Positions 1-64,000 of a stretch of DNA of 64,000 nucleotides are shown here, piece after piece (position 1 is the stretch's first letter; every line of letters starts with the position of its first letter). Origin of the DNA: Saccostrea echinata (Eukaryota); NCBI RefSeq assembly GCF_033153115.1, contig NW_026889808.1, positions 744,001 through 808,000 of the forward strand. Direction: 5' to 3'. The translations under genes and the position numbers were made by a program. The notes below the pieces were generated by a model. That model searched no databases and was not told the origin of the DNA. It saw only the letters and a program-made list of their open reading frames with translations.

Positions 1-25600: not shown

Positions 25601-28600
25601 TCATACATTTGCAAAAGTTGTCTAAAATGAGAGTGAAAAAATATCAAGCAAATGGAATCTTTGATCCAAATATTTAAAAAAAAAAAAAAAAAAAATTTAC
25701 TCTCAAAAGTTATGTCCACCAAGTGTATACACTTTATTATTGTATGCCTTTCTATCATAAAAAAGAGAAAGAGAAGAGGAAGTTATGAACTGTAGAACAT
25801 AAAGCCATCCATTATATTAAGTTATAGTTTATTGGCATCTGCAATTTTTTTTATTGTACATAGTGATCTAAGGGTGTCTTACAAACTATACAAACACACT
25901 AGATTTATTGAAGGAAATATTTTCTAGCTAAGTTTATAGTCCTGTACGTTTATTTTTAATGCAATGGATGAATTACTGTCTATGTTGTTTAGATTTACAC
26001 AGGACATTTCCTGAGAATATATACTTCTCTACCAAGGATGGTCTACGTAGCTCGCTCAGTAACGTCCTGATAGCCATCTCACATCATAACCCAGACAAAG
26101 GTTATTGTCAGGTGAGTCACTGTCAAACTGACCAATCAAGTGTCTGTCTGATTTAAACTGACCAATCAAGTCACTGTCAGGTTCAAACTGACCAATCAAG
26201 TCACTCTCTGATTCAAACTGACCAATTAAGTCTCTGTCTGATTTAAACTGACCAATCAAGTCACTGTCAGATTCACACTGACCACTCAAGTCACTGTCTG
26301 ATTCAGACTGACCAATCAAGTCACTGTCTGGCTCAAACTGACCAATCAAGTCATTGTCTAATTCAAATGGACCAATCTAGTCACTGTCTGGTTCAAATTG
26401 ACCAGTCAAGTCAATGTCTGGTTTACTGACCAATCGAGTCACTGTCTGGTTCAAACTGACCAATGACTGAACAAATCATTGTCTTGGACTGAATTTTATA
26501 GCCAAATTGCTGTTTTTTACAGGGACTGAATTTTATAGCTGGATTGTTATTTTTTACAGGGACTAAATTTTATAGCTGGATTGTTGCTCCTTATTGTTAA
26601 GGATGAAGAGAGTGTGTTCTGGCTTATGGATTGTCTGATGAATGAAATATTACCAGGTCAGTATAATATATACAGGTCAAGGGTTCATGCAGTTTTTCCT
26701 CTTGTCATATACATTGACACAGTTTTAACGGGATAACTTTTAAGATCATATTGGTTAACCTATCCCCTTGATATATGAACAAACCCTTCTTCTACATGTA
26801 ACCAGTAGATATCAGATTTCCAGTTAGCCATTGCATCTCAATTTGAGATTTACCTATATATGTTAAGTATATATCTGTTTCAGAAAACTACTTTTACATA
26901 TTTATGATGTTTTTTCAGATTTTTATTCCCCTGGTATGGAAGCCGTCAAGGCAGAACAAGAGTTGTTAGGAGAAATCATTAAGTAAGTCTGTACTTTGAT
27001 TTAAAAAGTTTGTAGTGAGTTATGTGCTCAAAACATCAAAAATCATTTGAAAGTATGTTAATGTGTATTTCGATTTTGAAACATTTTATAGTGATGCATA
27101 TGATTCATATATAGGAGAAATCATCATGTAGTCTGTACTGCTTTGAATAAAACATGTATATGTGTGGTAAACCTCTGTAAGTCTGTACTGCATATATAGA
27201 AGAAATAGAGAAGAGGGTACTCAGAAAATTAAGAGAAAATTGTACTAATATTTACATAGTTACATGTTACATGTATATGTTTGGTTCCTTAAGTGTAGTT
27301 TGTATTTTTTTTAAGATGGAAGGACCCTGTTCTTTATCAGCACATGGATACAGTGGGGGTCCACTGGTGCCTTGTAGGGACAAAGTGGTTCATGTGTTTA
27401 TTTGCTGATGTACTGCCAACAGAGGTACATGTAGTTATTGTAGCTTCTGTAACAATTTTATAATTTTGATTTACCAAACACAGGCATGTAGAAAGCTGCC
27501 CCTCTATCTTTGCAAAAGGTGTTCTGGGACAGTTGAGATTTAGTTGTTATAAATTTCAGTATTTATGAAAATTGGTCCATTTTATGTTTATCATTATAAA
27601 TAAAGGGTGACCAGAAATCATATAATGAGACTAGAAAATGAAGAAGCCAATAATAAAATTTGGTCAAACGTAAAATAAATAAATTGTTTATAATCTCCCC
27701 CCTTCACCAGCTGTATCTGTGAGTAATTCTCAAACTTCATTTATAATCTCCCCATCACCACTGTATCTGAATAATTGTCTTTGTAGACTGTTCTACGTAT
27801 TTGGGACTGCATGTTTTATGAGGGCAGTAAAGTTCTACTTCGAGTATCAACAATGTTGATCCTACAGAACAGAGACCGACTAATGGCCTGCAGTAACTTC
27901 ACGTCGATGGTGAATGAGCTTCAGTCCATCATCAAAAATCCACAGAGTCTGAACTGTCACAAGTTAATGAAGGTGAGAGAGGGTATGGAAAAGTGTAGGT
28001 TCTTATGGCTGCTTCTTCAACATGTGAAGATAACAAACAGTGATCAGTTTCATCAATCCAGTTAAAAAATGAATACAAAATCATGAACAGGGCTAAAAAC
28101 ACAAATCCCTGGAACACCCGAGTTGGGATCGGGTGCCTGGAGGAGTAAGCATCCCCTGTTGAGTGGTCACAACCACCATGAGCTCTCTGTGTTGATTAAG
28201 TAAACAGAGTAATCAGTAGTCCAACTGGTGGGATAGAAATCGTCATGGATGATTCATTTCATTTCACTGATGTTTCAGTTAATTGGTACTTTACATATAT
28301 ATTATGTGAATAAATTTATATCTTAATTCTATACAGTCAAACCTTGTTATCTTAAACTCCATTGGACTAAGAAAAAAAAATTGAAATATCCAAAAGATCT
28401 GTGATACTTACAGAATTAAAAGGTGGTTTTGGATATGGAAGTTTGAGATACTGAAGTTCAGCTGCATAGATATGCAGTAGAAATTATTACTGTAATTGCA
28501 TTGCATTTCAATTTTTTTTTTCATTTTCCCAATCCAAATTGAAATTCACAGATTCTTTTTCATTTACTGAATAACTTCTTTTGCAGCACTGTTTTAAGAG

Positions 28601-28670
28601 ACTGGGTTCATTCCCCCATTCCCGGATTGAGAAAATGAGGCGTGAGTGTCTGGCTAGAGTGGGGGACTGA
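22651..28670 (+). CDS. GRTP1: Growth hormone-regulated TBC protein 1 (Rab-GAP, TBC1D6). Exons 22651-22688, 23007-23161, 25073-25119, 25346-25457, 25993-26111, 26560-26656, 26919-26982, 27316-27424, 27787-27972, 28587-28670.
   Basis: Spliced translation gives VDGYGFDR..YLPVLARRESRW..VKRFCRKGIPNEHR..VWMLLSGA..IALDLHRTFP (Arg finger)..GYCQGLNFIAG (Gln finger)..[34 protein letters not shown], collinear with vertebrate GRTP1. All introns are GT-AG with matching phases. Confidence 0.92.
26112..26465. repeat. 30-bp minisatellite (~12 copies) starting at the GRTP1 exon 5 donor
   Basis: Unit aagtcactgtctgattcaaactgaccaatc. Confidence 0.95.
26486..26586 (+). repeat. 37-bp triplication spanning the GRTP1 exon 6 acceptor
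   Basis: ggactgaattttatagc..ttttttacag occurs twice in the intron, followed by the exonic ggactaaattttatagctggattg. Confidence 0.9.
28104..28222. repeat. Fragment of a common interspersed repeat, possibly a Penelope-like element end
   Basis: gggatcgggtgcctggaggagtaagcatcccctgt..; recognised from memory only, class unverified. Confidence 0.35.
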
Positions 28671-30461
28671 CATCTACAAAAGTAAAGAGACTTCAAACAT
28701 GCCTCAAGCTTGGATGTCATCTGGAATAATCTAAAAGGGCAGTGAAATTATTTTGAAGATTACTGAGTAGTTATGATGTCATCTTGAAATTTTAAAATGG
28801 CCTTGTTGTAAACTGAAAAATGAATGCTGATCCCATGATAATATCTTGAAGATTTCAAAAAGGTTATGATTATAAGCTCTTGATGTACCTGTTACTTTGT
28901 AAATTTTAGTGAGGACCTGATTTCAGTGTATGAAACTCCTGTTAGCCTACATTCTCTATACTACCTACTCTTCATCAGGGATGATAATTTTTTTAATTCA
29001 GTATTTTTATGTCACCAGAGTCACCAGATATGTTTTTTTTTTAAAGCCTGAGAAACTCATGAAAGTTGCTCAATACTCAGGTGACTGTCATGGCCCATGG
29101 GCCTTTTGCTAGTTAATTCGGAAAAATCTGCCTAACAAGTACATTTTTCAGGAGTTTCATATACTGCTTGTTGTTAATTGAAGATTTCTGAAAGGTCTTG
29201 GTGTCGTAGGAGGTACATTTATCATTTCTATTGGAACTAAATATCATAAAAATCAGTGTATGATTTTCCTGCCATTTTAGCATTATGTTCATATAGATTT
29301 TGTTGAAATGTTGGTATATATTTACAATTTTAAGGTTTTTTTCTGATCTCATTATTTATTATCAGTAGATGAACATGTTTTCTTTGTTTTCAGTTCAGTT
29401 GAATTAAGGGCCATGTATTTGTTCTTTTTGTGTAATTTAAGAAATATTTTACATATCTTTTATAAGTCTAGCAAAACATGTTGATTAGTGTATCTTCTAA
29501 TGCAAATTCCAGTCCATAAATGGCCATATCTTAAATATACACAACTTATCTACCTGGAAATTTTGTCTGCATTTAGCTAACATACAAAAGAAGCAGGGAT
29601 GTATTTATAGCACAGTATAGCATAGCAAGTACAGATACAGCAAAGTAGTACCCTTAGATGTTTCATTTAAAAATGCCTTTGACTCGATCAGCACTTTGAA
29701 TAGATAAAAAGAATTTATTCATAGGTTGCAGTGAATCACATAAATTTTGGACACAAATTTTAGCTCAAATTCTCCTGCTGGGAATTGATCCATTTTGCTG
29801 GATATTCATATAGATTACTAATACAGTTGTTCTATAAAGCTAACAGACCATCTCTTCTATTGTGAAATCAGTATTTTATCAACTGTTAAACTTTGTAATT
29901 GTTGTCTGTCCTATAAAATTTTTTTATAGAACTTTAAAAAACACAAAGCTAAAAAAAAATATCTTCTAAAGAATGGATATGAGTATACGTTTTAGAACAC
30001 TTTATTCCCAGACAATAAATAGTCACACAAAATACTCTTTTTTCTGGAAAGAAATTGTTATCTTATTGTCTGATATCAAACAATTTAATTTATTCTGCAA
30101 ACATTTTTTTTGCAAAATGTTGGAAAGTTTTTTTTTTATTGATAAATTTGGTTTTTTTATTCCAATTATTAATCAGTTAACTATATCAGTAGCAAATCTT
30201 TTTTGCAAATTTTTCAATTTTGAAATCCATGTGCTGTTTGTTTTTGTATAAAATTAGTTTGTATTTATTATCATGCTAGATTAATTAAGTCATGTTTTTG
30301 ATGATATTAATACTCCTGTTTTGTCCAATCCGATGCATTCCGTTATTTATTGTTAATCATTCTAATTTGGATTCACTCTTTCTTTTTTAGGTTATCAGAA
30401 TTTACTAATGATTAGGAAGGAAAGTAGAAGTGGTACATTTTAACCTCTGAACTATTATAAT

Positions 30462-32066
30462 TAGGGATGTCAATTTTATCAATAATTCATATTCGAATAT
30501 TCAATGAAAGTATTCGAATATATTCGAATATTCGATAAAATAAATAAATCTGTTTTATTTTAAATATGCATCATCCTACTCTCATAAAAGGTTTAGCGTA
30601 GGTATACTTATATTGGAAGTAAAATTGTAGGTGTACAATAAGAAATTCCATTTGATATTTGTCAATGTTTGAAATAAATAATTGATTTAAATGTAGAAAA
30701 GTATAATTCTAACAAATGAAACGTGTATTTATTGTAGCTCTAACTGAGGAACCATTCGTCTTTCAAAAGGCAAGATAGTCGTAACGGTATACTGTTCAGA
30801 TTTCAATACGTGGGTGCGTATCATTACCGCTACATTTTCAAAATTTTCATTACCGCTACATGCACATTACCTCTACAAAAAATTTAAGGATACATTACCG
30901 CTACATTTAAAAGTATACATTACCGCTACATTGTACATTGCCTCTTTCGTTAGCCAGCGTCTTATGCGTGTACAGTACAACATATATATACATGCATAAG
31001 ACCTATTTCCCTACATCTCCACACTTTGGAGTGTTTAAATGTCTTATTTATACGAAATTTATATCCATTGAAAACTAATCCTGCATTAATATTATCGCGA
31101 TTTGTTACAAACATCTCAACAGTAGCAATGACATTCATGTGACGCTAAATCTACTACAGACTCATATAGGCCTATACTAATTTTGATTAGAATTCAGATC
31201 CAAATTGTACTTCACTACATGGTGAGTGAATTATATTGAATGGAACTCAATTACCGTGCCATTGCTGGCCGATTTGGTATGAAGCGGTAATGAGTTGTTG
31301 TCGGCATTAGCTCCTTTGATAAAATGTAGCGGTAATGATCGCCCGAAAATTTTAGAAAATGTAGCGGTAATGAGTTGAAAATTTTCGCAATATAGCGGTA
31401 ATGTTGACCTCCCCAATACATGTACGTGTAATGAATTACAATTATCTACCTGATAAGAGATATGATTATAATCTTTGATACAATGTAAACAAATATTTCC
31501 ATAGACAATTTTCCTAGGTAATTAACTAATTTCCCGATAATGAATATAAAATTCGGGATTATGTACAACCCGAAATAATCAAGTAATTTACACATTTATT
31601 CTGAAATTAAGCCCTTTACAATATTAATTACAGATTAATTCTATCGAACATTCATTCAATGATCAATTAATCTTATTTTGGTAAGTATACTCTTCACGCC
31701 TTTTAGACATTCTTAGATTTCATTTTTGTCCTCAATTCTAGATCCGATCGTATCTAACTAATAAAAACTATGAAAGTACGTTTTGTATTATACATAAAGC
31801 ATTTTTGTACAATTCTTTAACACCTTACTCAAAACAAAATACATGTAATTTAGTAGATTTATAAGATAAGAAAGTAGTGAAAGAAATTGATCGCTAGTAA
31901 ATTAAACAGGGATAATTCCAGCACTGTTCTAATCAAAATTTATTAATCACAGTACTTCTTTTTATGAAATCTGAAAAAACACCGAATATTTGAATCTTAA
32001 ATTCATATTCGAATATCAACTCATCGAATGAATATTCGAATGTTTGAATATTCGTTGCCATCCCTA
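30462..32066. mobile_element. hAT-type non-autonomous element with a nested MITE
   Basis: TIR TAGGGATG.CAA / TTGCCATCCCTA; 8-bp TSD attataat (30454-30461, 32067-32074); subterminal ttcgaata repeats. Confidence 0.85.
30812..31414. mobile_element. MITE nested in the hAT element
   Basis: Imperfect GGG-ended TIRs; multiple cattaccgctaca / tgtagcggtaatg subterminal repeats; flanks aatacgt / aatacat. Confidence 0.7.
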
Positions 32067-33401
32067 ATTATAATGCATAAATTCAGGGGGTTACACCTTT
32101 ATAACCACACCTCCTCTCCTGGAACCTCTGTCTATTCCTTTATATCCTTATTTGGTCATCACTTATCATCATGGATATGGCAAGGCATATTTTTGAGATG
32201 GATTTATATGTATTTAGAAGAGGGATAATTACCACATACTTCAAAATTGATTGTCATCTCATTATGAACAAAAAATATCCATTTGAAACACACAAACAGT
32301 CAAACCTTGTCATCTAAAACTCAATTGGACCAACAAAAAACTTAGATATATCCAAGCAGTTAAGATGTTGAAGTTGAAATACTTAAAGAAAAAGTGGTTG
32401 GGTCTTCCAGCTCGTCTACATATCCATTGCATTGGATATATCCATGTTCAAGACACCAAATAGCAATTGTTCTAACTTGTAAGTGATTCAAGTGAGCATT
32501 ATGGTCCATTTACCTCTTTTTTTCTTTTTTTTAAAGGGGGGGGGGGGGGGGGGGGGGGAGTGTTAAGGTTCAGTTTAATCGAGATTCATATTGCCATGGT
32601 TCACTTATTTTGGATTTACTAGATCAGTTTGAAGACTTTCAGTGATCTCAGCAGCCCTATCAAAAATGACTGAATGTAAATGTCTACAGTAAGCCAATGC
32701 TGTCAGCTGAATTAATAATTAATAGAGCTCTACACCTGTTCATGCTTTCCTTTTAAACTTGCAACCTACATGCACTTTGAGAAATTTCTCAAAAGGAGTT
32801 ATATTGGTCTACATAAAAAAGAATGTTTGTCTTGAAAGAAAAAAATATACAAATTCAGACAGAAAAATTACTAATTTTTTTCCATGTGACTGCAAAAATC
32901 ATGAAAGTTGTTTCAAAGGAAGTTTATTTATGATGCAACAGTAGTATTTCAATTTTTTCCATAAGAAATTGTCATCTTTATTTAGCATATCCAGATTTTT
33001 TTGTGCCATATCAGAAATGGGGACCAATCATAAAATAATTAATAATTCAGATATATATACACAATTATTTACTTAATGCCAGACGCAAAACTTATCATTT
33101 CAGTATTTATTTTTAAGACAGTTTTTTTTTGTTTAAGATGATTGTTTATGTCAGTGCAATACCTTTATATATATGTATACACATCACCTAGCTTAATTAG
33201 CAATAAAAGAATTAAAAATATCTCCTTGTTTCACGCCTTGTTTATTGAAACAGACTGGATCAGTGTTTCAGTTGAATCAGTTCATTTGGTTAGGTGTAAA
33301 TTCCTAGTACATATTCTGCTGTATATCCAATAATTTGTTTTGATCTCTAGACAAATTTGTCAAAATAAGAGAATGGTGTGAGTTATCACATTTACATATA
33401 A

Positions 33402-33634
33402 GGCTATCTTTAAAAAATTGTTGGTTGCCCTCTCCCAACCAACTGGCTAAAAAGGGCCCAACTCAAAACTTTTTTTAACCTCCAGGAAACAATTTTTTAT
33501 GCATTTCAGAAAATAAATTTGGAAAATTCAGCATTGATGTTGAAATTTTCCAGGAAAAAAATTCCCACCTACCAACCCAATTTTTTTCAACTTGAGTTGG
33601 GAGAGAGCAAACAAACATTATTTTAAAGTTGGCC
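33402..33634. mobile_element. MITE with GGC...GCC ends and TAA TSD (Zator- or PIF/Harbinger-type)
   Basis: taa|ggctatctttaaaaaattgttggttgccctctcc ... ggagagagcaaacaaacattattttaaagttggcc|taa. Confidence 0.65.
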
Positions 33635-34898
33635 TAAATGATAAATAATTATAAGCCAAGCTTAAGTTTACATAAGTGTTTATTCATTCTGTTTATACTC
33701 TTGTTTATTACATATTTAGGAGATATCTACATCAACAGATAATTAAATTACCACAACAGTCAAACACCCACACGTGTCACACTTACAAACCTAATAAACG
33801 CAAATACTCTCTATCAAAAATTACACTCGTACTCACACAAAACTGATTTCCAACTGCAAAAGTTAGCATTTTGGGGGGGACAGTACAGGTAATTCATGAT
33901 CATGCTGAATTAACATTTCAATAAATTCCCCTTTCTAATGTACACACATACATCACAGCAGTCAATACATAATTAGACAGTGTCATGAGATGCCATATAC
34001 ATTCTCAATTTAACATACATGTATAAGGAACAAGGTCACATTGGAATCCTCTGTTACTGAATCCTACGAATTAAATGTTTAGCTCAAGTTTCATTTCTAC
34101 TAATCTGCTTCTAGTATTTTACAAGTAGCATAAAAGCTTTGGATATGTTATACTGAAGATAAAACTTTATATCATTTTTTTCCAGTGTTTGAATCAAAAT
34201 ATAAGACAAAATTTGAAAAAAAATGTCCCTGTATACTATGTAAGATACCTACAATACAATCCTCAGTGATTTATCACAATCTTCAATTCCAACCCATAAT
34301 AATACATGTAAATATTGTGCTGTTATATTTGATACAGAGAAAGTACAATTTTTTTTGTAATCAACCCTTTTTTATAAAAGAATCCACATTGACTAACTAC
34401 AAGAACATACAGAACATGTAATACCCTCACTAGTAACTAGACTAGAACTTTGCAAAAAGTGTTTATACACACACATTCTACAAACAATATTGTAAATTTC
34501 GTAACATACTAACATGCTGGAATTCTTGGTTCAATATCGTATAAAGAGACCTAGAGAAAATGGCCCCATTCTTGAGCACCCTCCCTGAATAAAAACAAGT
34601 TTAGATTTGTTCATAGCATTTACACACTGGACTTCAATACACAGGAGTACTTTATAGCCTTATCTTTAAAATGTACTTTTTCCATCTAAAATTTCACTGC
34701 TGTACCCTGTAAATTAAATATTAAAAATGACAGATATCCTCTCCACTGTTGCAAGAGAGAAGGGATGTAGGCTCAGTACATTGATTCACCTTATAAATAT
34801 TTTAATTTTAACTTTCATAATTTCCCTGTTATTAGAACAGTATATTGAAAGAAACATTCGATGGTAAATCACAGGAAATAGCTAGAGACAGGAAGTGA

Positions 34899-37800
34899 CT
34901 AGTCCTTCTTTAGGCGGGTTGTGGTCATTCTGTAGATAATACTATCCCGGCCAGGGTCAATGTTCCACATTCCGTAAGATACTGCGAAGATGACGACAAA
35001 CATGGCGATCATCATCCACAGAATAATGTTAAATATGGCAGGGTAGTTCTCGTCGTAATCTTTGGAGAGATTGATATTCACTTCAGAGTCCTGAAATCGG
35101 AGCAAGATTTTTATAGACATTCTTTAACTCAATATCAATAACAATTACCAAGGCCAAAATAGTTGACCTGATAGACAATTGACTACTACAGATTTATTTT
35201 GCTCAAGACCTCTAAATACCAGTACATTGTTTTTGAATACATTGTAAAACTTTAAATATTGAACTGTAGAGAAATAGATGACTTTCACAATTATAAAAGT
35301 TATTTCCCTTTGCGGGGTCAATTTGGGGTCATCTGGCGTAAGGCACTGTTTTCCATCTATAACATTACCAAGGTTGAAAATATTTACAGGTAACTTACAA
35401 AGGACAAAGTGAGAAAAATGAGAGTTATGCCAACAACGGGAGATAACTCTTAAGAATGTGAAATTCGTCCATTGAAGCATTGTCTGAGATTTCACTTAAG
35501 ACAGATTAGGACTATTACAACAAAAAATGTAGGGGGGAATAAAACTTTCTTTAGAGGACAACCACTCATAAAATTATTTTTTTTTCCTTCCTCCCCACCC
35601 ATGAAAATAAATTAAAAGTACCATCCCATGTAAATTGTTTACTGATTAAAACTCCAGCCATCCTCTTGTGTGACTTTAATAAAACAACTTAAGTTACTCT
35701 TAAGTTACTTCCCTTGTACATCACAAACTTCAATCAATATTATCAGCACTGTGGCTTATGTATTACCCCTCTACTGTTCCTTACATCAAATGCCATCAGT
35801 GAATAATCATGCAGTAGTATGACCTCCATCCCTCAATATGCCCCCCTTCCCCTCCATCATGCCCTGTTCCTACCATTTATTGCCATCAGTAAATGATCAG
35901 AGCAATGCAGCAGTATGACCTTCACCCTCTGTGAGGTCTCCTTTCCCCTCTGTTACTTACATCCACGGCCATCAGACTTCTCGTTTTTCTGACATATTTT
36001 TTCTCAGGATTAATGGCCAGCACCTCCACCACCACATTATCTTTGTACAACTTCTTGAAATCCTCCGTCATCTAAAATCATATATATTCCATTTAGATAT
36101 CTACAGGTGTTTTTTCATCTGAAATTATACCTATTCCATTTACATATTTGCAGGGGTATTTTTTTTTTTACTTTCTTTGATTCAGACAGTCTGAAGAGAG
36201 CCTTATACAGGGAGATTTTTGTCACAATCTATTATTACACCTACCACCGTTGTCAGTAGGTGAATTCAAAGTAAGGCAAATTCAACAAAGACAGATTTAT
36301 CTCCCTTTCACAACTAGGGATGGATATCGGCAAAAATTTCGTATCTTGATATATCACGATTTTTTTTCCAAAAAATATCACGATAAATCATGATATTTTT
36401 ACACACAATTTTTGCTACAATTTCAAATGAATTCCCGTAATATTTCTTAAAAATATGCTATAAAAACATAATTTTACTTTTTAAATTTTCATTTATTTAA
36501 TATAAAGCATGTTTTGATGCTGTTGTTTAACTGTTTTCAAAATTTTTTACACTTCCTGTAATTGTCATTCAATAGTTTGAACAAATTAAATGAATAATTT
36601 CCGGAATTTATAGTTATGTACCAAATACCAGTATTTTAGTCTCCGTGTCACGATACGTATCACACAATAAAAAATTGTGATAAACCGGTATACCGATAAA
36701 ATCGCACATCCCTAAACACAACTTTGGGCAAATTTTAAAATGGGGCAAAATGTTTGCAAATCTGAATGGTCTGACAAGGGGTGAAAATAATCCCGTAAAC
36801 GTTCAACTAAACTTCTGTTATTGATTAACTATACATCTGTTATTTGGTTAACTCCAGTTAATACTTAAGTACGTTCACCCTGTATGATTATCATACTTGT
36901 ACACATCATAAAAGCCTGTTGAAGTCTGTGTGTTGTTTGTCTTACCTTTGTAATAAAGTCTGATATCAATCTGTGAGCGTCCTCTGTCTGCGGGGACTTC
37001 CTTCCGTGTTTGGTAACGATATCATGTAGACCAGTGATGGTGAACGAGAAGAGATCTGGGGTTTTACTCTTTAGCATCTCTGGATGATCACTCACCTACA
37101 AATGAAAGATTTAAATTTAATTCATCTACAGATGTACATGCATCTGAACTGTGTGCTTACAATGCCTTAAAGGTGCTTAGACACAGATTTGCACTTAATA
37201 TTTTCTCAAATTTTCTGCATGAAAACACGACTTATATATTGCAATAGCATTTCACACGAAAACATAATTAAAACCTTATTTTATCTGGAAATTATTGAAA
37301 CTACGAATCCCGGGATGCATTTGATTAACACATCTTTGCACTTAATACACAAATTTTAACTTTATCCTTAATATTTAAGAAAAGAAGCGATTTTGTTATG
37401 TATTAATGAAAATATTACATTTATAATCCAGAAAATTAAGAGTAGAAATGTTCGAAAGCAAAACCAACTCACCAGATATTGTCAGTCCGTGCTCAGTGAT
37501 GTGTGTAGAGTTTAACAAATTGAATACACCCGTGAAATGTAAACTGTTTTTGTAAACAGGGCATGAGCTCTGTTGTTGTTAATGTTTACGATTCATCGGG
37601 TGTGTTCAATTGTTAAACTCTGCACACACCACTGAGCACGGACTTACAATACTGCGGGTGGGTTTTGCTTTCGAACATTTCTACTCTGAATTTTCTGGGT
37701 TATAGTTTTAATATTTATCATTAATACACAACAAAATTGCCACTTTTCTTAAGTATTAAGAATAAAATTAAAATATGTGAAAGAGCAAGGATGTGTCAAT

Positions 37801-40800
37801 CCAACGCGTCCAGAAATTCGAAGTTTTAATAACTTGTAGATGAAATAAGATTTTTATTATATTTTAGTATGAAATGCTATATCAACATATAAGTCATAAA
37901 ATCATACAGAAAATTTGAGAAAACATTAACTTCAAATCTGTGTCCAAGCACCTTTAACAATAAATACTAACATTTATTCTAATTGTTAGCCATCTTATTT
38001 ATTTGCCTTTCATATTTAACATTACTGTGGGAAAAACCCACAAATTTAACAAAAATTGTTACTTGAACTATACAACTAAAGCATTTCTCCAATTCCTTAA
38101 AAAGATGAAAAAAAATCTAGCATAAATTTATGTTACAAATTACTTATCAAACAGAATTTAGCCTAGTAAAGGCTAGTCAACTGTCAAGTACTGTAAGTCG
38201 TTTTAATTCCACGGTGTTAAAATTTCACAATTTCTCAAAGAGTACCAGCCGCGATGGTTTTAATTTCACGCTGCAAGAAATTAATTTAAATTTAAATTTT
38301 GTATAGGCATTTAAATGTTTTAAAAAAACTAATGATAGCATTCACGATGGCTTTAATTTCGTGGAAAAATGATGAATCGCGAACATAGTGAAATTAAAAC
38401 CATTGTGATTATTTGCCAGTCTACAGTATATGGGATGTAATTTTTATTTTTATTTCTGCATTAATTAAATTGATTAAATAAGTTTTATTATAATACATTT
38501 ATTCCTTTACCGTGTTAATTACATCCTGTATCAGCTGTAATTCCCCCATCAGTTTGAGGTCACTAGGTTTACTGGAGTTCAGGGACCCCACGGAATGTCT
38601 CTGTAGCACGGAGTCCGAGTCCAACAGCCGGTCAGACATCTTCCTCAATGTATCAGGAAGTTTATGGAAAACATCAAAGTCAGAGTGGACATCAAAAAAC
38701 TAAAAGAAAAATGTACTTCTGAATCAATTATTGAACCATAAACTTCAAAAGAAATATGTACAGAAAATTCTTGAAGTTTGCATGCATATGTATGTTTTAT
38801 AATAGACAATGAAAGGTGAAACTGCGGATGAATTATATTTAATTTATATTCAATAAATATATGAATCCACTGTAAAATGTCCACGTCATTTTAATGGATT
38901 CTGAAATCTGTTATGTCTATGTACTATTGTATTCTAGAGGTATGTATTTGAATACAGCTACAAATTATAATAAATAAAATTACCATATTTCAATGGAATC
39001 TAAATTCATTAAGACTGTATGCTCTTCTAGGAGTATGTACTTGAATGATAGACCATACTCAAAATTACCACATTATCATAAACGCAGAGTAAACAGCTTT
39101 AAATATTTACATTGTTATCCATGCCTGCATCAAGTAACAATGGGCTCTGATCAAAGAAAACACCCTGAAGTGTGTTCATCAGAGAGGCAATGTCCACCAT
39201 AGGAATATCCTACAATTAAAGGAAGAACTTTTATTGGTGACGGTCAAGACATCATTGTATCGTATATCTTAGTAAAGGAAAGGCTTTCATGTAGCAAGGT
39301 ACAACCAAAGCATTACATAAGAATTAACATCAGATGACTGTGTAAGTTAACTTCATTTTTCACCAAATACTTACTGTTTTTACAGGAAAGCGGGCCATGT
39401 TTTTGACAGTTAGTGGCTTATTCTTTAAGTCATTGTGTCCAAGAATTGAAACTAGTACATTAGCCTTAGGTCTTTTGAAGAAGGAATTCTGTGCAAGCCC
39501 ATTCCAGTTGACATCCTAATTTAAAGAATATAAATAGTCAAGAATGATAAAGTGTACACAAGCCATCTGCAGGCTGTCAGAAAATAGCATTTTAACTTCA
39601 CTAATTAGAAGGCATGGATTGTGCTGAATTAAAATAAAAATAAACAAGAGGCCCAAGGTCCTTAACGGTCACCTGAGTATAATACAACAATTTAGAAGTT
39701 AAATACACTGACAGATGAAGCTTTGTTGCCCAAAAGCAAGAGAAGTAGGAAGATCAGGATCAACAAAATAATTAGTCTAGTATTCAGTATCAACTCATAA
39801 CTTAAGTTCTAATCTGTCCCCCACTTAATATTATCACCATGCAGACTATTAACAAACTATTAGTGCTTCTGTACTATTTTTAAACCCATATTAAGACCTC
39901 TAGCATTGACCTCTCTTATGGTCTTTGAAGAACTTTTAATTAGATAAGTTATTTTTGTCTCATTTTTATTTATCTATTACTTACAGGTCTGCCTGATTAT
40001 TAAAACTAAGAAAGTACTTTTTGAATTATACGATAAACATTCTTGCATAATTATCTTATTCTATTAATCTTTCAAATACATTATTTACAGTGATTAATTA
40101 TCAAAGGTGAATGGAAAAGGGGAATAACTTCTCTCAGTAGAATACAAATTAATAGAGCCCTGTCCAGGACCAGAATGCTTAGACAAATGGTCCAGATGTT
40201 CAAAAATCTGGTAGAAATACGCTTACTTATATCATTTAAACTTTTACTCAGTTTGCTTTCGATATACCTAGAAGCAGAGAAGAATTTCACAGGTACAATG
40301 CATTTTCACTACAGATTCAACAAAGCCTTACCCTATCACCAGAACCCAAGACCAAAGGTCAAGAAATTTACAAATTTGGAAGAGTTACCCTCATCATCAT
40401 AACTATGGACTTCAAAGAATTAACACTTTTCCACTATATTATCAAAAGCCCCCCCCCCTTCCTCGTTATGCCAGAACCCCTGACCCTAGGACCACAAGAT
40501 TTAAAAATTCTGTTCGAAGCTCCCATCTTCATTATAGCTAAGCAATTTATTTATCAGCTCAACACTAAGGAGCATACAGGATTAGTTAATGATTAATTAA
40601 TAGAATATGCATTTTCACTATATAATCAATAGAGCCCCCCTACCCCCTCCTCAAGAACCCCAAAAACTGAGGCCATGTATTTAAAAATTTTGGAAGAGGC
40701 ATCCTTGCCTATCATAATCATGCACTTAGTTTGTTTAAATAATCTCCAGTAACAAAGAAGAAGATTTTCATAGAATCAATGCATTTTCACTATATAATCA

Positions 40801-42982
40801 ATAGAGCCTCGCCCTAACACCGGAACCCCTGACCCTGGGGCCATGAAATTCACAATTTTTAAAAAGGCATCCTTATGCATCATAACCATGCACTTAGTTT
40901 GTTTAAAAAATCTCCAGTAGCAGAGAAGAAGATTTTCAAAGAATCAATGCATTTTCACTATATAATCAATAGAGCCCCACCCTAACACCAGAACCCCTGA
41001 CCCTGGGGCCATGAAATTCACAATTTTTGAAAAGGCATCCTTATGCATCATAACCATGCACTTAATTTGTTTAAATAATACCCAGGAGCAGAGAAGAAGA
41101 TTTTCAAAGAAGAAATGCATTTTCACTATATAATCAATAGAGCCCTGCCCTAACACCAGAACCCGTGACCCAGGGGCCATGGCTTTCACAATTCTGGAAG
41201 GGGCCCACCTCCTCATCATAACTATTACTTAGTTTATCACCTTAATGCCCAGGAGCAGAGGAGAAGATTTTCAAAGAATTAATGCATTTTCACTATATAG
41301 TCGATAGAGCCCCGCCCTAACACCAGAACCCCTGACCCTGGGGCCATGAAATTCACAATGTGGGAAGAGGCTCTCTTGCTCATCATAACTATGTACTTAG
41401 TTACTTAATTTAATACCCAGGAGCAGAGAAGATTTTCAAAGAATTAATGCATTTTCACTAGATAGTTGATAGAGCCCCGCCCTAACACCAGAACCCCTGA
41501 CCCTGGGGCCATGACATTCACAATTTTGGAAGAGGCACTCTTGCTCATCATAACTATGTACTTAGTTACTTTACTAAATACCCAGGGGCAGAGAAGAAGA
41601 TTTTCAAAGAATTAATGCTTTTTCACTATATAATCTATAGAGCCCTGCCCTAACACCAGAACCCCTGGCCCTGGGGCCATGAATTTCACAATTTTGAAAG
41701 AGGCACTCTTGCTCATTATAACTATGTACTTAGTTACTTTATTTAATACCCAGGAGCAGAGAAGAAGATTTTCAAAGAATTAATGCATTTTCACTATATA
41801 ATCAATAGAGCCCCGCCCTAACACCAGAACCCCTGACCCTGGGGCCATGAATTTCACAATTCAGGAAGAGGCACTCTTGCTCATCATAACTATGTACTTA
41901 GTTACCTTATTTAATACCCAGGAGCAGAGAAGAAGATTTTCAAAGAAATAATGCACTTTCACTATATGATCTATATAGCCCCACCCTGGGGCCAGAACCC
42001 CTGACCCTGGGGCCATGAATTTCACAATTTTGGAAGAGGCACTCTTGCTCATCATAACTATGTACTTAGTTACTTTATTTGATACCCAGGAGCAGAGAAG
42101 AAGATTTTCAAAGAAGAAATGCATTTTCACTATATAATCAATAGAGCCCCGCCCTAACACCAGAACCCCTGACCCTGGGGCCATGAATTTCACAATTCAG
42201 GAAGAGGCACTCTTGCTCATCATAACTATGTACTTAGTTACTTTATTTAATACCCAGGAGCAGAGAAGAAGATTTTCAAAGAAATAATGCACTTTCACTA
42301 TATGATCTATATAGCCCCACCCTGGGGCCAGAACCCCTGACCCTGGGGCCATGAATTTCACAATTTTGGAAGAGGCACTCTTGCTCATCATAACTATGTA
42401 CTTAGTTACTTTATTTAATACCCAGGAGCAGAGAAGAAGATTTTCAAAGAAGAAATGCATTTTCACTATATAATCTATAGAGCCCCGCCCTTACACCAGA
42501 ACCCCTGACCTTGGGGCCATGAATTTCACAATTTTGGAAGAGGCACTCTTGCTCTTCATAACTATGTACTTAATTACCTTATTTAATACCCAGGAGCAGA
42601 GAAGAAGATTTTCAAAGAAATAATGCACTTTCACTATATGATCTATATAGCCCCACCCTGGGGCCAGAACCCCTGACCCTGGGGCCATGAATTTCACAAT
42701 TTTGGTAGAGGGCTCAATGCTTATTACAATGATGCCAACAGTTTGACTGCTTGATGTCCAGGAGTAAAGAAGAAGATTTTTAAAGATTGCATTATTTTTG
42801 GTGGTTTTAGCCCCACCCCTCAGGCCCCAGGGGGGCAGGGACCATGAAATTCACAATTTTTGTTCTCCTTCACCCATAGATGCTATATTCCAAATTTGGT
42901 TGAAATTGGTTCAGCGGTTTCAGAGAAGAAGCTAAAAATGTTCAAATGTTAACGCATGACATACGCCGACGGACGAGAACGG

Positions 42983-43022
<40 letters not shown>

Positions 43023-43893
43023 ATCAAAAGATATGAATAATGTAATTTTTCATAATTTTTCATATGTATCTTGCACTTGAGGAATTTTCATATTTCGTTC
43101 TTGTATATATCCCATATCTGTTTGAATTGACTATATTCAAGCTTTTTATGACCCATATTTACAGCCAAGTAGAAGCAGTTTCCCCTGAGAAATGTGTTCT
43201 TAATTTACCCAGAAAACATATTTTTCAAACTGATTTTGAAATATCATGTAAAATTCTTCCCGCAGTGGATGAAAAAGATTGCTTTTGAAATAAGGGTGAA
43301 AAGCACTGATGGCATTAATTATGTGACATTTTCTTCAATACCCCATCTGTTTGAACACCAAGCGTATGTGTGATGACATTAGGAACATTGCTGGTTGATA
43401 GCGGTTCCTTCTGTTCCTGGAATGTAACATAACTCGGGGCATGTGTGACCACTAACTCCTGTCCACAGCACACTCCTAAAATAAACCAGGAAAAAAAAAA
43501 TAATCTGTTATTGTAAACAAGTACATGTACACATGGTAAAACAAATCTAAATCTACACATTATTCGCACAGCGCAACATTCAGGAAAACAGCAATACAAT
43601 ATCAGGAATTTATTTTAAACTTAACCATAATCATAGGTCTTTACAACCTAGCAATGCTGATATACTTAATAAGGACCGGGTCAGGTGATGCGATCGTGAC
43701 AACCAAAGAATGCGATCTTCATCTCAAAATTTTTGTCCGAGAAAGTATTCTATCGACAAAATTTTTCTTCAAAACATACCAAGAATAGTTCTTAACAGCA
43801 TCATTAAATAATTATCGTAAAACACGAAATTTTACCTATAAAAATCAATATGTAAAATTGGAACACTAATAGTCCTTTTTCCCTGTCCGCCAT
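34899..43893 (-). CDS. ATP6AP2: V-ATPase accessory protein 2 / (pro)renin receptor homolog. Exons (- strand): 43893-43836, 43475-43342, 39515-39375, 39209-39111, 38699-38511, 37095-36946, 36071-35961, 35090-34899.
   Basis: Signal peptide MADREKGLLVFQFYILIFIGVCCG; WNGLAQNSFFKRPKANVLV; furin-type site VRKTRSL; C-terminal DYDENYPAIFNIILW..GMWNIDPGRDSIIYRMTTTRLKKD is diagnostic of ATP6AP2. GT-AG introns, phases consistent. Confidence 0.93.
35773..35976 (-). repeat. Degenerate ~90-bp triplication spanning the donor of the penultimate ATP6AP2 exon
   Basis: ctgttccttacatcaaatgccatcag (~35775), ctgttcctaccatttattgccatcag (~35864) and the real junction ctgttacttac|atccacggccatcag (35950-35975), with gcagtagtatgacct / gcagcagtatgacct between copies. 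Confidence 0.75.
36315..36714. mobile_element. hAT-type MITE (TAGGGATG...CATCCCTA)
   Basis: TIRs; flanks ttcacaac / aacacaac (degenerate 8-bp TSD). Confidence 0.7.
37171..37953. mobile_element. Fold-back (whole-length palindromic) element with TTAA TSD and AGG...CCT ends (Kolobok-type)
   Basis: ttaa|aggtgcttagacacagatttg ... caaatctgtgtccaagcacct|ttaa; arms remain complementary to a centre near 37560. Confidence 0.8.
38191..38426. mobile_element. Tc1/mariner-type MITE (TA TSD, CTGTA...TACAG)
   Basis: ta|ctgtaagtcg..ttaatttcac repeats..gtgaaattaaaacc..tctacag|ta. Confidence 0.7.
39642..43022 (-). mobile_element. Helentron/HINE-like element in ATP6AP2 intron 2 with a 168-bp satellite array (~40600-42900)
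   Basis: aaacaagaggccc..ggtcacctgagt at one end; hairpin aggtcacctgagt-g-actcaggtgacct at the other; monomer agaacccctgaccctggggccatgaatttcacaattttgg.. Confidence 0.85.
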
Positions 43894-43910
43894 TTTGACT
43901 GAGAACATGT

Positions 43911-43920
43911 GTCATGTGAC
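43911..43920. promoter_or_regulatory. M-box/CLEAR-like element GTCATGTGAC (candidate MITF/TFEB site) about 18 bp upstream of the ATP6AP2 ATG, with an overlapping CATGTG E-box at 43906-43911
   Basis: Sequence gagaacatgtgtcatgtgac. MiT/TFE factors bind TCAYGTGA in lysosomal and V-ATPase gene promoters. Confidence 0.6.
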
Positions 43921-45316
43921 CAAATGTCATTAATTTATGATAACTCGTACGTTTCTTGTTTCTCTTTTAAAGAAGAGAGAGAGAGAAACACGACCGAAAA
44001 AAGCCAGAAATTAAACTGCTTAGACGTCAAAGTATTTCAATTACAGAATTTATGTATGTAGACATCTATAGTTCAGTAGAATATAATTTTTAATCTATAT
44101 GTTGACCAGGCAAGGGGTTGCATAGTTTTTGAAAGGGAGGGCGGGGGGGGGGGGGGGGGGGGAGGGAGGCGGGTACTTTTATGAAAAACCCTTTCCAAGC
44201 AAAAATAAAAGTAATGCTAAAAGTATATTTAAAAAAAAAATAAAAATCCAAACTAGAAAAATCCGAGGGGGTGGGGTAGGGTGGAGATGGCGTGGGGGCC
44301 GCTAGGCTACAACTTTTCCGACAAAAACAATTTGAGAGATTTTTGCTTTACGGCAAAAAAAAAAAAAAAAAAAACGGGGATGGGGTTGGGTGGGTGGGGG
44401 TGAAGGCAACCGGCCTTTCAATGTACATTTTCAGATTAAATACGCAGTAAAAGACTATATCGAGAAAAAGTGGAGTGGCAGCCTCCCCCCCCCCCCCCGA
44501 CTCCCTATATATTACCTCCCTGCATGTCTCTGTAATAAAAAATATACCCCACAGGATAATTTCTTAGTAAGAAAAAAGTGCTTATAAATATGTGGAGGTT
44601 CATAAACAATATTCATTAAAGTTTTCGCTCTGTAAATTTCCGAACATTTCGAAAGAGAAAATACTTGAAATTTGGCATGATAATACTCTCAGTGAAACCA
44701 AAGCAAAAAGTAATTCTAGATCTGAAAATTCAGTGCTAAATTTAGTACATTAAATCTCACCAGAAAAACGGAAATAAAGCAACAATTGTTATATATAATT
44801 ATGTTTTGAAGTCTAATGATAATGAATATCAACTAATTCGTAACATTTTTAAAACTGAATTACCAACATGCTGAGCGCGACTACAATGCATGCGCAAAAT
44901 GCAAACTGTTTGATCCTTTGTCTTTTTCAATATGGCAAATATTACAATTTAAGATGTTTGGAATTAAGAAAAACTTTCGCAGAAAAAAAATTTCTTTCCA
45001 CAAATTTTATTCAAAAATAAATTTTGTTGTCATTGATAACCTTTGCAACAAAACAAACTTTTAAATAAAATTCGTTGAAAAGACAACAATTGATGCGAAT
45101 TCATATATACACGAAACTTTGAGAGACCCCAAGTATGTGTGCTTATTTATAGATATGGAATTGTTTGGGAATTTCAGCAAACCAAAAATAAGTTTTGAAA
45201 ATGATTGGCTCTTACCGCTACTGAATTTTTTTTTAAATTTAAAAATAGAACAATATTTGGTTATAACTACTGCATGTTGTAAACAATTGTGCTGAGACTC
45301 TACAGTACAACCAAAC

Positions 45317-46996
45317 ATGACCCTCTTAGTTGACGAGGAATTAGCATTATCAACAGACGAAATATCAAAGGAAACAGTTCCAGAACAATTAAAAACAAAA
45401 CGAAGAAGATGCCGAAAGTCCATCATTGTGTCTATTATGTCAGCAGCAGTATCCATGGTGACGTTTCTTGCTTTTGTGGGAGTTCTCGTCTATGTCCGAA
45501 ATGTTTTTAAGACATCTCTGGAAGATCACTGGAAATTGGTGAGTTTTCTATAAATAATGTATATATTAATTTGAATGGAAAAAATAATGACTTAATTAAA
45601 GTTATCAATTTTTAAACACTAGTTCAATTCCATAAATATCTTCCATTTCGTTATAGATGGAGACCCTTCCGCAATTTTCTCCTAATCTAAGAACTGAGAA
45701 TTGAAGTTTTTGCAGATTAAGAATTCATTGTTTATACAGATTACGGAAAGGGATAGTTTATAAACGTGATATTGTAACTATATTTATCATGTTTATATCT
45801 TTTCATAGCCACACAACACTCCAGCATATTCTCGGAACGAATCGTTTCACGGGAATTTTCCTGTGGCGTACATGGTTCTAGACACGACTTCGTTATCAGG
45901 TCAGTAGGCTATAGGAATTAAGATCAATCTTTCTTATTATGATTAAAAAATAAATTATTTTATCTATTAATTAAATATATATGCATACATCGATTGATTT
46001 TGCGGTTTGAAAAATAGATTATTCGTACAATGTAGTAGACCTTTAAAAAAAAAATGTGACCCTATCCCGTAAAAGAGTAAAAAATGCATGCCATGCAGTC
46101 ATGCGAAGAACACAGTTTCATTGTAAGTCACGTAGGCCTCTACTTGTTAGCATTTTTTCTGAGATATATGAGTTACGCACGGCTGAAGTTAGCTATTTTT
46201 TTCTGAGATAAGTGAGTTACGTATTTGTTGATGATTTTTCTGAGATGCATGTATGAGTTTTATATGTTACAATAGTTAACCTGTGTAATACTTACTTGGT
46301 ATATCTTAGTTGTATAAGAAGTTTCTAAAAATATACACGTAGCGATATTTGGGTGTTAGCGGGGGATTTCCTCGATACGTTTTTAAACAGCTTAGATATT
46401 AAAAGACACTGATATTAATTTTTTTTAAAATCTTTATGGGGTATTTGAATTAATCGGTTTATGATTTAAATGGCAATTCATTTGTACTTCACTTCGAAGA
46501 GTTTTATTATAGCTATTAAATTTTTATTAAATTAGGTATTTAAAAGCATTGGGTATTTTTTTTTTATTGGAAACAATTAAATCAACGGACATATACTTTT
46601 CATATCACCGTAGATGGACACGAGTTTCTAAGATGGAAAAATTACAAAAACCAGACATACACCAAGGGAGGACTAACGTACTCCAGTGGATTTTTTATAA
46701 TCCCCAAAAGTGGTTTTTACGACCTTCACTCGACACTGAGCATTGAGACGCATCTTAAGGCAGGCATGGGCGATGTCATGATTTACAGCTGCATTGTGAC
46801 GTCATCAGGAATTACCTTAGGCTGTAACCGAATGAGGCAGAAGAAGGGATGGGCAGGACATAGCGAAATCTTAGTGCTCTCCAGGTGGTTAGAGAAAGGG
46901 GAGAGAATCGGCGTGACTCTGGCACCAAAGTCCACGAAATCTCTGATACACGGCAACCCGACAGAAAACACCTTTGTAATCCGACAAATTAGATAG
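45317..46996 (+). CDS. TNF-superfamily ligand (type II membrane protein, about 231 aa). Exons 45317-45538, 45809-45899, 46614-46996.
   Basis: Basic stretch KRRRCRK then TM SIIVSIMSAAVSMVTFLAFVGVLVYV. THD pattern: PVAYMVL..FLRW..GGLTYSSGFFIIPKSGFYDLHSTLSI..WLEKGERIGVTL..NTFVIRQI*. Phases 0 and 1 match. Confidence 0.85.
46362..46371 (+). promoter_or_regulatory. Consensus NF-kB/Rel site GGGGATTTCC in intron 2 of the TNF-like gene
   Basis: Exact fit to GGGRNWYYCC; a single short motif that could be chance. Confidence 0.3.
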
Positions 46997-48212
46997 CATA
47001 CGTACATATTTTAAAAATCTTTTTAACCTTTCTTATTGCTTGTTATATGTTTTCCTGAATTCTTCTTAACAGAAGAAATTTAAAAACTAATAAAATGAAT
47101 TTATTTAGACTATGTTTTAATCACGAATACATGCATATGTATATATTATATGCCCATACAGTACCCATACATGTACCGAGCTCCGCCCACATGTCCTTCG
47201 TACACGTATCATTTATTTTAGTGCCCTTTATAATATAATAAAGTTATAAGTAATGACACGTCTTTGTATTTATTATTATTTTCAACTGTATAACATTCTT
47301 ATCAAAAGAAAATAAGGGAAAAGAAAACTCAGAAATTGATTTGGGATAAAAAGGACCGGCGGATTCAAGAATGTAAAAAAAATCTATTTGAAAGACAAAA
47401 AAGTTGTAGCAAATGATAAATTAAACAACTAATTAACTAGTGCACGTGCACTCAACTTTTAGCACAATCGTCATCTTCCACTGAGCAGCGCAATCATAAA
47501 TTAGGGCATTATAGTCTTTTAAATAACGAGTTGTGTTGGTTATAAATCACATAAATTAGTGAGCAAGAAGCAGCACGAATGGCGCTAAAATATAATTACA
47601 GCTAAAATTGGTCCGAATTAATCATCATCGGCAACAAAGACCAACTGCTAGCCAGGATTTCTAAAGATCAAGAGATGTAGATGTAGGATATTAGGCCTTG
47701 GATTGAAACCAGCACATACAGAATTAAACTAAAACTAAAAAGTTATTTAACTTTATCAGGATTTTTTTTTAATAATCACCGGTCCTAAACACAATGCGAT
47801 ACATCATTGTTAAAAAGAGAAATTCGACTTTTCAAGTAATTCACCAAAATATGATACTCAGTCCTTTTAAGCAAAATTGCCTACTCTTTAGGAGCCCTTG
47901 GACATAATGCAGTCGTTTCTTGTTGGAGCTTGATGCTACTGATATATTACAGTCGTTTTTCTCTTTATATTAATAAGAAGGGTGTTCTTATCCCACAGTT
48001 TGTTGTTAAATGTACCGACGATCCAGTGTGACCAGAGACTTAAAAAGTTGAACACACGAAAACTCTGACATTTAAATAAATCCAAAAAGAAAACAGAAAA
48101 TTTGTAACTTAAATGAAAATAATAAAATTGCCAGCCGAATATTTTTACCCTTCTAAAGCATATTACAAGTAGGAACACTAATTTATAGGGACGCAAGGCT
48201 TATACACCGATA

Positions 48213-51200
48213 ATGGGGCTGTGGCCATGTAGATTCTGTCTGGTACAACTGATTTTTCTACTGGCTTACTTTGAAGGTAAGCACTTTGCACACATATATG
48301 TCTGTCTAAAGTTGCGGTACATGTATATGCCTTTTTAGAACAACATCAAAAGCCCAGAGGTATTTCTGCTTTATAATTCTCTTCATATGGTTTCATAATT
48401 CACTATATACTCCTTTACATTTAGGATTAACATTTTATATCATTTTGAATAAATCCACTAACTGATTTTAAATCTTCAGTGATTCAATATGTAGAGAATC
48501 ATCAAATGAATTTTATATTTTAGAGGTCCATGTTTGCTCTGCGCCTAGTATGTATTGTACCAGTGGACTTTGTGCATGATTACTCTCCGTTATTTTAACA
48601 TTTCATACACATGTATACAACTAGTTGTGTGTTTTCTCTCCCCAAGTCTTTTAGGATACAATTACAAACTTAGGAAATTCTTTTTATCACATTTTTTTTT
48701 AAAAACTTAAATATAGTTTTATCCCAACTATATTTGTACCTATGACATCACAATGTGACGGAATAAAAAAGTTTGGAAAATAAGAAAAGTCTCCTCCGAC
48801 AGATATATATGTATTCAGTGTACGTTGAATAAACATTGATAAAATCTGTTAATTCCCACATTCACTAAAGTCGTAATACTCTTCTATTATACATGTACTA
48901 GCGAAGGGGACAAAACTCTGATTGTCCCAGGATCGATCCACCATTAAATGTACATGTAACTCAAAGTGCCATGATCATTGACATTCTCTGAATAATCTCT
49001 GATATTTGTTCTTAAGGATAAATAACACAAACTTTTGTTTCAGAAATCAGTGATATTGCTCATAGATTTATATTGAAATAGGTTACCTGAATAATAATTG
49101 CCGGGTAAAGTCTGAGATTTTGTTATAATGTTTAAATCAATTATGTGCAAAATTTAGTATATATAGAATTACACAGAAAACAACACAAAGTAGCATATAT
49201 CTAAGCACCAAAGAAAACTTCCGATTTCTTTATACATGTTGTATTTTAGGGATTTGTTATTTATGTCATTTCTATTCAAAATCAGTCAAAAAATATTTAT
49301 CAATTCGTGCATCAAAATTTTGTTTGTGTTATGTGTGATCTTTAAGAGTTAGGAATAGGCCTCTGCGCTCATGCAGTNNNNNNNNNNNNNNNNNNNNNNN
49401 NNNNNNNNNNNNNNNNNNNNNNNNNNNNNNNNNNNNNNNNNNNNNNNNNNNNNNNNNNNNNNNNNNNNNNNNNNNNNNNNNNNNNNNNNNNNNNNNNNNN
49501 NNNNNNNNNNCACTGTTCCTTTTCTTATAATTCTTTTTATTTTCTCCTATTACAGGGGCCCTGACAATCACTTGTAAGACGTTCTATTCCTCCAACAGCT
49601 CTCTGTTTTACTACGAGTATTGCTCTGTCGGTTGTTGTGGATCTGAACGAAGTCGGAAGTGCTGCTCCGCGGATAAGTAAGTCTGTGTAATGATTGAAAT
49701 CAATCTGGTTTTAACGCCCTTAAGCTTTTCTGTTTTACTCTGTGTTTTACAATATAAACTTGATTTATATCTCAAAGTAAAAAGTACAGACTTGTGTATG
49801 ACCTTGTATTGCTTCTCTTTGACAGCACGGGCGCCATCGTAGGCGGTGTGGTGGGGGCTCTGGTCTTCTTTCTCATTGTATCCGTGATGATGTTCATATG
49901 TTGGCAAAGCAACAAGAAATCAAAACAGCTTGTCGATGTAGAACCCGAAATAGGTATATGTTTGCAGAAATATATTTAATGTGCGTTTTATGCCGAAGAG
50001 GGAAGAAAAAGATATATGCTCGTGATTATGTGGCGAAATTGTACTATTGTGTTTGGAAACTAGCTCCAGAATGCCAAGGATTATCCGACAAAGCCTTGAA
50101 ATAATGAAGATGCTTGCAGGAAAACTGAAAAAATATTTGTATTGCTTCTAAAATCTGACATAAGTGTAAATATACATCTATTGTGCTTTTGAAACTGTAT
50201 CTCCGGAACTGAAATATAAGTACATGTACATAGAAGAGATGTTAATTCACTGTAGATCACTAAATTTTTGCAACACCTTTTTTTCGCGAGGTAGACATGT
50301 ACTTTTTATTGGCGAGACAAAATTTTCACGAATTGTGGTTACTACTGTATATAATCTTAAGGAATACTAATATACGCGATATTTTCGCGAGCACACTGTC
50401 TCGCGTAATTACGCGAAAATAAAGTTCTCGCGAATAAAAAGTGATTTACGGTACATTATCAAATATGCGCGAAAGCTAAGACGCGAGTCTATATATACTA
50501 AGCTGTAATAAATACATGAACTGAACTTGACACATGTCAGTGCATGCATATCCTAACATAGGATGAAACTAAACCACGCCATCCAGTCCAATGTATATTT
50601 AATGAAAGGTTTGGAAAGTTGACTGAATGGTAGAGCTCTGCAATTCAGTCAACTTTCAGTTAATTTTTAGTCTTTTTTTAACTTAACTGAATGGAATGCT
50701 TGATTTTGAGTAAAACTTGAGCTAAACTTTACATTATTTTATATATCTTTTATATGAAATATTTTCTTGTTGGGACGTCATCAACTTCCGTACTTGCATG
50801 GCAATTATGGTCAGTGAGCAATGAGTTTTTTTTTAACACTCTCATTCGAAGGACCAGTTTCCGTGTCCCTCTTTGGGATTGCAACTCGCAATCTGTTGCC
50901 AAATTAGTGTAAAAAAAAATTGGTGCCATGGGAAAATATTTGTTAAAATACGACCCATCGATGTGTTGTACGTTTGTATTTTCAAACAAGGTCATTTTAA
51001 AGACCACATAAATTGTGATATGCTTTTTAAAACGATTTTGTTGAAATCTTTGTAATATTAACTTGTTTGGTCACAATCCTTCATTGATTTGAAAATTGAT
51101 TGTACTCAGAAATTGCTCTTTATCGAATTAGTTAAGAGACATAAGCACCCTTTGCAGGCAATAGCTAGTACACTACTGCATACATAAGGGAAACAAAGTT

Positions 51201-51480
51201 GACGATGGAAATCTTTTTTTTTCTTACAGACGAGTTTGGATACGAATTAGAGGTTATGGGTGATATGCATCCATATCAAACCGGAAGTGAACCGTTCAAC
51301 TCTCCTGTCTCTCCCAGTCACCTTCATGGAGACTTTCGTCATGGTGACATTGACACAGAAACATTTCCCAAACAGCACGGATGCCCCCCACCTGGATACG
51401 ACGAGACCGTCCCCCCGATGTCTCCCCCGCCAACTTACAAGGAGAGAGAAGATACTGTAATATCGGAAGAACGTTATTGA
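48213..51480 (+). CDS. Shisa-like / CYYR1-WBP1-type six-Cys single-pass membrane protein (about 187 aa). Exons 48213-48276, 49556-49676, 49826-49953, 51230-51480.
   Basis: Signal peptide MGLWPCRFCLVQLIFLLAYFEG; ectodomain C-x15-C-x3-CC-x7-CC (CKTF..YCSVGCCGSERSRKCC); TM TGAIVGGVVGALVFFLIVSVMMFICW; Pro-rich tail with PPxY motifs PPPGY and PPPTY. Phases 1,2,1 are consistent. Intron 1 contains an assembly gap. Confidence 0.8.
50250..50451. mobile_element. Tc1/mariner-type MITE
   Basis: ctgtagatcact..tcgcga repeats..agtgatttacgg|ta. Confidence 0.6.
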
Positions 51481-52441
51481 TTCTGTGTGGGATTTGGGTT
51501 TATGGAGGGCATTCTGGGACTTAATGAAACTTTTGCACTAAAAACTGATTGATTAAGTCCCCTCTAGGGAATCAAGAGGTTCTTTAAAGGGCAATATTTA
51601 TTAAAATTTTGGGGGAAATTGTGACAGAATTTTTATTCTGCTCTAAATCAAAATTATCTGAACATGATAATGATATATTAAGTAAACACGACCGTGTATA
51701 TTATGATATTAAATGAAAATATACTGACTGCGTATCCGTAATTCTAGAGTGAATGGTACTTAGGGTTCACCGATGAAAAATCATTTTGCTCTTTAGTAAA
51801 ATCACTCAAATATTAATACCTCCCTTGTCAGTTATGTATTACTTAAATACATTTTATTTGTATTGCTTGTGTATGAAAAACGTATAAATATATAAAAACA
51901 TTTGGTATAGTCTTTTGTGAGTTTGTTTTGTGATGAAAGCACGGAAGGGACACCTCTGATTGGTGTGTTTTAATGATGATTTTTTTTAAATCAGTTTTTA
52001 GTTATATACTTTTAACATTCCAGTCAATGGAAGTGAATTTGATTTACGGTATATCCTAATCTATATATACTAAATTAAAAAAAAAAAAAAAACTTCAAAG
52101 AAATCCCCACAAAGATACACTGCAGACTCCAATTAATGTAGAACTACAAATTAAGCCTCTATCTGAACTCGATCCTCGCGGCAACGAGTTATAATTCAAG
52201 AAGTGAACTCAAAATAACATTCAGGAAATTGAAATTATAAAATGTTACCAACATCAAAACGTATGAAAGTTGAAAAGATGTATTGTACATTATACTAGCT
52301 ATTCTTGTTTAAAGTTTTTTCCCTCATCCCTAGGCCTGTTTTACCGAACTTGTTGAATATTAAATAAAATACTTATAGATTTTGGTCCTTATTTATCGAA
52401 ATTAAGTAAACATGAGAATTTTCTACACTTTATAAAACCAT

Positions 52442-52476
52442 CAGAGACCTATATACTATTAGTATATAGGTCCCTG
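52442..52476. mobile_element. 35-bp palindromic mini-insertion flanked by a direct repeat
   Basis: ataaaaccat|cagagacctatatacta-t-tagtatataggtccctg|ataaaaccat. Confidence 0.7.
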
Positions 52477-52877
52477 ATAAAACCATTTCTCAAAGATACT
52501 TACTGACGTCATGGACAACAGCTTTTTAAAGAATATTCCAATAAAAACAAGAAAAATTTAACTCAACAGTTTTCATATATAAAAAAAAAATCCTGTTCCA
52601 CTCCACTCGTGAAATAAATTCCATATCCAACTACAAAACATTGAATATCCTCTATATTCATATTCTGCTAGATGCACACGCTATGATTTTGAATGAAACA
52701 AAAGGAGTTAAATCTACTTGGAATTTGTCTTTTCTTTCCCAGAAAAAAAAGAAACACTCTGTAAACACCTTTATAAAGAAGAAAATCCAACATCACGAAA
52801 CAAATCTGAAAGGATTAGCAAACGCATTAAACTGGTGGCCTTTTGTCAACATTGAGTACCAGTTCACAGAAATAAAC

Positions 52878-55800
52878 ATGGCGGGTGACAACACCACCAC
52901 CGGTTTGGAAAACTATTTGCACATCATTTTCCCACAACCATGCTATGATGAGTATTTTGTGAAATTTAATTTCTTTCACGGTACGACTTTTATTTTATTC
53001 TAAACAGATTTAAACGAAATTATTCTTGGTTTAGTCACAAAAGAAAAAAAAAACAACTGTGATCAAAGTCCTCTTTACTCGAATTTCCTCGAGCCATTTC
53101 TTATGAGTATACAAACAATCGACTGATGGACATTAACACTGTCAGAGTTCAAAATTGTGTGATATTAAATAAAGATCCCTCAGTCCAGATATATTGCATA
53201 GATTTTTTAAACTGATCTTAATCATCATCATCATTTATTTGTTATCATATGTCATCATACATAAAACAAATACACATAAATATACATAATCATTTGAAAG
53301 ACAATATTTGAGAATCCATAAATTTTAAATAGATTTATAAAAAGATATTCAGGAAACCATATTTTAGATAGTGACTAGTTGATACCAGGATAACCCATTA
53401 AAGCTGGAGAGCTTATTTCCAATGGGGTCCTACCCTAAATAAGATAAAAATACAATGTTTCATCATTAAAGCACTATAACAATTTTTGGCACTATAATTT
53501 TAGCACTGCATTGCTTAAACGTTAAATTTAATTTAAGTATGACAACATATAGGATCAATAAAATAATACAATATGTTTTATAAGTTAATGCTGAAACATA
53601 TCACTTTCATGTTCTAAAATGCCGTTTTGTAAGATAAAACTCTTAACTTGTTTCTTAAAAGTACTCTTTCCTTTAGTACATGATCAAACAGTTAATGAGA
53701 TCAAACAGGTCCGGCACAATCTCTTGATTTAGCTATATAGCTTGATTTAGCTATGTAGCTTGATTTTGCTATATAGCTTTATTAAGCTATTCAGAATAGC
53801 TTGATTTAGCTATTTTATCACACGTTTCTCGTAAATGTGTTATTTTCTCAGCATGCACAAAAAGTCGCAACTTGGTGCAGTGATGATATTCAACCTTGAA
53901 CTCTTCTGAAAATATTGCATGTAAAAATTACTTAATAAATTGCATCTCCTTATTAATAAGAGACTTTGCACTCATAGTTCTAAAATTTTTGGGGCTATAT
54001 AAAGCAATTGATACAGTTACTTCTTCATTGAAATTATAAAAGAGGCCAATTATGGTCAACAAGATAATTGATTGATAATAATTCAGTACAATGAGAAGCA
54101 ATCATACTTATCCACGCCTCAACGCACACAAGGTGGTGTACAGTCACTCAAACAATGGAAATTCATCTTTTGCTTAAAAGTATTCAAATGCTGCAATGTT
54201 AGAACTATCTTTGATTTCGGTTGTTGTTTTGATAGCCCATAGTATATACTGGTAACTCTTGATGGCTCGAACTTCGATCTCTCGAAGTTCTTGATCGCTT
54301 GAAGTGAGTCTCCAGTCCCGAATTTTCCCCCTATATAACTAAGCGAATTTACTCTTGATTTCTCAAACTCTTGATCTCTCGAAACCCTTGATCCCTCGAA
54401 GTCAAAATGCAGTCCCGCTATGCATATTCTATTAGAATTTACTCTCGATACCTCGAAGCGGCTATGTGACTGTACACAGGGTTATATAATTAGCACCTTT
54501 ACCAGGACATTTAAATGGCCCCAGGCAGAAGACGCAGGTCGAGGAACGGGATGTTTATTCAGGTGACACATGCTGCAAGGTGATAACTGATTTATAATTA
54601 ATCATATTTTGCCTATATGCTATTAAAATAATTATCATCGACTGTCTTGCGATAATTTAGAGACGCAGTGTCAGTGAAAAGTAGTAATTGATTAAAAGAC
54701 GAAACACTAATTTAATTTTAATTTCGAGTCGGTACCAAAGTTAAACAAAATATGAAAAAAGCAGAAACAGCCTTAATGTCAATATGACGACTGCTATTGG
54801 ACAAATACTTGCAGAACTGCATTCAATGGTCATGTTTGGAATAGTCAATGCTATGTACAATGCTGTAAAATATCATTTTCATGTAATGAATGCGTAGTAT
54901 GATGTCCGTATTATAAAGATTAAATAAATATACATGAAATGACAATATACATTGTTGCTTTACTCAGTTTAATGAAATATTCATCTAAATTACGAAAAAA
55001 TATCATTGTTTTATAAAAACCACATGTAAAAGGTTAGCACTGCATGAAAATCATTACATCTGGTAAGACTAATTTTAAAACCTGTCAACAAACCCGGAAA
55101 ATTCCGTACTCTTGAAAACTCAAACTCTTGATCTCTCGAAGTTTTTCCTCGGTCCCGCAGACTTTGAGGTATCGAGAGTTTCCTGTATATGAATAGTCAA
55201 ATACTTGTGACTTTTTGTCTATTTCTTAAAAACATTTTTCTGAAAAACTGCTCATAAATAGCTTTATCAAGCTATTTTGAATAGCTTAATAAAGTTACAA
55301 AGCTTTTTCAAGCTATATAGCTAAATCAAGAGATTGTGCTGGACCTGTCAAAGGCTTCAAAAATTAGGTCAAAGGTATCGAATCTCAAAGATGGGACTTA
55401 GGATACATGTACTTTTTCCTAATATTGGATGATGTAAAAGAATATCTTGTCAATATTTAAAGCACATGTTTATGCATAAGAGTGCATTTTAATATGTAAT
55501 AATAGTTTTCTTTCTTTTTTCAGCTCAGTGTTTCAACATAGTACTTAGCAAAGCCTTGGGATACAGTATTATCTTAGGAGCTGTTATGGGTATGTATAAG
55601 CCTTGGGATACAGTATTATCTTAGGAGCTGTTATGGGTATGTATATAACCATCCAGTCCAGAGATAAATTTTATGTGTCCTTGGAAATCACATACTAATT
55701 TGTCTAGGGACACATAATTTCAATCAATGTGCATCCCAATGGACGCAGCAAAATTCAGGAGGTGTATGTATTGTTTTTAGCTCCAAACAGTTGATTGCAT

Positions 55801-58800
55801 CATATCCACATGCTGAGCGATATGCATGAACCATTTTGTAAAAATTGTTTAAGGCTAGTCTACCTACCAGCAATAGGCCGGATGTTGCACCTTGCTATTA
55901 TAACAGTTAATGGGCAATTATCATGAATATCAGGGAACATCTACAAATGTATTAAATTGTTTTTGTATTCAACATACCTGCATGATTATAATAAACAAAA
56001 TTATTTTTTTTTATAATTAAAAAAAAAACAAAAAATGGTATACGTAAATTTTTATGTCTACAAAGTTTTTGAAAATTTGTCCTTGGTATGCAGTGTTTTT
56101 AAATATATTTCTTAATTACTTTCAGTGAAACTTCCCCAGATTGTGAAGATTCTGAAGGCGGGGAGCGGGGAGGGAATCAGTCTGGCCGCAGTCCTGTGTG
56201 AACTCTTTGCCATATCAGCCACAACAACATATGCATTTGCCATGAGCTTCCCATTCAGGTGTGAATAGACTGTGAGTCTGTCTCAAACTAACCAGCCATT
56301 AAAGATTCTTATTTAAGTGTGAATAGACTGTGAGTCTTCTCAAACTCACTAGCCATTTAAGATTCTCATTTAGGTGTGAATAGACTGTGAGTCTGTCTTA
56401 AACTCACCAGCCATTTAAGCTTCCCATTCAGGTGTGAAAAGACTGTGAGTCTGTCTCAAACTCGCTAGCTATTCCATTTAAGCTTCCCATTCAAGTTTGA
56501 AAAGACTTTGAGTCTGTCTCAAACTCTAGCTATTTAAGATTCTCATTTAAGTGTGAATAGACTGTGAGTCTGTCTCAAACTCTCCAGACATTTGATATAA
56601 GCTAATGTGTGAATGAATTACGAGCCTGTCTCAAGCTCAACAATTATTATTTATTTAAGAGCTTTCAATTTAGCATTTGTTTAGGTGAGAAATATAGGCT
56701 GTGCGTATGTCATAAAATCATTACTGTAAGTTCCTAATTATCAGGATGATTTATTATTGCATCATTTTGTGAAAAGTATTGGCTTTTATTTTTAGATAAC
56801 TTATAAACACATATTAAAATGTTCTCACCATTTGACAAGTTCCATTCCAGAAATTAAGTGTTTGCATAAAATAAGAAATCTAAAGTAACATTAATAAGAA
56901 ACTTCTTTTTGTCTCTGCCTGCTGTTGATATAAAATTTTGTATTTGTGTTAAAAAGCTGAGGTTAGCTTCGTGGCCTATGCATGGAGAAAGCCTTTGCTT
57001 GTTAATGTCTCTATCTCAATTTTTCAGTGCTTATGGTGAGGGTCTGTTCCTGACAATACAGACCAGTACTATTGCCTTTCTGATCCTCTTCCTGGGTAGT
57101 AATGCTGCGGGGGCTTTCCTGTTTGGAGCCTCCTATATAGGAATCATGGCTTATCTGCTGTCAGGGCTGTGTCCACTGCCAATATTAGGGGCTTTACAGA
57201 GTATAAATATACCAATAGTTATACTAAGCAAGGTAAGTTTGTAAGTACATTTAAAGTTTGTAAGTACATTAAAATAGAGTCCCTTTCTTTTAGCTTTATA
57301 ATGACTCTAAAAAGATAAAATCAATTTTTTTTTTTTTCATTTTTTTTTTGGTAATTTGACCATTTCTTTTTTTGTAACAGAGTGATTTCTGAGGTACATC
57401 TTCATTTTTAGCTCACCTCAACGAAGTTGGGGTAGCTTATGTAATACCCTTGGCGTCGGTGTCAGCTTAGGCATCCCAGGTTAAGGTTTTTGGAGCAGTT
57501 TTCTTTTCAAGTACTTCTATGGCCTATATTAGTCAGAGATGCATGGAGGATGCTTCTAGTGTGCTTCATTGTACCAGTCAAGGTTTCAGATGCTGCAATT
57601 TCAGCTAAAGAATGACCAGGTTAATGTTTTTGGAGCAGGTTAAAGTTTTTGGAGCAGGTCTCATTTCCAAGTAACTATAAGCCCTATATTGACCAAACTT
57701 GCATGGATGATACATCTAAGGATGCACACTACTGAACTTGCTTTGGATGCTGAATCTGACCTTTATTTTCTGGATGAGTGACCAGGTTAAAGTTTTTGGA
57801 GCAGATGTCATTTCCAAGTATGTATAAACCCTATATTGAACAAACTTGCATGGATGATACATCTAAGGTTTCACACTACTGGACTTGCTTCAGATGCTGG
57901 ATATGACCTACATTTTCTGGATGAGTGACTAGGTTAAAGTTTTTGGAGTAGATCTCATTTCCAAGTAACTATAAGCCCTATATTGACCAAACTTGCATGG
58001 ATGATACATGTACATCTAAGGATGCACACTATTGGACTTGCTTCGGATCCTGGATCTGACCTAAATTTTCCGGATGAGTGACCTGGTTAAAGTTTTTGGA
58101 GCAGATCTCATTTCCAAGTAACTATAAGCCCTATATTGACCAAACTTGCATGGATGATACATCTAAGGATGCACACTACTGGACTTGCTTTGGATGCTGG
58201 ATCTGACCTACATTTTCAGGATGAGTGACCAGGTTAAAGTTTTTGGAGCAGATCTCATTTCCAAGTAACTATAAGCCCTATATTGACTAAACTTGCATGG
58301 ATGATACATCTAGGGATGCACACTACTGGACTTGCTTCAGATCCTGGATCTGACCTACATTTTCCGGATGAGTGACCAGGTTAAAGTTTTTGGAGCAGAT
58401 GTCATTTCCAAGTATGTATAAACCCTATATTGACCAAACTTGCATGGATGATACATCTAAGGATTTACACTACTGGACTTGCTTTGGATGATCTGACCTA
58501 CATTTTCTGGATGAGTAACCAGGTTAAAGTTTTTGGAGCAGATCTCATTTCCAAGTAACTATAAGCCCTATCTGAACCAGACTTGCTAGGATTTTGCATC
58601 AAGGGATGAACAATCTCAAACTTGCTTTGGATGCTGGATTTGACTTACATTTTCTGGATGAGTGACTAGTTCTAAGTTTTCAGTTTTCAGATAAGTCTAT
58701 TCCCAAGTAACTGCAAGCCCTATCAGACCAAAATTGCATAAGTGTTGCATCTAGGGATGCACACTCCAAGGTTATTAGTTTAGTGTGGGACTTTGCCTTA

Positions 58801-59340
58801 CTTAAAGACAACATTCGTTGAGGTGAGCTCTGTAATCTCTTATTACCTTTGTTTAGGATTAATTGTCCCTCCGTTCACTCATAAATAATTTTCCTTCAAT
58901 ACTTATGGTATTTCAAAAGAAATCTAATTGGTAATTAAGAAATTTTGACAAAAGTATTTTGCAAATATGTTGACAGATATGATATTTTAACTGGACAATT
59001 TCATTTAAGGAATAATAATCATTTATCCCAGATAGAGTTATCTCCCTTATCAACAGGTCAGTGATCCTTAAGTCAAACAGTTGTGTTATGTATTGATTTA
59101 ATGACATTCTCCTTACAGATGCTGCAGGCTGTGACTAATTTCCGGAATGGCGGGACGGGTCAGCTGTCTGTGGTGACGGTCTTCCTGTTGTTTGCGGGGT
59201 CGCTGGCCCGAGTCTTTACGTCCATCCAGGAGACTGGGGACACGCTCATTATCGTCACCTTTATTGTATCAACAGTCTTCAATGGCCTTATATTTGCTCA
59301 GATTTTATATTACTGGAATGCCAAACCTAAGAAGGACTAA
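52878..59340 (+). CDS. MPDU1: Mannose-P-dolichol utilization defect 1 (PQ-loop protein, about 242 aa). Exons 52878-52980, 55524-55589, 56126-56258, 57028-57232, 59119-59340.
   Basis: [98 protein letters not shown]; C-terminal KxKxx-type ER signal (KPKKD). Confidence 0.93.
53706..55347. mobile_element. Non-autonomous TIR element with CAGGT ends and 5-bp TSD TCAAA in MPDU1 intron 1
   Basis: tcaaa|caggtccggcacaatctcttgatttagctatatagc ... gctatatagctaaatcaagagattgtgctggacctg|tcaaa; 18-bp subterminal repeats. Confidence 0.85.
54249..55185. mobile_element. TA-flanked mariner-like MITE nested in the 53706-55347 element
   Basis: ta|ctggtaactcttgatggctcgaa ... tcgagagtttcctg|ta; repeated ctcttgatctctcgaa. 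Confidence 0.65.
55551..55644 (+). repeat. Perfect 47-bp tandem duplication spanning the MPDU1 exon 2 donor
   Basis: aagccttgggatacagtattatcttaggagctgttatgg|gtatgtat, two copies. Confidence 0.95.
56245..56640 (+). repeat. ~58-bp minisatellite (6-7 copies) whose first copy spans the MPDU1 exon 3 donor
   Basis: Unit agcttcccattcag|gtgtgaatagactgtgagtctgtctcaaact(a/c)accagccattta. Confidence 0.95.
57406..58853 (+). mobile_element. Helentron/HINE-like element with 147-bp monomers in MPDU1 intron 4
   Basis: ttttagctcacctcaacgaagttggggtagc.. at one end, cgttgaggtgagct..ttgttt at the other; about 7 monomers ggttaaagtttttggagcag..gatgagtgacc. Confidence 0.8.
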
Positions 59341-60591
59341 AATACAAATCATTCCATTTGTAAAATAAAGCCATATGAAAGAAAATTAGTCCAGGGAATT
59401 TTCACAGGAGAACTATTTTGTTTAGTTTTTGAGTTAGTGGGTCCATTCTGTGTTTTTTTAGAAAGTAAATTTTGTTTTTAGATTTTATTTTAAAATTCAT
59501 ATGTTTCATCACAGTCAGATAACTGTGGCATGTCAAAAAAAATGTAAATCATAATTGATGTTTTAAAACCTTGCTTAAACCAGACAATGTTCTGTTGTTG
59601 ATGATAATCTGTAAATAGACTGTAAAACTTTTATAGCTCAAAGGTTTATTCTTGTATCACACATGTTACAAATGATTTATTTGATATCTATATGCAATTT
59701 CTTGAACAAGATTCATGTTGATTCCATGTATGGTAAATACTGAATTGTTGAAAACAATTGTATAGTAATGTAGTAGACAAATATAACATTACAAATTCTG
59801 ATACAATATCATTGAGAGTTTTTGTACACCACAATATGACACATATAAATTAAAAAGAGAGAGAGAAATTTTTAAGTTTCACCATTAATGATGGGTATAA
59901 TTTTGACATTTGGCTACATGTAAAATATGGACACTATGACAGAAAAACAATAAATTGCTGTCATCTGCAGCTTTCTTCTAACAACTGAAAACAGTTTCTT
60001 GTGAGAACTGTACCAAATGTAACAAGCAGGCAGGGTTGATTGCCAGTGGTGAAATACCTCGGTAGAGCAGGTACTTTAAGTTCATTGCGCCCAGATTTAA
60101 ATCCAGGTCTGCTCCATCTTGTAATATCCCTTACTTTGGTGATGTTGACCACACTCTGACTTGCAAATAAAAGTCCTGTTAGGGGCTAAAGAATCTGGAT
60201 TGGCATTGGTTTGAAGACATTTTTAAATTTTTGAACTTAAACAAGTTGTTTTTAAGATAAACGTTTTTCCGTCGTATCTCATGCATTAATCTTAACTTCA
60301 TGTTAAATGTCTCAATTCTGACATTGCAAGAGTCATCCCCACACTGTTTTTCATCGTAATGTGTGTAATTTTTCAAAATAATTTGTTTTAATTAATTCTC
60401 TGACTGAAAAAGACATACAGTGTACTTAGTCTAGTATATATTGTTGTGGTATAAACTTTTTAGGAAACTACAGACTTAATTTCTTTAAAATATTACTTCA
60501 ACTGAAATTGTTTGATCATATATGTTTAGAAAAAATGTTTGTTTTCGCTTTCCCGACTGACCCTGATTTATAGTGCTGACCTCATTTATTT

Positions 60592-60763
60592 TTGACCTAT
60601 TGCTTTCCGTTTTCGTCCGTCGGCGTGCGTCGTGCGTTAACGTGAACATTTTCAGCTTCTTCTCTGAAACAGCTCAATCAATTTCAACCAATTTTGGCAC
60701 ATAGCATCTATTGGTGAAGGGGGACAAAATTTGTGCATTTCATGGTCCCTGAAGGGTGGGGCA
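60592..60763 (+). mobile_element. End of a HINE-like element (same family as 39642-43022) cut off at the RTE 3' tail
   Basis: gacctattgctttccgttttcgtccgtcggcgt matches the reverse complement of 42950-42995. Confidence 0.65.
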
Positions 60764-63255
60764 ATCATCATCATGGTTCCTTTTGATTCCTGGTGGAACA
60801 TAGGGCTTCGGCAACAGTCCTCCATCGCACTCTGTTTTGAGCAGCCTTTTTCAATTGTTTCCAGCTATGTCCACACTGTCTGATTTCCTCTTCACATGAC
60901 CTTCGCCAAGTTGTCCTGGGACGCCCAACTCACCGTTTGCCTCGGGGGGTCCACATGAGTGAGTGGCGCGTAATGTCTCCCGATGGTTTTCGGAGGGTAT
61001 GTCCAATCCACCGCCACTTTCTACGGGCTATTTGTTTAGTGATTGGGTCTTGGTTTGTTGTTTCCCACAGGTTCTTGTTGTTTATATTTTCTGGCCATCT
61101 GATGTTTAGTGTGTGGCGCAGACATCTGTTTGCGAAGGTTTGTAGTTTGTTGGAGGTGGTGTTGGTGACTCTCCATGTTTCAGACCCGTAGAGGAGCACA
61201 GACTTGACATTGGTGTTATAGATGCGAAGTTTTATGGGTGTGGACAGTGCTGTTGATTTCCACACAGGCTTGAGGGTGCTGAAGACGTGTCTCGCTTGAT
61301 TAATTCTTGCTTTTATGTCTTCATCTGTTCCACCAGTGATTGTGACAATGCTGCCTAAGTATGTAAAGAAAACTACATCTTTCAGGTTGTGCTCTCCAAG
61401 CGTAATTGGTGTTTGCTGTTTGTTGTGGAGCCGCATTGCCTCTTTCTTGTCGATGTTCACCTGTAGACCTGTCTTTGCTGCTTCCTTTGCAAGCCTATTT
61501 GTCTTGAGTTGCATATGCTCATATTTCTGGGACATAAGGCATAGATCGTCTGCAAAGTCGAGGTCTTCCAAACACTGAGTTAAAGTCCACTGGACTCCTG
61601 TCTTGCTATCTCTAGTTGTTTCCCGCATGATCCAGTCCACTACCACTAGAAAAATCATTGGTGACAGTAGACAGCCTTGTCTAACCCCTGTCTGTACCTC
61701 AAACGCTTCTGTGAGCTTTCCATTGTGGATGACTTGGCATGTAGCCTCGTCATACAATTGTTGTATGAGGTTGATAAAGGTAGGAGGCGTTCCATAATGC
61801 TGGAGTAGTTTCCAGATGACTTTTCTATCAACACTATCTAAGGCCTTTTCAAAGTCGATGAAGTTCAGATACAGTGTTGACTGCCACTCTAGTGACTGTT
61901 CGATTATTATACTTAGAGTGGCGATCTGGTCTGTACAGGACTTGTCCTTTCTAAAGCCTGCCTGTTCTGGACGAAGTCGTTCTGCTATAGTATCTTTGAG
62001 TCTTTCCAGTATTATTCTTGTCAGGATCTTGCTTGGGAGAGAGAGGAGCATGATGCCACGCCAGTTCTTGCATTGTCCCAGGTCTCCTTTCTTGGGTAGC
62101 TTCACTAAATGTCCTTTTTTCCAATCAGCTGGTACCTTCCCCTCTGACCAGATCTTCTGCAGGAGAGGTAGTAACATATCTGCTGAAGTCTTTATGTCTG
62201 CCTTAAGGGCTTCTGGAGGAATTCCATCAGGCCCAGCTGCTTTCCCACTCTTTAGTTTCTTCAGAGCCTTGATGGTCTCAGCCCTTGTGGGAGGGGCGGT
62301 GATCACTGCTAGTTCAGAGTCTGCTGGTGGTATGTTTGGTGTTGTTTCTGGTGTTGGGCGATTTAGGAGTTCTCTGAAGTGTTCTTCCCAGCGTTTTCTC
62401 TGGTCTTCATCCTTTGTTATAGCGTTGCCTTCCTTGTCTTTTACTGGCTTGGTCTGTGGTGGTCTCTTCCCAGCCAGGGTTCTTGTGATTTTGTACATGG
62501 TACTGAAGTCTCTTTTCTCTTCCGCTTCCTCAGCTTCTGTAGCTAGCTTATTATAGAAGTGTCTTTAATCTCTCCTTGCACTTTTCTTTACTTCATTGTT
62601 TAGGATAGTGTGTCTGTCTTTTAATTCTTGTTTCTTTTGTTCCTCCTCACAGCTCATAATCTGCTGTTTGAGAAGTTTTCTTTCTTCAACCAGTTTCCAT
62701 GTGTCTCCTGAAAGCCATTCCTTGTCTTGCTTTTCTCTTTTCCCTAGGATCTCTTCGCATGTGTCTTTCCAGTTGTCTTTGATGGAGTTCCAGTGTTCTT
62801 CTAGTGGTGTTACTTGACAGACGTTGTTAAGGACCTCAAATCTGTTTTTCAGTGTGATGCTAAAGGTGTCTCTTGTGCCTTTTTTCCTGAAGTCTCTGGG
62901 TGTTAAACTTGATGTGTGGTCACAGTTGTCCTTGAAGGCTTTCAACTTGACTTTAATAGTGTCTTGTACTAGGTGGTGGTCTGAAGCTACATCAGCCCCT
63001 CTTCTTGATCTTGTATCAAGGAGGCTGCGTCTCCACTTCCTTGAGATAGTAATGAAGTCTATCTGGTTCTTGGTTTTTCCATCAGGGGAGATCCAAGTCT
63101 CTTTGTGGATGTTTTTGTGCTGGTAGACACTTCCTCCTATCACAAGGTCATTGAATGCTCAAAAATCTGTGAACAGCTCTCTATTCTCATTCATGTTTCC
63201 AAGTGCCTGGATACCCATGATGAGTTCTTTCCCATAATTGTCTGAACTATCTTGG
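60764..63255 (-). mobile_element. 5'-truncated, decayed RTE-clade LINE (C-terminal half of APE endonuclease plus reverse transcriptase)
   Basis: ORFs 62565-63143 (NQIDF..RGADVASDHHLV) and 60930-62498 (KAAGPDGIP, NWRGIMLLS, EQAGFR, FIDFEKALDSV, GVRQGCLLSP, DLDFADDL, FTYLGS). In-frame stops near 63160, 62565 and 60930. The frame continues VGRPRTTW.. into a (TGA)n tail at 60764-60774. Confidence 0.92.
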
Positions 63256-63545
63256 ACCTATTTTGTCCCAGGTGGTCGATAGCTAGGCACTATTGAGTTC
63301 CAATTGTTAGAAGACTTACCTGTAAATTCAAGATGGCCTTCTCAAGTAAGTGTTCAGGGATTTTGAAAATCCTTACTTTCAGATCATGTGATTTATTTAG
63401 GGTATTGATATTCTTGATACTTTTAAAGTTTTAAAGTTTAAAGTTTAATGCATGTCAACAAGACAAAAGCAGGGTTATTGTAAAAACTGTTCTAAATACA
63501 TATTATTTAGAAAATGTTTTGTTTGATTTCAGGAATAAACTTATC

Positions 63546-63615
63546 GAAGGTTACACGTAACCGGGTTAGGGTTAGACGTCAGGGTTAGGGTTAGGGTTAG
63601 AAGGTTACACGTAAC
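63546..63615 (+). repeat. Short interstitial telomeric (TTAGGG) insertion flanked by a 16-bp direct repeat
   Basis: gaaggttacacgtaac|cgggttagggttagacgtcagggttagggttagggtta|gaaggttacacgtaac. Confidence 0.85.
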
Positions 63616-64000
63616 AGATATGACATTAAGAAAACTAGCATTTCTATCCGCAATATTTTTTGAGAAGTTCTGATCGTCAAACAGACTCCTTACAAAATTA
63701 TTAACTGCTGCAAAGGGGAAACTTCAGACGTACTGTGCTACAGCATATTCTTGAAAATCAGATGTTGATCCTCAAAAACTCTAAAGAACTTTAAGAAAAT
63801 TTAAAACCATCATATTTTTCAAAAGTCTATAACATCAAAACTTACGACTTTCTGCACTTTATACAACAATGCCTCAAGATAAATTAAAATCTAGACTTTT
63901 TGGTATCATAGACATCTGCTTCTTCAATAAAAACGGAACTCAGAAACTTGCACATCTTGTGATTGGTCAACAGCAAAATTACTTCGTTAAAAACCACTCT

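What the first reader, a model, noticed from the sequence alone, without database searches (positions are those of the whole stretch)
63546..63615. Interstitial telomere insertion with 16-bp target duplication and possible telomerase-RNA read-through
Seen: 38 nt of (GGGTTA)n interrupted by ACGTC lies between exact copies of gaaggttacacgtaac. The target contains the inverted repeat GTTAC-ac-GTAAC and a telomere-like GGTTA. Established: short interstitial telomeric sequences with flanking duplications are interpreted in mammals as telomerase-assisted break repair, and read-through past the human TR template boundary yields GGTTAG-AC.. Inference: GGGTTAG-ACGTC may copy bases 5' of this animal's TR template, predicting 5'-GACGUCUAACCC in the telomerase RNA. 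If so, it gives a way to find a poorly characterised mollusc TR.
Basis: partly seen in the sequence, partly recalled or inferred. Interest (0 to 1): 0.7.

Follow-up and report, generated by a model that had tools for sequence, protein, structure and literature searches.

The report
Telomerase repair scar copying RNA flank
A 38-base patch of telomere repeats inside an oyster-like animal's chromosome holds five odd letters that match the bases just after, not before, the template of the likely telomerase RNA gene found here, so telomerase likely wrote the patch while a DNA break was repaired, starting one round outside its usual template.

Summary
Observation confirmed: a 38-nt telomeric insert with ACGTC lies between two exact 16-bp repeats, and both assembled copies of the region carry it. 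The 5' read-through reading is refuted. I found a single-copy telomerase RNA (TR) candidate on contig C30, with P1.1, an 8-nt template, pseudoknot stems and an H/ACA hairpin, closely resembling published Crassostrea TRs. Its 5' flank would give CG, not ACGTC. ACGTC-AGGGTTAG is instead the exact copy of the template plus its five 3'-flanking bases.

The signature is genome-wide: 52 of 66 isolated tract starts begin with the flank's C. Parent repeat copies show C, TC, GTC or CGTC added at healed breaks. Best reading (0.77): telomerase extended a broken end, re-annealed once 13 nt instead of 6 nt back, and the end was rejoined with a target duplication. No empty allele was available.

This is a variant of vertebrate TERC-ITS (mouse, Xenopus): here in a mollusc and in the middle of the tract. 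The scan noted a similar flank match in another genome (e1-7941320). The validated apple-snail TR has the same flank, so the reading is directly testable.

The parts
63546..63561 (+). Left copy of the duplicated target (16 bp; 18 bp with one mismatch if 63562-63563 is included); holds the GTTAC/GTAAC inverted repeat
63562..63563 (+). CG, where the right copy has AG; likely the CAG priming end changed by one substitution, or a fold-back or untemplated base (not decidable)
   Evidence: C-AG starts in 52 of 66 tracts
63564..63575 (+). Two GGTTAG units, read as two normal telomerase cycles
   Evidence: template
63576..63580 (+). ACGTC: reverse complement of the five TR bases immediately 3' of the template
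63581..63600 (+). Full template copy AGGGTTAG plus two GGTTAG units; the last G (63600) is shared with the right target copy
63600..63615 (+). Right copy of the duplicated target
60930..63158 (-). Neighbouring broken non-LTR retrotransposon (reverse transcriptase RVT_1 and DUF6451); context only, about 390 bp from the insert
63685..63900 (+). Start of a dispersed repeat with many copies at 81-87% identity; context only, the insert lies outside it

Best explanation
The insert's ACGTC-AGGGTTAG matches the template plus 3' flank of this genome's likely telomerase RNA gene letter for letter, so the insert is likely a DNA-break repair scar written directly by telomerase. Shown: the sequence match, the single-copy TR candidate, and the genome-wide bias of tract starts towards the flank bases. 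Inferred steps: (1) a staggered break left a 16-18-nt 3' overhang, probably ending in CAG, which pairs with the template end and the first flank base; (2) telomerase added two GGTTAG units; (3) the new end re-annealed 13 nt back instead of 6, on the U-rich UUG beyond the flank (G-U wobble, A-U, T-G wobble), so the next round copied ACGTC before the template; (4) two more rounds followed; (5) end-joining through one shared G, then fill-in, fixed the insert and duplicated the target.
For: TR candidate: single copy; P1.1 7 of 7 pairs, P2a 9 of 9, P2b 6 of 6, P3 10 of 11, U-rich and A-rich linkers; H/ACA hairpin z -5.08, 0 of 200 shuffles as stable; by-eye match to the Crassostrea rows of PMC8480181 Fig. 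S3; a TERT domain exon is present. Chance of the 5-mer at a fixed register is 5.5e-4. ACGTCAGGGTTAG has 47 hits against 7 for the control. Among 66 isolated, de-duplicated tract starts: -1 C in 52 of 66 (null 0.26, p 3e-19), -2 T in 29 of 52, -3 G in 12 of 29; C stays enriched where -2 is not T (23 of 32), so decay of a telomeric repeat does not explain it. Genome-wide, 510 of 613 starts have C. Parent copies show C added in five junctions, TC, GTC and CGTC in one each. One true telomere has 0 ACGTC in 742 units.
Against: No empty allele: the flanks occur only here and on C30, so the break and the duplication are inferred. This is the only mid-tract, 5-nt case found (5 hits, two are this locus, one is a tract start, two are not telomeric tracts). 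The proposed re-annealing has only three pairs, two of them wobbles. The left junction reads CG, not the expected AG. Positions -4 to -7 are not significant singly (3 of 12, 3 of 3, 2 of 3, 2 of 2). In five of the ten parent-resolved junctions ACGT or ATGT is genomic and only C was added. Many of the 47 hits are tandem copies, and six belong to one dispersed family with no second repeat. Only 12 of 66 tracts end at the template boundary, though the search pattern biases ends. The free MFE fold does not recover P1.1 or P3, and Rfam gave no TR hit. TR expression and activity are untested.
Confidence: 0.77

Rival explanations
1. Telomerase or telomeric DNA seeded the first repeats, then a DNA polymerase switched template to one of the subtelomeric junctions that read GACGTCAGGGTTAGGG, or such a fragment or its transcript was captured. 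ACGT would then be genomic and only C derived from the TR.
For: Multi-copy subtelomeric junctions match the insert from the G before ACGTC to its end (L030, L057, L058, L060, L065, L050). The arrays on C56 and C28 hold 8 and 5 ACGTC junction copies.
Against: The match upstream of ACGTC is at most one base in every held locus. It needs an extra template switch. Direct copying of up to four flank bases is already indicated by parent copies.
Confidence: 0.13
2. ACGTC is random end-joining filler or later mutation in a plain interstitial telomeric tract, and the match to the TR is chance.
For: Only five bases are involved. Random additions occur at 12 of 66 horse loci.
Against: p = 5.5e-4 for the register. 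The flank was predicted from the C. gigas TR before this genome's TR was found. The same flank biases tract starts genome-wide.
Confidence: 0.05
3. A non-LTR retrotransposon's endonuclease and reverse transcriptase inserted a copy of telomeric RNA, which would explain the 16-18 bp duplication.
For: Duplications of this size are typical of LINE insertion (recalled, no call). A LINE fragment lies about 390 bp away.
Against: ACGTC is absent from the one true telomere read (0 in 742 units). A single pass over the TR cannot give repeated units. There is no poly(A) tail. A LINE endonuclease could still have made the break.
Confidence: 0.04
4. One reading: ACGTC is read-through past the 5' template boundary.
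For: Read-through-type loci exist in vertebrates (4 of 41). CG, CGG and TGG spacers in subtelomeric arrays here fit short read-through.
Against: The TR candidate's 5' flank gives CG then the P1.1 stem, not ACGTC. None of the eight other GACGTCTAACCC loci looks like a TR.
Confidence: 0.01

Closest known systems
TERC-ITS, organisation C (Sola et al. 2021, PMC8537989; passages read)
   Same: Interstitial telomeric repeats preceded, in the same orientation, by a copy of the sequence immediately 3' of the template; interpreted as telomerase acting at a double-strand break.
   Different: Known from 1 of 41 vertebrate loci (Xenopus, head-to-head). Here it is a mollusc, the flank copy is 5 nt, it sits in the middle of a one-way tract, and the target is duplicated.
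Mouse TERC-ITS with 3'-flank nucleotides (Nergadze et al. 2007, PMC2246262; passages and section 9 read)
   Same: In 8 of 14 loci a few bases complementary to the template's 3' flank precede the repeats. The mouse TR also has an 8-nt-type template followed by GA.
   Different: There the flank is copied with the first hexamer, after an inverted TERC 3'-domain piece. Here there is no 3'-domain piece and the flank is copied in the third round.
Short ITS with target duplication (horse, PMC7215372; passages and Table 5 read)
   Same: Direct duplication attributed to a staggered break (3 of 66 loci); in-register microhomology at the break.
   Different: Those were proven with empty alleles, which are lacking here. 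In-register bases were scored against the telomere repeat, not the TR flank.
Mollusc telomerase RNAs (Logeswaran et al., PMC8480181; abstract, section 8, passages and parts of the supplement read)
   Same: P1.1, CUAACCCU template, GAC flank, pseudoknot, H/ACA hairpin.
   Different: The candidate differs in sequence from both Crassostrea rows, so it is a further species' TR. In the parts read, the paper treats the apple-snail template as 8 nt and does not discuss copying of the flank.

Membership tests
TERC-ITS (type C) | At least one telomeric hexamer at an internal site | tested here: met
   Five GGTTAG-type units plus a template copy, 0.8 Mb into a 2.2-Mb contig and 18 Mb into the 36-Mb C30
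TERC-ITS (type C) | Adjacent non-template TR sequence from just 3' of the template, same orientation | tested here: met
   ACGTC-AGGGTTAG equals the TR copy; only 5 nt, and internal rather than at the tract start
TERC-ITS (type C) | TR-like piece found by BLAST with the TR as query, as in the published screen | tested here: not met
   A TR query returned only the TR locus itself; the piece is too short for this operational criterion
TERC-ITS (type C) | One-step insertion shown by an empty orthologous locus or allele | not testable with these tools
   No relatives held; both assembled copies carry the insert
TERC-ITS (type B, 5' read-through) | Non-telomeric bases equal the sequence 5' of the template | tested here: not met
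   5' flank predicts CG
Protostome telomerase RNA (C30 locus) | Template of about 1.5 repeats with adjacent P1.1 stem | tested here: met
   L047 1501-1508 and 1480-1498
Protostome telomerase RNA (C30 locus) | Pseudoknot P2/P3 with U-rich and A-rich linkers | tested here: met
   Pairings counted; not recovered by the pseudoknot-free fold; covariation not tested
Protostome telomerase RNA (C30 locus) | Box H/ACA hairpin at the 3' end | tested here: met
   H box at L047 1747, ACA at 1811, hairpin z -5.08
Protostome telomerase RNA (C30 locus) | Single copy | tested here: met
   1 match
Protostome telomerase RNA (C30 locus) | Expressed, binds TERT, reconstitutes activity | not testable with these tools
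   Needs RNA data for this locus and an in vitro assay
Transposable element | Insert plus flanks recur as a dispersed family | tested here: not met
   Flanks match only C30; the insert matches only telomeric tracts

The most novel reading that the evidence does not exclude
The so-called 8-nt template of oysters, apple snail and abalone is functionally longer. Its conserved GAC flank is the 11-nt template's AAC with one A-to-G change, and it serves as a wobble alignment region. The U-rich bases beyond it are a landing pad for broken ends. Telomerase therefore writes flank bases at most healed breaks, occasionally in mid-tract as here, and produces the GGTCAG variant repeat. The starts of interstitial tracts then form a genomic read-out from which unknown invertebrate TR genes can be predicted.
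Probability: 0.45. Interest if true: 0.68.

Novelty: new variant of a known kind. Interest (0 to 1): 0.5.

Why it matters
It extends telomerase-RNA-templated break repair, so far described in vertebrates in the papers found, to a mollusc, with the TR candidate in hand. The genomic record suggests which RNA bases telomerase uses for alignment in vivo, and that the 3' edge of the template is soft in short-template TRs. It also gives a cheap way to find TR genes: the bases in front of interstitial tracts spell the template's 3' flank, and here a 13-mer narrowed 923 Mb to 47 places, one of them the TR. The validated apple-snail TR has the same GACGU flank, so an existing in vitro system can test it.

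Tried and rejected
(1) 5' read-through motif: 10 hits against 64 for the control; none is a TR.

(2) Empty allele or paralogue of the flanks: none found. Sequencing-run search: none was listed, which is no evidence either way.

(3) L005 (GGGTTAGACGTCAG inside a dispersed repeat) as a second case: it replaces family sequence of similar length, but the family is only about 72% alike, so it is inconclusive and was dropped.

(4) My first idea that ATGTC starts are CpG-decayed ACGTC: rejected, since parent copies show ATGT is genomic.

(5) Rfam scan of the TR locus: only a chance frameshift-element hit at E 0.94.

(6) Read-through at the ends of isolated tracts: only 1 of 12 tracts ending in TTAG is followed by CG. 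The 33 hits are mostly tandem subtelomeric copies (30 of 33 seen), and its reversed control is uninformative.

(7) Target duplication as the rule: only 2 of 66 tracts have 8 bp or more; shuffled mean 0.36, maximum 2.

(8) Contig ends: 1 of 15 fetched ends held a long true telomere.

(9) Literature searches for a mollusc or invertebrate precedent (listings only unless cited as read) showed none. The library lacks most subscription journals.

Full report
Observation. The sequence is as described: a 16-bp target at 63546-63561 and 63600-63615 flanks 38 nt of telomeric repeats interrupted by ACGTC at 63576-63580. It is the window's only telomeric tract and the target occurs only twice. The site lies in about 400 bp of unique DNA between a broken non-LTR retrotransposon and a dispersed repeat. 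Contig C30 carries the same insert. It is collinear with the window's contig: 95-98% identical in pieces further left and 99.75-99.8% over the 20 kb around the insert. I read it as the other haplotype. No empty copy exists in the assembly.

The predicted 5'-flank word has 10 hits against 64 for its control. Two are the insert and its C30 copy; the other eight show no TR anatomy by eye. The published protostome alignment (PMC8480181, Fig. S3 rows) shows that in Crassostrea gigas GACGU follows the template CUAACCCU on its 3' side. That suggested reading the insert's right-hand junction instead. ACGTCAGGGTTAG has 47 hits against 7. I viewed 40 of the 47; the seven not fetched were six further C56 array copies and the window itself. 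One hit, L047, is the TR candidate.

The TR candidate. It lies on C30, + strand, template at 31,810,327-334, and is single-copy. It has a 7-bp P1.1, a 2-nt CG linker, the 8-nt template, the 3' flank GACGU then UUGUUUU, P2a 9 of 9 pairs, P2b 6 of 6, P3 10 of 11, and U-rich and A-rich linkers. A terminal hairpin between an H box and ACA folds at z -5.08. It resembles the two Crassostrea rows in these parts by eye, so the animal is probably an oyster. Caveats: P1 pairs poorly in my hand-set register, the free fold misses P1.1 and P3 (the constrained fold is about 7 kcal/mol less stable), Rfam gave no TR hit, and expression is untested. One TERT domain exon was found on C56. My note gave the template as L047 1502-1509; one search corrects it to 1501-1508. 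The 3' flank yields ACGTC exactly.

Genome-wide signature. An unbiased pattern for tract starts gave 613 hits, 103 with A or G before AGGGTTAG, so 510 of 613 have C; this count includes subtelomeric copies. Of the first 100 listed I analysed 88 and skipped 12 presumed tandem copies. 73 had no telomeric unit in the 150 nt upstream and 66 remained after de-duplication. C at -1: 52 of 66 (null 0.26, p 3e-19). T at -2: 29 of 52 (p 5e-4). G at -3: 12 of 29 (p 0.002). Positions -4 to -7 were not significant singly, but 8 of 12 GTC starts are ACGTC or ATGTC (p 5e-4, post hoc). C remains enriched where -2 is not T (23 of 32).

Parent copies. Among 20 distinct contexts before ACGTC/ATGTC starts in the held loci, 13 have A next upstream, as the RNA predicts. 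Of the 19 outside this locus, ten have related copies that continue differently, one is doubtful and eight have none. In five (L186, L099, L101, L030, L050) the parent ends in ATGT or ACGT and only C is new. In L031 TC is new (one parent copy), in L059 GTC, in L039 CGTC. L051 and L055 are ambiguous. So broken ends appear to pair with the flank in several registers, and the remaining flank bases are copied. The window's insert is the 5-nt end of this series and the only mid-tract case found.

Mechanism. Numbering the template from C1, the insert parses as GGTTAG, GGTTAG, ACGTCAGGGTTAG, GGTTAG, GGTTAG (63564-63600). Normal realignment puts the primer's last G on C7. The odd round puts it on U14, held by a G-U wobble, an A-U pair and a T-G wobble (inference). 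The last G is shared with the right target copy; this fits a stop at the template boundary but is one base and weak evidence, since only 12 of 66 tracts end there. The target continues AG on the right, so the original priming end was probably CAG, the commonest start, with a later A-to-C change; a fold-back C from the target's palindrome is the alternative. The duplication is read as a staggered break, as for 3 of 66 horse loci. It is uncommon here too: 2 of 66. A true telomere of 742 units has no ACGTC, so the slip seems rare in ordinary elongation, though an assembly consensus hides single-molecule variants.

Rival that remains. Subtelomeric arrays hold many GACGTCAGGGTTAG junctions that could have served as a DNA template. 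I cannot exclude this; it needs one more step and has only one base of upstream homology.

Wider reading. In the supplement rows seen, molluscs with the 8-nt template (two Crassostrea, Pomacea diffusa, two Haliotis) have GAC next. Mytilus, Modiolus and Mizuhopecten have AAC at those positions as part of a longer template; Pinctada and Bathymodiolus differ. GAC is thus likely a degenerate alignment region (inference). Only the AC of ACGTC lies beyond even an 11-nt template. GGTCAG, which this flank would template, makes up 45 of 83 single-change variant contexts in the held loci, with none for the other T-to-C variant. Array amplification may inflate this, and TCAGGG is also a known human variant (search listing) where the flank differs.

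Comparison. Copying of the template's 3' flank is published for mouse (8 of 14 TERC-ITS) and Xenopus (1 of 41). The alignment and templating regions are described in PMC4993307 (passages). My searches listed no mollusc or invertebrate case and no mid-tract case; supplements of the ITS papers were not read and may list short mid-tract cases. The scan's own notes hold a similar flank match in another genome (e1-7941320), seen after my reading was formed and not checked.

Verdict. Interest 0.5.

Noticed in passing
L182, L189, L191 (subtelomeric arrays); L149-L176: The spacers CG, CGG and TGG between GGTTAG units match the TR's 5' flank copy (CGG) or a CpG-decayed form, so short 5' read-through may exist, amplified in arrays.
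   Followed up: partly
L187 and other held loci: GGTCAG is 45 of 83 single-change repeat variants, four of them inside the true telomere; it is the variant the TR flank would template.
   Followed up: partly
L075, L108, L115: Head-to-head telomeric tracts; in L108 and L115 both arms start with flank bases, like the Xenopus type C locus.
   Followed up: no
L110, L068, L055: Other short tracts with direct repeats: 42 bp, 10 bp, and an 8-bp repeat that itself matches the TR flank copy.
   Followed up: partly
G000 C56 42.6-188 kb, C28 18.39-18.40 Mb, C7 end, C69: Subtelomeric tandem units of about 20.8, 2.6 and 1.78 kb that carry telomeric tracts; possibly telomere-associated mobile elements.
   Followed up: no
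window 60930-63158 (-): Broken non-LTR retrotransposon, RVT_1 E 3.5e-30, with a stop between the upstream frame and the reverse transcriptase frame.
   Followed up: partly
L181 2727-4358 (-), 3-4 kb right of the window: Three open frames that look like B-box, coiled-coil and NHL-repeat parts of a TRIM-type gene (label recalled, not scanned).
   Followed up: no
G000 C59 and C30: C59 (2.2 Mb) looks like an unpurged second haplotype of part of C30, with a nearly identical block around the insert.
   Followed up: partly
window 6978-8937, 40607-42711, 57636-58680: Tandem arrays with 146-, 168- and 147-bp units.
   Followed up: no
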